Positions 1 through 64,000 of a stretch of 64,000 bases of DNA are shown piece by piece. Source of the DNA: an uncultured Clostridia bacterium (lineage in GTDB: Bacteria; Bacillota; Clostridia; TANB77; CAG-508). The translations under genes and the position numbers were made by a program. The stretch's first letter is position 1. Every line of letters starts with the position of its first letter. A model generated the notes under the pieces. The model saw only the letters and a program-made list of their open reading frames with translations, did not search any database and was not told the DNA's origin. The stretch is taken from the NCBI GenBank assembly GCA_948891265.1, contig CAQUBD010000007.1, forward strand, positions 5,043-69,042, written 5' to 3'.

Positions 1-1527
1 ATTATCCATTTTATTTAATTTTTTATCTTCTTTTTTCATTTTTTGCTCTTTTATCTTTATCATTTCATCAGATTGTTTTATCGATTCAATTCTTTCACTA
101 TATTTACTGCTAAATTTGCTATTTCTTTTATGTACATCTTTATTATATCTTTTTCCTTTTTCTTTATCTTTTTCCATTTGTCTTTTTATTTTGTTAATTC
201 TTTTATCTTCTTTTAATTTGTTATTTAACATTAAATATTGTGGATCATTTTGTTTATCTTGGTATTTTAAATCATCACATATAAGACCAATAATTGATTC
301 CGCAACTAACTCTGGATCATGTCTAATACATCCATTTGTAATCATTGACAAATTCCTTTGTAAAAATGTTATTCCTTTTATTTTATCTACATCTGGATAA
401 ACTAGGTCTTGTCCTTCTAAATTATATCTTTTTATAAACTCTGGAACAATTTCCCCTGTATCATAGATACAATAATCTACAATACCCTTTCCACAATGCT
501 CTATTATTGCATTTAGATGATCTGAAACACTATATTCATCTGTTTGTCCAGGTTCTGTCATTATATTACTTATATAAACTTTTAATGCTGTTGCTTCTTT
601 AATAGCTTTTGCAACTCCATTTACTAAAAGATTTGGTATAACATTTGTATATAAACTTCCTGGTCCAATTATTATACAATCTGCATTTCTAATTGCCTCT
701 AATACCCCTGATGCAGGTCTACAGTTTGTAGGGTTTAAATATATTCTATTTATCTTTGTAACTTTTTCATAAACAACTTCAGGAATTTTAGATTTTTCTG
801 TTACTATATACCCATTATCTAACTCTGCTGTTATATTCATTTCATCTAGTGTTACTGGTATAACCTTTCCAACTATATTTAATACTTCATTACTTTTAAT
901 TATTGAATCAGAAAAATCATTATTTACATTTTTCATTGCACTAAAATAGATATCAGAAAATGTTAAATTTTTTAGTTTTCCATCTGCAAATTTATAATTA
1001 AATAACTTAGATATTTGCTCTCCATAATTTGAAAGTGATATCATACTATCTATTACATCATTTAATGGCATAGTCTGAAGTTCTTCTCTCGATTCTGTTT
1101 TAGCTTCTCCATAATCAGATATTGTAACAATAGCAGTTATATTATCAGTATATTTTTTTAGCCCTGTAAGAACTGTATTTAATCCTGTTCCTCCACCTAT
1201 TACTACTATATTAGGTCCCTTTTCATATACTTTTTTATTAAATATTAATGATTTTATATTTACATTATCTTTATCATTCATTCTATCATCTGTTGACTCT
1301 ATTAGTATCTCTAGAGTTCTTTTATTTATATACACTAGCCCTAATACTATCGCTACTACTCCTATTACAAATGTTATTATTATTTTGGCTAATTCATTAA
1401 AAGACATCTCTTTTAATACTAATATTTCTGCTGTTCCATAGCACATTAGCAATACTCCTATTATTATTACTAACATCCATCTTTTTAACTTATTTCTACC
1501 TTTAAACCATTGCATAAATCCATTCAT
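1..1527 (-). CDS. YvcK/CofD-family (gluconeogenesis factor-like) protein; 3' end runs off the left window edge
   Basis: Minus-strand frame is open from ATG at 1527 (MNGFMQWFKGRN...) to position 1. It is absent from the ORF track because no stop lies in the window. AAGGAG sits 6 nt upstream. Contains VVIGGGTGLNTVL and IIIGPGSLYTNV motifs that I recall as typical of YvcK/CofD. Hydrophobic N-terminus and Lys/Glu-rich tail. Confidence 0.75.
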   Translation of the reverse strand, partial: MNGFMQWFKGRNKLKRWMLVIIIGVLLMCYGTAEILVLKEMSFNELAKIIITFVIGVVAIVLGLVYINKRTLEILIESTDDRMNDKDNVNIKSLIFNKKVYEKGPNIVVIGGGTGLNTVLTGLKKYTDNITAIVTISDYGEAKTESREELQTMPLNDVIDSMISLSNYGEQISKLFNYKFADGKLKNLTFSDIYFSAMKNVNNDFSDSIIKSNEVLNIVGKVIPVTLDEMNITAELDNGYIVTEKSKIPEVVYEKVTKINRIYLNPTNCRPASGVLEAIRNADCIIIGPGSLYTNVIPNLLVNGVAKAIKEATALKVYISNIMTEPGQTDEYSVSDHLNAIIEHCGKGIVDYCIYDTGEIVPEFIKRYNLEGQDLVYPDVDKIKGITFLQRNLSMITNGCIRHDPELVAESIIGLICDDLKYQDKQNDPQYLMLNNKLKEDKRINKIKRQMEKDKEKGKRYNKDVHKRNSKFSSKYSERIESIKQSDEMIKIKEQKMKKEDKKLNKMDN

Positions 1528-1537
1528 TTTTTACTCC

Positions 1538-1663
1538 TTGTCCAAAAGGGACGGTTCTGTTTGGACAAAATGTCCATTTGTACCTGTGCCCATTGGACAT
1601 TTTATCCATTTGGGGACACATCTTCCCTTTGTAATTTTAAATTTTGCATAAGACATCTGTAGC
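1538..1663. repeat. Mosaic intergenic repeat, locus 1 (GTCC/GGAC hairpin modules, GGGGACACATCTT, TGCATAAGACATCTGTAGC)
   Basis: Shares gtccaaaagggacggttct-ttggacaaaatgtccat and gggacacatctt modules with 27591-27648, 28483-28536, 43231-43243 and 32509-32625. Lies between the murB stop and the yvcK-like RBS. Confidence 0.8.
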
Positions 1664-1672
1664 TCATTTTGT

Positions 1673-2599
1673 TCAAACAGCTATCTTAACTTCTAATTCA
1701 ATTTTCTTTCCAAATTTTTCTAATATTTTATCTTGTGTGTATTTTACCAAATCTAATACATCTTTTGCTGTTGCATTTCCTGTGTTTATTATAAATCCTG
1801 CATGTTTTTTTGATATTTGTGCTCCACCTATTGAATATCCTTTTAATCCTGCTTCATCTATTAATTTTGCTGTTATAAAGTCTTCTCCCCTTTTAAATGT
1901 ACTTCCTGCACTTGGATATTCTATAGGTTGTTTTTCTTTTCTATATTTTGCATATTCATCCATTTTTTCTTTTATTTGATCACTACTTCCTCTTTGTAAT
2001 AATAGCTTTGATTGCAAAATTATGTATTCACTGTTTGAAAATCTACTGTGCCTATATTCAAATTTAGATTGCTCATTCGTAAATTTTTGTATCTTTCCAT
2101 TATAGTCCATTACTGTTACTTCTGTAACTATATCTTTCATTTCTTTTCCATGTGCACCCGCATTCATAATAATTGCTCCACCTATTGTGCCTGGTATTCC
2201 AGATAGTTCTTCAAATCCTGATATTTCTTCTTTTAATAATTTTTGTGCCAGTAGTCCTAATGGAACCCCACTTCCTACTGTTATTTTTATTCTTTCTTTA
2301 TCTTCTTGTTGAATTTCTATTTCTTTTAGCTCTAGTTTTATTACTATTCCTTTTATTCCTTCATCTAGTACTAATAAATTGCTTCCATTTCCAACTACTA
2401 TTAAAGGGATTTCATTTTCTTTGCTAAATTTTAATAATTTTTGTATTTCTTCTATTGAATTTACTTTTATAAAAAATTCTGCTGGACCACCTATCTTGAA
2501 TGATGTGTGTTTTTTCATTGATTCATTTTGCTTTATTCTTTCTTCTGGAATGAACTTTTTTAAAATCTCCAATATTTTATTATTTTCCAATTTCAACAC
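1673..2599 (-). CDS. murB: UDP-N-acetylenolpyruvoylglucosamine reductase
   Basis: 308-aa ORF with FKIGGPAEFF, VVGNGSNLLV, GIPGTIGGAIIMNAGAHG and PSAGSTFKRG, motifs characteristic of MurB. Confidence 0.9.
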   Translation of the reverse strand: MLKLENNKILEILKKFIPEERIKQNESMKKHTSFKIGGPAEFFIKVNSIEEIQKLLKFSKENEIPLIVVGNGSNLLVLDEGIKGIVIKLELKEIEIQQEDKERIKITVGSGVPLGLLAQKLLKEEISGFEELSGIPGTIGGAIIMNAGAHGKEMKDIVTEVTVMDYNGKIQKFTNEQSKFEYRHSRFSNSEYIILQSKLLLQRGSSDQIKEKMDEYAKYRKEKQPIEYPSAGSTFKRGEDFITAKLIDEAGLKGYSIGGAQISKKHAGFIINTGNATAKDVLDLVKYTQDKILEKFGKKIELEVKIAV

Positions 2600-2607
2600 T
2601 CACTTTC

Positions 2608-3066
2608 TTAATTTTCTCCTTTAGAATATGTATATAGAGCTCTTCCTGATTGTGTTACTTTAATTGTCTTATTTATTACCTCTCCAGTTTTATAATTTAC
2701 TATAAAGGCATACTCTTCTCCTGTTATTCCTAATTTCTCTAAATCTATTTTATTCAATTCTCTGTATTCTGTACCCTTTAAGCTGATATTTTCTTTTGTC
2801 ATTGAATTTATTTCATTTACTATTATTTGAACTTCTGACTTGTCTATTATAGTTCCTGGTAAATTTTCTTTTGTTAATTGTGCTTTTGTATATCTTTCTA
2901 AAATTGCATGTTGTATAATATTTAGTTCAGAAATTTGTGTACTTTCTTCTATTTCCTTATTATTTTGTTTTGTATATATTGTTGATATTCCTAAAATTAT
3001 TAGTAATACTGTTATTGTAGTTACTAATGCTACTAATGTTATTCCATTATTTTCTCTTATGTTCAT
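2608..3066 (-). CDS. Prepilin-type N-terminal domain (pseudopilin-like) protein
   Basis: N-terminus MNIRENNGITLVALVTTITVLLIILGIS resembles a type IV pilin leader plus hydrophobic helix, but the usual Glu at +5 is replaced. The rest is unassignable. Confidence 0.45.
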   Translation of the reverse strand: MNIRENNGITLVALVTTITVLLIILGISTIYTKQNNKEIEESTQISELNIIQHAILERYTKAQLTKENLPGTIIDKSEVQIIVNEINSMTKENISLKGTEYRELNKIDLEKLGITGEEYAFIVNYKTGEVINKTIKVTQSGRALYTYSKGEN

Positions 3067-3173
3067 AATTTTCTCCTATATTTATATTTTTCTTGTTATA
3101 ATATATCATTTTTTTATGAAAAAAACAATGGTTCAAAGCTATTTAATAAAATTATTCATATACTTTCCAGCGC

Positions 3174-3210
3174 AAAAAACGGTACAATCTTTTGATTATA
3201 CCGTTTTTGT
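3174..3210 (-). terminator. Rho-independent terminator after the 3228-4112 gene
   Basis: Stem aaaaacggta / taccgttttt with flanking A/T runs. Confidence 0.6.
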
Positions 3211-3227
3211 ACTTTTACATGAATATT

Positions 3228-4112
3228 TTAATCTTTCTTTCTTCGGAAGATTCTTCTTTTTTTATTCTCTTCTACTAAATCAGGACCAAATTTCTTTACA
3301 AATTCTTCTCTCCAGTCAATTGAGTTTGAATATATATTATAAGTTGCTTTTTTTATTGCTACTCGAAGACTGTTTATATCTGCACCTTCAACATCTTTAG
3401 CAAACTTATACATTTGCTCTGCATTTCCTGATTCTTCAACCCTTTTTTGCAACCTTTCTATGTTTACTCCCTTTATTTTTTCTGCACATATTTTAGCATA
3501 TAATGCAAACCTGTTATCAATCGATAACTGTTCAACCTTTCTTACATCATCTACAGTTATAATGTTTGATTCTTTTTGCCAGTATGAACAAAACGTTAGA
3601 ATAGCATCCATTATTCTATTGCTATTGCTGTCAAACTTTGTTTCATCAAAAATTGCATCTTTCAATTTAATCAAATCTGCACCTTTTGCATGAGCAATTT
3701 CAGTTATTGCATATACAGTGTCTCCTTTACTAACGCAATCAACAAGAAGATCAATATTATCAACCTCACATTTGGTAGCATATTTTGCTATATAATGATA
3801 TTCTTTTAACTCCACTAATCTTTCTTCTATGTCTTTTCGATTACTTAGTTTCTTTCTCTTTTCTGCATATTTAAAAATTTCTTCTGCATCGCTCGTTTTT
3901 GCCATTATACCATCTAACTGTTCTAATTGCTCTTCTGTTAAATCTGAAAATGTACCTACGAATTTGTTCACAAACTTCCCATCATTAAATTTTCGGAGAC
4001 CGTCAATAAGTTCATCAATAGTATCTCCAAAAATATGCTTCTTAATGTTATTTGAAGCTTTAAGAGTAACACCTAAATTCTTGTCTTTCCGTATACTTTC
4101 TAATTTATTCAT
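3228..4112 (-). CDS. Hypothetical protein (about 294 aa)
   Basis: Long ORF. I prefer ATG at 4112 (MNKLESIRKDK...), preceded by AGGAGG, over the track start at 4193. Contains an in-frame CGG codon at 4089-4091. No family recognised. Confidence 0.5.
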   Translation of the reverse strand: MNKLESIRKDKNLGVTLKASNNIKKHIFGDTIDELIDGLRKFNDGKFVNKFVGTFSDLTEEQLEQLDGIMAKTSDAEEIFKYAEKRKKLSNRKDIEERLVELKEYHYIAKYATKCEVDNIDLLVDCVSKGDTVYAITEIAHAKGADLIKLKDAIFDETKFDSNSNRIMDAILTFCSYWQKESNIITVDDVRKVEQLSIDNRFALYAKICAEKIKGVNIERLQKRVEESGNAEQMYKFAKDVEGADINSLRVAIKKATYNIYSNSIDWREEFVKKFGPDLVEENKKRRIFRRKKD

Positions 4113-4317
4113 ATTTTTTCCTCCTAAAATAATTATTTTTTGGTGTTTAAATTTTATGTTAATAATAATATCATATCCAATACTTATTGTCAATATTTTT
4201 ACAGATTATGTTAATTTTAGTTATATTATTTTGTAAAAATAATTATTCTAAATGCTTTATTTTTCCATTTATTTATAGTATAATATAATTAGAGTTTTGA
4301 AAATGGAGATGATTTTT

Positions 4318-4755
4318 ATGTGGCAAATTTGGTTAATAATCGCTGGATTATTTTTTATAGGTGAAATTATTACAGTTGGATTTTTAATATTTTGGTTTGG
4401 AGTTGGAGCATTGATTGCAATGTTAGTAAGTTTTTTTACAACAAATATAATTATCCAAACATCAGTATTTGTAATTACTTCCGCAATTTTATTGTTTGTT
4501 ACTAAACCTTTTGTTAAAAAATTTGTTGATGTAAAGCCTACAAAAACAAATGCTTATTCTATAATAGGCAAAAAAGCTCTAGTAATAAAAGAAATTAATT
4601 CACATTCTGTTGGACAAATCAAAATAAAAGGTGAAGTTTGGTCTGCTGAATCTGAAGATGATGAAACTATTCCTGAAGGCTCAGATGTTGAAATTTTGCA
4701 AATTAGAGGCGTTAAGGCAATAGTTAAGTCTGTTAAAGTTACAATATCAAATTAA
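4318..4755 (+). CDS. NfeD-family membrane protein
   Basis: Two N-terminal TM helices plus a C-terminal OB-like segment (IKIKGEVWSAESEDDETIPEGSDVEILQIRGVKAIVK). Sits immediately upstream of an SPFH gene, the classic NfeD-stomatin pair. GGAG lies before ATG 4318. Confidence 0.8.
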   Translation: MWQIWLIIAGLFFIGEIITVGFLIFWFGVGALIAMLVSFFTTNIIIQTSVFVITSAILLFVTKPFVKKFVDVKPTKTNAYSIIGKKALVIKEINSHSVGQIKIKGEVWSAESEDDETIPEGSDVEILQIRGVKAIVKSVKVTISN

Positions 4756-4824
4756 ATTTTTAATATAGTTTTTAGTATTACTTATTTTAAGTATTTATAT
4801 ATAAATTAAAAGGAGGAATTTATT

Positions 4825-5727
4825 ATGGCATTTTTATTAATTTTATTAGTTATAATATTAGTTATAGCATTTAAATCAATCAAAATTGTTAAACAAGCTG
4901 AGGTTTATGTAATTGAAAGATTAGGAAAATTCTCAAAAGTTGCTGATGCAGGTCTTACAATTATAATTCCATTTTTTGATCATGTTCGTTCGGTTGTAAG
5001 CCTAAAACAACAAACAATGGATGTTCCACCTCAAGGAGTTATTACAAAAGACAATGTAACAATCACAATAGATACTGTTGTTTTCTATCAAATAACAGAT
5101 CCTGCAAAAGCAGTTTATGAAATTCAAAGTTTAAAGAAAGGTATTGAATACTTAGCTATTACAACAATTCGTGATATTATTGGTAAAATGGATTTAGATG
5201 AAACATTTAGCTCAAGAGATAGCATAAATGACCAATTAAGAGTTGTTTTAGATGAGGCTACAGACAGATGGGGATGTAAAGTTGATAGAGTTGAAATTAA
5301 AGATATTACACCACCTGCTGATATCAGAGATGCTATGGAAAAAGAAATGAATGCTGAAAGAAATAAAAGAGCTCTTATACTAGAATCTGAAGCTCAAAGA
5401 CAATCTGCAATTATGATTGCTGAAGGTAAAAAACAAGCTGCTATATTAGAAGCTGAAGCTGATAAAGAAGCTAGAATTACTAGAGCTGCTGGTGAAGCAC
5501 AAGCTATTAAAGAAGTTGCTGATGCTAAAGCTAAAGAAATTCAAATGGTTTATGAAGCAATAAAAAATGCAAATCCAGATGACAAATTAGTACAATTAAA
5601 ATCTTTAGAAGCTCTTGAGAAAGTTGCTGAAGGTGAAGCTAATAAAGTATTTATTCCTTTTGAGGCTACTAGTGCACTTTCAAGTTTAGGTGCTATAAAA
5701 GAAGTTATGAAAGATGATAAAAAATAA
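4825..5727 (+). CDS. SPFH/band-7 (stomatin/QmcA-like) protein
   Basis: N-terminal TM, then an SPFH core (VPPQGVITKDNVTITIDTVVFYQITDP, RVEIKDITPP) and an Ala/Glu-rich coiled tail. Confidence 0.9.
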   Translation: MAFLLILLVIILVIAFKSIKIVKQAEVYVIERLGKFSKVADAGLTIIIPFFDHVRSVVSLKQQTMDVPPQGVITKDNVTITIDTVVFYQITDPAKAVYEIQSLKKGIEYLAITTIRDIIGKMDLDETFSSRDSINDQLRVVLDEATDRWGCKVDRVEIKDITPPADIRDAMEKEMNAERNKRALILESEAQRQSAIMIAEGKKQAAILEAEADKEARITRAAGEAQAIKEVADAKAKEIQMVYEAIKNANPDDKLVQLKSLEALEKVAEGEANKVFIPFEATSALSSLGAIKEVMKDDKK

Positions 5728-5743
5728 TTATACATATAATGCA

Positions 5744-5776
5744 AAGAACCCTAAAAACTAGGGTTCTTTATTTTCC
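5744..5776. terminator. Bidirectional terminator between the convergent SPFH gene and argS
   Basis: Stem aagaacccta / tagggttctt followed by tattttcc. Confidence 0.7.
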
Positions 5777-5844
5777 GCTATTTATTCTTTTAGCATTTCT
5801 TTGGCCTTCTCTCTTAATTAAGCACTGTTTATGCCAACATGTTT

Positions 5845-7560
5845 CTACATTTTCTCTGGCATTTCTATTCCTAACAAACTTGCACCTTGTTTTAAAAGTT
5901 TTCCAACTGCGTATGTCAAGTAAACTCTAGCATCTTGAATCTCTTTATCCTCTACAATAATCTTATTTTCATTATAAAAACTACTATAAGCTTTTGCTAA
6001 ATCAATTAGATATCTTGCAAGTATTGATGGTTCGTTTTTCTCTGTAACTTGAACTAAAATATCTTCAAAATTATAAATTAATTTTAATACTTCTAAAGAA
6101 CTTTCGTCTAATAAACTCTCTATTTTTATATTTTTAAATTCTGGAACAGTACCTACTTTTTCTATTACACTTCTTGTTCTAACATAAGTATATTGTATAT
6201 ATGGCCCTGTTTCTCCTTGGAAGTTTAAAGCTGTATTCCAGTCAAATATTTGATCTTTTATATTAGCTGTTGACAAAGTATTAAATATAATTGCTCCAAT
6301 TCCCACTTTTTTTGCAACTTCTTCTTTATTATCCAATTCTGAATTTTTTTCATTTATTATTTCTTTAGATTTTTCAATTGTTTCTTTTATTAAGTCTTCT
6401 ATTTTAACTACATTTCCAAGTCTTGTTGACATCTTGCCTGAAGGCAAACTTACCATTCCAAATACTACATGTTCTAACCCTTTTTGGTATTTTTCTTTTA
6501 CTAAGTATTTTGCAACTTCAAATATTTGTTTAAAATGTAGATTTTGTTCATATGCAACTACATATAAGCATTTATCAAAATCATATGTTTTCGCTCTATA
6601 CATAATTGCTGCTAAATCTCTTGTTGCATATATTGATGATCCATTTGATTTTTGTATTATACATGGTGTGTTTATTCCTGCATATTCTAAGTCTACAATC
6701 TTTGCTCCTTCTGATTCGGTTATTTTTCCTTTTTCTTCAAGTGTTTCTATTACTTCATCTGTTTTATCTGAATAAAATGCTTCTCCATTATAAGAATCAA
6801 ATTTTACATTTAATATGTCATAAATTTTGCTAAATTCCTTCATACTTAAATCTTTAAATTGATTCCATAAATCTGTACAATACTTCTCACCTGCTTCTAA
6901 CATTCTAAAGTTTTCTCTACATCTATCAAGTACTGCTTCATCTTCCTTACATAAGTTGTTTATTCTTACATATATATCCATCATTTTATTAATTGGGTCA
7001 TCATTTAGGTCATATTCATTTCCCCACATTTTATAGCCTTCAATCATTTTTCCAAATTGTGTTCCATAATCTCCTAAATGATTTATTCCTGTTGTATTAT
7101 ATCCTAAATATTTATATACTTTATATAATGCATTTCCTATTAGTGTAGTTCTTAAATGCCCTATATGGAATGGTTTTGCAATATTAGGAGATGAATATTC
7201 TACTAATACATTTTTTCCTTTTCCTATTTCTGACTTTCCATATTCTTTACTATTTTCGATTTCTTGTAAAACTTCTTTTACTAAAACTTCTTTATTTATA
7301 AAGAAGTTTAAGTATCCACCTGCAACATCTATTCTTTCTATTTTTTGATTTTGTTGTATATCTTGCTCTATTTTTTCTTTTATTTCATTTGCAATTGCTG
7401 GTGGCGCTTTTTTTAACTCTTTTGCAAGTCTAAAACATGGAAATGAATATTCTCCGTTCGCTTTATCTTTTGGTGTTTCTATATATGTTTCTAGCTCTTT
7501 TTCATCTATTTGCGTTGCTTCTGATATTTTACTTGCAATTACTTTTTTAAAATTTATCAT
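5845..7560 (-). CDS. argS: Arginine--tRNA ligase
   Basis: 571 aa with SSPNIAKPFHIGHLRTT (HIGH) and a KMSTRLG (KMSK-like) motif. Overall ArgS layout. Confidence 0.95.
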   Translation of the reverse strand: MINFKKVIASKISEATQIDEKELETYIETPKDKANGEYSFPCFRLAKELKKAPPAIANEIKEKIEQDIQQNQKIERIDVAGGYLNFFINKEVLVKEVLQEIENSKEYGKSEIGKGKNVLVEYSSPNIAKPFHIGHLRTTLIGNALYKVYKYLGYNTTGINHLGDYGTQFGKMIEGYKMWGNEYDLNDDPINKMMDIYVRINNLCKEDEAVLDRCRENFRMLEAGEKYCTDLWNQFKDLSMKEFSKIYDILNVKFDSYNGEAFYSDKTDEVIETLEEKGKITESEGAKIVDLEYAGINTPCIIQKSNGSSIYATRDLAAIMYRAKTYDFDKCLYVVAYEQNLHFKQIFEVAKYLVKEKYQKGLEHVVFGMVSLPSGKMSTRLGNVVKIEDLIKETIEKSKEIINEKNSELDNKEEVAKKVGIGAIIFNTLSTANIKDQIFDWNTALNFQGETGPYIQYTYVRTRSVIEKVGTVPEFKNIKIESLLDESSLEVLKLIYNFEDILVQVTEKNEPSILARYLIDLAKAYSSFYNENKIIVEDKEIQDARVYLTYAVGKLLKQGASLLGIEMPEKM

Positions 7561-7585
7561 GTCTTTCCTCCAATTTTTTATAAGT

Positions 7586-7828
7586 TTATCTATCTAGATT
7601 AATCATTTGTCTTGCAAATTCTTTTATATCTATCAAATGATTTTCTATTACATCTTTTAATATTTCTTCATCTATGTTTTTATATTCATGAACAGCAATA
7701 TTTCTAAATCCTATCATTCCTTTCATTTTCAAACAGGTATCTTCTGAAATCAAATTATTCTCATATAATTTCTCAAAAGCTTCCTTTTTTGTCTGTGGTA
7801 TCCCCAACTTTCTGGTTGTTACAACATA
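7586..7828 (-). pseudogene. HepT/DUF86 (HEPN toxin) C-terminal remnant
   Basis: Open frame YVVTTRKLGIPQTKKEAFEKL...GFRNIAVHEY contains the RNxxxH HEPN motif of HepT. The N-terminal half is missing (TAG at 7829-7831) and no MntA partner is present. Confidence 0.6.
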
Positions 7829-7860
7829 CTATTTTCCATAAGATTTTCCTCCAACTGTTT

Positions 7861-8874
7861 CTATTTAGTATGTTGGCTTTTTTCTATATAATTCCAACTA
7901 TCTCTGCACATATCATCTATATTTTTCTCTGCAATCCATCCTAATTCTTTTTTAGCTTTAGTTGGATCTGCATAGCACATAGCAATATCTCCTGGTCTTC
8001 TTGGGACTATTTTATATGGTACTTTTCTACCAGTTGCTTTCTCAAATCCTTTTACCATATCTAATACACTTGCTCCATTACCTGTTCCTAAATTATAAAT
8101 GAATAATCCTTCATTCTCATTTTCTAATTTTTCTAATGCTTTTATATGACCTTTTGCTAAATCAACAACATGGATATAATCTCTTACCCCTGTTCCATCT
8201 GGTGTATTATAATCATTTCCGAATACTGATAACTCTTTTAAAGTTCCTGCTGCAACTCTTGCAACATAAGGCATTAAATTATTTGGTATACCTTGTGGTT
8301 CTTCTCCTATTAATCCACTTTCATGTGCCCCTACTGGATTGAAATATCTTAATATGCATATATCCCATGTATTGTCTGACTTGTATGTATCCTTTAATAT
8401 TTGTTCTATATATAATTTAGTTGTACCATATGGATTTGTTGTTCCACCTGTTGGTGTTTCTTCTGTTATCGGCATTACTTCTGGTTCTCCATATACTGTT
8501 GCCGATGAACTAAATATAAATTTTTTGCACCCATATTTTCTCATTGTGTCTAATAAAACTAAAGCTCCTGAAATGTTATTTGTATAATATTCTATTGGTT
8601 TTTGAACTGATTCTCCAACTGCTTTATATCCTGCAAAGTTCATTACTGCTTCAATTTCATTTTCTTCAAATACTTTTTCTAATTTTTCTTTATCTAAATA
8701 GTCCATCTCATAAAATTTAAAATCTTTTCCTGTTATTTCTTTTATTGCTTTTAGTGCCTTTGGTGTACTATTTGAAAAATTATCTATTATAACTATTTCT
8801 CTTCCTTCTTTTAGTAATTCTACTGCTGTGTGACTTCCTATAAATCCAGCTCCTCCTGGTAATAATATTGCCAT
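7861..8874 (-). CDS. galE: UDP-glucose 4-epimerase
   Basis: GGAGFIGSH Rossmann motif and YGTTK (YxxxK). Length and sequence are typical of GalE. Confidence 0.9.
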   Translation of the reverse strand: MAILLPGGAGFIGSHTAVELLKEGREIVIIDNFSNSTPKALKAIKEITGKDFKFYEMDYLDKEKLEKVFEENEIEAVMNFAGYKAVGESVQKPIEYYTNNISGALVLLDTMRKYGCKKFIFSSSATVYGEPEVMPITEETPTGGTTNPYGTTKLYIEQILKDTYKSDNTWDICILRYFNPVGAHESGLIGEEPQGIPNNLMPYVARVAAGTLKELSVFGNDYNTPDGTGVRDYIHVVDLAKGHIKALEKLENENEGLFIYNLGTGNGASVLDMVKGFEKATGRKVPYKIVPRRPGDIAMCYADPTKAKKELGWIAEKNIDDMCRDSWNYIEKSQHTK

Positions 8875-9060
8875 AATTCTCCTCCATCTTTATTTTTATA
8901 AACTTCTTTATTAATAATAAAAATTATATCAAAATAATTAGGATATTTCAATACATATAAAGTAACTCGTTAAAGTTTCAAAAAAAGAATAATTAATCTA
9001 GTTTATAGAAGATATAATTAAATATTTATGTATAAATAAAATTTTCCTATAATATAAAAA

Positions 9061-9092
9061 TAAGAATTTGAGGTATATTCCCCAAATTCTTA
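9061..9092 (-). terminator. Terminator of the small-peptide operon
   Basis: Stem taagaatttg / caaattctta, followed on the minus strand by TTTTTATATT. Confidence 0.55.
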
Positions 9093-9184
9093 TTTAATCT
9101 TTTATTCCAAAAATTAGTTTCACAAAACCCCTAAGAAATTTCGGAACTTTTTTTACAACTATAGTCATATGTATACCCTCCTTT

Positions 9185-9334
9185 TTAGCAAGCAAGCCAC
9201 ATTAGTCCAACACATGCTAGAGCAACCCCAATTATAAATAGCCAGCCTGTGAATGGAAGTAATAATACTAATAATATTCCAAGGCCTATCCCTATTAATA
9301 CAACACCTATTGTCTTTTTTAGTGCATTAAACAT
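9185..9334 (-). CDS. Small hydrophobic membrane protein (49 aa)
   Basis: ATG at 9334 preceded by AGGAGG. Peptide is MFNALKKTIGVVLIGIGLGILLVLLLPFTGWLFIIGVALACVGLMWLAC. A 24-codon ORF (9094-9168, GGAGGG RBS) and the terminator follow. Below the ORF-track size cutoff. Confidence 0.4.
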   Translation of the reverse strand: MFNALKKTIGVVLIGIGLGILLVLLLPFTGWLFIIGVALACVGLMWLAC

Positions 9335-9677
9335 ATTATTACCTCCTTACTGTTTTATATATTATATTAATTTAAATGTTTTATTGTTCCTCTTTTATGT
9401 TACTTGTTTTTTAGATTTAATAATTTAGACTGTTAATTTCCTAATAGTTAGATTTCTTCTTCCTTATCTATTTCTTTTTTATCATTTTCTTCTAGTGGCA
9501 TTACTTTTGCTAATGTTTTATTATCATCATATATAGGATTATTAGGGTTAAGCTGCTGTACAAAATGTAAATGATTAATATTTTTAAGTAATTGCCCATA
9601 TATCTTGATTTTTCTTATCTTAACCCATATAATATATATTAATACAATTAATTTAAGTAATAAGCGAGGAATTTTAT

Positions 9678-10328
9678 ATGAAAAAACAAGAAGTAATAAA
9701 TTTTGTAGAATTATTAAAAAAAGCATATCCAGACGCAACATGCAGTTTAGACTTTGAAACACCATTTCAAATGGTAGTTGCAGTAATGCTATCAGCACAA
9801 TGCACTGATGAACGAGTTAATAAAACAACTCCTGCACTTTTTGAAAGATGTAAAACTATTCAAGACTTTATTGATATTGATATTAAAGAATTAGAAGAAA
9901 TTGTTCACCCTTGTGGTTTTTATAAAAATAAAGCTAAAAATATAAAATTATGTGCAAAGCAAGTCTTAGAAAATTTTAACGGAAAAGTCCCTGATAATAT
10001 GGAAGATTTACAAAGTTTAGCAGGTGTAGGCAGAAAATCTGCTAATGTAGTTATGCTTGAAGCATTTAACAAACCACAAGGAATTGCAGTTGATACACAC
10101 GCTAAAAGAATTTCTAATTTAATTGGTCTTTCAAAAGAAACTGATCCTTCTAAAATCGAACAAGACTTAGTTAAAATTTTTCCTAAAGAATATTTGAAAG
10201 ATATTAATCATCTATTTGTTTGGCATGGAAGAAATACTTGCGTTGCAAGAAAACCTAAGTGTGATATTTGCCCTGTTAATACATATTGCAAAAATTACAT
10301 TTCAAAATGTAATTCTGCCCCTCTATAA
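9678..10328 (+). CDS. nth: Endonuclease III
   Basis: HhH motif LQSLAGVGRKSANVV and a C-terminal 4Fe-4S cluster CVARKPKCDICPVNTYC. Confidence 0.9.
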   Translation: MKKQEVINFVELLKKAYPDATCSLDFETPFQMVVAVMLSAQCTDERVNKTTPALFERCKTIQDFIDIDIKELEEIVHPCGFYKNKAKNIKLCAKQVLENFNGKVPDNMEDLQSLAGVGRKSANVVMLEAFNKPQGIAVDTHAKRISNLIGLSKETDPSKIEQDLVKIFPKEYLKDINHLFVWHGRNTCVARKPKCDICPVNTYCKNYISKCNSAPL

Positions 10329-10357
10329 CAACTAAAAAGTCGCTAGATTTATTGGAG

Positions 10358-11134
10358 CTAGTGACTTTTTTCATATTTGACGACTTCAATATTACTATTG
10401 CTGCTTCTTTCAACCATTTTATTATAAATCTTATTTCTCAAATTTTCTTGTTGTTCTTTTAAATTAAGATTTTTATCTGGATAAAATGGTCCATCTACAT
10501 ATGATACAATTTTAACTTTATCATTATTCTTTCCATAACTCTGATATGTATTAGTTATACAAAAAGAAGGTTTTTTTAGCTTTACTGGATATTTGAATGA
10601 AACAGATTTAAAAGGTCTTATTTTGGTATAATATGGCCATATATGTGCTTCTGGAAAAATTGTAATTGAATAACCTTTTTTTATTCTTTTTTCAATTGTT
10701 TCTAAAAAATTCTTCATTGCCTCTTTATTACTAGGAATTGGTATTGCACCTAACATTTGAACAATATTTCCCAAAAATTTCATTGATACATTTTCTGGAT
10801 TTACTATTAGATAATTTATTTTGGGATAAACACAATTGCTTATTAAAAAAGTATCTGCAAATGCTTGTGTATGATTTCCATATATAAAATATCCCTCTTT
10901 CCTATACTCTTTTAATTTTTCTTTTCCTACATATTTTACTCTAAATTTTATTTTTGCATATAAATATTTTATTGGAATACTTAATACATTTTGTACAAGA
11001 AATCCACATATATTCCATATTATATTTTTATGAATATATTTATAATTTTCATCTATTTTTCTTGGTATTATCTTTGCATTTGAAAATTCATCATTTAGTT
11101 CATCTTGATAATATATCACTTTATCTTTTTTCAT
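10358..11134 (-). CDS. Lysophospholipid/1-acyl-glycerol-3-phosphate acyltransferase-like protein
   Basis: NHTQAFAD (HX4D) and FPEAHIWP motifs of the PlsC-type acyltransferase family. Confidence 0.7.
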   Translation of the reverse strand: MKKDKVIYYQDELNDEFSNAKIIPRKIDENYKYIHKNIIWNICGFLVQNVLSIPIKYLYAKIKFRVKYVGKEKLKEYRKEGYFIYGNHTQAFADTFLISNCVYPKINYLIVNPENVSMKFLGNIVQMLGAIPIPSNKEAMKNFLETIEKRIKKGYSITIFPEAHIWPYYTKIRPFKSVSFKYPVKLKKPSFCITNTYQSYGKNNDKVKIVSYVDGPFYPDKNLNLKEQQENLRNKIYNKMVERSSNSNIEVVKYEKSH

Positions 11135-11243
11135 ACCTTTTCTCCTTTTATTAGATTAATACCTATCTTTCTTTAGTACTTCTATAATATATAAAATGTT
11201 GATAAACTTAACATACCAACATTTTATAATAACTTATTATTTA

Positions 11244-12122
11244 TTATATAATAGATTTCTCTTTTTCCCTATTATTAATTGTTGTATATTCTAAAGGAAT
11301 TTTATAAAATTCTTCATATACATTTTTCCAAATTCTTGAATTTTCTTCCAACATTTTATTTGTATTTTCTTTTTCAGTTAAGCTTTCATCTGGATAAATT
11401 GGTTCTCCAATATTAACTGTGTATTCTTGAATCGGAAATCCATCTTCTCCAATCATATCACTATCATTCATTGTAATAAATATTGGTACTACTGGAACTT
11501 TATTTCTTGCTGCAATTTTAAATGCTCCTATTTTTAATGGCTTTGGTTTTCTATAATTCCACCACATACTTTGTTCAGGATATATTAATATAAATTCTCC
11601 TCTTTGTAAAAGTGTGTCTACTGCTTTCATAAATTCTACCATTGTTCTATTACTAGAGCTTAATGGCAATGTATCTGCATTTCTAAATAAGAATCCATAA
11701 AATCCTGGGAAATTAGTATAATTTCCTTCTCTTATAACTTTGTGCAATCTTTTTGTTTTGCCTTGATTTGACATTCTAAATACTTTTTCTATTGTGAAAC
11801 AGTCATAAGGATTAAAATGATTACATGTTATAAGTGCTCCTGTTTCTACTTTATTAAGATTTTCTATTCCTTTTACATCCTTTATGATTAATTTATTATT
11901 TTTTAATAAATCATCTAAAAATTTTTCTCCAACTTTATTGGCAAAGATCCTTTTTATCTTACTTGTCATTGTTGTTCTTAAATAATCTATATTTTCTGGA
12001 GTCAATACAATTGTTGGTGGATCATCTTCGACATCTATATCAAATTTTCCTTCTTTTTCAAGTTGCTCTATCTTTTTTAATACTTCTATTCTATCTTTTG
12101 CTTTTGGTATACTTTGTTCCAT
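11244..12122 (-). CDS. PlsC-type acyltransferase-like protein
   Basis: CNHFNPYDC (HX4D) and IYPEQSMWW motifs. Confidence 0.7.
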   Translation of the reverse strand: MEQSIPKAKDRIEVLKKIEQLEKEGKFDIDVEDDPPTIVLTPENIDYLRTTMTSKIKRIFANKVGEKFLDDLLKNNKLIIKDVKGIENLNKVETGALITCNHFNPYDCFTIEKVFRMSNQGKTKRLHKVIREGNYTNFPGFYGFLFRNADTLPLSSSNRTMVEFMKAVDTLLQRGEFILIYPEQSMWWNYRKPKPLKIGAFKIAARNKVPVVPIFITMNDSDMIGEDGFPIQEYTVNIGEPIYPDESLTEKENTNKMLEENSRIWKNVYEEFYKIPLEYTTINNREKEKSII

Positions 12123-12128
12123 TATAAA

Positions 12129-13064
12129 CTATCTCCTATTTTTTCTATCGTCACCTACACATGAATTTTCTCTAATTGCAAATTCTACTAACATTTTTTC
12201 AGCTTCTCTATCTTGAAATTTTTGTTCTTCAGTATAACTTTCTCTTGTTTGTAAAATTTCATCATAAAATTCTGTTTCTTTAGCATATTTCCAAAAATAC
12301 TCATTATATTTAACATCTTCAAAACGCCATGGTTTATATGCAAAATTGTAGTGTACTATTTTTATATCTTCTGGTTTTGTTTCTTCATTCACATATGGCA
12401 TTACATCCCAGTCATGACTAACTAAAGTAACTCTTCCTTTACACAATCTGTTTAAATAGTCTTGGTCTTGTGCAACTGAAAATTTCACCTTTTCTAATAG
12501 ATATAAAAATTTCTCTTGGAATTTAAATTTTCTTAATTCATCTAAATTCATTAGTAATACACCAGCATTAAAATAATGTTGATAGTTCGCAACTCCTACT
12601 ACTAATTCTGCATAATCTTGAAATACTTTATTAGTTTGTATTATATCATCTGGTGCTGCTGCAACTAAATTTGTTCCCATATCTGTATTATATAATTCTG
12701 ATATATCTCCTAGTACTATAATATCACTGTCTAAGTATAATACTTTATCATATTGTGGATATAATTCTGGCAAGAATAATCTAAAATATGTTGTATTTGT
12801 ATAATAATCACGTGTATATAATTTATCTTTTACTTTTTCTATGTAATAACTTAAATCTACAAATTCTATATTTATATTTTCATTTTCATATTTTTTTATT
12901 TGATCCATATGTGATTTTTGTACATCTGTATGTAAAATTTTTATTAAATATTTATATTCTTTACTTGCATTTTCTATTAATGATTTTAATGCAACAGCTA
13001 GAAATGGTGTATATTTATCGTCCATTGCAAAAAATATTGGTATTTCTTTTAATTTTTCGTTCAT
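12129..13064 (-). CDS. Family 8 glycosyltransferase
   Basis: FAMDDKY, LYLDSDIIVLGD (DxD) and YFNAGVLLMNL motifs typical of GT8. Confidence 0.8.
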   Translation of the reverse strand: MNEKLKEIPIFFAMDDKYTPFLAVALKSLIENASKEYKYLIKILHTDVQKSHMDQIKKYENENINIEFVDLSYYIEKVKDKLYTRDYYTNTTYFRLFLPELYPQYDKVLYLDSDIIVLGDISELYNTDMGTNLVAAAPDDIIQTNKVFQDYAELVVGVANYQHYFNAGVLLMNLDELRKFKFQEKFLYLLEKVKFSVAQDQDYLNRLCKGRVTLVSHDWDVMPYVNEETKPEDIKIVHYNFAYKPWRFEDVKYNEYFWKYAKETEFYDEILQTRESYTEEQKFQDREAEKMLVEFAIRENSCVGDDRKNRR

Positions 13065-13082
13065 TTCTTTTCCCCTTTTTAA

Positions 13083-13928
13083 TTAATTTATCTTACTTAA
13101 TTGCAAGATTTTATCTTCATACTGTTTTTTAAATTTTAGATATTCATTTAAATCTTCATCAAATGCATGACATCTCAATATTTTATGAACATCTTCAACA
13201 TGCCATTGTTTAATATTTCTAACACGAGGATATCGTTTAAGTAATAGTCTTTTACAGAAATGACAAATTACAGTATCTTTTTTATTAAATCTTGATTGTT
13301 CATTGTATATTCTTGATAATAATAATTTTTTAGTTGTAGAATGATATATTGCATCTTGATCAGCAAATAACATTTTTTTATTTTTAATTAAATATCTTGC
13401 TTTTTCTAATAATTTTGTCTGTTTTATTTTATTCATATTTAGCAACAACATTCCAGCATTTATATAGTCTGGATATAAAAGCCAAGAACCATATTTTTCT
13501 TTTACTGCAGCATACTCATATTCTGATATATCTGTATTATATAGTTTAGAAATATCATCTCCTGCCATCATATCAATATCAAGATATAATATTTTTTCAG
13601 GGATATCTGGTACTAAGTCTGCCAATAACCTTAATAATGTATATGGGGTGCAATATGCACCTTCATTTTTACAATTTCCAAATTCTTTTTCATACAAATC
13701 TGTAACATCAATTTTTTGAACTTTGTTATTTTCATTTTTTAATTTTACTACTTCATTCAAAAATTCTATTTGTTCATCTTTTATACAAGTATATTCTGGT
13801 TTTATTCTTGTTATATCCGCTGTAAAAATGTAAACATTTACAGCTTCTTTTGTTTTATTTGTTATTGATATTAGCTCTGTTAGTGCTCCATCAAATACTT
13901 TTTCATTTCCACATAAAAGTATATTCAT
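13083..13928 (-). CDS. Family 8 glycosyltransferase (second copy)
   Basis: ILYLDIDMMAGDD and YINAGMLLLNM motifs. Start placed at ATG 13928 (MNILLCG), after AGGGGA. Confidence 0.75.
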   Translation of the reverse strand: MNILLCGNEKVFDGALTELISITNKTKEAVNVYIFTADITRIKPEYTCIKDEQIEFLNEVVKLKNENNKVQKIDVTDLYEKEFGNCKNEGAYCTPYTLLRLLADLVPDIPEKILYLDIDMMAGDDISKLYNTDISEYEYAAVKEKYGSWLLYPDYINAGMLLLNMNKIKQTKLLEKARYLIKNKKMLFADQDAIYHSTTKKLLLSRIYNEQSRFNKKDTVICHFCKRLLLKRYPRVRNIKQWHVEDVHKILRCHAFDEDLNEYLKFKKQYEDKILQLSKIN

Positions 13929-13973
13929 AATTTTTCCCCTATTATTATTTTCAATCCACTTCATTATATATTA

Positions 13974-14993
13974 TTATTCTTCTTTTTTCAACTTTTTTTG
14001 CATTAAAATATTTATTATTGTTACTATCATACTAACTATTATTAACAAATAGAAGTTTATTCCCCTAGCTAATAGCATTACTCCATTTATCATATTTTCT
14101 GGCAAAATTGACGCAAAAATTGCTATAAACCCACCTTCACTAACACCTACTGCTCCAGGTGAAGGAATTCCAGATACTGTTGCATATAACATTGATTGTA
14201 TTGTTGTTATTTGTACAATATTATGACCACTTAGTCCAAATGAGCAATATACCCAATATGATACACTGTAAAATGCTATAAATTGAATATATGTTGTTAT
14301 TAGTGTCTTTAATATTACTAATTTATTATTTTTTATATAATCACTACTATTTTGATATTTAGCAATTTCTTCTTCTAATCTCTTTTGTTTTTCTTCTATA
14401 TTTCTAATTTTAAATTTTTTCATTATTTTAATTACAAAATTAATCAATTTGTTTAATATTCTCTTTGAAAAAATTGCAATTAATAATAATGTAAGTGCTG
14501 TTGCATTTAAAACTATTCCTATTACAAATAATATCACTAATGGTTGATTTAAATATTTATAATTAAATATTACACTTATTAGTGCAATAGAAATTGTTAC
14601 AACTTGCATACTACTTAAATTTATTAAAAGTGCTAATGTAGAATTTGCAACTGTTATTTTTTCTTTATGCATATAATATATTTGCATTGGCTGCCCACCA
14701 CTTGCAGCTGGTGTTATGCCACTAAAGAAAAATCCTATCAAAGCATATTTTATACTACTTATAAATGTTATTTTCTCATTTAATATTTTTAGTGTCCTTC
14801 TTATATTTACTGCTTCTCCTATTACATATATACACATACATAATACTGCTATTAATATATATTGATATTTTGCATTTTTTACAAGACTAAGTATTTGCGT
14901 TACATCTTGATCTTTTAATATTATATAAAATGTTAGTATTATTAATAGTATAAATATTATTAAATTCTTTATCATTTTTTTTGTTTTATTCAT
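13974..14993 (-). CDS. Flippase-like / lysylphosphatidylglycerol-synthase TM-region family membrane protein
   Basis: 339 aa and polytopic. The N-terminal pattern (KNLIIFILLIILTFYIILKD..., GEAVNIRRTLKIL) resembles the UPF0104 family. First gene of the GT8/acyltransferase operon. Confidence 0.6.
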   Translation of the reverse strand: MNKTKKMIKNLIIFILLIILTFYIILKDQDVTQILSLVKNAKYQYILIAVLCMCIYVIGEAVNIRRTLKILNEKITFISSIKYALIGFFFSGITPAASGGQPMQIYYMHKEKITVANSTLALLINLSSMQVVTISIALISVIFNYKYLNQPLVILFVIGIVLNATALTLLLIAIFSKRILNKLINFVIKIMKKFKIRNIEEKQKRLEEEIAKYQNSSDYIKNNKLVILKTLITTYIQFIAFYSVSYWVYCSFGLSGHNIVQITTIQSMLYATVSGIPSPGAVGVSEGGFIAIFASILPENMINGVMLLARGINFYLLIIVSMIVTIINILMQKKLKKEE

Positions 14994-15392
14994 TTTCTAT
15001 TCTTCCATTTTTTATTTTTTGCTTTATTATCATTTATTTTTATTACTTTGTCAACTATAATTTTTCCTTTAAGTCTTAGTTTCTTCTTTAGATTACAAAT
15101 TTAAAGTTATACAAGTAACTTTATTGATTAATTGTAAATTACTTTTATTTTGTTCTAATCTTATCATAAACTTATATTTTTTACAACAAAATAGAAAACA
15201 AAACATATTAATCTAAACTATTTTTTACATAATTTGATTAATATGCCTTGATTACAATAATTCCTATTTGCTCATTTATAATTGTTTTATATTCTGATGC
15301 TTTTATTCCTGAGCAAGCCTGATATATTTCATTTGTTAAATTTTTCCATTTGAGCTAGTCAAAGTTTGAAAGAAGATATTATAACTTATTTC

Positions 15393-15824
15393 CTACTCTA
15401 TAGTTCTTCTGTCTATTTCTAAAACTTTACTTATAAATTTATTTATTTCTATATAATCATGTATAGGAATCTTTACTCTTTCATAAAATTTATTAAAAAC
15501 ATCGGAAATTTTTATTTTTCCCTTTTTATATAATTCAATCTTTTTTTCTACATCTCTTTTAAAAGCTCTTTTATATGCGTGAATTAAACTTGTCCTTTTT
15601 ATAATAATTTTTCCTTTAAGAAGGATAGGAGTCATATATTCATAAATATGTCTACCTTCAATTATGAGAGGTTCACTTATATTTGATATTAAATATGTAT
15701 ATATTTTATTAGTATATTCATAGTATTTTAAATCAACTTTTTTATCTATTTTTCTTTTATTAAAATATTGAAATATTTTTTGATCCTTAGTTTCAGGATA
15801 TAATTTATTTTTTCTGCAAACTTG
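15393..15824 (-). pseudogene. Gene remnant of unknown family
   Basis: Frame is open for 144 codons with no start codon before Met at 15635. A further open fragment lies downstream (15245-15350) in another frame. No recognisable motif. Confidence 0.3.
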
Positions 15825-15943
15825 CTAGCTTTATATTTTGCTTGTATGATAAATATGTATAGGTGTACTCATACCAATATCTTTATTGTACAAATTATAC
15901 TATGTATTATAAACTTGTACAATAGAATTTATATGGTAGCACA

Positions 15944-16008
15944 CATTTCTGTGGTTCTCATTTTTTATCTTTACTATACATTCATTTTTTAACTTTGTCA
16001 AATGTTAA
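15944..16008 (-). promoter_or_regulatory. Orphan copy of the consensus promoter/leader module seen at 16736-16799
   Basis: Minus-strand TTGACA, 17 nt, TATAGT, then AAAGATAAAAAATGAGAACCACAGAAATGTGTGCTACC. About 80 percent identical to the 16736-16805 module. Confidence 0.45.
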
Positions 16009-16308
16009 AATCTATATGTATTACGAAATTGGAAATTTTCTTATAAATTAATTAAAATATATTTTATGTCATTTTTTATAAAACCATATTTTCATATAAC
16101 TTTATTACTGGAGGATTAGATGAATCAAGTTCTATTTTCTTACAATTAATTTCATTAAGAAAATCTAGTCAGCATAAAATAAAAAATGTTCTTATAGAAC
16201 GCTAAATCCCATAAAAACATCCATACTGGTGCCCTAACTAGACACGTTTGCGAAATCATTAGGGCAAAAAAATATCATTTTCAACTCTTAATTATAGTCA
16301 TATCAGTA

Positions 16309-16342
16309 GTTTGCAAGTATTATATTTGCAAACTTGTTTTTT
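16309..16342 (+). terminator. Rho-independent terminator (plus strand)
   Basis: Stem gtttgcaa / ttgcaaac followed by ttgtttttt. Confidence 0.55.
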
Positions 16343-16566
16343 GACTATATTTAATGTAACATAAAATAGTAGAAATTACAAGAGCTAAAACAAAAATAAT
16401 ATTTCCAAAATTTTGTTTTGTTCGCTTGTATTTTATCTAATAATGTTGTATAGTTGTAGATATAGAAAATGAGAATAAGCGGAGTGTGTTGCCACCTTTG
16501 ACAACTTAGTGTTTACAAAAACCTCCACAACTTAGTTTGTGAGATTGAATCTAGGAGGTGGTTAAT

Positions 16567-16683
16567 ATGGTAGAATCAGCATTAATAATTATTACATATC
16601 TACTTTTCTACGGATTAGTAGCAATGACTATCATAAATGTTGCCTTGTTAATCATCATCTGTTGGTTACTTCATAGGCAATAA
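16567..16683 (+). CDS. Candidate type I toxin: 38-aa hydrophobic peptide
   Basis: MVESALIIITYLLFYGLVAMTIINVALLIIICWLLHRQ has a single TM and a polar C-end. Strong RBS AGGAGGTGG. Two upstream anti-SD stretches (CCACCT 16492-16497, ACCTCC 16521-16526). Terminator hairpin at 16689-16720. Convergent antisense promoter downstream. Confidence 0.45.
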   Translation: MVESALIIITYLLFYGLVAMTIINVALLIIICWLLHRQ

Positions 16684-16764
16684 AAAATAAACCATTCTGC
16701 TTTGGCGAGTGAAATGGTTTATTAAACATATTCTCGGCAACACACTTTGTGTTACTCATTTTCT
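16684..16764 (-). ncRNA. Candidate antisense antitoxin sRNA (about 80 nt)
   Basis: Predicted from the perfect sigma-A-type promoter at 16771-16799 and the shared hairpin 16689-16720 followed by ATTTTTTATT on the minus strand. Overlaps the 3' end of the toxin transcript. Confidence 0.35.
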
Positions 16765-16770
16765 ATCTTT

Positions 16771-16799
16771 ATTATACAGTCATTTTTTTATTTTGTCAA
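16771..16799 (-). promoter_or_regulatory. Consensus promoter driving the antisense RNA
   Basis: Minus strand reads TTGACA (16794-16799), a 17-nt spacer, then TATAAT (16771-16776). Confidence 0.6.
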
Positions 16800-16916
16800 A
16801 TATAATTTTTTCACAATTTTTTACTGTATAAAACTATTTAATCTAACTTACAACTTGTAATTTTTCGAGATGATTATAACATAAAAGACAGACTATTTCC
16901 AGTCTGTCCTCTAATA

Positions 16917-17297
16917 TTAACAAGATATTGTTAATATATTTCCATTATTATCAAAAATAGCAAATTCATCTTTACCATAAAAAGTTTTATGAAGTTCTTT
17001 AGCAATTTCTACTTTATCTTTTAATTCGTTATACATTGCCAAAACATCATTAACAGTTATAAATAGTGTAAATGTTGGTACTATTTCATCAGTTTTTAAA
17101 GTTGGATATTCACTAATTAAGTTTTCTTGTTCTTGTAACATTATAGAAATTTTATCCTTATTTAAAATAGCAAAATTCAAAGTTTCTCCCTCTTCTGGAA
17201 CACTTAATACTTTTGTGAAACCTAAATTTTCTTCATAAAATTTTATTGTTTCTTTTACATTTTTAACCATAATATTGGTTGTTATTGTTTCATACAT
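16917..17297 (-). CDS. Glyoxalase/bleomycin-resistance (VOC) family protein
   Basis: 126 aa. The N-terminus (IMVKNVKETIKFYEENLGF) and size are typical of VOC domains. Confidence 0.75.
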   Translation of the reverse strand: MYETITTNIMVKNVKETIKFYEENLGFTKVLSVPEEGETLNFAILNKDKISIMLQEQENLISEYPTLKTDEIVPTFTLFITVNDVLAMYNELKDKVEIAKELHKTFYGKDEFAIFDNNGNILTISC

Positions 17298-17361
17298 ATA
17301 TTTCTATCTCCAATATAATTATAAGAAAATAATTTAAAACTGTATTGTAAAAAATGGACAA

Positions 17362-18141
17362 TTATTTATAATCTTCTATTATTTTTAAAGGCGAAATATT
17401 TGTATATCTCTTTATTTCTTTTATAAAATGTGATTGATCATAAAAGCCACAATATAAAGCAATATCTATTAAATTCATCTTTTTTTCTAGCATTAAAGTT
17501 AAACATAGATGTAATCTTAATATATTTAGTAATACTTTTGGAGATACTCCAAAATTTGATTTAAAAACTCTATATAAGTTTCTTTCATTATATCCTAATT
17601 CCTTTGCAATATCTGTTACCCTTTGTTCTTTTGGATTATCATATAATTTTTCTACTATTTCCACAAATGGCATTTTCTTTTGCTCTTTTGCTTTTTTTAA
17701 TAGATATTTCTTTAAATATTTTATTCTTTCTTTTGTATTTTCTAAGTCTAATATGCTATCTATACTAATTTCTTTTTCTATATCACTAAATTGTATTTGA
17801 TTATCCATTACTTTATCTGCTGGTATATTGAAAAACAAATAAAATATGCTTGGCTTTAATCTAACTCCCATATAATCTATCTTTTTATCTAACTTAAAAT
17901 CTTTAGTTTCTTTACTGAATCCTGCAAAGCAAATTGTACTATTTGTAAAATCTATAACAATATCAATACAAGCATCTGGTAAAATATTATTTGATATGGT
18001 CTTATTTAATATTTTCTTTGATTTCATTGTCCAAATACACATACAATAATTTTCAAGTTCTTTTATATTATATTCTTTATATTCTATATTTTCCTTAAAT
18101 TCTTTATTTAACAAATATGGAATTTGTTTTGGATAATACAT
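17362..18141 (-). CDS. AraC-family transcriptional regulator
   Basis: C-terminal double HTH (VTDIAKELGYNERNLYRVFK ... IALYCGFYDQSHFIKEIKRYTNISP). Confidence 0.85.
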   Translation of the reverse strand: MYYPKQIPYLLNKEFKENIEYKEYNIKELENYCMCIWTMKSKKILNKTISNNILPDACIDIVIDFTNSTICFAGFSKETKDFKLDKKIDYMGVRLKPSIFYLFFNIPADKVMDNQIQFSDIEKEISIDSILDLENTKERIKYLKKYLLKKAKEQKKMPFVEIVEKLYDNPKEQRVTDIAKELGYNERNLYRVFKSNFGVSPKVLLNILRLHLCLTLMLEKKMNLIDIALYCGFYDQSHFIKEIKRYTNISPLKIIEDYK

Positions 18142-18175
18142 AAATACTGTTTCCTTTCAAATTGTAATTTTTTAG

Positions 18176-18379
18176 TTATATCTTATTGAACAGTACTGTC
18201 TTTTCTTTCATTGATATTTTGCCTACTTCATATCCATATTCTTTAGATTCCTTTTTGTAAGTCAAAAAGGAATGGTCTATATCAAATCCTAAAATATTTT
18301 TAATTTCTTCATAAGATAGTTTATAACTGTCTTTCTTATTTTCTTTTAAATATCGCCATAATGGCTCATATTTGCTCAT
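18176..18379 (-). CDS. Small hypothetical protein
   Basis: Start chosen at MSKYEPLWRYLKEN (AGAGGTG RBS) rather than the track start at 18415. No family assigned. Confidence 0.45.
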   Translation of the reverse strand: MSKYEPLWRYLKENKKDSYKLSYEEIKNILGFDIDHSFLTYKKESKEYGYEVGKISMKEKTVLFNKI

Positions 18380-18407
18380 TTCTAACACCTCTTGAAATTG
18401 TAATTTT

Positions 18408-18656
18408 TTATTCACATGATTGTTTTTGCTTCTTCTTTAAAATGACATACATAATCGAAACAGTTATTAGCAATATTAGGCTTACTACAAATATAAATAG
18501 CAAAACAACAACATATCCTACATTAGTTAAGGCTGATAATCCATAGGTGGCTTTATTGTCAAGTATTATTATTCCTATAATGCTTATTAGCATAAATATT
18601 AAATCTATTACATAAAATATTTTTATTTTTCTATTCACTATTTTTCTCTCCTTCAA
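18408..18656 (-). CDS. Small membrane protein (2 TM)
   Basis: 82 aa with two hydrophobic helices and a basic C-tail. GGAG-type RBS. Confidence 0.4.
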   Translation of the reverse strand: MKERKIVNRKIKIFYVIDLIFMLISIIGIIILDNKATYGLSALTNVGYVVVLLFIFVVSLILLITVSIMYVILKKKQKQSCE

Positions 18657-18697
18657 CTTATTATTACTTTAACATACTATAAACTTGTAAGTTGTCG

Positions 18698-19324
18698 CTA
18701 CTCTTTAAAGAATAATGAATCTATAATAAAATCACCCACACTTTGCCATTCTCTTTGTAATTCAGTAGTACAGTTAAATGTAGCAATTACTAATTTGCCA
18801 TTATATGAAAAGAAAATCATATTATTATAAATATTTGTATCTTGTGCTTTACTAATTAATTTTATTTTACCAATGTTATGACTATCCACTTCATATAAAT
18901 CACTAGTTATTATTTCGCTATTATTTTTAAGTAAATTTTCCATAGTTTCCTTATAAGACTTTATTTGTGTGTTGCTCATTTCATTATCTGTTAAACTAAC
19001 TGCCACATTTATTGTTGTTTCATCATTAGAAAATACGATATTAGGAACATTACCATTATATTTTGTTGTAATAGTTTCATAATCTAATTGTTTAAAACTT
19101 TTTGGAATTTTTAAATAAAATTTACTATTATCAAAACTAGAATATTCTGTTTCTATTTCAATACCACTTTCAGTTTTGATAGTTAGTGTTTCTAATTTTT
19201 CACTTTCTTTTTGCAATTCTTTATCTTCTTGCTTAACAACAAATTGTATTATTAGACAAACTCCTATTATTACTGCACATATTATACTGAAAATAACTAC
19301 TCCTATTTTTTTCTTACCTTTCAT
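18698..19324 (-). CDS. Membrane-anchored hypothetical protein
   Basis: N-terminal signal-anchor MKGKKKIGVVIFSIICAVIIGVCLII followed by a soluble domain. AGGAGG RBS. Confidence 0.5.
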   Translation of the reverse strand: MKGKKKIGVVIFSIICAVIIGVCLIIQFVVKQEDKELQKESEKLETLTIKTESGIEIETEYSSFDNSKFYLKIPKSFKQLDYETITTKYNGNVPNIVFSNDETTINVAVSLTDNEMSNTQIKSYKETMENLLKNNSEIITSDLYEVDSHNIGKIKLISKAQDTNIYNNMIFFSYNGKLVIATFNCTTELQREWQSVGDFIIDSLFFKE

Positions 19325-19364
19325 ATTTTTAATCCTCCTAATAAATTACTATTTGTCTTCATCA

Positions 19365-19841
19365 TTATAACATATTTTTTATATTTATGTTATTTACTAA
19401 ATTGTTATAAATCGTTTTATCTAAATACATATTTTTCTTTATAAAATCTTTTTCAATTATTTTCAAAAATCTTTCAATCTCAATTTTTATCTCTCTATCT
19501 GTCATAGTATTAGTAAAAAAATGCAGTCCATTTGCAGGCATAGGTTCAATGAAATGCTTTTTAGTTGTATTATAAAAGTATCTTTTATCTTTGCATAGCC
19601 ATAAGTCAAAAATTATATCTTTTCCTTTTATAATAATTTGTATATAGCCTACAATTTGATTGTACTTCCAAATAGATTGTGGCAAATTAAATCTTTTTAA
19701 CCATCTTTCATAATCTCCTATTTCATCATTAAGTTCTAAAAAGTGTTTTATACTAGATTCATTGGAAGTTTCCCATTTTTTATAATATTTTTCTTCACTC
19801 ATAGAATAAACAGGAATTTCAAATATCACTTTTGGCTCCAT
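19365..19841 (-). CDS. Hypothetical protein
   Basis: ORF with AGGAGA RBS before ATG 19841 (MEPKVIFEIP...). No family recognised. Confidence 0.45.
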   Translation of the reverse strand: MEPKVIFEIPVYSMSEEKYYKKWETSNESSIKHFLELNDEIGDYERWLKRFNLPQSIWKYNQIVGYIQIIIKGKDIIFDLWLCKDKRYFYNTTKKHFIEPMPANGLHFFTNTMTDREIKIEIERFLKIIEKDFIKKNMYLDKTIYNNLVNNINIKNML

Positions 19842-19949
19842 TATCATTTCTCCTAACATGAAAATTCAATTCAATTATAATATAAAGCATTGCTTTTTAC
19901 AATAGCTAGGTAGTCAAATAGTTTATATAACAAAACAAGATAGAATAAT

Positions 19950-21239
19950 CTACCTTGCTTTGTTTTTATCTTTTTTATTCTTTTCTTGTTCTTTCTCAAA
20001 TTGTTCTTTTTCCTGTTCTATTTGCTCGTGTAATTGATATTGCTTAATTTTCTCCATCCTTTGCTTTATATTATTGCAATGCTTAATTTCTTCTGTAATA
20101 GGAGTAATTCGTTTTGAAATTTCTATAATTTCATTTTCCATTACTTGCTTTTCTTCATCTGTTTTTGCTCTTTTATGCTTTTTCCAAAGATTTTCGCGTT
20201 GGCTCTTTAATGGATTTACTCTTTCATAAGCAGATTTTTCAAAATCTAATAATTCTTGCTCTGTTTTTATATCATTTTTTGCCAAAAATCTTGCTTGATT
20301 AGAATACTCGTCCATTTTCTTGATTTCTGCTATTAGTTCAGGTGTTATTCTTGTCATATTCGATTTTAAGGTGCTTTCTGTATTGATACCGAATAATTTC
20401 TCATATTGATATATAAGATAGGCAATAGAGCCTTTATTTTGGTAATGCTTTTCTTTTTGTTTATTATAATTTTCATAAGTTCTAGTAATTAGAATCATAG
20501 AATTAGATGAGTAGGGGAATAGTGTCTGTGTTTCTAGTATTCTCTTGTATATATTTTCTTTTGAGTATTTATTTCCAAACTGTCTTTCAATTCTCGTATT
20601 TCTTTTGTATGGATTACGCCTTATAGATAAAGTGTAGTTCTTGTCTGTAACTATATAATCTAAATCTTGTAGTATTTTTATAAACTCGTTATAATCTTTG
20701 GCATTTTCTATTGCATAGTCAATAGAATCTTTCATCAGTTCCTTATATAAACTGCTTGTAGCATATTTATTATATTTTTCTTCTTGAGATAATACACTTA
20801 ATCCATATTCTTCACAAAGTCTATCTGATGTTTTTCTCATTATTGCATAATCTTTTTTAGTGTTACAAAATTTCTTGCCATCTAAAAAAGAAACAGAGTT
20901 TAGTATGAAGTGATTATGCAAATTATCTGTGTTCAAATGTGTTGTAACTATTACTTGAAATTTATCTCCCCATAATTCTTCAGCTAGTTTCATTCCAATT
21001 TCATGGGCTTGTTCTGGTGTTATTTCTCCTTTTACAAAAGATTGCACTGCATGAAAGCATTGTATGCCATCTGTTTTGAAAAATTGCTTTTTTATATTTA
21101 TCATTTCTTGATATGCTGTATCAGGCATACAATTTATACCTGATACATATAACTTTTCTTCTGTCTTTTCTCCATTTACTGCATAATTTATTGTAACATC
21201 TAATCTGTCTTTTACTTTCCATATTTTTGTTACTGCCAT
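19950..21239 (-). CDS. Relaxase/mobilization nuclease domain protein
   Basis: N-terminus MAVTKIWKVKDRLDVTINYA and the histidine triad HLNTDNLHNHFILNSV are typical of Firmicutes MobA/VirD2-type relaxases. Coiled, Lys/Glu-rich C-terminus. Confidence 0.85.
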   Translation of the reverse strand: MAVTKIWKVKDRLDVTINYAVNGEKTEEKLYVSGINCMPDTAYQEMINIKKQFFKTDGIQCFHAVQSFVKGEITPEQAHEIGMKLAEELWGDKFQVIVTTHLNTDNLHNHFILNSVSFLDGKKFCNTKKDYAIMRKTSDRLCEEYGLSVLSQEEKYNKYATSSLYKELMKDSIDYAIENAKDYNEFIKILQDLDYIVTDKNYTLSIRRNPYKRNTRIERQFGNKYSKENIYKRILETQTLFPYSSNSMILITRTYENYNKQKEKHYQNKGSIAYLIYQYEKLFGINTESTLKSNMTRITPELIAEIKKMDEYSNQARFLAKNDIKTEQELLDFEKSAYERVNPLKSQRENLWKKHKRAKTDEEKQVMENEIIEISKRITPITEEIKHCNNIKQRMEKIKQYQLHEQIEQEKEQFEKEQEKNKKDKNKAR

Positions 21240-21242
21240 AAT

Positions 21243-21599
21243 CTATTGCCACCCACTAACACTTTTATTTTTTGTTGGTATAAGATAAACTTCTTCTAAT
21301 GCTAATATAAAATTTTGTATTTGATTATATAAGGTAGCATATTTATTTTCATTTACATAGCCTTTATACTGATTATATATTCTTGACATTTGATTTAAGT
21401 TTGTTGCCATACCACGAAGTTGTGCAAGTATCTCGTAAAACTTTTCATCTGGCTTTTCTTTTAACTGATAGTCTAAAATTATTTTTCTAAAGAACTCTGA
21501 TTTATTTAATCCAGACTTTTTTACTTTCTCATTTAATATTCTATTTTCTTCTTCGTTTAAGAAAATGTTTATTTTTATATTTCTGTTTCTTATAATTTT
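21243..21599 (-). CDS. mobC: MobC-type relaxosome accessory protein; start codon unresolved
   Basis: Open frame KIIRNRNIKINIFLNEEENRILNEKVKKSGLNKSEFFRKIIL... has an RHH-like MobC pattern and ends 3 nt before the relaxase ATG. The only nearby ATG (21603) is in the -1 register across an A5 run. Confidence 0.6.
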   Translation of the reverse strand, partial: KIIRNRNIKINIFLNEEENRILNEKVKKSGLNKSEFFRKIILDYQLKEKPDEKFYEILAQLRGMATNLNQMSRIYNQYKGYVNENKYATLYNQIQNFILALEEVYLIPTKNKSVSGWQ

Positions 21600-21631
21600 T
21601 CATCTCACTTTCTGTTTTTTTATTAGGGTTT

Positions 21632-21716
21632 GGGACTTGTCCCATTCAATATTGGTATTTGTGGCGTGAGTACAAATACGTTGCTTGCTAAATCAATATT
21701 TTTAGGTTGTACTCAC
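21632..21716. promoter_or_regulatory. Candidate oriT region upstream of mobC
   Basis: Palindrome gggacttgtccc (21632-21643). 10-bp inverted repeat gtgagtacaa (21666-21675) / ttgtactcac (21707-21716). Confidence 0.3.
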
Positions 21717-21777
21717 ATTTCATATTTGTTGATTATTCTTAATTTACTGAAAATCAGTTATAAATTATGATAAATTT

Positions 21778-22155
21778 TTATACATAAATTAGTTCACTAT
21801 ATATAATTTCTTCTGCAATATTCTTAATAGAATTCATTGCTGACACCCAAGCTAATTGATTTTTTTCTTTTAATTCTTCTGTAATATTTTCTTTTTTTAC
21901 TAACTCATTTATCATAAAATCTAATCTATTTTGAGCTGTTTCTTGTATTTCTTTTAAGTGATTATTAAGTGTTCCTTTTGTAAACATTATCATATATTCT
22001 GCTTTTTTATTTGTTTTTAGATAGTTTAATCTTGATCTACCATATTTGTTTAGTGTTATTTTTTCTTTTTCTAATACTAGATTTGGCATATAGTAGTCTC
22101 CTTGTTTTGTATATTCAATTCCATATTTAATTTCTTTTATTTCTTTATTTTCCAC
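21778..22155 (-). CDS. tnpV: TnpV-family protein
   Basis: 125 aa. GDYYMPNL, YGRSRLNYLKTNKKAEY, LKEIQETAQNRLDFMINEL and NQLAWVSAMNSIKNIAEEII match my recollection of Tn4451-type TnpV. Confidence 0.7.
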   Translation of the reverse strand: MENKEIKEIKYGIEYTKQGDYYMPNLVLEKEKITLNKYGRSRLNYLKTNKKAEYMIMFTKGTLNNHLKEIQETAQNRLDFMINELVKKENITEELKEKNQLAWVSAMNSIKNIAEEIIYSELIYV

Positions 22156-22182
22156 TTGTTTTTACCTCCAACATTTTATTTT

Positions 22183-24013
<1,831 letters not shown>

Positions 24014-24204
24014 TCTATAAATATTCCTCCTTCCAAATTATGAATAGAAAGGCAACTAAAAAAGTGCCACATAGCATAGGTTATAGCTATTGACACTTTA
24101 GAGTTTTATATTATTATTAACTATCTCTATAATTTTCTTAAAAAACACAAATAAACCAATATAGTATAATTTTTTAAAACTCTAAAATGTTTTGTCGTTT
24201 TCTC

Positions 24205-24514
<310 letters not shown>

Positions 24515-24630
24515 TCAAAAAAAGTCCAACCCATAAGAGTTGGAATAAGATTTTTGTGTTCATCTAATTTTTCATAGTCTTAAAATCAAGTTTTATCAAG
24601 ACTTTCAAAAAGTTCGACGAAAATTGTCTG

Positions 24631-24717
24631 TGGTGCCGGTGGTGGGACTCGAACCCACACGCCATTTCTGACAACAGATTTTGAGTCTGCCCCGTCTACC
24701 AATTCCAGCACACCGGC
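24631..24717 (-). tRNA. tRNA-Leu (anticodon CAA)
   Basis: Minus strand reads GCCGGTG...CTCAAAA anticodon loop...long variable arm...GGTTCGAGTCCCACCACCGGCACCA. 7-bp acceptor stem, T-loop and encoded CCA. Confidence 0.9.
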
Positions 24718-24830
24718 ATATAAAACTAAATAACAATATATTACTTTGCTATTTAGTTCCATATTATATTAGCATACTTATTCAAAAATGTCTAGTAAAT
24801 TTCAAATTTTGTCTAGAAATATTGATTTTA

Positions 24831-27578
24831 TTATATATTATCATTCCTTATTGTCTCAATAATATTTTGTTTATTAATTTTAGACATAGAATACTTCATA
24901 ATAATACCAATCACAATAGCAACAAATATAACAGAAATCACAATTGATTTAACAGGCAACATATAAGTCATACCCATGTCAATTTCAAAAGCTTTATATA
25001 TCAAATATGATAATCCTACTCCTATTGGAATACCAATAATTAGTGACTTTAACCCATAGAAAATACTTTCTAACCTAATCATTCTATTAAACTCTTTTTT
25101 TGTCATACCAATTGACTTAAGCATTGCAAATTCTTTTCTTCTTAAATTCATATTTGTAGTAATTGTGTTGAAAATATTTGTTATTCCAATTGCTGTTATT
25201 ACTGTAATAAATCCATATAAGAAAATTGAAATTACTAAAACTATAGCATTATTTTGTTTTACAGATTCTTCATAATTTAATATACTTATATCTTCTTCAC
25301 TCATATTTATACTTTTGTAAAATTCTTTTATCTCATCTTCAACTTTAAAACTATCTTTTGTATTTATTTGTATAACATTCAAATTTGAATATCCTATTTT
25401 TTCGATATATTCATCACTTACAAGTAAAAATCCTCTATTACTATACATATTTTCAAATCCCATTGGTCTTTCAGACGTTCTAGCTATCACTTTTATATCT
25501 AAAGGTCTTGAAGTTATATTTGATTTATCTAGTGCTACATCACTTAAAACTGTTATTTTTCCAGTTACAACATCTCCTTTTTGCCATTTATATAAGTTTC
25601 CTTGTATTTTATTTCCTTCTTCATCATGATCTATGCAACTATCAAGTAATATTGCTCCATCTTTGTAATCTTCATATTTTCCACCTATATTTTTAATAAG
25701 CTTATTATATTCTTCTTTTCCTAGAGCCATAATTGTAAGTATATCATTTTTTTCTATTTCGTTTCCATATTCATCATAATTTTTATATCTTTCATCAACA
25801 TCTTTCCCAAATTCTGAAAAATGCTCTTTTCCTTCAATTTCAATTATATTTAATCTTTGTATAGTAAATTCGTCTATTCCTTCTAATTTTGAAACTTCTA
25901 AAAATCTTTCATATTTCTTTTGTAGGTTTTGTTTTGTTATCTCTTCATCTGATCTCTCATATAGTGATATATTATATCCTATTTCTGTATAATATGACTC
26001 TGATGTTTTAAATCCAAACTCTATAAAGCTTGATATCGCTATAAAAGTCACAACACTTACTACTATTGATATTACTGTTGTTCTATATTTCTTTTTACTT
26101 CTTTTTAAGTTTTTATATGCTATTTCTCCACCTGTTTTAAATATCATTTTTATAATTTTAGGACATTTTACTTTCTTAGCTTTTAATTTTATATCATCTG
26201 AATTCCTTATTGCTTCTATTGGTGTTACTTTTGAGGCTTTTCTTGCAGAGCTTTTACATGATAACCATATTGTAATCACTGATATAATAATGCTTAAAAG
26301 TATTGCACCCCAAGAAATACTATAAACTAAATCAATTGTTTCTATATATTTGTTTATTATGTTATTTACTATTTTTAATACAATGTCAATTGCAAATACT
26401 CCACTTAATATTCCTAAAGGAATTCCTATACATCCTAATATAAGACCTTCAAAATACACACTTTTCTTTATTTGTTTTTTTGTAGCTCCTATACTTGAAA
26501 GCATTCCATATTGTTTTAATCTTTCTGTTATTGATATCGCAAAACCATTTCTTATTACAAATACACTTGATACTAAAACTATTGCCATTATAATTCCGCC
26601 TACAGTATATAGAAATTGTAATGTATTATCACTTAAATTTGCACCCTTATAAGACAATAAATCGTAATTTAATGTGAAATCATATTTATAACTTGTATAT
26701 GCTGCATTTCTTAAACCTCTAAAAGTTGTAGCATTTTCTTTTTCTTCACTTGTTTGTGCTTTTACCATTTCATTTATTTGTTCGGTATATTCTTGATATT
26801 TGAATAAGTTTTTGTATAATACTGATATATTGGCATTGCTTTTGACATTTTCTAATTTAGTTATAACTGTATATCCTGGTGCAGAATAATCTTCCATAAA
26901 TGGTCTTTGTATTATTCCTACAATTTTATATTCTTTTTTTGTAGTATTCACAATTTCTTCTTCAAACTCATCTTTAGGTTGCTTATTTTTCGTTATTTCA
27001 ACTGTTTCATTTTCTGTTATGTGAAGAGTTGTTTCTGAATTTTCTGTTCCAGTTAAATATGGATTGTTTTGTGTTAGTTTTTCTCCTGTTGTAAGCTGCC
27101 TTGTTCCTACATCTAATGTGATTGTATCTCCTACTTTTAGATTTACTTTTCCATTTGCTATAATATGATTTGAAATTACTAATTCCTTTTCATTTTCAGG
27201 CATTCTTCCTTCTGTTATTGATAATCCCATATTTGCTAAATATTTGTTATCCATTGCAAGTACATTCACATATGGCTTGTATTTGTTTTTGCTTCCTTCC
27301 AAATATGAGTATCCTAACTCTTCTGATAAGTAATAATCTTCTACATTTCTATTTTCTTCTATGTATTTTAGCTCTTCTTTTGGGATTTCATAAAATGTTG
27401 CATGATAGTTCCCTTCTCTTTCTTTTACCATTTCAATTAAAGTATTTTGAAAACTTGTGATAATTCCTGCAACTCCACATATTAATGCTGTTGAAAGAAT
27501 TATTCCTATAATTATAACTAATGAACGTTTTTTGTTTAGTTTCAAATCTTTAATACTTAAATTATTTAATATTTTCAT
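24831..27578 (-). CDS. ABC transporter permease, FtsX/MacB-type with two permease halves
   Basis: About 915 aa with N-terminal TM, large extracytoplasmic regions and two 4-TM FtsX-like blocks. Start placed at MKILNNLSIKDLK (AAAGGAGGG RBS). The track start at 27623 lies inside the intergenic repeat. Confidence 0.85.
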   Translation of the reverse strand: MKILNNLSIKDLKLNKKRSLVIIIGIILSTALICGVAGIITSFQNTLIEMVKEREGNYHATFYEIPKEELKYIEENRNVEDYYLSEELGYSYLEGSKNKYKPYVNVLAMDNKYLANMGLSITEGRMPENEKELVISNHIIANGKVNLKVGDTITLDVGTRQLTTGEKLTQNNPYLTGTENSETTLHITENETVEITKNKQPKDEFEEEIVNTTKKEYKIVGIIQRPFMEDYSAPGYTVITKLENVKSNANISVLYKNLFKYQEYTEQINEMVKAQTSEEKENATTFRGLRNAAYTSYKYDFTLNYDLLSYKGANLSDNTLQFLYTVGGIIMAIVLVSSVFVIRNGFAISITERLKQYGMLSSIGATKKQIKKSVYFEGLILGCIGIPLGILSGVFAIDIVLKIVNNIINKYIETIDLVYSISWGAILLSIIISVITIWLSCKSSARKASKVTPIEAIRNSDDIKLKAKKVKCPKIIKMIFKTGGEIAYKNLKRSKKKYRTTVISIVVSVVTFIAISSFIEFGFKTSESYYTEIGYNISLYERSDEEITKQNLQKKYERFLEVSKLEGIDEFTIQRLNIIEIEGKEHFSEFGKDVDERYKNYDEYGNEIEKNDILTIMALGKEEYNKLIKNIGGKYEDYKDGAILLDSCIDHDEEGNKIQGNLYKWQKGDVVTGKITVLSDVALDKSNITSRPLDIKVIARTSERPMGFENMYSNRGFLLVSDEYIEKIGYSNLNVIQINTKDSFKVEDEIKEFYKSINMSEEDISILNYEESVKQNNAIVLVISIFLYGFITVITAIGITNIFNTITTNMNLRRKEFAMLKSIGMTKKEFNRMIRLESIFYGLKSLIIGIPIGVGLSYLIYKAFEIDMGMTYMLPVKSIVISVIFVAIVIGIIMKYSMSKINKQNIIETIRNDNI

Positions 27579-27590
27579 AGTTCCCTCCTT

Positions 27591-27648
27591 TTGTCCTTTT
27601 GGGGACGTTTCCTTTTGGGACAAAAATGTCCTTTTGGGGACACATCTT
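27591..27648. repeat. Mosaic intergenic repeat, locus 2
   Basis: ttgtccttttggggacgtttccttttgggacaaaaatgtccttttggggacacatctt fills the gap between the ATPase stop (27650) and the permease RBS. Confidence 0.8.
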
Positions 27649-27649
27649 G

Positions 27650-28330
27650 TTATTTATTTTTTTCATCTTTTATAATTTTTCCATCGTCTATAGTGATGAT
27701 TCTATCAGCTTCTAATGCTATTTTTTCATCATGAGTTATAATAATAACAGTTTGATTATACTTTTTATTAGAAAGTTTTAATAATGACACTATTTCTTCA
27801 CTTGCTTTAGAATCCAAGTTACCTGTTGGTTCATCTGCAAGCATTATTGCTGGTTCATTCATCATTGCTCTTCCTATTGATACTCTTTGTTGTTGTCCTC
27901 CTGATAATTGATTAGGCAAATTATTTTTTCTGTTTTCTAGTCCTAATGTTTGTAATAAATCATTTAATCTTTTTTCATTTATCTCTTTTCTATCTAAACT
28001 ACATGGTAATGTTATATTTTCTACTACATTTAGAACTGGTATTAAATTATAAAATTGATATATTAATCCTACTTGCCTTCTTCTAAATATTGCTAGATTA
28101 TCATCACTTAGTGTGTATATGTCTTTTCCTTCTATAAATACTTTTCCTGATGTTGGTCTGTCTACTCCACCTAACATGTGTAATAGTGTTGATTTTCCAC
28201 TTCCACTTGCTCCTATTATTGCAACAAATTCTCCTTTTTCTATTGAGAATGATATGTTGTCTACTGCTTTTACTTTGTTTGCTCCTTTTCCATATGTTTT
28301 GCTTAAATTCTCTACTCTTAAAATTTCCAT
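27650..28330 (-). CDS. ABC transporter ATP-binding protein (MacB/LolD-like)
   Basis: Walker A GASGSGKST, signature LSGGQQQRV, Walker B MLADEPTGNLD. Confidence 0.9.
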   Translation of the reverse strand: MEILRVENLSKTYGKGANKVKAVDNISFSIEKGEFVAIIGASGSGKSTLLHMLGGVDRPTSGKVFIEGKDIYTLSDDNLAIFRRRQVGLIYQFYNLIPVLNVVENITLPCSLDRKEINEKRLNDLLQTLGLENRKNNLPNQLSGGQQQRVSIGRAMMNEPAIMLADEPTGNLDSKASEEIVSLLKLSNKKYNQTVIIITHDEKIALEADRIITIDDGKIIKDEKNK

Positions 28331-28343
28331 TTTTTCTCCTTTC

Positions 28344-28536
28344 TCTTCGCTTCGCTTCGTTCATCGTCATCCAAAATTTTTTTCAAAAATTTTGTCTGCC
28401 AAATCTTGCCTTTGAAGCGTTTTCGCTTCGCTTCGTTCATCGTCATCCAAAATTTTTTTCAAAATCTTGTCTGTTAACTTTTGCCCAAAAGGGACGGTTC
28501 TTTTTGGACAAAATGTCCATTTTGGACACATCTTAA
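28344..28536. repeat. Mosaic intergenic repeat, locus 3 (two TCGCTTCGCTTCGTTCATCGTCATCC units plus a GTCC/GGAC module)
   Basis: Units at 28347-28372 and 28423-28448, each followed by aaaatttttttcaaaa. Then cccaaaagggacggttctttttggacaaaatgtccattttggacacatcttaa (28483-28536). Confidence 0.85.
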
Positions 28537-28710
28537 ATTTTTCTATATCTAAGTATAATTTGTTAATGTGACTTTTAAGTGACTTCAGAAATATTACAAG
28601 AATATTACATTTTTTTTAAAAAACTATTAAAATTATGAAAACTATTGAATAAGCTGTTAAATTAATATAAGATATAATAAATAACACTATTTTTAGGAGG
28701 TCTCTTTATA

Positions 28711-29916
28711 GTGAAACAAAATAAATCTTACAAATTACCAAAATATGAAGATATATTTGCCAAATTTAAAAATAATTTAAATGAATATTTACAAGTACGC
28801 AATGGTAGAGATATTAAAAGTTTCAATTTTAGTCAAAAAGGTATAAATGATGATGGATTTGAAAACAGACTAATTGAAACTGGTTTAAGACCATCTGAAT
28901 TATTATTAGAAATTAAAGATTCTTATCTTCGTCGTGATTACTTAGAAGGCGAAATTGGAACTATTGATGGAGATGAACAATATGATGGAATATTTAATAT
29001 TGCTTTATCTATGCTTATCTCAAATAGATTAGCTAAACATTATATACATGAACTTGAGAAAAAAAATAATCAAGATATTAAAACTAAAGAATTATATGAT
29101 AATAAGATTAAAAAATTTATGTCCGAAAAAAAAGAAGCTTTAGTAGAATTAATCTCTAGTTTATATATTTATACAGAAACAGAAAATGACAATGATTTCT
29201 TTTATGGGCATAGATTAGATAATAATGGAGAAGACACCTTTGTGATAGATTTACCTGCATATGGCCAGATTTCAGTTCATTTTGGTTCTGAAAGTAATTT
29301 AGAACGTGTTGAATATTTGGCAAAACAAAATGCAGATCTTATACTAAAAAGGAAATTAAAGTTAAATCAGATAAATAAAAATGAATATGATCAAATTAAA
29401 CATAAATCAAATAATTATGGAATTCTCCCTGAATATACTGGAAAATTGTATGAACATAGCTCAGCAATCCCTCTTGATTATCAAGGCAAAAATTTTATGA
29501 GGGCACAAAAAGATTTGTACTTATCAAAAAAGATTATAACTGATTATAATAAGGCAGATATTGAGAGAATAAGCCATAATAGAAAATATAATAGTAGAGA
29601 ACTATATTACTGGGCAATAAGAAGTGATTTTTCTAAAGAACAATTACAACAATTGTCAGAATTTTTGCAGGAAAGAGATACTAAAAACATTTATAATAGT
29701 TCTTCCAAAAAAACATCCAATCATCAAGAAGACTTAATTGCATCAGATGAATCAATTGCTAAATTAATTAATGCAAAATCAATGGGAAGAAAAGCTGTTT
29801 CTTTAACAACTGCTGAAGAAAGAAAAGCAGTTTCAAAACATGAAAATTCAAAAAGACTTTATGTTCTAGATAGAAGAAAGGATATAGAAAAGGATAATGG
29901 TCAAAATATACACTAA
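28711..29916 (+). CDS. Hypothetical protein (401 aa)
   Basis: GTG start 10 nt after AGGAGG. Long ORF with coding-like composition. No family recognised. Confidence 0.5.
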   Translation: MKQNKSYKLPKYEDIFAKFKNNLNEYLQVRNGRDIKSFNFSQKGINDDGFENRLIETGLRPSELLLEIKDSYLRRDYLEGEIGTIDGDEQYDGIFNIALSMLISNRLAKHYIHELEKKNNQDIKTKELYDNKIKKFMSEKKEALVELISSLYIYTETENDNDFFYGHRLDNNGEDTFVIDLPAYGQISVHFGSESNLERVEYLAKQNADLILKRKLKLNQINKNEYDQIKHKSNNYGILPEYTGKLYEHSSAIPLDYQGKNFMRAQKDLYLSKKIITDYNKADIERISHNRKYNSRELYYWAIRSDFSKEQLQQLSEFLQERDTKNIYNSSSKKTSNHQEDLIASDESIAKLINAKSMGRKAVSLTTAEERKAVSKHENSKRLYVLDRRKDIEKDNGQNIH

Positions 29917-30367
29917 TGAAGAATATACAAAATCATATACAGAATTAATTGAAATTTTAAAGTATTTTTCAAAATATGATTTAGAAAAAATACCTAAAGA
30001 TATAATTAAAATATATATTAAAGATAGAGATGAAAAATATGAATTCTCTTATGATCCAGAATTAGATATAGATGAGCAAAATGTATCAAAATTAACTAAA
30101 ATACTTCTTGCAAATTTATATATTGAATATTTAGCAGATGAAAATGAGAAATTATATATAAAAAATAAAGATTTATTGCAATTAAAAGAAATAGAAAAAC
30201 AAGAACAAGAAAAATATGATATTGAAAATATATTTAATAACAAAAATAAAAAACATTCTATTGATACTGAAGTTTCTAATAATACTAGTCTAATAATTGT
30301 TTCTAATAAAACAAACATCATTAAAAGAGTTTTTGAAAAAATAAAAAGGTTCTTTATGTCAAAATAG
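29897..30367 (+). CDS. Hypothetical protein (156 aa)
   Basis: Overlaps the preceding ORF by 20 nt, suggesting translational coupling. No family recognised. Confidence 0.45.
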   Translation: MVKIYTNEEYTKSYTELIEILKYFSKYDLEKIPKDIIKIYIKDRDEKYEFSYDPELDIDEQNVSKLTKILLANLYIEYLADENEKLYIKNKDLLQLKEIEKQEQEKYDIENIFNNKNKKHSIDTEVSNNTSLIIVSNKTNIIKRVFEKIKRFFMSK

Positions 30368-30440
30368 AATTATTTCAACATCATATATTCAGTATAAATA
30401 CTATCTCAAAATAAAGCACATATATATCACGAAATTTTAG

Positions 30441-31691
30441 CTATATATGTGCTTTTCCTTTCATATATTTAATTACAAACTCTGTTCCCTGTCCCACTTC
30501 TGATGTACAACTAATCATTCCATTATTTTTTTCAATTATAGACTTAGCCAAAGCAAGCCCAATTCCAACACTATTTTCAGAAGAATTTTTACATTTATAA
30601 AATCTCTCAAAAATATGTCTTAAATCTTCTTTACAAATGCCTTCCCCCTCATCTCTTATAGAAACCTTTGTAAACAAGCTATTCTCTTCATATTTTATAA
30701 AAATATTTCCACCATCTCTATTATGTTCAATACAATTTTTAATTATATTTGTAACCGCTTCTTGTTGCCACTTATAATCACCTTTAAATAATACACTATC
30801 ATTTCCATCAACAATTATATTTTGATTTCTAATTTCTATTGGTATCTCCAAATTTTGAATAATCTCATTAATAAACTCTTTTACATTAATTTTTTCAAAA
30901 CAAAAATCAACCACATCAGCATCTAACTTTGACAGCTTAAGCATTGAAATTACAAGCCAATTTATCCACTCAATTTGTCTATTAATTTCAAATATGAATT
31001 TTTTCCTAGTAGTATCATCCATATTTGGATTTTCCTTTATATTATCAAGCATAATTGATACTGATGTTAATGGTGTTTTTAATTGATGTGATATATCTTG
31101 CACTGATACTTTCAAGCTTTCTTTATCCCTTTGTGAATTTTCACTCTCTTCTTTTAGCATTACAGTGATTTTATATAATTCATTTTTCAAATTACTTAAT
31201 TCATCTTCACTATTTTCTTGAATATCTAATTGATAATTTTTATTTCTTATTTCATTTATATATTTCCTGATTTCTCTTAATTTTCTATCTCTTGTATATA
31301 AATAAATCAATATTGTAAAAATCCATAAAAAGCTAAATAAAATTATTATAATCACATTGTTTCTTAAATTTTGTTTCATTTGATTTTGAATTAGCATGAT
31401 ACTATTTATATTTTCTTCATATATACCATATTTTTTAAGTTCTTCTTTGCCTGTTACAAACTCTTTACTCTCAACATCTAAATTTAATATATCTATAATT
31501 TCTTTTGTGTTTATTTCTGGATAGTTTTCTTTTATTTTTCCTATTATATTTGCTATTGTGATATTCACTTCTTTGTTTAGCTTTTTATATTGATTATTGG
31601 TTATATAGCATATTATAGCACTTGTACTTATTGTTATAATAATCATAGGAATAATCAAAAGCTTTAAATTAGTATTCTTAAATCTATTCAT
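30441..31691 (-). CDS. Sensor histidine kinase
   Basis: Two TM segments, H-box DISHQLKTPLTS, N-box NIIKNCIEHN, G-boxes DEGEGI and GIGLALAK. Confidence 0.85.
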   Translation of the reverse strand: MNRFKNTNLKLLIIPMIIITISTSAIICYITNNQYKKLNKEVNITIANIIGKIKENYPEINTKEIIDILNLDVESKEFVTGKEELKKYGIYEENINSIMLIQNQMKQNLRNNVIIIILFSFLWIFTILIYLYTRDRKLREIRKYINEIRNKNYQLDIQENSEDELSNLKNELYKITVMLKEESENSQRDKESLKVSVQDISHQLKTPLTSVSIMLDNIKENPNMDDTTRKKFIFEINRQIEWINWLVISMLKLSKLDADVVDFCFEKINVKEFINEIIQNLEIPIEIRNQNIIVDGNDSVLFKGDYKWQQEAVTNIIKNCIEHNRDGGNIFIKYEENSLFTKVSIRDEGEGICKEDLRHIFERFYKCKNSSENSVGIGLALAKSIIEKNNGMISCTSEVGQGTEFVIKYMKGKAHI

Positions 31692-31745
31692 TTTATATAG
31701 CTCCTTTAACTAATTAAAAAAAGAATAGTTATATTATTTTTTTAA

Positions 31746-32411
31746 TTATTCAATTCTGTATCCTAAGCCCCTAACAGTCTTAATAATATCTTCATTACCC
31801 AATTTTTCTCTTATTCTTTTAATATAAACTGTAAGTGTATTATCATTAACAAAATTACCAGCAATATCCCATATCTTATCTAGCAATACTTCTCTAGTAA
31901 TCAGCTTATTTTGGTTTAAAAATAGCATCAATAATATTTTATACTCTAAACTAGTAAACACTATTTCTTCATCATCTTTATATACTTTAGCCATATCAGT
32001 ATCTATTTTAATATTTTTATATTGAATTACATTAGATTTTTCAAAAGTTTTATCATATCTTCTTAGAACTGAATTTATTCTTGATATCAATTCTCTAGTT
32101 CTGAAAGGCTTAATAATATAATCATCAGCACCTAAATCTAAACCTATAACCACACTTGTTTCTTCATCTTGTGCAGTTAAAAATATTACTGGAATATCTA
32201 ACTTTTCTTTTACAATTTTGCAAATATCAAATCCATTTCCATCTGGTAATGTTACATCTAGTAATATTAAATCTACTGGATCTTTTGATATAATTTCTTG
32301 TGTTTCTTTTTTTGTTTTTGCTGATTTTACTTGAAATCCTTCTTGTTCTAATGAGTATTTTAGCCCCATTATTATTGTTTCATTATCTTCTACTAATAAT
32401 ATTTTTTTCAT
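31746..32411 (-). CDS. OmpR-family response regulator
   Basis: Receiver domain (ILLVEDNE, LILLDVTLPDGNG) plus a winged-helix C-terminus (TVRGLGYRI). Confidence 0.9.
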   Translation of the reverse strand: MKKILLVEDNETIIMGLKYSLEQEGFQVKSAKTKKETQEIISKDPVDLILLDVTLPDGNGFDICKIVKEKLDIPVIFLTAQDEETSVVIGLDLGADDYIIKPFRTRELISRINSVLRRYDKTFEKSNVIQYKNIKIDTDMAKVYKDDEEIVFTSLEYKILLMLFLNQNKLITREVLLDKIWDIAGNFVNDNTLTVYIKRIREKLGNEDIIKTVRGLGYRIE

Positions 32412-32508
32412 GTAATTTCCAAAATGTCTCCTTCCTTATCCACTAGGAATGTTTCCTGTTTAATGTTTACAGAATTTATTTCATAAATTCTCTATAAGAG
32501 TATCATTT

Positions 32509-32625
32509 AAGATGTGTCCCAAAATTTAATGTAAGTAGAATTTGTTTCACAAATTCTGCATAAGTCATCTGTAACAAGCAAAGCTTTAACAGCTGACTTA
32601 AAAGGAAACGTCCCTAATGGGACAT
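32509..32625. repeat. Mosaic intergenic repeat, locus 6 (opposite orientation to the other loci)
   Basis: aagatgtgtccc (32509-32520), tgcataagtcatctgtaac and acgtccctaatgggacat (32608-32625). Twin hairpins agaattt[ag]tttca[tc]aaattct. The last module provides the final codons and stop of the PBP ORF. Confidence 0.7.
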
Positions 32626-34647
32626 TATTGCCCTAATCTTCTTAATTAAGTAATGACTTCCACCATCTCTATTATTTTGAATATTTTCAACCATACTAAC
32701 AATTAGCATATCATTTCCAGAATTGGCATCTATTGTAAAACAGTTAAACCATCCTAAAGTTCCACTTTCTTTATCATTCATTGAGTTTTTTAATTCTGCT
32801 GTTCCTGTTTTTCCTGCAATTGTAAGTCCATTTATTTTCATGTCACTTGCTGTTCCTTCTGGGTTTTCTACTACTTGTATCATTGCATTTTTTACTGCAT
32901 TTGCTGCTTCTTGTGTAAATACATTTTGTTTTAATATTTCTCCTTTTGCATTTTCTTTATATTCAATATATGGTTTTATCATGTTTCCATTGTTTGCAAA
33001 TGCTGAGTATATTGATGCCATATGTATTGGGTTTACCAATATATCTCCTTGGCCATATCCTGAGTCTGCAAGTTTCTTTTCTGTTGCCATTGCTTTGTCT
33101 GAGTTTGAAGAATATTGTGATTTTTTTAATTGTAGTGGAAATTCTATTTGTTCATTAAATCCTATTTTGTCTAAGTTTTCACAAAATGTTTTTCTTCCAA
33201 TTTGCATTGCTGCTTGTGCAAAATAGATATTGTCTGAGTGTATTATTGCATTTTTCATGTTTTTTGTTCCATTATATGCTGTTAGTGTTGTTATATAGTC
33301 ACTTCCCCAGCTTTTGTCTTTTTGCCAGCTTAATCCTGAGTAATTAAATGTTGTGTCTTCTGATATTTTTCCTGTTGTTAATCCTATTCCTGCTGTTATT
33401 GTTTTAAATGTTGATCCTGGGCAATATGTTTGTGTAAATCTGTTGTATAATGGTTTGCTTTCATCATTATTTAATTGTTCCCATTGTGTATTTGTCAATC
33501 CTAAAACAAAGTCATTTGAATTATATGATGGTGTACTAACACATGCTAGTAATTCTCCTGTTTGTGGTTGCATTACAACAAACAATCCTTTGTCTTCTTT
33601 CATTTGATTATATAATTGTTTTTGTAAGTCACTGTTGATTGTTAATTTCACATCTGTTCCATCTTTTTTATCTTGTTTTGCTAATGTTTTTAGCCTATTT
33701 CCATTTTCATCTTCTATATATATTTCTTTCCCATCTATTCCTCTTAGTGTATCTTCATAACTAAGTTCTAATCCTGATTTTCCTATTAAGCTGTCAGAAT
33801 TATATCCTTTTCCTGCTTTTTGTTTTAATTCTTCTGCATTTATTGGTTGCACATATCCTATTAAATGTGCTGCTTCTTCTCCTAATGAATATACTCTTGC
33901 TTTTGTACTATTTATCATTATTCCTGAAATTTGTAATAATTTATCTTTTAATTCTGTATTATTACTTGATACTTTTTTTATTGGTACAAATGTGTCTTCT
34001 TTTACCCATGATGCTGAAAGTTGTGTTTTTATATATTCTTCTGAAACTCCTGTTAATTCTGATATTTTTGATATATTTTCTTGTTTATTTTCTCCTAGTT
34101 TTCCTGGTACAATTCCAACTGTTGATATATTTCCATTAAATGCTAGTGTTTCTCCATTTCTGTCTAATATTGCTCCTCTTTCAGATTTTATTGAAGATAT
34201 TCTGATTTTATCTGTATTTCTTAATTCTGGAAATATCATACTTGAAGACCAATTTATTTTATATTCTTTTTGTTCTTTTACTAATTTTGCAGTATTAGAA
34301 AAACTAATATCTCCAGCTGATGTTGACATTTTTTCATTGTATGAAATTTTTGTAATTCCTTTTTCTTTTTCTGTTTTTAAAATTTCTATTTGTATATTTA
34401 CTGCATCTATTCCTTCATATATATTTTTATTTCTTTTTATAAAATCTTCTTGTGATATTTCTGATTTTGCATTTTCAGAAAGTAAGTTATACATTTCTTC
34501 ATATTTTTGTTCATTTATTAGTGATATAAATGTTTCTAGTGTTTTTTCTGCTTTTGGTCCTTTTGTGTTTATTATTATGATTGTTGCAATTGTTGCTATT
34601 ACTATGATTGCTGATATTATACCAATTATAATTTTTTTATTTTTCAT
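32614..34647 (-). CDS. Class B penicillin-binding protein (PBP2a/MecA-like architecture)
   Basis: N-terminal anchor, NTF2-like N-domain and a transpeptidase with STFK (CPGSTFKT), SDN (HSDNIYF) and KTGT (AGKTGTA) motifs. Confidence 0.85.
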   Translation of the reverse strand: MKNKKIIIGIISAIIVIATIATIIIINTKGPKAEKTLETFISLINEQKYEEMYNLLSENAKSEISQEDFIKRNKNIYEGIDAVNIQIEILKTEKEKGITKISYNEKMSTSAGDISFSNTAKLVKEQKEYKINWSSSMIFPELRNTDKIRISSIKSERGAILDRNGETLAFNGNISTVGIVPGKLGENKQENISKISELTGVSEEYIKTQLSASWVKEDTFVPIKKVSSNNTELKDKLLQISGIMINSTKARVYSLGEEAAHLIGYVQPINAEELKQKAGKGYNSDSLIGKSGLELSYEDTLRGIDGKEIYIEDENGNRLKTLAKQDKKDGTDVKLTINSDLQKQLYNQMKEDKGLFVVMQPQTGELLACVSTPSYNSNDFVLGLTNTQWEQLNNDESKPLYNRFTQTYCPGSTFKTITAGIGLTTGKISEDTTFNYSGLSWQKDKSWGSDYITTLTAYNGTKNMKNAIIHSDNIYFAQAAMQIGRKTFCENLDKIGFNEQIEFPLQLKKSQYSSNSDKAMATEKKLADSGYGQGDILVNPIHMASIYSAFANNGNMIKPYIEYKENAKGEILKQNVFTQEAANAVKNAMIQVVENPEGTASDMKINGLTIAGKTGTAELKNSMNDKESGTLGWFNCFTIDANSGNDMLIVSMVENIQNNRDGGSHYLIKKIRAIMSH

Positions 34648-34681
34648 TTCTTATCTCCCCTTTTAAATAAAGTATTTTTTA

Positions 34682-35602
34682 CTACTTTTCTATAAATTTT
34701 AAAATGTCTTCATAAACTTCGTCTTTGTTCTTTTCATTCAAAATTTCATGTCTTAAATTATCATATAATCTGTTAGTTATATTTGAATATCCTAACTTTT
34801 TTAAAAATTCTTGACTTTCTAACCATTTTTCTTTATTTATTATTACTGGATCATCACTTCCTGCTATAAAAAATATAGGTATTTGCTTATTATCTAATTT
34901 CCATCCTTTAGTTGTATATATGTCCCCCATTAGTTTAAATAGATTTTCAAAACCATTTGTAGTAAAAATAAATCCACATAATTCGTCTTTATCATATTTT
35001 TCTATTGACTCTTCATTTGCACATACCCATGCATTGGATGATTTTGTGTTTTGCAAGTTTTTATTGTAGTTTCCAAATGCTAGCTTTTGAATAAATTTAC
35101 TTCTATATTTTTCTCCTTTGATAATTTTAATTATCTGACTGATTTTTACAGCAATTTTGCTTAATGGATTTTTACTTGGTGAACCACAAACAATTAGTTT
35201 GTCGATGTCTTTATCATATTTCTTTAAATATTTTCTAACTACCATTGATCCCATACTATGTCCAAATAAAGTGATTTTCTTATTTGGATATTTTTCTTTA
35301 ATGTATTGTGTTATTTGGTGCAAGTCTTCTACTATATATTCAGCTTTGTTGTCATAGAAATATCCTAAGTCTTGTTTTTCTTTTATACTTTCTCCATGTC
35401 CCCTATGGTCGTTTATTATTGTGATATATCCTTTGTTTGTTAAAAATTCCATGAAGTTGTAATATCTTTCTTTGTGTTCTGCCATCCCATGTGATATTTG
35501 GAATATTCCTTTTATTTGTGTCTCTTTTTCTGGTGTGTTTATAGTTATGCTTATTGGTAAGTTGTCGCATTTAGAGTTTATTTTTATTTTTTCTTGTTTC
35601 AT
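34682..35602 (-). CDS. Alpha/beta hydrolase (lysophospholipase/monoacylglycerol lipase-like)
   Basis: HGMAEH, nucleophile elbow GHSMGS, and a C-terminal HE pair (NLRHEILNE). Confidence 0.8.
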   Translation of the reverse strand: MKQEKIKINSKCDNLPISITINTPEKETQIKGIFQISHGMAEHKERYYNFMEFLTNKGYITIINDHRGHGESIKEKQDLGYFYDNKAEYIVEDLHQITQYIKEKYPNKKITLFGHSMGSMVVRKYLKKYDKDIDKLIVCGSPSKNPLSKIAVKISQIIKIIKGEKYRSKFIQKLAFGNYNKNLQNTKSSNAWVCANEESIEKYDKDELCGFIFTTNGFENLFKLMGDIYTTKGWKLDNKQIPIFFIAGSDDPVIINKEKWLESQEFLKKLGYSNITNRLYDNLRHEILNEKNKDEVYEDILKFIEK

Positions 35603-35927
35603 TAATAAATTCTCCTTTTTTGTTTATTAAAAGTCTATCATTTCTTGTGTGTGTTGTCAATTTTGTTATGTAAAAAAGTACCTATCTTTCAGGTACTCTT
35701 ATATAGTCAAATTTTTAATTTTTGGGTTTTTGTTAATTTTGATTTAATTTGATTTCAAATTTTGAAATAATAAAATTCCGATTAAAATTATCATTATAGA
35801 ATTTAAAATTAAAGCCACTAAAATATTGACTAAATAGAATCATCTATTTATATCATATTTAGTAGCTTTCTGTAAACTATTTTTATTAACTTTCCATCGC
35901 AAATTTCGACAAAATCGTGAGACAAAT

Positions 35928-36242
35928 TTACACTGTCCCTAATGTCTCAATCAATTCTTGTTTGTCTCTAACTCCAACAAATCTTTTTGTTTCTTCTCCA
36001 TTTTTAAAGATAACTATTGTTGGTATGCTCATAATATTGTATTTCATTGCTAAATCTTGATTTTCATCTACATTGATTTTTCCTACTTTAGCTTTTCCTT
36101 CTAGTTCATTTGCAATTTCTTCAACGATTGGTGCCATCATTTTACAAGGTCCACACCAGTCAGCATAAAAGTCTACTAATACTGGTTGTTCTGAGTTTAT
36201 AACTTCTTTTTCAAAGTTATTTGAATCTAATTTTAATTCCAT
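35928..36242 (-). CDS. trxA: Thioredoxin
   Basis: 104 aa with WCGPCK active site. Confidence 0.9.
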   Translation of the reverse strand: MELKLDSNNFEKEVINSEQPVLVDFYADWCGPCKMMAPIVEEIANELEGKAKVGKINVDENQDLAMKYNIMSIPTIVIFKNGEETKRFVGVRDKQELIETLGTV

Positions 36243-36284
36243 AATTTTTCCTCCTAATTTTTTATTTTTAATTTATATAAAATT

Positions 36285-37172
36285 TTATAAATTACTTTTA
36301 CTTTCTAGTTTTAAATATCTGATAACTTGTAATCCTGCTTTTGTTCCTTCATATACTGCTTTTGATATTTGATATAATCCACCTGTACAGTCTCCACAGG
36401 CATATAGTCCTTTTACTGTTGTTTCCATATTTTCATTTACTAGTATTTTATCATTTTCAATTTTAGCTCCTATCTTTTTTGCAAATTCTGTGCTTCCTGC
36501 AACTCCTTGGGCTATGAATATTCCATCAACATTTATATTGCTATTGTCTTTGAATTCAACTTTTTCTATTTTGTTTTCTCCACTTAAAGTTTTTATTTCT
36601 TTATCTATTATATCAAATTCTTCGTCTCTATATTCATGTATTTCTTGTCCATTTGTCAATATTTTTATTGTTTTTACTATATTTTTTAATTCTGAAGCTT
36701 CTGATATCGCATAATCTCCATTTCCTATTATTGCTACATCTTTGTTTCTGTAGAAAAATCCGTCACATATTGCACAATAGCTTATTCCTTTTCCTTCATA
36801 TTCGTCTATTTTTTCTATATTAGGTTTGTTCTTTTTGTTTCCTGTTGCTAATATTACTGATTTTCCCATGAATTCATTGTTTAGTGTTTGAACTTTAAAT
36901 ACTTGCCCTGTTTCTATTATATCTATTTGTATGTTTGTAACTTCGTCTTCTAAAATTTCTGTTCCTAGATTCTTTGCTTGTTCTATTCCTGTTTTATATA
37001 ATTTTTCTCCATCTATTCCTTTTTCAAATCCATAATAGTTTTCTATTGTTGTAGCTTTTTCTAATGCTGATTTTTCTTTATATATTATTAGTGTTTTTAA
37101 GTTACTTCTGACTGTATATAAACTTGCTGATATTCCTGCAGGTCCTGCCCCTACTATTATTACATCGTACAT
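36285..37172 (-). CDS. trxB: Thioredoxin-disulfide reductase
   Basis: GAGPAG FAD motif and CAICDG redox cysteines. Adjacent to trxA. Confidence 0.9.
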   Translation of the reverse strand: MYDVIIVGAGPAGISASLYTVRSNLKTLIIYKEKSALEKATTIENYYGFEKGIDGEKLYKTGIEQAKNLGTEILEDEVTNIQIDIIETGQVFKVQTLNNEFMGKSVILATGNKKNKPNIEKIDEYEGKGISYCAICDGFFYRNKDVAIIGNGDYAISEASELKNIVKTIKILTNGQEIHEYRDEEFDIIDKEIKTLSGENKIEKVEFKDNSNINVDGIFIAQGVAGSTEFAKKIGAKIENDKILVNENMETTVKGLYACGDCTGGLYQISKAVYEGTKAGLQVIRYLKLESKSNL

Positions 37173-37196
37173 GCATATTCCTCCAATTGCTATATT

Positions 37197-37544
37197 TTAA
37201 ATAATTTTTGGTATAAAAATTATTAATCCTATTATTGCAGCTGATATTGCTGATACTAATACCGCTCCTGCTGCTGTGTCTTTTGCTATTTTTGCTTTTG
37301 GATCTTTTTCTTGTGTTATTAAGTCTATTGTGTTTTCTATTGCTGTATTTACTAGTTCTAATGATATTACAAGTCCAAATAGAATAGTACATATTATCCA
37401 TTCTATTTTGCTTATTTTTAGTACTATTCCCATTATTATTACTAATATCATTATACTTATATGTATTTTCATATTTCGTTCTTTATTTATTGCTGTAATT
37501 ATTCCTTCTATTGCATATTTAAAGCTTTTTATTGTTTTCTTCAT
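37197..37544 (-). CDS. dgkA: Diacylglycerol/undecaprenol kinase family protein
   Basis: SFKYAIEGI, three TM helices and ELVNTAIE motif. AGGTGA RBS before ATG 37544. Confidence 0.8.
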   Translation of the reverse strand: MKKTIKSFKYAIEGIITAINKERNMKIHISIMILVIIMGIVLKISKIEWIICTILFGLVISLELVNTAIENTIDLITQEKDPKAKIAKDTAAGAVLVSAISAAIIGLIIFIPKII

Positions 37545-37669
37545 TTTAATCACCTAATTTATTTATATACTTTAATTTATTATATATTATAACTTTTTGG
37601 ATAAACTGTAATTTCAAAAGAACTAAACTTAAATATAATTTTTTAAGTTTAAATATTTCCTCTCTGACA

Positions 37670-38344
37670 TTAAATTACATACAATAATACACAGAAAAAT
37701 TGTAATATACTTCCTAATAAAATAAATAAATGAAATATTGAATGCATGTATTTTTTCTTTTTTCCAACTCCATATAATATAGCTCCAATAGTATATGCAA
37801 CTCCACCTGCAACTAATAATATAACTCCTGTCATTCCTAGTAATTTAGGTAATAGACCAACTGTAAAAATAATGCACCATCCCATTGCTAAATAACATAT
37901 CATTGAAAATACTTTATATTTTTTTATATCTATAGAATTTAATACTACTCCTAAAACTGCCATAGCCCATATAGTTCCAAAAATTGTCCATCCTAATACT
38001 GAATTGTATTCTCTAAATGTTACTAAACAAAATGGTGTATATGACCCTGCTATTAACAAAAATATTGAACAGTGATCTAATATTTGAAATACTTTTTTAG
38101 CCTTACCTTGTGGTCTTAGTCCATGATATATACTAGACATTGTATACAATAATATCATTGATACTCCATATATTATAGAGCCTATTACTGCATACCCATT
38201 TTTATGTATTGCTGAAAATACAATACATAATATTAAAACAACTACTCCAAACGCTCCTCCTACTATATGTGAAACCATATTAAAGATTTCTTCTCCTTTT
38301 GTATATATTGGTAATATCCTATCTTTTAATTTTGTTCTTGTCAT
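37670..38344 (-). CDS. Hemolysin III / PAQR-family membrane protein
   Basis: Seven TM. Motifs NMVSHIVGG, SSIYH, DHCSIF and HSIFHLF. Confidence 0.85.
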   Translation of the reverse strand: MTRTKLKDRILPIYTKGEEIFNMVSHIVGGAFGVVVLILCIVFSAIHKNGYAVIGSIIYGVSMILLYTMSSIYHGLRPQGKAKKVFQILDHCSIFLLIAGSYTPFCLVTFREYNSVLGWTIFGTIWAMAVLGVVLNSIDIKKYKVFSMICYLAMGWCIIFTVGLLPKLLGMTGVILLVAGGVAYTIGAILYGVGKKKKYMHSIFHLFILLGSILQFFCVLLYVI

Positions 38345-38443
38345 TTTTCCTCCTTAAAATCCATTTCTACTTATATATTTTTAAATTACTTTTTTATTAT
38401 ACCATAAAAAAACAATTTAAAAACCTTTTTATAGAAATTGCTT

Positions 38444-38650
38444 AAAAATTAGTTTGGTCATATAGACCATATACTTTTTGATTTTAACTTTAATAAATAT
38501 AATTAATATACAGCTGACGCTTGATTGGAATGAGATTTAGAATTTGTTTTTGCTATAAAATGAGGAATGCTCAGGGAAAAAGTTTATTATATTTATTAAA
38601 TAAGGAATCACTTTAAAACGATTCTGGTCTATATGACCAAATTAATTTTT
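38444..38650. repeat. 207-bp unit bounded by 26-bp near-perfect inverted repeats (MITE-like or structured RNA)
   Basis: aaaaattagtttggtcatatagacca (38444-38469) against the reverse complement of tggtctatatgaccaaattaattttt (38625-38650): 25 of 26 match. Confidence 0.6.
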
Positions 38651-38770
38651 AATAATTCTTCATAAACCTTTTTTACTAATTTTCAAAAACACTTCCTATT
38701 TTCTACAAAATGTGATAGAATACATCTAAACAAAAAATAAAATCAAAAGATGAATTAGGAGGATTTAATT

Positions 38771-39010
38771 ATGGAATTTAACAAATGTAGTAGATGTGGG
38801 AACTTTTTTGTATCAAATGATGATGTATGTCCAAAATGCAAAACTAAGGATACTCTAGAATTTGAAACATTCAAAACATATATAGCAGAAAATGGTATAA
38901 CTAATAATTTAGATGTTTTATCTAGTGAAACTGGAATAAGTGTAAAAAATATAAATAGATTTTTAGATTATACAGGTAATAATTTGAGAGACAAAACTAT
39001 AAAATTATAG
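38771..39010 (+). CDS. Small zinc-ribbon plus HTH-like protein (YvyF-like)
   Basis: CSRCGNFF...CPKCK zinc ribbon followed by a short helical domain. GGAGG RBS. Confidence 0.4.
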   Translation: MEFNKCSRCGNFFVSNDDVCPKCKTKDTLEFETFKTYIAENGITNNLDVLSSETGISVKNINRFLDYTGNNLRDKTIKL

Positions 39011-39065
39011 CTTCTATATTAATTATTAATTTCAGATATTTATTTTTAGAAAGGATGTAATATAA

Positions 39066-40280
39066 ATGACAAACGTATTTGATATTTTAGAAGAAAGAGG
39101 ATATATTGAGCAAATGACTCATCCAAAAGAAATAAAAGAACTTTTTGGAAAGGAATGTGTTCCTTTTTATATAGGAATAGACCCTACTGCAAACAGTTTG
39201 CATGTTGGTCACTTTGTTTCTTTAATGGTTGCAAGTCATATGCAAAAATGTGGTCATAAACCAATTATCTTAGTTGGTGGAGGTACTGCTATAATTGGAG
39301 ACCCTTCTGGTAAAACAGATATGAGAAAAATGCTTTCAAGAGAAGAAATTAGCGAAAATGTCACATGCATAAAAAAACAGATTGAAAAATTTGTAAGCTT
39401 TGAAGGAGAAAATGCTGCTATTATAGTTAATAATGCTGACTGGCTTTCAGATATAAAGTTTGTTGATTTTATGAGAGAAATAGGTAGCCTTTTCTCTGTT
39501 AATAAAATGCTTGCTGCAGAATGCTATAAGCAAAGATTAGAAACTGGTCTAACTTTTTTTGAAATGAGTTATATGCTTATGCAGTCTTATGACTTTTTAC
39601 ATTTATATGAAACATATGGATGTAAATTAGAAATGGGAGGAAACGACCAATGGTCTAATATTATTGGCGGTGTTGATTTAATAAGAAAAATTGGTAAAGA
39701 TGATTCTTTTGGTTTAACATTTAAACTTCTTACTACTAAAGAAGGTAAAAAAATGGGTAAAACTGAAAAAGGTGCTTTATGGTTAGATGCTGAAAAAACT
39801 TCTCCATATGAATTTTATCAATATTGGAGAAATGTTGAGGATGATAGTGTCGAAAATGTTTTAAAATTATTAACATTTTTACCTATGGAAAAAATAAAAG
39901 AGTTATCTGCTTTAAAAGATGAACGTATAAATGAGGCTAAAAAAATTGCTGCATTTGAAATTACTAAATTAGTTCATGGTGAAGAAGAAGCAAAAAAAGC
40001 TGAGGAAGCTTCTAATGCCCTATTCTCGGGAAAAGGTAATTTAGATAATATACCTACTGTTGATTTAAATGGAAATAAAAATATTTCTATTGTTGATGCT
40101 ATTATTTTAACAGGTATCGCTCCTTCTAAAGGACAAGCTAGAACTTTAATTAATCAAGGTGGTATTTCTCTAAATGATGAAAAAATTAGTGATATTAATT
40201 ATGTTCTTTCTGATAAAGATTTTACTAATGGCTATGCTATCTTGAAAAAAGGTAAAAAAATATTTTATAAATTAGTTTAA
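39066..40280 (+). CDS. tyrS: Tyrosine--tRNA ligase
   Basis: HVGH (SLHVGHF), KMGKT (KMSKS) and a C-terminal S4-like domain. Confidence 0.95.
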   Translation: MTNVFDILEERGYIEQMTHPKEIKELFGKECVPFYIGIDPTANSLHVGHFVSLMVASHMQKCGHKPIILVGGGTAIIGDPSGKTDMRKMLSREEISENVTCIKKQIEKFVSFEGENAAIIVNNADWLSDIKFVDFMREIGSLFSVNKMLAAECYKQRLETGLTFFEMSYMLMQSYDFLHLYETYGCKLEMGGNDQWSNIIGGVDLIRKIGKDDSFGLTFKLLTTKEGKKMGKTEKGALWLDAEKTSPYEFYQYWRNVEDDSVENVLKLLTFLPMEKIKELSALKDERINEAKKIAAFEITKLVHGEEEAKKAEEASNALFSGKGNLDNIPTVDLNGNKNISIVDAIILTGIAPSKGQARTLINQGGISLNDEKISDINYVLSDKDFTNGYAILKKGKKIFYKLV

Positions 40281-40288
40281 GAACATTT

Positions 40289-40322
40289 AAGAAGGCTTTG
40301 GTTATTCCAAAGCCTTCTTTCT
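40289..40322. terminator. Bidirectional terminator between tyrS and the UPF0182 gene
   Basis: Stem aagaaggctttgg / ccaaagccttctt. Confidence 0.7.
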
Positions 40323-40327
40323 TACTT

Positions 40328-43159
40328 CTAATCAGCAATTCTATTTTCATTGTTTATTTCATTTACAGAATTAGAAATTGTATTATCTATTTCATTTTCT
40401 TCTTTTTTTATCTTATCTTCTCTAGCTTTTTCTTCCTCTTTCTTCTTATCTTCTTTTGTCTTTTCTTGTTCTAAAGAATCTATTAAACTTTGAAGTTTTT
40501 TAATATCTGTTCCCATAAGTTCCCAGTCTTTATTTCCTGTTGACTCTGACAAATTCTTATTAGCTTTAACTATTGCATCTATTAAACCATCAATATCATC
40601 TGTATTTTCTACTTCTATATTTGAAGCATCATTTGATAATAAATTATTTAAAGCTTCTTCTAAATTGTCACCTATTGCAACTTTATTACCAGAAGCAACT
40701 ATTATCTTTTTTACCATTGGTATTTTTGATTCATCATTTAGCATAGTTTGATAAATTGTCTCAACATATAATAAGCTATTATTAATTGGAACTACTACCA
40801 TATCCTTTGTAACTCTAGTTCCGGTTTTATTTAAACTTTGTATTTCTGTATAAATCTGTTCGTCTTGTTCTATTTGATTGTCTAATTGCATTGGTCCTAA
40901 TATATTACTGTCTTGTGAAAATTTATATAGTTTTAATTTATTTGAACTTCCTTGTGTTGTTCCAACTAAATAAGCTATTAAATTTTGTTTTGAGTCTGGT
41001 GTATATATTTGTATTAAACCAATTTCATTTTCTCCGTTTTTATTAATCATTGTATAATATGGTTTCAATATTGTTCCTGTTGATTTTAATATTATTGTAT
41101 TATTATATTTTGCAATATCCCATAAATCATCTGATCTATATAATACATCTGCTTTCACATTATGGTATACTTTTAAAAGTTGTGCTTGAACATTATATAA
41201 ATATTGTGGATAAATAAAGTGGTCTGCTATATCTTGTGATATTTCTTCATTTTTAAATAATGTTGGATAGCATGCTTTATACGCCATTGCTATTGGGTCT
41301 GTTTCATCTGTTATATAAAATTTCATTGTTCCATCATATGCGTCAATTATTACTTTCACTGAGTTTCTTATATAATTTATTTTTTCCTTTATGTTATCAT
41401 GTTCTATCGCTATATATTGTGAATAAGGATATTTATTAGATACTGTATATGCATCTAATACCCACATAATTTTTCCATCATCATTTACTACTGTATATGG
41501 ATTTTCATCATATATTAAATAAGGCATTACTTTTTTTGCTCTTTTTATTATATTTCTGTTAATTAGAATTTTGCTTTCCTTTGTTATCTCATTTGAAAAT
41601 GCTAGTTTTAAATCTCCATTTCTTATCCCTAAAACTAATCTATCTATAAATCCTAATTGTAATCCTGCTTCTCCTGAATATATTGATGTATGGTCAACTC
41701 CATATTCATCTGTATAATCATATTCTTTTTTGTTTTTTATATTTGTTGCTATTGTGTCATTAGTGTCTAGTCCAAAATATATTTCTTGTTTTGATGTACC
41801 TAATTTATCATCTTTTCCTGTTACATCTTTTTGAAAATATGTTAACGCACCTATATCTGTTACATCTGTTGCAGATACAGCAATCTGTCCCATACCGTGT
41901 GTATATTCATATGTTTTATTATTATATGTTCTACCTAAATTTGTCATCTCCCTAGGTGATATATATAATAATTTATCTTTTCCAGAAATTCTATATTTTG
42001 CAATATTTGCATTTCTATATGAATAATAACCTGTTCCTGTTTGATTATCTTCTAATGTCTTTAATACAACATCAGCATTTAAAATTTTTATATTATCAAT
42101 TATGTCAGTATTGTTAAAAACTTCTTGTTCTGTAATTGTTCCTGTACTTTCTATGCTTTCTTCTTCTATATCTATATTATAAGCATTTTTTGTATACTTT
42201 ATATTATTAGACAAATATTTCTTTTCTTTATCTAATGTATTTGATTTTACGAATATTATATTAAATACAATTAGTAGTACAAACATTACTACTAAATAAC
42301 CTGGTATTACTGCTACATTTCTAATAACTTTATATGTATTTCCTTTTTTAAATGCACTTATTGCTCTAATTGCAAAAACTACAATAACTACTGAAAATCC
42401 TAAATATAGCCATCTTTGAAACATTAAATCTGTATATCCTGCTCCTATAACTTCAATATTTTGAGCCTTGTCTGTTTGATTTTTTATAGTAAGCATTTTA
42501 CTAAGTGATATATTTGTTATATTTAAAGCTGTAAATAATGCTACTCCTACTATTACTAATGTTAGATTTCTTAATAATTTTTTTATAAATAAGCTGTCCT
42601 TTAACATTTTCCCATCAACGCCATCAAAATATTTGTTAAATACTATTACATAATAAATTGCCATATAAACTGTTAAACCTATTATTATTCCTATAAAGTA
42701 TAATAATAGAGTCTCTATTAATGGTTTTTGAAAAATGTAAAATGATATATCAAATCCAAATGCTGGATCTGTAATACCAAATGCTGCATTACTTGAACAT
42801 AACAATATTCTTTCCATTAAAACGTTAGACATTAAGGAACTTACTATTAGTGATATTATAAAAGCTATAGATTTATTTAATAGTTTTGGTATTTCTTTGT
42901 TTTCTTTTTTAAAAAAATCTTTTAGTCCTTTCTTTATTCCTCTATTTGTGAAATATATTAAAATATATAATACTATAAAATTTATTCCTAAAATTATATA
43001 CTTGTAGTTCAAATTCGTTAGAAAAACTTGTACATAATTCTCTCCTAATTCTTTATATTGTAAATATGTTCCTCTTAAACTAATTACACTTATTATTGAA
43101 AATATTACTAGGAATAGTAATACTACTATTATTCTTGTTTTACTTCTTTTCTTTTCCAT
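40328..43159 (-). CDS. UPF0182-family large membrane protein
   Basis: About 943 aa with a multi-TM N-terminal third and a large soluble region. Conserved-looking blocks: VMPYLIYDENPY, WVLDAYT, ILGPMQ, LLYVETIYQ. Start at MEKKRSK after GGAGG. Confidence 0.75.
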   Translation of the reverse strand: MEKKRSKTRIIVVLLFLVIFSIISVISLRGTYLQYKELGENYVQVFLTNLNYKYIILGINFIVLYILIYFTNRGIKKGLKDFFKKENKEIPKLLNKSIAFIISLIVSSLMSNVLMERILLCSSNAAFGITDPAFGFDISFYIFQKPLIETLLLYFIGIIIGLTVYMAIYYVIVFNKYFDGVDGKMLKDSLFIKKLLRNLTLVIVGVALFTALNITNISLSKMLTIKNQTDKAQNIEVIGAGYTDLMFQRWLYLGFSVVIVVFAIRAISAFKKGNTYKVIRNVAVIPGYLVVMFVLLIVFNIIFVKSNTLDKEKKYLSNNIKYTKNAYNIDIEEESIESTGTITEQEVFNNTDIIDNIKILNADVVLKTLEDNQTGTGYYSYRNANIAKYRISGKDKLLYISPREMTNLGRTYNNKTYEYTHGMGQIAVSATDVTDIGALTYFQKDVTGKDDKLGTSKQEIYFGLDTNDTIATNIKNKKEYDYTDEYGVDHTSIYSGEAGLQLGFIDRLVLGIRNGDLKLAFSNEITKESKILINRNIIKRAKKVMPYLIYDENPYTVVNDDGKIMWVLDAYTVSNKYPYSQYIAIEHDNIKEKINYIRNSVKVIIDAYDGTMKFYITDETDPIAMAYKACYPTLFKNEEISQDIADHFIYPQYLYNVQAQLLKVYHNVKADVLYRSDDLWDIAKYNNTIILKSTGTILKPYYTMINKNGENEIGLIQIYTPDSKQNLIAYLVGTTQGSSNKLKLYKFSQDSNILGPMQLDNQIEQDEQIYTEIQSLNKTGTRVTKDMVVVPINNSLLYVETIYQTMLNDESKIPMVKKIIVASGNKVAIGDNLEEALNNLLSNDASNIEVENTDDIDGLIDAIVKANKNLSESTGNKDWELMGTDIKKLQSLIDSLEQEKTKEDKKKEEEKAREDKIKKEENEIDNTISNSVNEINNENRIAD

Positions 43160-43170
43160 TTTTACCTCCA

Positions 43171-43243
43171 TGTCCTTTCGCTTCGCTCATCATAAAATAA
43201 GAAATTTTCAATTTCTTATTTTACAAATTTGGGACACATCTTA
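43171..43243. repeat. Mosaic intergenic repeat, locus 4
   Basis: tgtcctttcgcttcgctcatcat (degenerate unit), hairpin aaataagaaatt/aatttcttattt, then tttgggacacatctta overlapping the ftsY stop. Confidence 0.65.
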
Positions 43244-44146
43244 AATTATTGCTTTTACAAAATCTTCTGAATTAAAGATTTCCATGTCATCAATTTGTTC
43301 TCCGACTCCTATAAATTTTACAGGAATTTTGTTTTCCTCTACTATCCCTATAACTACTCCACCTTTTGCTGTTCCGTCCAATTTGGTAAGTACTATTCCT
43401 GTAATATCTGCTTCTTGTTTAAATGCTTTTACTTGTTGTATTGCATTTTGTCCTGTTGTTCCATCTATTACAAGCAATACTTCTTTATCTGAGTCTGGCA
43501 TTTCTTTATTTATAACTTTTTGGATTTTATTTAACTCGTCCATCAAATATTTCTTATTATGTAATCTTCCTGCTGTATCTACTATCAATATATCTGCTCC
43601 TAATTCTTTTGTTTTCTTGATTGCATCAAATACAACTGATGCAGGGTCAATACCTTCTTCTCTTTTTACAATATCTGCTCCTGCCCTTTTTGACCATATT
43701 TCTAGTTGTTCTACTGCTGCTGCTCTAAATGTATCTGCTGCTGCAACAACTACTTTTTTTCCATCTCTTGCTAGTCTACTTGCCATTTTTCCTATAGATG
43801 TTGTTTTTCCTACTCCATTTACTCCTATAACTAGTATTACTGATGGCTTTGTATTTAATTTTAAGCTTATATCTGTTATGTCTAGTATCTTTTGCATCTC
43901 TTCTCTTAAAGCTTTTTTTACATCTTCTTCGTCTTGTATTTTTTCTTTTTTTATTCTTTCTCTTAAATTTGATATTATTTTTATTGATGTATCCATTCCT
44001 ATATCTGACATTATTAGTACTTCTTCTAATTCATCTAAAAAGTTTTCATCTACTTTTCTAAAATTACTAAATACATTATTTATTTTTTCATCAAATGATG
44101 TTTTTGTTTTATTTAAACCTGTTTTTAATTTATTAAAAAATCCCAT
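43241..44146 (-). CDS. ftsY: Signal recognition particle receptor
   Basis: GVNGVGKTTSIGK, DTAGR and TKLDGTAKGG motifs. Confidence 0.9.
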   Translation of the reverse strand: MGFFNKLKTGLNKTKTSFDEKINNVFSNFRKVDENFLDELEEVLIMSDIGMDTSIKIISNLRERIKKEKIQDEEDVKKALREEMQKILDITDISLKLNTKPSVILVIGVNGVGKTTSIGKMASRLARDGKKVVVAAADTFRAAAVEQLEIWSKRAGADIVKREEGIDPASVVFDAIKKTKELGADILIVDTAGRLHNKKYLMDELNKIQKVINKEMPDSDKEVLLVIDGTTGQNAIQQVKAFKQEADITGIVLTKLDGTAKGGVVIGIVEENKIPVKFIGVGEQIDDMEIFNSEDFVKAII

Positions 44147-44433
44147 AATCTCTCCTCATACATTTTTTGATGTTTTTATATTAACATATTACATATATTT
44201 TTTCAAGTTTTATATAATTTTTAAGTTTCGTTTTTTTAAGCTCTAATTTATATAAAAATTTATAATATATCCTAAAATTCCGTTCTTTGCTGGTCGAACT
44301 AATCATATAAAGTTGTTTATTAAACTTTCAAAAAAAGAAAAGTTAATCTAGCTGATCTGTATAAATATGAATTCTCCCAACTGCGCATCACTGCATTTTA
44401 GGATATATTATAAATTTTAAGTTTGAACATGAA

Positions 44434-44473
44434 TAAAAAAACCGAAACTTAAATTATATAATTTAAATTTCGG
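44434..44473 (-). terminator. Rho-independent terminator after the AI-2E/YtvI gene
   Basis: Stem ccgaaacttaaatta / taatttaaatttcgg, followed on the minus strand by TTTTTTTATT. Confidence 0.65.
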
Positions 44474-44519
44474 CATCTTAATACCTGACATTCTTTATAA
44501 TAAAATGTAGTGATGCGCA

Positions 44520-45617
44520 TTATTTTCTATCAAATAAACTCTTTAGTACTCCCTCATCTATTAAAGTTGCAAAAACATTTTTTATTATAATCAAAATAAT
44601 TGGTCCTATTAACATTCCTAGAACTCCAATAAATTTAAATCCTGTATACATAGCAATTAAAGTAAATATAGGGTGAGTTCCAATATGCTTACTTACAAGT
44701 CTTGGTTCTAAAAATTGTCTTATCATTGACATTATTATAAATAATATAATAATAGCAATACCCAATTTTAAATCTCCATTTAATGCAGAAATAACTGCCC
44801 AAGGTATCATTACTGTTCCAGATCCAAGAATTGGCAAGGCATCTACAAATCCTATAAATAATGCCATCAATAATGGAAATTCAATCTTAAATTGTGCAAA
44901 TTTTAATATATATAAACCAATTAAAGAAATTACAAAAGAAACTAATATTAAAGTAAACTCTGCTTTTAAGTACCCTCCTAAAGTTTTTATTAATTCTCTA
45001 ATATGCGTTCCTAATTTGAATACCCATTTTTTAGGTAAGTGATGTTCTATTTGATCTAAAATGTATACTTTGTCTACGCATATTAAATATAATGCCATAA
45101 TAGTTATTACAAAATAGATAGCAATAATCGGAATTGACGTTATCATATTTAGCAAACCTGTTAAAGCATTTCTTGCCCAATTTGATGCAGTATTTAATAA
45201 TCCTCCTGTTGAACTTTGGAATATTGTTACTATTTCATTAGGAAAATGAACTTTGTCAAAATCAAAGTGCTTAGTAATATCTTGGAATAATATGTATGCT
45301 TTTTCTACATATCCATTTAAACCTTGTAATAAATTTGATGCCTCAGAAATTAATGATACTATACCCCATATAATACTACCAAATATAATAATAGAAACTA
45401 TTATAAAAATAATAATAGAACTTGCTCTTCTTGTTAGCTTAGTTTTTCTCATAATGAATTTTATAGCTGGCTCAATTATTAATGATATTATAAATGCAAT
45501 TAAAAATGGCATATAAAATACTGCCAGTTTGAATGATAAATATAATCCAATTAAAATTAAAATTACATATAAAATTTTTCTTAATACTCTTGTCCAATAA
45601 GACATATCAATAATCAT
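44520..45617 (-). CDS. AI-2E family transporter / YtvI-like integral membrane protein
   Basis: Polytopic with PerM-like layout (FVDALPILGSG, IGTHPIFTLIAMY). Start at MIIDMSYW after AGGAGA. The track N-terminal extension runs into a repeat. Confidence 0.75.
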   Translation of the reverse strand: MIIDMSYWTRVLRKILYVILILIGLYLSFKLAVFYMPFLIAFIISLIIEPAIKFIMRKTKLTRRASSIIIFIIVSIIIFGSIIWGIVSLISEASNLLQGLNGYVEKAYILFQDITKHFDFDKVHFPNEIVTIFQSSTGGLLNTASNWARNALTGLLNMITSIPIIAIYFVITIMALYLICVDKVYILDQIEHHLPKKWVFKLGTHIRELIKTLGGYLKAEFTLILVSFVISLIGLYILKFAQFKIEFPLLMALFIGFVDALPILGSGTVMIPWAVISALNGDLKLGIAIIILFIIMSMIRQFLEPRLVSKHIGTHPIFTLIAMYTGFKFIGVLGMLIGPIILIIIKNVFATLIDEGVLKSLFDRK

Positions 45618-45673
45618 GCTTAATTCTCCTATAAATATTATATGTTGATTTTGATTTTGTATTCTGAAAATAA

Positions 45674-45770
45674 GAACAAAAGGGACATGATTAAAATTTT
45701 TTAACATTTTAACTTACTTAGATGCCCCGTTTTTGTTCGCACGCGAAAATTGCATTGCAATTTTCTGTAG
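45674..45770 (+). repeat. Two-hairpin intergenic repeat (family C), copy 1
   Basis: About 90 percent identical to the reverse complement of 59597-59691. Hairpin GAACAAAAGGGACATG...GATGCCCCGTTTTTGTTC, then hairpin GCGAAAATTGCATTGCAATTTTC. Confidence 0.8.
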
Positions 45771-45790
45771 AATACATTTGTGCACCAAAT

Positions 45791-46237
45791 TTATGCATTA
45801 TTTTTATTAGAATTACAATTACAAATATTTTCTATAGTTGTACAAACTTCTTGTTTTCCTAATTGAATATCATTTTGAGCTAAATCTCCTAGTGTTAAAA
45901 TTCCTATTACACAATTGTTTTCATCACATACTGGCAGCCTTCTTATTTGATTATTTGCCATTTTGTTTTCTGCATTTATCATATCATCATTTTCTTTACA
46001 CGTGCATACATTTGTTGACATTATTTCATTTGCTGTAGCTGTATTTATATCTTTATTACAAGCTACTGTTCTTAATAATATATCTCTATCTGTTAAAATT
46101 CCACATATGCAATTATTTTCGTCACATACTGGTATACATCCTATGTGTTTTTCATTCATTAATTTTGCTACTTCATATATTTTTGTTTCTGGTTTTACAC
46201 AACATACATTTTGACACATACAATCTTTAACTTTCAT
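45791..46237 (-). CDS. CBS-domain pair protein
   Basis: Two CBS repeats (HIGCIPVCDENNCICGILTDRDI and IRRLPVCDENNCVIGILTLGDL). Cys-rich termini. Confidence 0.8.
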   Translation of the reverse strand: MKVKDCMCQNVCCVKPETKIYEVAKLMNEKHIGCIPVCDENNCICGILTDRDILLRTVACNKDINTATANEIMSTNVCTCKENDDMINAENKMANNQIRRLPVCDENNCVIGILTLGDLAQNDIQLGKQEVCTTIENICNCNSNKNNA

Positions 46238-46440
46238 TTTATCATCCTTTCATTTATAGTTATCATTACAATTTATTTTAAAATTTATAAATTGCAATTC
46301 TTATATCTATTTTTTACAAACAATAAAAAAATATGCAAAATTAAATTTGCATATTTGGAAATTTTTTCAATTTTTTTAAATTTTAAATGTGTACTTTACA
46401 ATGTATAAGATATAAGTACTGATATTAATGTTTACTATTG

Positions 46441-47046
46441 TTAATACTCGAAAATATCATAATTTGATGTTTCAAATTCTCTATTAAATGGATTTCCCCC
46501 TGGTCTTGGTCCAAATGGTGGTCTCATTGGTGGTCTTGGTCCTCCTGGGCCTGGCATAGGCGGACGTGGATTATGTGGCGGTCTTCCTGGCCTATTTAAT
46601 AATTCTCTAATCAATAAAATTTTAATTAAATCTCTTAATCCTCTGTTAAATTGTCTTGTTTGCCTCTTTTCTTCTGAAGTTTCATTTATTCTTACTTCTG
46701 GTTTTTTAGATACTGCTTTTGTCATATTTGATGTTTGTGATGTTTTAACTTCATTTGTCAAATTAATATTTACTTGAATTTCATTTTTTTCTTCTAGTGC
46801 ATAATATATTTCATCAGTCATATTTTCAATATCATCATTTGTTAAGCTTGAAGTAATATTGCTACATTTTTTTGTTATCATAGGATATACTATTTTATAT
46901 ATCTCAGGATAACATTTTTCTAGCTCCATATCATTTTGTGTATTATAATTATTTCTATTATTATAATTTTGATAATTAGTATTGGTATCTACAGGTGGAT
47001 ATCCTAAAATACTTCTTATGTACTCATCATATGTTTCATTATACAT
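46441..47046 (-). CDS. Hypothetical protein with Pro/Gly-rich C-terminus
   Basis: 201 aa. NRPGRPPHNPRPPMPGPGGPRPPMRPPFGPRPGG tail, locally GC-rich and using CCG/CCT codons. Confidence 0.5.
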   Translation of the reverse strand: MYNETYDEYIRSILGYPPVDTNTNYQNYNNRNNYNTQNDMELEKCYPEIYKIVYPMITKKCSNITSSLTNDDIENMTDEIYYALEEKNEIQVNINLTNEVKTSQTSNMTKAVSKKPEVRINETSEEKRQTRQFNRGLRDLIKILLIRELLNRPGRPPHNPRPPMPGPGGPRPPMRPPFGPRPGGNPFNREFETSNYDIFEY

Positions 47047-47105
47047 AATAAACCTCCCTCATTATATTAATACTTTTATATTTTATGAGAAAGGCCTTAT
47101 TTTTG

Positions 47106-48506
47106 TTATATATTATTTACTAAATTTTTAAATTTTTCTCCTCTATCTGCAAAGTCCTTAAACATATCAAAACTTGCACTTGCTGGAGAGAATAATACAA
47201 TATCGCCTCTTTTTGCAGATTTCTTCGCTATCTCTACAGTTTGCTCTAATGAATCACATATATTAATATTAATTGATTTTTTCTGTTTATCTGCCTCTTC
47301 CTTTACGACATCAAATATTTTCTCTGCAGTTTGGCCTATTAATATAAGTGTTGATACCTTTTGTACTATTGTCTTTGCAAGTGGCCCATAATCTAAATTT
47401 TTGTCATATCCACCTGCTATCAAAATTATATTTTCTTTAAAAGCATTTATACCTGATAGCGTCCTTGTTGGTGATGAACTTGCAGAATCATTATACCATT
47501 TTACCCCATTAATTTCTTTTATAAATTCAATTCTATGTTTTACTGGTTTAAATTCTTTTATTACTTGTACAGCTACATCTGTATCTACTAAAGTTTTTGT
47601 AGTAGCTAATGCTGTTGCTATATTTTGATAATTGTGATTTCCTCTTAAAATAACTTCATCTACATTTAAAATATGTTTTCTTACTTTATCTTCACATTCT
47701 TTTACTACATCTTTGTCTACAATAAATCCATTATCTAATTTTGTTTTACTACTAAAAAAGATAACTTTTCCCTTAGCCTCTTTTGCACATTCTCTAGTAA
47801 TATCATTATCATAGTTTAGTATTAATATTCCATCTTCATTTTGATACTTAAATATATTCTTTTTGCTATCTATATATTCTTCATAATCTTTATGTATATT
47901 TAGATGGTTTGGAGTTATATTGGTAATAACTGCTATATCTGGGCTTATCTTCATATTCATTAATTGAAAACTACTTAGTTCTAATACGACAATATCATCT
48001 GGCTTAATTTCTGGAAGTCTTGTAAATAAAGGTGTTCCTATATTACCTCCTAAGAAAGTATTATATCCTGCTTTTTGTAGAATTTCACTTATCATACTTG
48101 TTGTAGTTGTTTTTCCATCACTCCCAGTAACTCCTATAATTTTACAAGGGCACATTTCCATTAACATTTCTACTTCTGTTGTAACTATTGCTCCTCTATT
48201 CATTTCTTCTTGTAATTCTGCTTTTGTTGGTAAGCAACTTGGTGATCTAAATATTATATTAAATCCTTTTAATTTTTCCAAACAATCTTTTCCAAAGTAA
48301 AATTCAAATCCATATGTAGTTATTTTATCTATTATATTTTTTGATACTTTATCAATTGTTCTATCATCAAATATAGTTACTTGTGCTTTTTTTTCATATA
48401 AATAATCTAATAATGGTAGATTACTGACTCCTAATCCTATTATAGCTACTTTTCTATATTTTATATATTCATTGAATTCTTTTAATTTTTGGTTTTCAAA
48501 ACTCAT
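47106..48506 (-). CDS. murD: UDP-N-acetylmuramoylalanine--D-glutamate ligase
   Basis: IIGLGVSN Rossmann motif, GVTGSDGKTTTT P-loop, NITPNHLNIH. Mur ligase length. Confidence 0.9.
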   Translation of the reverse strand: MSFENQKLKEFNEYIKYRKVAIIGLGVSNLPLLDYLYEKKAQVTIFDDRTIDKVSKNIIDKITTYGFEFYFGKDCLEKLKGFNIIFRSPSCLPTKAELQEEMNRGAIVTTEVEMLMEMCPCKIIGVTGSDGKTTTTSMISEILQKAGYNTFLGGNIGTPLFTRLPEIKPDDIVVLELSSFQLMNMKISPDIAVITNITPNHLNIHKDYEEYIDSKKNIFKYQNEDGILILNYDNDITRECAKEAKGKVIFFSSKTKLDNGFIVDKDVVKECEDKVRKHILNVDEVILRGNHNYQNIATALATTKTLVDTDVAVQVIKEFKPVKHRIEFIKEINGVKWYNDSASSSPTRTLSGINAFKENIILIAGGYDKNLDYGPLAKTIVQKVSTLILIGQTAEKIFDVVKEEADKQKKSININICDSLEQTVEIAKKSAKRGDIVLFSPASASFDMFKDFADRGEKFKNLVNNI

Positions 48507-48770
48507 ATTTTTCTCCTTATTATAAATTTACTATTTTAAATAGTTATCTAATACTCTTTTTATATATATTCTTTTTAATGTTTTTATGTCACAATAAGTA
48601 TATCAATTATGCAATACTTTTTCAATAGCTTAACAATTTTAGTTTATTTTTTTCTAAATGCAACTTCCAAAATTCAACAAAAGTATAGACATATTATGTA
48701 AAATATTATATAATGTGCTTAATTTAGTGTAAATTATAAAATTTTCTTTATTAAATAAGGAGGAAAAAAT

Positions 48771-50621
48771 ATGGACAAAAATATTAAGAAGGGAATAAGA
48801 AATCTAATGGGTCTTAATGGATTAGATTTTGATGTACAAAAGGAACTAGAAGAATGGTATAATCATTTGCTAAATATAAATGCACGGTATGTTGTTTTTA
48901 CAGAAGATAGTTATATATTAGCATTAATATGTGAAATAATTACTGAAAAGCAAATGGAAGATACCAATAACAAAGAATTTATAACAGAAGCAGCATTATT
49001 ATTTAGAATTAAAGAAATTGTTGAATACTATAAAGAAAATCTTAAGTTGCCTAACATACTAATATGTGATAGTATTCTAACTAATGGTATAAAGGTAAAC
49101 CAGATATTGGAAGATTTTGAAAATGCACTTTTTAAAATGCTTCCACATGAACATGAAATAAGTGATATATATAGGATGTGTCAAAATGCTATTCAAATAT
49201 ATTCATATATAAATCATAATGGTCGAAAATTACTATTAGGAAGATATGAGTTGAATAATAATTATATAAGAAAAACAGACCCAGAAGAATACAATCAGCT
49301 TTTATATAGTATTTCACGTGTAAAATGTGCTTCCGATATTTCTAATAATTGTTATATATACACACAATATTTATCTGATAACAAAATGGAGTCTATTAAA
49401 GATTCATTAATACAAGATGGTTTTATTTATACATCATATTGTGAATTTAGTAAACAATACTCAAAGCACATCTACATTGAAAATGAGAATGCTGTGCAAT
49501 TAATTCTATCCTTAACAATTTCCAAAAACCATTATATAGATGGATATAGAATTAAACCTTTTATATTTTTACCAAATATGGATAACAAAGAAACAGATTC
49601 TTTGTTATCTATGATTAGTAAAATGATTCCACCAAAGTATATACCTTTATTAAACGACTGGAAAAAAATAAAAGGTATGAGGTCATTAAATGAGCTCATT
49701 ACTTTTATACTTTCAAATGTTATACTTTCAGAATTTAGTAAAAAGTATAATATAGAAGTAACTTCAGAAGATAAAGAATATGAGATAATCAAATTAGCTC
49801 GCAATTATAACTGGAGTACTTTCAAAGAAACAGTTAACATGTTAAATGATTTAATAACTTATAATAAAAAAACAACAATACATGATTTAACTGATATTTT
49901 TAAAGATTGCAAAATAAAAAGAAACATAATGAAATTGCCCCCAAATGCAGATATCTCAATTAGTCAAAATGAAAAATTAAATATTCAGAAAAGGCTTGAA
50001 GATTATTTTTATAAAAAAATACTAAAAAGTGAAAAGGTGGTATATGAATTGCGTTCAACACCATATTATGAAGGTGCTTTCAAATTATTAAAGCGTAATG
50101 TTAGAGGCTGTTCATTCACTATAGCAGACTTAAATCAAGGATATAGTAAAATACAATCACAATACTGTATGGCATATTTGTTACATATGGTAGATGTAAG
50201 TTATATCAGTATCTCTTCTTATTCAACAAATAATTTAAACGTTGTAGGTTATGCTCAGTTTATATCTGCAGAATATTTAAGTATTCTAATTAGAACACTT
50301 AGAAACTATTTATATAATCGAATGCTTAATGTTTTTGACCAGATCTGTAGTTATGAACGTGAAGACTTCTATGCATTATTAAAAGATTTTGGAAATAAAA
50401 ATGGAATAGATGAAAAAGTCATTCACGAGTTATCTAATCTTTTTAAAGATTTAGAGAATATAGGTCAATCTCCTAAAGATTGGAGTGGAAATTATCTTTG
50501 GTCTATATCATTTGACTCCGAAAATATATCACTTTATCAAGAAAAGCAATATGAAATTTTTAAAGAATGCCTTACTTTTTTTAAAGATAAACTTCCACAT
50601 ATTCGATATTTTCTAAGATAA
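48771..50621 (+). CDS. Orphan 616-aa protein; weak PRTase-like N-terminal motif
   Basis: AAGGAGG RBS. Residues 93-108 (LPNILICDSILTNGIK) loosely resemble a type I phosphoribosyltransferase PRPP loop. The rest is unassignable. In-frame CGG at 48885-48887. Confidence 0.55.
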   Translation: MDKNIKKGIRNLMGLNGLDFDVQKELEEWYNHLLNINARYVVFTEDSYILALICEIITEKQMEDTNNKEFITEAALLFRIKEIVEYYKENLKLPNILICDSILTNGIKVNQILEDFENALFKMLPHEHEISDIYRMCQNAIQIYSYINHNGRKLLLGRYELNNNYIRKTDPEEYNQLLYSISRVKCASDISNNCYIYTQYLSDNKMESIKDSLIQDGFIYTSYCEFSKQYSKHIYIENENAVQLILSLTISKNHYIDGYRIKPFIFLPNMDNKETDSLLSMISKMIPPKYIPLLNDWKKIKGMRSLNELITFILSNVILSEFSKKYNIEVTSEDKEYEIIKLARNYNWSTFKETVNMLNDLITYNKKTTIHDLTDIFKDCKIKRNIMKLPPNADISISQNEKLNIQKRLEDYFYKKILKSEKVVYELRSTPYYEGAFKLLKRNVRGCSFTIADLNQGYSKIQSQYCMAYLLHMVDVSYISISSYSTNNLNVVGYAQFISAEYLSILIRTLRNYLYNRMLNVFDQICSYEREDFYALLKDFGNKNGIDEKVIHELSNLFKDLENIGQSPKDWSGNYLWSISFDSENISLYQEKQYEIFKECLTFFKDKLPHIRYFLR

Positions 50622-50661
50622 ACTTTTAACCACAGGTATTAGAATTCACTCGAAAGTAGTA

Positions 50662-50697
50662 GAAAAAGCATGAGATAAATTTCTCATGCTTTTTCTA
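50662..50697 (+). terminator. Rho-independent terminator after the 616-aa gene
   Basis: Stem gaaaaagcatgaga / tctcatgctttttc followed by T-rich sequence. Confidence 0.7.
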
Positions 50698-51057
50698 AAT
50701 CTTGTCTAATTACATCATTTTTATGATATCTAAAGTTTGTAAGTTATTTAATTTGGTGCCGATGACGTAGTTATCTACAACTTTTTCAGCTCTCGTGACG
50801 ATTGATACAAATATCAATCAATTTATTAAAGTATATCATAATTTTTATAAAATACAATACAAATGACAAAAAATTTTTTAGTATTTTGTAAAATGATACA
50901 GTATCAGTTTGAAATTTGCGTTTTACATAATATTATGTTATAATGTATTTAACTCTGTTCTTTGAAAAAAATCTGAATTTTTAAAGATTCATTAGAAATT
51001 CAGTTCATATATGTTCCTACATTCACTTTTTTTAACAATATAAGGAGGAAATGCAAA

Positions 51058-51801
51058 ATGAAGAAAATTACTTTAGGACTTATCACTTTATTAGTTATGT
51101 GCTTTCTGGTAGGTTGCGGTAACAGCAACAGCAGTAGTCATTATAGCAATGCTAATAAAGAGATAATTGCAGAAATTCAGCAGACACTTAATCAAAATGA
51201 CATCCAAGTGCTAACCGCCTTTGGAGATAATTTTGAGGCAAAAAAGAGCTTGATTCAGTCTTCAGAGTTACATTCGGATGGATTGATTGCACTTTGTACT
51301 AATCCAAAGCCTATGAATCTTGATAACGATACAGTTCAAAGTTGGTTTAAAGAAGCAATCAAAAGAACAGAATTGACAGCAGAGCAACAAGTTCAGATTG
51401 TTAAGATTGGTGAATTTGCTTACAATAAAATATTGTTATTGAACACCAATTTGACTGCAGAAGGACTGGTCGCAATATGTGAGAATCCTGGAACCTTGAA
51501 CCTTGATAACGATACAGTTCAAAGTTGGTTTAAAGAAGCAATCAAAAGAACAGAATTGACAGCAGAGCAACAAGTTCAGATTGTTAAGATTGGTGAATTT
51601 GCTTACAATAAAATATTGTTATTGAACACCAATTTGACTGCAGAAGGACTGGTCGCAATATGTGAGAATCCTGGAACCTTGAACCTTGATAACGATACAG
51701 TTCAAAGTTGGTTTAAAGAAGCAATCAAAAGAACAGAATTGACGGCAGAGCAAAAGGCTCAGATTGCGAAATCCAAAATCCAAGAAATGGGGCTATTTTA
51801 A
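51058..51801 (+). CDS. Lipoprotein with tandem 61-aa repeats
   Basis: Signal peptide and lipobox LLVMCFLVGC-G. Body consists of repeats NLDNDTVQSWFKEAIKRTELTAEQQVQIVKIGEFAYNKILLLNTNLTAEGLVAICENPGT. Confidence 0.75.
   Translation: MKKITLGLITLLVMCFLVGCGNSNSSSHYSNANKEIIAEIQQTLNQNDIQVLTAFGDNFEAKKSLIQSSELHSDGLIALCTNPKPMNLDNDTVQSWFKEAIKRTELTAEQQVQIVKIGEFAYNKILLLNTNLTAEGLVAICENPGTLNLDNDTVQSWFKEAIKRTELTAEQQVQIVKIGEFAYNKILLLNTNLTAEGLVAICENPGTLNLDNDTVQSWFKEAIKRTELTAEQKAQIAKSKIQEMGLF
51319..51755 (+). repeat. Tandem repeat with 183-bp period, about 2.4 copies; first two copies appear identical
   Basis: cttgataacgatacagttcaaagttgg... recurs at 51319, 51502 and 51685. Confidence 0.9.
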
Positions 51802-51876
51802 TATTTAAAGGAACTTATATGATAATAAATGCACCAATACTAAGGAATTTTCTTCTTAGTGTTGGTGCATTTTATT

Positions 51877-52182
51877 TTATCTAATTAATTTATTAAACAA
51901 ATACAATGCTGTTTGATTTTGTTCTTCTTTTGTCATCTCCATAATTTTAGCCATTGTAAACATTACAAGTTTATATTTTCCAAAATTTATAAGTGTAGTT
52001 CTATATTCTTCATCTATGCTTTTTAACATATTATCAAACTTTTCAAAATTTTCTTTAGTATTATATATAAGACCACTCCATTTACTCTGGCTCATACATA
52101 TTGCTAGCTTTAATTTATCTTTTATATCCATATCATTTATCATATCTATCAAATATTTTACTTTATCATTATCCATATTCAA
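51877..52182 (-). CDS. Hypothetical protein (101 aa)
   Basis: ORF with GGAGG RBS, immediately downstream of the MobV gene. Confidence 0.4.
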   Translation of the reverse strand: MNMDNDKVKYLIDMINDMDIKDKLKLAICMSQSKWSGLIYNTKENFEKFDNMLKSIDEEYRTTLINFGKYKLVMFTMAKIMEMTKEEQNQTALYLFNKLIR

Positions 52183-52193
52183 TTATCCTCCTT

Positions 52194-53582
52194 TTAAAAT
52201 CTGGTATCATTATTTCTTTTTTTATTCTTACTTTGCTTATTTTCATCTGGTATAGTTACTCTTCTAGCAATATTATTTGCAATTTTATTATCGTTGTTAT
52301 CAAATATTCCATTTTTATATAGGTCATCACTAACAATTTTATAATTATTATCTTTATCAAATCGAATTCTTTTGTGAAAATGGCTCATAATGTTATGCCA
52401 AAAGCCTTTGAATTTCTGCAATTCTTGTTTTAATTTTTCCTTTTCAGTTTGTAATTTATCAATAACTTTATCTTTAATAGATAACTTATTTTTTAGATTA
52501 CTTATTTCATCATCTTTTTGTTCTAATTGATATTTTAGTGAACGATTTTCTTTTTCTATCTCAAAAGCAGAATGTTCAAAATCCTTAATCGCCATATTTA
52601 AGTCATTTACGCTTCTAACTGTTTGAGTTATATCTTTTACATCTTCTGTATAATTTTTGATTTTCTGGACATCCTCATTTGAAATAACCATATTATTTTT
52701 ATTCATTAGAGTAGGTTTCAAATTGTCTAATATTTTATTTACATCATTGCTAGTATTATCAAGTGTTTTAGTTTGAGTGTTGGCTTGTTCAAGTTTTTGT
52801 TCTTTTTTAGCTAATTGTTTCTTGATTTCTCTGTAATTGCCCATTTCATTAACATTGATGTCTTGATTTCTGCCTTTTTGCTTTTCTTTTAACTTAAAAT
52901 CCATATCATAGAACTTATTAAAAGACTTTATACAAGCATTTCTCATTTTATCTTGTATTTGTGTTAATGTGGCTCTAGTAAATAGCTTTGATTTTACTAC
53001 TTGTTTTTTCACACCTCTTTTGCAATCATAAGAAACTGGAACACCTACAATGTGCATATGAGGAGATGTTTCGTCAAAATGTATTGTCGCATTTGCTATT
53101 TTAAAATCTGGTATGATTTTATTTAAATCTTTTACTTGCTCATTATATACATCAACCATTTTAAATCTATATCTTTCGTCCTTATCATTCCAAAAGTCCA
53201 TATCTCCAAGTTCTATTATAATTTCACACGCAATATCATTTTGAGATTCACATACTTTTGTAAAGTAATTATCTATTTTTCTATCATTTCTAGTTTGCTT
53301 ATTGTTATATTCTATCCTTGCTTGTTCAAATTCATCTAAATATACTTGCTTAACATCATTTACAATATCATCTGTTCCATAAATTGTTCTAATTAGTTCT
53401 GTTTGATTATCATAATTCCTTAAATTATGTTTGTTTACATCTGACAAATCTTTTGCATTTTGAATTGCATTATTAGATAGAGAAGTAGTACCAGATACAT
53501 TTTCTTTTGCGACTTTCTTTGCTAATTTGCTTTTATTTTTATCACTACCTAAGTGAAAAGAATATGCTAATTCTTGCTCCAT
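52194..53582 (-). CDS. MobV-family relaxase / plasmid recombination enzyme (Pre/Mob)
   Basis: Start at MEQELAYSFHLGS (AAAGGAGGG RBS). IHFDETSPHMHIVGVP matches the HxDE...PHxH motif. Long coiled-coil C-terminus. Confidence 0.8.
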   Translation of the reverse strand: MEQELAYSFHLGSDKNKSKLAKKVAKENVSGTTSLSNNAIQNAKDLSDVNKHNLRNYDNQTELIRTIYGTDDIVNDVKQVYLDEFEQARIEYNNKQTRNDRKIDNYFTKVCESQNDIACEIIIELGDMDFWNDKDERYRFKMVDVYNEQVKDLNKIIPDFKIANATIHFDETSPHMHIVGVPVSYDCKRGVKKQVVKSKLFTRATLTQIQDKMRNACIKSFNKFYDMDFKLKEKQKGRNQDINVNEMGNYREIKKQLAKKEQKLEQANTQTKTLDNTSNDVNKILDNLKPTLMNKNNMVISNEDVQKIKNYTEDVKDITQTVRSVNDLNMAIKDFEHSAFEIEKENRSLKYQLEQKDDEISNLKNKLSIKDKVIDKLQTEKEKLKQELQKFKGFWHNIMSHFHKRIRFDKDNNYKIVSDDLYKNGIFDNNDNKIANNIARRVTIPDENKQSKNKKRNNDTRF

Positions 53583-53614
53583 AAAATCCCTCCTTTGAAA
53601 TTTCTTCGTAGCAC

Positions 53615-53639
53615 AGGACTTCGTCTTGACGGAAGTCCT
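53615..53639. promoter_or_regulatory. Candidate oriT/RSA hairpin upstream of the MobV gene
   Basis: Inverted repeat aggacttc / gaagtcct with a 9-nt loop, locally GC-rich, about 35 nt upstream of the relaxase start. Confidence 0.3.
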
Positions 53640-53806
53640 AACCCAATAGGAGTAAGTTAAGTACACTTTATAAAAAATAACTATATTATAAAAGTTCAGT
53701 AGAATTAATAATTTTAGAAAGGTATATTTACTATCAATATAATTGTGAATGAATGTCATAAAGTGAGAACAAGATAATAAGTCTCATTCCCACTTTATAG
53801 CTTTTT

Positions 53807-54010
53807 TCAATCTAACACCATAAAAGCTTCTTCTCGTTCTTCCTCCGAAAGTTCTTCTAACCCCATCTTCTCTTGCTTAATTCCTTGTTGTCTAAGTTCT
53901 TTCATTTTAGCATCAATATCTTCTTTCATTTTGTCCTTAAGTTCCAAAGATTTTTCTCTAGTTAACCTTGATGATACTTCTTGCATTTTTTTGATGTCTT
54001 CATGATTCAT
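53807..54010 (-). CDS. Small charged coiled-coil protein (67 aa)
   Basis: GGAGGAG RBS and Lys/Glu-rich sequence. No family recognised. Confidence 0.4.
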   Translation of the reverse strand: MNHEDIKKMQEVSSRLTREKSLELKDKMKEDIDAKMKELRQQGIKQEKMGLEELSEEEREEAFMVLD

Positions 54011-54116
54011 ATTTTTCTCCTCCTAACATTGTTTTTCGAGAATAACTACATATTTTTTGTATACATTTATACAACATATACATATATTACTATATTTTTC
54101 TGTACTTTTCAATATT

Positions 54117-54923
54117 TTAATTATTTTCTTTAAGTATGTTCTTATTTGTTTTTGTTAATATTTCCATTTGAGCAATTGCTATTTTATTTAGTCTAATTAG
54201 TCTTTCAGACTGTTCTATTCTTTCATTTATATAAATTGAATTTATATTTTCTAAATTAGCTAAACAAATTAATTCATTTATTGTAGCATACTCTCTTATG
54301 TTTCCTTGTTTATCTGGATTTTTATCTCTCCATTGTTTTGCTGTCATTCCAAATAAAGCCATATTTAACACATCTGCTTCTTCTGCATAAACAATGCTTG
54401 TTTCATATTTAGTAAGTTCTTTTGGAATCAAATTTTTCTTTATTGCATCTGTATGTATTTTATAATTTATCTTTGATAATTCTCTTTTTGCGTCCCAACC
54501 TAATTGCTTTTGTTCTTCTGCTTTAAGCCTTTCAAATTCTTTTATTAAAAGTAATTTAAACTTTGGACTTATCCACATACCAAACTCAAAAGCAATATCT
54601 TTATGAGCATATGTCCCACCATATCTACCAGTTTTAGCAACAATACCAATACTATTTGTTTTATTTACCCATTCTTTAACACTTAATTTATAACTATTTA
54701 AACCTGCTTGACTTTTAATTATGGCAAATTCGCCATAATTAAAATTAGGGTTGTGTAATTCTTCCCAAATGCCTAAAAATTCAATAGTATTTCTATTTCT
54801 TAACCAGTCTGAAATGAAAAAATCACCATCTTTTGATTTTAGCATGTCTGTTAATGAAATGTAGTCTTCATTATCTATATTCAAATATGTAATTTTAGTA
54901 TCTAAAACATTTATTGCTTTCAT
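54117..54923 (-). CDS. KilA-N domain-containing protein
   Basis: N-terminal pattern ISLTDMLKSKDGDFFISDWLRNRNTIEFL...GTYAHKDIAFEFGMWISPKFKL matches KilA-N DNA-binding domains. Confidence 0.75.
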   Translation of the reverse strand: MKAINVLDTKITYLNIDNEDYISLTDMLKSKDGDFFISDWLRNRNTIEFLGIWEELHNPNFNYGEFAIIKSQAGLNSYKLSVKEWVNKTNSIGIVAKTGRYGGTYAHKDIAFEFGMWISPKFKLLLIKEFERLKAEEQKQLGWDAKRELSKINYKIHTDAIKKNLIPKELTKYETSIVYAEEADVLNMALFGMTAKQWRDKNPDKQGNIREYATINELICLANLENINSIYINERIEQSERLIRLNKIAIAQMEILTKTNKNILKENN

Positions 54924-55361
54924 AAATTCTCCTTATTATTAAAACTTTTGTTTGATTATATAATTTTTAGATACATATGTCAATGAATTTTGCTAAATAA
55001 ATTTTGAAATAAAAAGAATTAATATATTAGCCCACTGACACCTTTCCAAAACGTAATTTTGAAAGTGTCATAGTGGGTTACATACTTTTGTTAGAAAGTT
55101 ATGTAACAGCTTTCTTTAATAGTACATTTATTTACTTACTGAAGGAAAAATATTTAAAAAATAATATATTTTTTAGTGTACTTAACTAAATCGTTCTCCC
55201 CTATGAGTTTTGACCTACATTCAAAACTCGGGGGCACTGCGAGGCAATAAATTTATTTACACCTACTGAAAATAAGTGATATTTTTGCAATAAAAAAATA
55301 CCATCCATTTCTGAATGATATTTGTATCTATCTGTTCTATTAGTTCGAACAGAAACGTCGT

Positions 55362-55718
55362 TGGTGGAGATGAGGGGAATCGAACCCCTGTCCATAATAC
55401 TATCCAAATAGACCTCTACAAGTTTAGTTTATCATTTATTTTCTTTTTTAATTCACCGATAAACAGGTTAATTAAAAATATATCTTTATAAAATACCCCC
55501 TACTTCTAAAGAAAAAGTAGCTTTGTTCCCTACTTTAATTTTACACCTTAATTTAAACCAGTAGGCTATCTAAATAAGATGACACTGCAATTAGGCAGCG
55601 TATGCTAATTCTTGATTATCAGCGTTTATTTTTATTTTCTCGTTTATTTAAGTGGCCAACGAGAATCCACTACTTGCTATCTATATTTCATGTAATATGT
55701 CGAAACCATTACATCCCC
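55362..55718 (-). ncRNA. ssrA: tmRNA
   Basis: 5' GGGGATGTAATGGTTTCGAC... and 3' ...GGGGTTCGATTCCCCTCATCTCCACCA tRNA-like ends. Internal tag ORF GCT GAT AAT CAA GAA TTA GCA TAC GCT GCC TAA (ADNQELAYAA). Confidence 0.9.
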
Positions 55719-55801
55719 ATATTACTTTTTTATTATACTATATTTTATTACTTTTATCAACTTTTATAATATATATTCATATTATATTTTAGGTGATTTA
55801 T

Positions 55802-56720
55802 ATGAGTATTGTTCCTACAAATGTTAATTATAATCATTATTTAATGACTCAAAATCTTTTAGTTTTAAATCGTACATATCCTTTTTTGAACATTCAGACT
55901 ATTGGAAATAGTGTTATAGGAAAAGAACTTTATATTATAAAACTTGGAAAAGGTCAGAAAAAAGTTTTTTATTCTGCTTCAATTCACGCAAATGAGTGGA
56001 TTACAAGTGTATTACTTATGAAATTTATTGAAGATTACTGTATTGCTTATACTAACAATTCGACATTATATGGATATTCTATAAAAAATTTATTTAACAC
56101 TGCTTCTATTTATATTATGCCAATGATTAATCCTGATGGAGTAGATTTAGTTACAGGATCTTTAAATCCAACTTCATCTGTGTATTTGAATGCAAAAAAC
56201 ATTTCTACTTCTTTCCCAGATATTTCCTTTCCAAATCGGGTGGAAGGCGAATATCAATGGTGTGGATTTAAATTTGCAATTTCCTGCTGGTTGGGAAAAT
56301 GCAAAAGAAATAAAATATTCGCAAGGATTTAATAAACCTGCTCCTCGTGACTTTGTTGGATATGGCCCGTTAACAGAGCCAGAATCTTTAGCAATTTATG
56401 ATTTTACTCTTTCACATGATTTTAAATTAATAATTTCCTATCATACTCAAGGTCAAGAAATTTATTGGAATTTTCAAAATATTTATCCTCCTAGAGGATA
56501 CGAAATAGGAAGGCGTTTTGCTAGTTCAAGTAGATATAAATTAGCAGATGTTCCTTATAATTCTAGTTTTGCTGGATATAAAGATTGGTGGATTCAAACT
56601 TATAATCGACCTGGCTATACAATTGAAGCAGGTATTGGTGAAAATCCTTTGCCTTTATCTCAATTTGATGAAATTTATAAAGATAATTTGGGAATTTTAG
56701 TTTTAGGTGCTACTTTATAA
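55802..56720 (+). pseudogene. M14 gamma-D-glutamyl-meso-diaminopimelate peptidase-like protein with a +1 frame break at CGG 56237-56239
   Basis: SIHANEWIT zinc motif and PMINPDGVDL in the first frame. After CCA AAT CGG the conserved continuation GWKANINGVDLNLQFPAGWENAK...YHTQGQEIYW is in +1 (track ORFs 55793-56332 and 56190-56720). Confidence 0.85.
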
Positions 56721-56799
56721 ATTTTTGAATATTTACTTTTAATAATCAAGAAAATATGATTAAATCAGGATCATAAAATACTTGCATTTTAAACTAAAG

Positions 56800-56838
56800 A
56801 AGGGGGTGTAAAAAAGTATTTATTTTTACACCTCCTTA
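56800..56838. terminator. Bidirectional terminator between the M14 peptidase and the amidoligase-like gene
   Basis: Stem gggggtgtaaaaa / tttttacacctcc. Confidence 0.7.
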
Positions 56839-56857
56839 AAGTATCTAATTTTTAACG

Positions 56858-58180
56858 TTATCTTTCAAAAGTATCTATTCCAGATCTATATTTTTCATAT
56901 TCACTTTTTTCTCTTATAGACTTCCAACGTTTTCTAAAAATATTCTTTCGTTCAGACTTATCAAATAATAAATTTAACAAATTATTTATTTTATTAGTTT
57001 CTGTTACATCACGTAAAAATAATTTTTCAAACTCATCTTTTTTATAATTTGGATTTTTAGCATTTTCTAAACTCACTTCAAATATTTTTCCTACTAATTC
57101 TAAATCTTGAAAAATAATTTCTGGCTCTAGTGAAGAATTAAATATTCTTATTTCAATTCTTCCTGCATTATCAGAGTTCCATTCCATATGATTAAAGTTT
57201 ATACTTGTCCATCTTACTTGTGATTTCTCATCTTCTTTTTTCTTTATTCCTTCCTCATATTTATGGTAAATTCGAATCTTTTCTTCATCTGTTTTTGCAT
57301 AAGCTAAATCCCATCCTAAATCATAATATTCTGGACCAATATTTGACCAAGCAATAATTTTATCTAATCTATTTCGTGCCTGAATTTGATATAAAAATTT
57401 CTCCATATCTTCTTCAGTTTCAAGAGCAATACTTCTATCTTCTTCAAAAAAATTTTGAATATTTTCTTTTATTGGAGTAGCCATCGTATGTGCCTCTTCT
57501 CTTATCTCTTCCCCTTCTGGATTAGCCATTTTAAAAAATAATTCTTCACATTCTCCCCATATTTTAAGTAAATTTTCTATCGCCTTTTTATTACATTCTA
57601 AATAATCAACTCCAATGTTTATATGTAATCCAGTTGCTTCATGTAATCTAGCATTCAAAGCTTTGAATAAAGTACAAATTGCCACAATTTGATTTAAGTC
57701 ATATAAGTTATTTTTCATAATTGGTGTAGATGCTTCTGATTCATCAGTAAATGCTTCTGGAGAAAAAATCCATTTATTAAACTCATTTTTCTTTTGAAAA
57801 TCTGAATTTTGAATAATTGCATTCGAAATATCAGTAGGAACTTCTAGGATTTCCATAATGTATTCAATAGAATTTGAATCAAATATCCATTTAATTTCAT
57901 CTAAGGGTATATTTGATACTTCTATTTCCAAACCAAATTTTAATTTTTCTGGAAAATCTATTTTTTCTTCCCATCTGGAAAATCTTTTTTCATCATTAAA
58001 TAATCCATACAATACTTTGTTCTTATCAACAATTTTTAAGATTTTATCAAGATACTCTTTTGTATACCACCAAGGATTTCTAAGAAAATATTCTTTGATA
58101 TCTTGCATATTTGACATTATTTCTTGTTCTTTATATTCATCTATATGATCTAAAAAATCACCAGTTTCTATAAAATTCAC
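56858..58180 (-). CDS. Amidoligase_2-like (glutamine-synthetase-fold) protein
   Basis: Ordered motifs KFGLEIEV, ESEASTPIM, ATGLHINIG, RWTSINFNH and GRIEIRIFNSS parallel the GxExE / SP / GLHVH / NL / EFR blocks I recall for the putative amidoligase family. Confidence 0.55.
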   Translation of the reverse strand: MNFIETGDFLDHIDEYKEQEIMSNMQDIKEYFLRNPWWYTKEYLDKILKIVDKNKVLYGLFNDEKRFSRWEEKIDFPEKLKFGLEIEVSNIPLDEIKWIFDSNSIEYIMEILEVPTDISNAIIQNSDFQKKNEFNKWIFSPEAFTDESEASTPIMKNNLYDLNQIVAICTLFKALNARLHEATGLHINIGVDYLECNKKAIENLLKIWGECEELFFKMANPEGEEIREEAHTMATPIKENIQNFFEEDRSIALETEEDMEKFLYQIQARNRLDKIIAWSNIGPEYYDLGWDLAYAKTDEEKIRIYHKYEEGIKKKEDEKSQVRWTSINFNHMEWNSDNAGRIEIRIFNSSLEPEIIFQDLELVGKIFEVSLENAKNPNYKKDEFEKLFLRDVTETNKINNLLNLLFDKSERKNIFRKRWKSIREKSEYEKYRSGIDTFER

Positions 58181-58192
58181 CTTACTCCCCCT

Positions 58193-58594
58193 CTATATAA
58201 TTTCATTAATTACAATATAGTTTCCTTTATATTTTTCTTTCTCTTTTACTGTTAATAAATTATCACTTAATTTGCTTTCTAATATTACAATATTAGGAAT
58301 TTTACATAAAGACATTATAAATTCTCTTTCATTATCAATTATTAATGCTTTATCTAAATTATACTTTTCTTTTATTATTTTATATTGTTCTCCTAATATA
58401 CCCATTTTAGTATGAACAATATCTAAATCTAAACAATAAAATTTTATTTTATAAAATGCTATTTCATATCTCCTAATAAACTTTTGCTTTTCTGTTAAAT
58501 GAAAATATTGTTTTCCAAATATAAATTCATATAATTCTTGTAACGAATCAAATTTATTAATTTGTTCTTGTTCTATATATATTAAATCTTTCAT
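58193..58594 (-). CDS. Hypothetical protein (133 aa), co-operonic with the amidoligase-like gene
   Basis: Its stop lies 12 nt before the downstream start. GAGG RBS. No family recognised. Confidence 0.45.
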   Translation of the reverse strand: MKDLIYIEQEQINKFDSLQELYEFIFGKQYFHLTEKQKFIRRYEIAFYKIKFYCLDLDIVHTKMGILGEQYKIIKEKYNLDKALIIDNEREFIMSLCKIPNIVILESKLSDNLLTVKEKEKYKGNYIVINEII

Positions 58595-58852
58595 ATTTCT
58601 TCAACCTCTTTTATATTAACATAATTATTTTATCACATAACTGCACATTTATCAATATTTTTATCTATATATTAGAACAAATGGGAAAGCTAATAAATTT
58701 ATAGTATGTTATTTAAAACTATAAATTTTAATTAGTAATAAATTATAAATAGCAAAGTTTTCCGTAAATTTGTTCATGTGCGAAATTTTCGTTAGAAAAT
58801 TTCTGTACAGCTGAGTTTAATATAATAGGAAAGTATAACTTTCCTATTATAT

Positions 58853-58880
58853 TAAAAACAAGATGCCTATTACATCTTGT
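58853..58880 (-). terminator. Terminator overlapping the maf stop codon
   Basis: Stem acaagatg / catcttgt, followed on the minus strand by TTTTT. Confidence 0.55.
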
Positions 58881-59454
58881 TTATATATTCTTTAATTATA
58901 TCATATACTTTATGTGTTGGTAATCCAACAACTGATGTATAATTTCCTTCTATTTTCTCAATAAAAACACAAAATTCATTTTGTATTCCATATGCTCCAG
59001 CCTTATCCATAGCATTTCCAGTATCTATCCATTTTTCTATTTCTCCATCAGTTATATTCTTTAGATATACTTTTACTTCATCATATGTTTTTACTTCTTT
59101 ATATTTTCCATCTTTTTGAATTAAAACACTTAATCCACTTATTATTTGATGAGTTCTATCTCCTTTTAATAATTCTTTTATCATTTCTTTTGCATGTTTT
59201 CTACTATTTGGCTTACCATATATTTTTTCATCTTTTACTACCATTGTATCTGATGCAATAACTATTCTATCTCCTTCTGTTTTATCGAAGATACTTTTTG
59301 CTTTTATATAAGATAATCTTGTTGCTTGTTCTTCTGTTTTCAATCCTTCTATTAAGTTCTCGTCTACATCGCTTACCATAATTTCAAACTCTGGCACAAT
59401 TAATTTTAATAATTCTTTCCTTCTAGGAGATTGTGATGCTAATATAAATTTCAT
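58870..59454 (-). CDS. maf: Maf-like nucleoside triphosphate pyrophosphatase
   Basis: MKFILASQSPRRKELL N-terminus and DKAGAYGIQ motif. Confidence 0.9.
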   Translation of the reverse strand: MKFILASQSPRRKELLKLIVPEFEIMVSDVDENLIEGLKTEEQATRLSYIKAKSIFDKTEGDRIVIASDTMVVKDEKIYGKPNSRKHAKEMIKELLKGDRTHQIISGLSVLIQKDGKYKEVKTYDEVKVYLKNITDGEIEKWIDTGNAMDKAGAYGIQNEFCVFIEKIEGNYTSVVGLPTHKVYDIIKEYINKM

Positions 59455-59596
59455 ATTTTCTCTCTTTCTTACTAATATTATTTTTTATAATATTATCACA
59501 ATTATATATAATTATCAATTATTTTTTATATTTAAGTTTCGGTTTTTTATTCGTGTTACTATTCACATCAACCCAAAGTCAATCTAAAACACATTC

Positions 59597-59691
59597 CACA
59601 GAAAATTCAATGCAATTTTCGCGGGCGAACAAAAACGGAGCATGTAAGTAAGCTAAAATGTTAAAAATTTTTAATCATGCCCCTTTTGTTC
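59597..59691 (-). repeat. Two-hairpin intergenic repeat (family C), copy 2
   Basis: Its reverse complement aligns with 45674-45770 at about 90 percent identity. Confidence 0.8.
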
Positions 59692-59824
59692 TCAACTTAA
59701 TTAAACTGTGAATTGTAACTTCGTATTTAAAATTAAAAGTTATAATATATGTCAACTTTCGACAGACTTTTCATATTTTATATATTATTATATATATTAT
59801 CTTAAGACAGAAGGAGGAAAATCT

Positions 59825-60004
59825 ATGAAGACATTATTAGAAAAACTTTTGACAACAGAATTCATTTCTACATGTGATGCAATGTATGCTCTGGAAGCAT
59901 TCTTAGAAGAAGTTGACAAACATTTCAGTTCGGATTGTCGTGGAAACTATCAGGATCTGTATGTTGTAGGAAATCGGGTATATAGATATTTTTCTTCCAT
60001 ATAG
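59825..60004 (+). CDS. Small hypothetical protein (59 aa)
   Basis: GAAGGAGGA RBS before ATG 59825. Locally higher GC. Contains in-frame AAT CGG GTA at 59972-59980. Confidence 0.3.
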   Translation: MKTLLEKLLTTEFISTCDAMYALEAFLEEVDKHFSSDCRGNYQDLYVVGNRVYRYFSSI

Positions 60005-60113
60005 TTATGTATAGCTTTCTACTACTTAGTAACTAATGTATAAAATAAAAAGCCAGAAGTTTTAAACTCTATCTTTTAGAGTTTATTATCTCTGACTTTT
60101 TATTTTTTCATTT

Positions 60114-61440
60114 TTATGCTGTTTCTTTGTTTTTCTTATCTGGTATATGCCTATTTCTTTTAGAATTTGCTTTTCCATTACTCTTATTTTCATCTATCAC
60201 TACTTCTGGTTCTTTTTTATCTAATACTGTCTCTTTAGTTATTCTACATTTTGATATATTAGGAGTAGATGGTATTTCAAACATTATATCTCTCATTATT
60301 TCTTCAATAATTGAACGAAGTCCTCTTGCCCCTGTTTTTCTTTCTATTGCTTTATCAACAATTGCCTCCAAAGCTTCTTGCTTAAATTCAAGCATAACAT
60401 CATCCATTTCTAATAATTTTTGATACTGTTTTACTAATGCATTTTTTGGCTCTGTTGCAATTTTTATTAGAGCTTCCTTGTCTAAATCTTTAAGTGTTGC
60501 AATAATTGGTAATCTACCTATAAATTCAGGTATAAGACCATATTTTAATAAATCTTGTGGTAGCATTTCTTGAAATATTTCATATTTATTAATTTCATTT
60601 TGGCTTTCGATTTTAGTTCCAAAGCCTATACTTTTTTTACCAGTTCTATCTTTAATTATATTTTCTAGACCTTCAAATGCCCCTCCACATATAAATAAAA
60701 TATTTTCAGTATTTATTTGTATCATTTCTTGATTTGGATGTTTTCTTCCTCCTTGTGGTGGAACTGATGCAATTGTACCTTCAACTATTTTTAATAAAGC
60801 TTGTTGTACGCCTTCTCCGACTTACATCTCTAGTTATTGATAGATTTTCAGATTTTCTTGTTATTTTGTCAATCTCATCTATATATACTATACCTTTTTC
60901 TGCTTTTTGAATATCTCCATCTGCTGCTTGGATAAGCTTTAATAATATATTTTCAACATCTTCACCAACATAACCTGCTTCTGTCAATGTTGTAGCATCT
61001 GCTATTGCAAATGGTACATTTAAAATTTTTGCAAGAGTTCTTGCAAGAAGTGTTTTTCCACATCCTGTTGGTCCTAAAAGTAATATATTACTTTTTTGAA
61101 TTTCTACATCATCTTTTTTGTTATTGTCTCCTTCATGCGCAATTCTTTTATAGTGGTTATATACAGCTACAGATAACGTTTTCTTTGCTTCTTCTTGTCC
61201 TATTACATAATCATCTAAAACTTCCTTTATTTCTTTAGGACTTGGTATTTTATCTAAATCATTTAAAGTATATCCTACTTCTTCATCTTCATAATTTTCA
61301 GCAGCAATTATACTTGTGCATAAATCTACACATTCATCACAAATATAAACCCCTGGTCCTGCAACTATTTTTTTTACACTTTCTTGTGATTTTCCACAAA
61401 ATGAACATTTTACATTTTTAGGTACATCATTTTTAGCCAT
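60114..61440 (-). pseudogene. clpX: ATP-dependent Clp protease ATP-binding subunit ClpX with a +1 frame break at CGG 60817-60819
   Basis: N-terminal part has zinc ribbon CSFCGK...CDEC and Walker A GPTGCGKT, and ends ...SITRDVS then CGG. The +1 frame continues [48 protein letters not shown]... (track ORFs 60781-61440 and 60114-60725). Confidence 0.9.
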
Positions 61441-61451
61441 GCTTTTTCTCC

Positions 61452-61640
61452 CTTTCTCTACGCTTCGCTTCGTTCATCGTCATCCTTTTAGCGGTTACAA
61501 ATTCGCTATCGCTCATTTGCATAAGATATCCGTATCTCATTTCATTTCGAACGGCTATCTCAATTTCCATCTGCCAAATCTTGCCTTCGAAGCCTTTTCG
61601 CTTCGCTTCGTTCATCGTCATATAAAGATTTTTCAAAATC
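61452..61640. repeat. Mosaic intergenic repeat, locus 5, filling the clpP-clpX spacer
   Basis: CGCTTCGCTTCGTTCATCGTCATCC at 61461-61485 and TCGCTTCGCTTCGTTCATCGTCAT at 61598-61621. ctgccaaatcttgccttcgaagcc and tttttcaaaatctt are shared with 28396-28466. Confidence 0.85.
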
Positions 61641-62252
61641 TTATATTCTTTTATCCATAATACCATCAATTAAACCATAAGCTAATGCTTCTTGAGCTGT
61701 CATATAATGGTCTCTTTCAGTATCTCTTTCAATTACTTCTATTGGTTGACCTGTTTTTTCACTTAGCAATTTATTCAATTTTTCTCTTGTTCTTATCATA
61801 TGGTCTGCATGAATTTTTATTTCAGTTGCTTGGCCTGAAATTCCTCCGCCTTGCCCCCCTATTAATGGTTGATGTATCAATATTTCTGAATTTGGCGTTG
61901 CAAATCTTTTTCCTTTTTCACCATTTGCTAATAAAACCGCTCCAAAACTTGCAGCTAATCCTACACATATTGTTGTTACTGGACATTTAATATAATTCAT
62001 TGTATCTACTATTCCCATTCCATCTGTTATAGATCCTCCAGGTGAATTTATATAAAGAAAAATTTCTTTATCGGGATCTTCTGATTCTAAGAATAATAAT
62101 TGTGCAATTACTAAACTTGCAGATGTTGCATTTACATCCTCTCCTAAAAATATAATTCTATCTTTTAATAATCTTGAGAAAATATCATATGATCTTTCTC
62201 CTTTACTTGTTTGTTCAACTACATAAGGTACTAAACTATTTTTTTCTAACAT
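61641..62252 (-). CDS. clpP: ATP-dependent Clp protease proteolytic subunit
   Basis: GLAASFGA (Ser), IHQPL (His) and typical length. Confidence 0.95.
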
Positions 62253-62410
62253 AATCTTTCCTCCTAAATCTTTCAGTAGACAGTCAGTGAAATAGATGTC
62301 AGTAAATTCCGACTTCTAACTTCTGTCTTCTAACTTCTTATTTTTGGCTTTTCTACAAAAATGGTTGGCATGAACTAACTTAAATATTCCACCCCAACCA
62401 CTTTCATTTT

Positions 62411-63697
62411 TTATTTTATTTTTGCATTTTTTACTAAAAATTCTAAAGCTTTTTCAGATTCTAATCCACTTTTTATGTATTTTCTTACATTTTCATTTTT
62501 TGAGAATTCTTCATCATTTTCTTTTCCATAATTTTTAGCCATTTCTTTTAATTTTTCTACTATTTCTTCTTCTGTTGCCTCTATTTTTTCAGCTTTAATT
62601 ACTGCTTCTAACATTAATCTTGATTTTATAGCTTCTATAGCTTGAGGTTCATATTCTTTTTTTACTTCTTCAGCTGTTTTTCCCATCATTTGAAGATATT
62701 GTTCTAATTTTAATCCTTGATATGCAAGTCTATTTTCAACATTTTTTAACATGTCTTCTGTTTCCATTTCTATCATTCCTGATGGAATATCCACTTCTAC
62801 ATTTTCACATACCGCTTTTATTACAGCATCTTCTGTTTCATATTTTTGTTTTTGCTCATTCTCTTTTTCCATTTTTTCTTTGATGCTATTTTTTAATTCT
62901 TCTAATGTGTCAAATTCGCTTACGTCTTTAGCAAATTCATCATCCAATTCTGGTAATTCTTTTTTCTTTATTTCATGTAATTTTACTTTAAATGTTGCAT
63001 CTTTTCCAGCCAAATCCTTTGAAAAATATTCTTCTGGGAATTTTACATTTATATCTTTTTCTTCATCAATTTTCATTCCTATTATTTGATCTTCAAATCC
63101 TGGTATAAATGTGTTACTTCCTATTTCTAATTCATGTCCTTCTGCCTTTCCACCTTCAAATGCTATTCCGTCAACAAATCCTTCAAAGTCTATTACTGTA
63201 ATATCTCCACTTTGAGTGGCTCTATCTTCTATAGATATTAATCTTGAATTATGTTCTTGCATATGTCCTAATTCATGGTTTATATCTTCGTCTGATACAT
63301 TATACTCTATTTTTGATATTTCTATACCTTTATATTTTCCAAGTTTTGCTTCTGGTTTTGTCTGAAATATTGCTGTAAATATTAAATCTTTTCCTTTTTC
63401 TATTTGTTTTACATCTATATCAGCTTTACTTACAACTTCTATATTATTCTCTTTTAACGCTGCATCTAATTCATCTGGTACTACTTCATTAAATGCATCT
63501 TCATAGAATATCTCTTTTCCATAGTATTTTTCTACTATGTTCATTGGTGCTTTTCCTTTTCTAAATCCTGGTATATTAAAGTATTTTGCACTTTGAAAAT
63601 ATACTTTTTTTATAGCTTCATCAAACTTTTGAGCTTCTATTGTTAACTCTAATTTTACTTCATTTGCATTTTCTGTTTTTTCAACTTTACAATTCAT
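62411..63697 (-). CDS. tig: Trigger factor
   Basis: GFRKGKAP ribosome-binding motif and a central FKBP-like domain. tig-clpP-clpX synteny. Confidence 0.95.
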   Translation of the reverse strand: MNCKVEKTENANEVKLELTIEAQKFDEAIKKVYFQSAKYFNIPGFRKGKAPMNIVEKYYGKEIFYEDAFNEVVPDELDAALKENNIEVVSKADIDVKQIEKGKDLIFTAIFQTKPEAKLGKYKGIEISKIEYNVSDEDINHELGHMQEHNSRLISIEDRATQSGDITVIDFEGFVDGIAFEGGKAEGHELEIGSNTFIPGFEDQIIGMKIDEEKDINVKFPEEYFSKDLAGKDATFKVKLHEIKKKELPELDDEFAKDVSEFDTLEELKNSIKEKMEKENEQKQKYETEDAVIKAVCENVEVDIPSGMIEMETEDMLKNVENRLAYQGLKLEQYLQMMGKTAEEVKKEYEPQAIEAIKSRLMLEAVIKAEKIEATEEEIVEKLKEMAKNYGKENDEEFSKNENVRKYIKSGLESEKALEFLVKNAKIK

Positions 63698-64000
63698 TAT
63701 TATTTCATCCTTTCCTTTCAGTTAATATAAATTAATTCCTTTAATTTCTTAATAGCTTATATATTATACCATATTTTTCCTAATTTGCAAGTTTTTTTGT
63801 AAAATTATTTTCATTATGCTTTATGATGCTATAATACAAAGTTTGAGACTGCTAATAGTTTCGGCAGTCTCATAAAAGGTTGTCTGGTGCAACGATTTTA
63901 CTTATTGGAGCGTTTTAGGAGGTTGTTTGCGAAAAAATCGCCAATTTTTCATAGTGTTCCTCCCACAATTTGCTCAAAAAAATAATTGACTTATCAACTG

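What the first reader, a model, noticed from the sequence alone, without database searches (positions are those of the whole stretch)
28344..28536. Mosaic (BIME-like) intergenic repeats sit between a stop codon and the next gene's RBS
Short modules recur in different combinations at 1538-1663, 27591-27648, 28344-28536, 43171-43243, 61452-61640 and, inverted, at 32509-32625. The modules are AAGATGTGTCCC (mRNA sense, right after stops of the ABC ATPase, ftsY and murB), chains of GTCC/GGAC mini-hairpins, GGATGACGATGAACGAAGCGAAGCG with the hairpin GAAGCG-loop-CGCTTC, and TGCATAAGNCATCTGTA. Proximal copies run straight into the SD and ATG of the ABC ATPase gene and clpX. Similarity there continues through GAAGCG-AGAGAAAGG-AGAAAAA, so the element may supply or modulate ribosome binding. 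I recognise no described repeat family here.
Basis: seen in the sequence. Interest (0 to 1): 0.65.

Follow-up and report, generated by a model that had tools for sequence, protein, structure and literature searches.

The report
Modular intergenic repeats carrying a ribosome-binding site
An uncultured gut Clostridia lineage carries a previously undescribed family of short, hairpin-forming repeats between its genes, and one repeat type provides the ribosome-binding site of the gene behind it; repeats of this kind are already known from other bacteria.

Summary
The modules recur far above chance in the window. They also occur in about 12 related uncultured gut Clostridia genomes and in several metagenome contigs.

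There are three module types, and each starts with AAGAT:
- **A:** REP-like GTCC/GGAC palindromes, found in either orientation.
- **B:** a long hairpin (H1), then a purine tract GATGACGATGAACGAAGCGAAGCG, then a Shine-Dalgarno (SD) sequence 4-5 nt later.
- **L:** two extra hairpins replacing the top of H1.

Module B is always in mRNA sense. Its last copy ends 10-24 nt before a start codon in every complete array, covering more than 20 gene families. H1 and the L hairpin P2 keep their pairing through compensatory changes. B forms tandem arrays with 76- or 139-nt periods. Only the gene-proximal copy stays intact.

Congeneric species have short clpP-clpX and sufC spacers with their own SD and no B.

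Most likely B is a co-transcribed 5'-leader cassette: a hairpin followed by an open ribosome-binding site. How it spreads is unknown. No Rfam, phage or plasmid match was found. Close functional analogues exist: Neisseria REP2, BOX, MIRU and REP/BIME. This is a new family of a known kind.

The parts
28483..28534 (-). Module A: AAGATGTGTCC head followed by GTCC/GGAC mini-palindromes. It is the most upstream part of the ABC ATPase leader.
   Evidence: Fold z-score is -4.0 on the - strand and -3.2 on the + strand. 95% identical to 1538-1579 (D17).
28414..28482 (-). Distal module B copy: a variant H1 hairpin, the core at 28424-28447, and the H2 hairpin GAAGCG-AAAA-CGCTTC at 28414-28429.
   Evidence: nhmmer 50 bits. 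76-nt spacing to the next copy (D2/D3).
28336..28407 (-). Gene-proximal module B copy: AAGATTTGGCAGAC, the H1 hairpin, GGATGAC, the core at 28348-28371, and the tail AAGAGAAAGGAG with the SD GGAG at 28336-28339. The ATG of the ABC ATPase gene is at 28328-28330.
   Evidence: (67 bits). The same arrangement occurs in a second strain.
61589..61642 (-). Start of the clpP-clpX spacer: a small AAGATTTTGAAAAATCTT hairpin overlapping the clpP stop codon, the distal B core at 61599-61622 (1 mismatch), and the H2 hairpin at 61589-61604.
61496..61582 (-). Long form (module L): AAGATTTGGCAGAT; then hairpin P2 (GAGATAGCCGT at 61551-61561 pairing with ACGGATATCTT at 61523-61533); then hairpin P3 at 61496-61522, whose loop holds GCGATAGC.
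   Evidence: P2 is 97% paired, and 5 of its 10 pairs show changes on both sides.
61448..61485 (-). Gene-proximal B core at 61461-61484 with GGATGAC and the tail TAGAGAAAGGGAG (the SD). The clpX ATG is at 61438-61440.
   Evidence: Related species lack it and have their own SD.
27593..27648 (-). Module A between the ABC ATPase stop (27650-27652) and the SD (27585-27589) and ATG (27577-27579) of the FtsX/MacB permease gene.
1540..1624 (-). Module A, running into the SD (1534-1539) and ATG (1525-1527) of the CofD/YvcK-like gene.
1645..1687 (-). Module L hairpin P2 (AAGATAGCTGT ... ACAGATGTCTT) plus ATGCA. It overlaps the last four codons and the TGA stop of murB (1673-1687).
43172..43242 (-). Composite between ftsY and the UPF0182 gene: an A head overlapping the ftsY stop, an AT-rich hairpin, a decayed B core GATGAGCGAAGCGAAAGGA (43177-43195), and then the SD.
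   Evidence: weak nhmmer hit; z-score -4.0.
32509..32623 (.). Composite between the PBP gene and the response-regulator gene. The A head (32509-32520) is inverted on the + strand. The L hairpin (TACAGATGACTTATGCA, 32557-32573) is in - sense. The GTCCCTAATGGGAC palindrome lies at 32610-32623.

Best explanation
This is a lineage-specific family of small modular repeats that occupy intergenic spacers and are transcribed as part of the flanking mRNAs.

Module A is a REP-like string of GTCC/GGAC palindromes. It sits between a stop codon and the next SD and works in either orientation.

Module B is a portable 5'-leader cassette with three parts:
- a roughly 16-19 bp hairpin (H1) with a conserved tandem G.A internal loop;
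- about 35 nt of unpaired purine-rich RNA containing GCGAAGC;
- a canonical SD, GAAAGGAG.

The gene-proximal copy is the functional ribosome-binding site of the downstream gene. The upstream hairpin plausibly acts as a 5' stabiliser or processing landmark, and the purine tract keeps the SD and AUG accessible.

Module L replaces the top of H1 with two further hairpins. Arrays grow and shrink by tandem duplication, with 76- or 139-nt units, and distal copies decay.

Shown here: the family exists, the hairpins are conserved, the SD register and orientation are fixed, the native spacer was replaced, and only the proximal copy is conserved.

Inferred: the element acts at the RNA level, it affects translation or mRNA stability, and the way it spreads.
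For: - **Real family.** Motif counts are far above shuffles. Copies are found in about 12 MAG species and in metagenome contigs. Their k-mers are 7-28 times single-copy depth in a DNA run.
- **Position.** Every complete B array is in sense orientation, with its core ending 10-24 nt before a start codon. This covers more than 20 gene families, including prfA, der, dnaK, clpX, adk, pth, sufC, ireB, ABC transporters and glycosyltransferases. The tail [A/T]AG[A/T]GAAAGGA follows the core at a fixed distance.
- **Structure.** H1 is 97% paired, 5 pairs show changes on both sides, and 0 of 500 shuffles reach the observed score. P2 is 97% paired with changes on both sides in 5 of 10 pairs. There are 45 G-U cells in mRNA sense against 5 in antisense.
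- **Open ribosome-binding site.** The SD and AUG are predicted to be unpaired. They are more accessible than in control genes: 0.69 against 0.54, p = 0.002.
- **Replacement.** Three groups of closely related species (ClpP 97-99% identical; clpX 88% at the nucleotide level where measured, in two of the groups) have 44-83 nt clpP-clpX spacers with their own SD and no B. sufC also lacks B in one group.
- **Selection on the proximal copy.** It is the best copy in 12 of 17 arrays, equal in 5 and never worse.
- **Stability at orthologous sites.** B sits at the same place upstream of prfA, der, dnaK and clpX in several species.
Against: - There is no direct expression evidence. Only assembled contigs of metatranscriptomes were available, with coverage that looks like DNA and no 5'/3'-end information.
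- All B copies lie on the G-rich strand and in front of genes that look like leading-strand genes. Orientation relative to the gene therefore cannot be separated from orientation relative to replication. G-T pairs would also be tolerated in single-stranded DNA.
- The strong sequence conservation of the purine core is not explained by a merely unstructured spacer.
- The accessibility test uses related, non-independent leaders.
- No mechanism of spread was found.
Confidence: 0.55

Rival explanations
1. These are selfish hairpin elements acting at the DNA level, like REP/RAYT or the miniature derivatives of IS200/IS605. A transposase encoded elsewhere moves them through single-stranded DNA on the lagging-strand template. 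They have no function of their own and are tolerated only in spacers, where a built-in SD makes the insertion harmless.
For: - Module A is made of palindromes that fold equally well on both strands and occur in both orientations.
- There are no terminal inverted repeats and no target duplications.
- All B copies are on the strand that is single-stranded at the replication fork.
- The core holds GCGAAGC and the L loops hold GCGAAGC or GCGATAGC. These fit the very stable DNA mini-hairpin consensus GCGNAGC/GCGNNAGC (PMC13037366).
- Presence or absence differs between congeneric species.
- Every module starts with AAGAT, usually after TT, which could be a cleavage or target motif.
Against: - No transposase is associated with the elements in the window or in the fetched loci.
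- A fixed SD-to-start-codon relation in every complete array is hard to obtain from target choice alone.
- The proximal copy is selectively conserved while distal copies decay.
- B occupies the same orthologous sites in several species, so it is not highly mobile.
- The native SD is gone, not just displaced.
Confidence: 0.2
2. Module B is the operator of a post-transcriptional regulon. A trans-acting RNA-binding protein or small RNA recognises the conserved purine tract or the GCGAAGC motif next to the SD. It thereby co-regulates translation of proteostasis and translation-factor genes.
For: - The 24-nt tract is nearly invariant while the H1 stem is free to covary.
- The tract has a 5-nt periodicity (GAAGC GAAGC GAAGA GAAAG GAG) that runs into the SD. 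From my own knowledge, this recalls TRAP-type sites that overlap an SD.
- The same GAGCGAAGCGAA motif is displayed in the loops of P2 and P3.
- The gene set includes dnaK, clpX, prfA, der, pth and an ABC-F protein.
- In Neisseria, REP2 repeats sit in front of 14 co-regulated genes (PMC3184786).
Against: - The gene set is functionally broad: glycosyltransferases, ABC exporters, a radical SAM enzyme and unknown membrane proteins.
- Congeneric species manage without B at clpX and sufC.
- No antisense partner was seen in the sequence on hand.
- No candidate binding protein was identified.
Confidence: 0.15
3. The repeats encode a small peptide (MTMNEAKR...) or a leader peptide whose translation is coupled to the downstream gene, as proposed for MIRU repeats.
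For: ATGACGATGAAC is conserved. In the window the reading frame from that ATG ends inside the clpX start region, at 61432-61434.
Against: - The unit lengths of 76 and 139 nt are not multiples of three.
- The frame relative to the main gene is spread 12/8/8 over 28 leaders, which is no preference. The stop falls anywhere from -4 to +80 nt relative to the start codon.
- There is no SD in front of the upstream ATG.
Confidence: 0.03

Closest known systems
Neisseria REP2 (contact-regulated element) and the Borrelia plasmid IR repeats
   Same: These are interspersed repeats without terminal inverted repeats. They lie immediately upstream of open reading frames, carry the ribosome-binding site, form stem-loops in the 5' UTR, and occur in tens of copies per genome (PMC3184786).
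   Different: - REP2 is 120-150 bp and also carries a promoter and the ATG. Module B has no promoter-like site and stops at the SD, with a variable 5-14 nt to the start codon.
- B forms tandem arrays and has a long form with two extra hairpins.
- The phylum is different. Sequence similarity could not be tested because no REP2 sequence was on hand.
BOX elements of Streptococcus pneumoniae
   Same: Modular build with a variable number of internal modules. Located in intergenic regions, transcribed, hairpin-forming, and able to modulate expression of neighbouring genes (PMC3184786).
   Different: BOX has a fixed boxA-boxB(n)-boxC order and no built-in SD in register with a start codon. Here the modules combine freely and B is tied to start codons.
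Mycobacterial interspersed repetitive units (MIRU)
   Same: Tandem units of 40-100 bp with variable copy number, lying in spacers of operons in the same direction as the genes, at about 40-50 loci per genome (PMC3184786).
   Different: MIRUs contain small reading frames that overlap the flanking genes. Here no reading frame is kept, and the hairpins are conserved instead.
REP/BIME of enterobacteria
   Same: Module A consists of short imperfect palindromes in alternating orientation, placed after stop codons within operons. From my own knowledge, REPs there stabilise upstream mRNA and, when close to a stop codon, affect translation termination.
   Different: There is no GTAG-type head (the head is AAGAT), the stems are only 4-5 bp of GTCC/GGAC, no RAYT transposase is known here, and modules B and L are not palindromic units.

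Membership tests
REP/BIME (RAYT-associated) | Imperfect palindromic units of 20-40 nt in extragenic DNA | tested here: met
   Module A only: GTCC-N3-8-GGAC units, folding on both strands.
REP/BIME (RAYT-associated) | Conserved GTAG-type tetranucleotide at the foot of the hairpin | tested here: not met
   The head is AAGAT(G)TG in all copies.
REP/BIME (RAYT-associated) | A cognate RAYT (Y1 transposase) gene flanked by the repeats | not testable with these tools
   Only 64 kb plus scattered 8-20 kb loci were available. None was seen next to the elements.
MITE | Terminal inverted repeats and target-site duplication | tested here: not met
   The B ends, AAGATTTGGCAGAC and GAAAGGAG, are unrelated. 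Filled and empty clpP-clpX spacers show replacement, not insertion with a duplication.
Neisseria REP2-type upstream repeat | Ribosome-binding site inside the repeat, immediately upstream of ORFs | tested here: met
   The SD is in a fixed register after the core in every complete array.
Neisseria REP2-type upstream repeat | Promoter and ATG inside the repeat | tested here: not met
   No promoter-like site lies inside the elements. The distance to the start codon varies between 10 and 24 nt.
Neisseria REP2-type upstream repeat | Sequence homology to REP2 | not tested
   No REP2 reference sequence was on hand. The organisms belong to different phyla.
MIRU | Tandem 40-100 bp units in operon spacers, oriented with the genes | tested here: met
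   76-nt arrays in sense orientation. The 139-nt unit is longer than the MIRU range.
MIRU | Small ORFs in the unit that overlap the stop and start codons of the flanking genes | tested here: not met
   The periods are not multiples of 3, and there is no frame preference.
Any Rfam family (riboswitch, leader, ribozyme, IS-associated RNA) | Covariance-model score at or above the gathering threshold | tested here: not met
   Only tmRNA and tRNA reach the threshold in the window. The best sub-threshold hits are noise, for example IS605-orfB-I at 16 bits against a cut-off of 94.
IS200/IS605-derived miniature elements | Strand-specific orientation with replication, subterminal hairpins at both ends, and a conserved short target 5' of the left end | tested here: inconclusive
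   All B copies are on the G-rich strand, but this is confounded with gene orientation. B has a single hairpin. The heads are often preceded by TT.

The most novel reading that the evidence does not exclude
Module B is a self-propagating 'portable ribosome-binding site'. It overwrites the native 5' leaders of housekeeping genes by an as yet unknown, SD-anchored copying mechanism. Its invariant purine tract (with the GCGAAGC mini-hairpin) is recognised by a dedicated trans-acting factor. Together these would create a lineage-specific post-transcriptional regulon covering dnaK, clpX, prfA, der, pth and others.
Probability: 0.12. Interest if true: 0.7.

Novelty: new member of a known kind. Interest (0 to 1): 0.4.

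Why it matters
These bacteria are common in gut metagenomes. One ClpP variant 97% identical to the window's is listed in 2081 blocks of the assembly collection.

The repeats break short-read assemblies at these sites. They also sit in front of core genes such as dnaK, clpX, prfA and der. Knowing the family helps annotation, because 5' UTRs, start codons and spurious small ORFs in the arrays can then be recognised. The variable arrays could also serve as strain-typing markers.

The family is also a natural experiment. The same genes have either a native leader or a cassette leader in sister species. This makes it possible to test directly what an upstream hairpin plus purine tract does for translation and mRNA stability in Clostridia.

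Tried and rejected
- **Small ORF or leader peptide:** rejected.
- **Sigma-70 promoter or intrinsic terminator inside the elements:** none found. By eye, TTGGCA...N does not fit the sigma-54 spacing.
- **Ribozymes, riboswitches, T-box, IS-associated RNAs:** no Rfam hit even at E = 10.
- **Chi-like or other dispersed oriented oligomer:** GAAGCG and its relatives are rare outside the elements.
- **Phage, plasmid or viral origin:** no match.
- **Literature search for the core sequence:** only unrelated hits.
- **RNA evidence:** three RNA or probable-RNA runs hold the region, but only as assembled contigs with DNA-like coverage. They give no transcript ends.
- **Complementarity of the core to 16S rRNA:** not testable, because no rRNA is present in any fetched sequence.
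- **Separating gene orientation from replication orientation:** GC3 and TA3 skew were too noisy, and all B genes look like leading-strand genes.
- **Metagenome pattern scan:** two thirds of the 36 hits were chance matches in high-GC DNA.
- **Strain comparison at the focal locus:** the A-B-B array was identical in both strains, so no copy-number variation was seen there.

Full report
**Organism and setting.** The window has 22-30% G+C, and most genes are on the - strand, so I read the elements in - (mRNA) sense. An identical ABC ATPase protein with the same upstream region occurs on a 69.8-kb contig of assembly GCA_948642255.1. Public runs that hold the sequence are mainly mouse and rat gut metagenomes.

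**The observation.**
- The 24-mer GATGACGATGAACGAAGCGAAGCG occurs 4 times with at most 1 mismatch, against 0 expected.
- AAGATGTGTCCC occurs 5 times against 0.06 expected.
- GTCC-N-GGAC occurs 5 times against 0.25 expected.
- Pfam confirms the neighbouring genes.
- In a DNA run of the same organism, single-copy depth is about 30. The repeats reach about 210 (module A) and 600-850 (B and L). Contigs break at these sites. This indicates tens of copies per genome or community.

**Beyond the window.** An exact scan of one genome per species (185,579 species) found the 24-mer in 18 stretches. They come from about 12 MAGs labelled uncultured Clostridia or Clostridium, from human and mouse gut, with 23-30% G+C. 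A degenerate scan of metagenome contigs added 12 true loci; the other 24 hits were chance matches in high-GC DNA. Coding DNA in these loci is 86-94% identical between species, so the family belongs to a narrow, genus-like group.

**Anatomy.** Three module types can be told apart, and all begin with AAGAT.

*Module A* is AAGATGTGTCCC followed by TGTCC/GGACA mini-palindromes. It folds equally well on both strands and occurs in both orientations. Its last GGACA lies 0-10 nt before the next gene's SD.

*Module B* reads AAGATTTGGCAGAC, stem, loop, stem, TGGATGAC, GATGAACGAAGCGAAGCG.
- Internal copies continue with a small hairpin (GAAGC-loop-GCTTC).
- The last copy continues with [A/T]AG[A/T]GAAAGGA, which is the SD.
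- The hairpin H1 spans GGCAGAC to GGATGAC. Across 30 distinct copies its canonical pairs are 97% paired and 5 pairs show changes on both sides. No shuffle out of 500 reaches the observed covariation, and the register beats all slid registers.
- An internal GA/GA loop is kept in 27 of 30 copies and becomes Watson-Crick in the other three.
- G-U pairs are nine times more frequent in mRNA sense than in antisense.

It replaces the top of H1 with two hairpins.
- P2 (AAGATAGCTGT pairing with ACAGATNTCTT) is 97% paired in 11 copies. Five of its 10 pairs show changes on both sides, and a central G.A or A.A mismatch is never paired.
- P3 comes in two versions.
- The closing helix of the resulting three-way junction is inferred, not predicted by the energy model.
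- The motif GAGCGAAGCGAA, or GCGATAGC, recurs in the P2 and P3 loops and in the B core. Both fit the GCGNAGC/GCGNNAGC mini-hairpin consensus.

**Position of B.**
- All complete arrays are in the sense of the downstream gene. They comprise 34 arrays, reducing to more than 20 gene families after collapsing orthologues. The core ends 10-24 nt before the start codon.
- The genes are diverse: prfA, der, dnaK, clpX, adk, pth, sufC, an ABC-F protein, ireB, a radical SAM enzyme, UDP-sugar pyrophosphorylase, glycosyltransferases, ABC exporters, an FHA protein and unknowns.
- No second SD lies between the element and the start codon, so the element's SD is the gene's SD.
- Units repeat every 76 nt (window, L013, L014) or every 139 nt (L011), with shorter units of 57-66 nt in some arrays (L007, L017, L022).
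- In 17 multi-copy arrays the gene-proximal core has the fewest mismatches in 12, ties in 5 and is never worse. Distal copies drift towards A+T.

**Empty sites.** ClpP homologues 97-99% identical to the window's led to three other species groups.
- Their clpP-clpX spacers are 44-83 nt long and unrelated to one another.
- Each has its own SD (AATGGAGGAAA or AAAAGGAAGGA) and none holds B. No B hit was found in 20 fetched loci, which together represent about 60 kb of distinct sequence.
- sufC carries B in L010 but lacks it in the third species group (the 99% ClpP look-up, loci L065-L074).
- clpX DNA is 87-88% identical between the window and both a B-bearing species (L006) and the two B-free groups compared. 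B is therefore polymorphic among close species.
- Where B is present, the whole native spacer including its SD has been replaced. There is no target duplication.
- Short A-like pieces do occur in the B-free species.
- At the focal locus, two strains share the identical A-B-B array and differ by a 69-nt indel further upstream.

**Mechanism.**
- The elements hold no promoter- or terminator-like sites. A promoter-like site ends just upstream of module A at 28537-28566. In prfA and pth loci, good -35/-10 boxes lie a few nucleotides upstream of B. So B is the whole 5' UTR there, and an intercistronic leader at clpX.
- Folding leaves the purine tract, the SD and the AUG unpaired. Predicted accessibility of positions -18 to +6 is higher than in control genes: 0.69 against 0.54, p = 0.002, with non-independent leaders.
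- I therefore favour a co-transcribed leader cassette: a hairpin that can protect or define a 5' end, followed by an open, strong ribosome-binding site.
- From my own knowledge, 5' stem-loops and strong SD sequences stabilise mRNAs in Bacillus. The shared AAG|AU heads in front of hairpins could be endonuclease landmarks. This is inference.

**Limits and rivals.**
- No transcript-end data could be obtained.
- All B copies lie on the G-rich strand and in front of genes that look like leading-strand genes. A single-stranded DNA role therefore cannot be excluded. The mini-hairpin motif and the palindromic module A fit that reading.
- The near-invariant purine tract, with a 5-nt periodicity running into the SD, also fits an operator for a trans-acting factor. 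However, the gene set is broad, and sister species do without it.
- A coding role is rejected.

**Comparison with known families.**
- No Rfam family matches.
- No phage, plasmid or viral contig matches.
- A literature search for the core sequence found nothing relevant.
- Functionally, B resembles Neisseria REP2 and the Borrelia IR repeats. These carry a ribosome-binding site and sit directly upstream of ORFs, but they also contain a promoter and the ATG.
- The modular build recalls BOX, the tandem arrays in operon spacers recall MIRU, and module A recalls REP/BIME.
- None of these memberships holds on its defining features.

**Verdict.** This is a new, lineage-specific family of a known kind of element. 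It is well supported as real and structured. Its RNA-level role is plausible but untested.

Noticed in passing
window 60114-61440 (- strand), near 60818: clpX is split into two ORFs (219 aa and about 229 aa) by one extra C compared with an intact orthologue (L006). The same sequence, with no differences, is present in independent DNA (X1) and RNA (X5) assemblies. It is therefore not an error of this assembly. It may be a pseudogene or a frameshift that is read through.
   Followed up: partly
window 45673-45763 (- sense) and 59602-59692 (+ sense): A second, unrelated repeat of about 100 nt, 91% identical between the two copies. It has a long hairpin (GAACAAAAACGGGGCAT...ATGTCCCTTTTGTTC). Each copy lies upstream of a gene, in that gene's sense. 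No Rfam match at E <= 1.
   Followed up: partly
window 1673-1687 (- strand): The last four codons (K I A V) and the TGA stop of murB lie inside the 5' arm and loop of a module L hairpin. The repeat therefore contributes the end of the coding sequence.
   Followed up: partly
window about 28590-28660, compared with L075: A 69-nt insertion/deletion between two strains in the region upstream of module A. It removes one of the two promoter-like sites and leaves the A-B-B array untouched.
   Followed up: partly
window 51277-51825: Three tandem copies of a 183-nt unit (100%, 91% and 64% identity), almost entirely inside the ORF 51058-51801. This points to a protein with internal 61-residue repeats.
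   Followed up: no
window 8954-9006 and 44304-44356; 44255-44418: A 53-nt direct repeat (81% identical) at two distant intergenic sites. The second copy lies inside a 54-nt-arm inverted repeat.
   Followed up: no
window 55362-55718 and 24631-24717 (- strand): A tmRNA gene (tag peptide ADNQELAYAA) and a tRNA-Leu(CAA) gene. These are the only Rfam or ARAGORN hits in the window.
   Followed up: no
L002 480-760: Two module A copies lie head to head in one spacer, a BIME-like arrangement.
   Followed up: no
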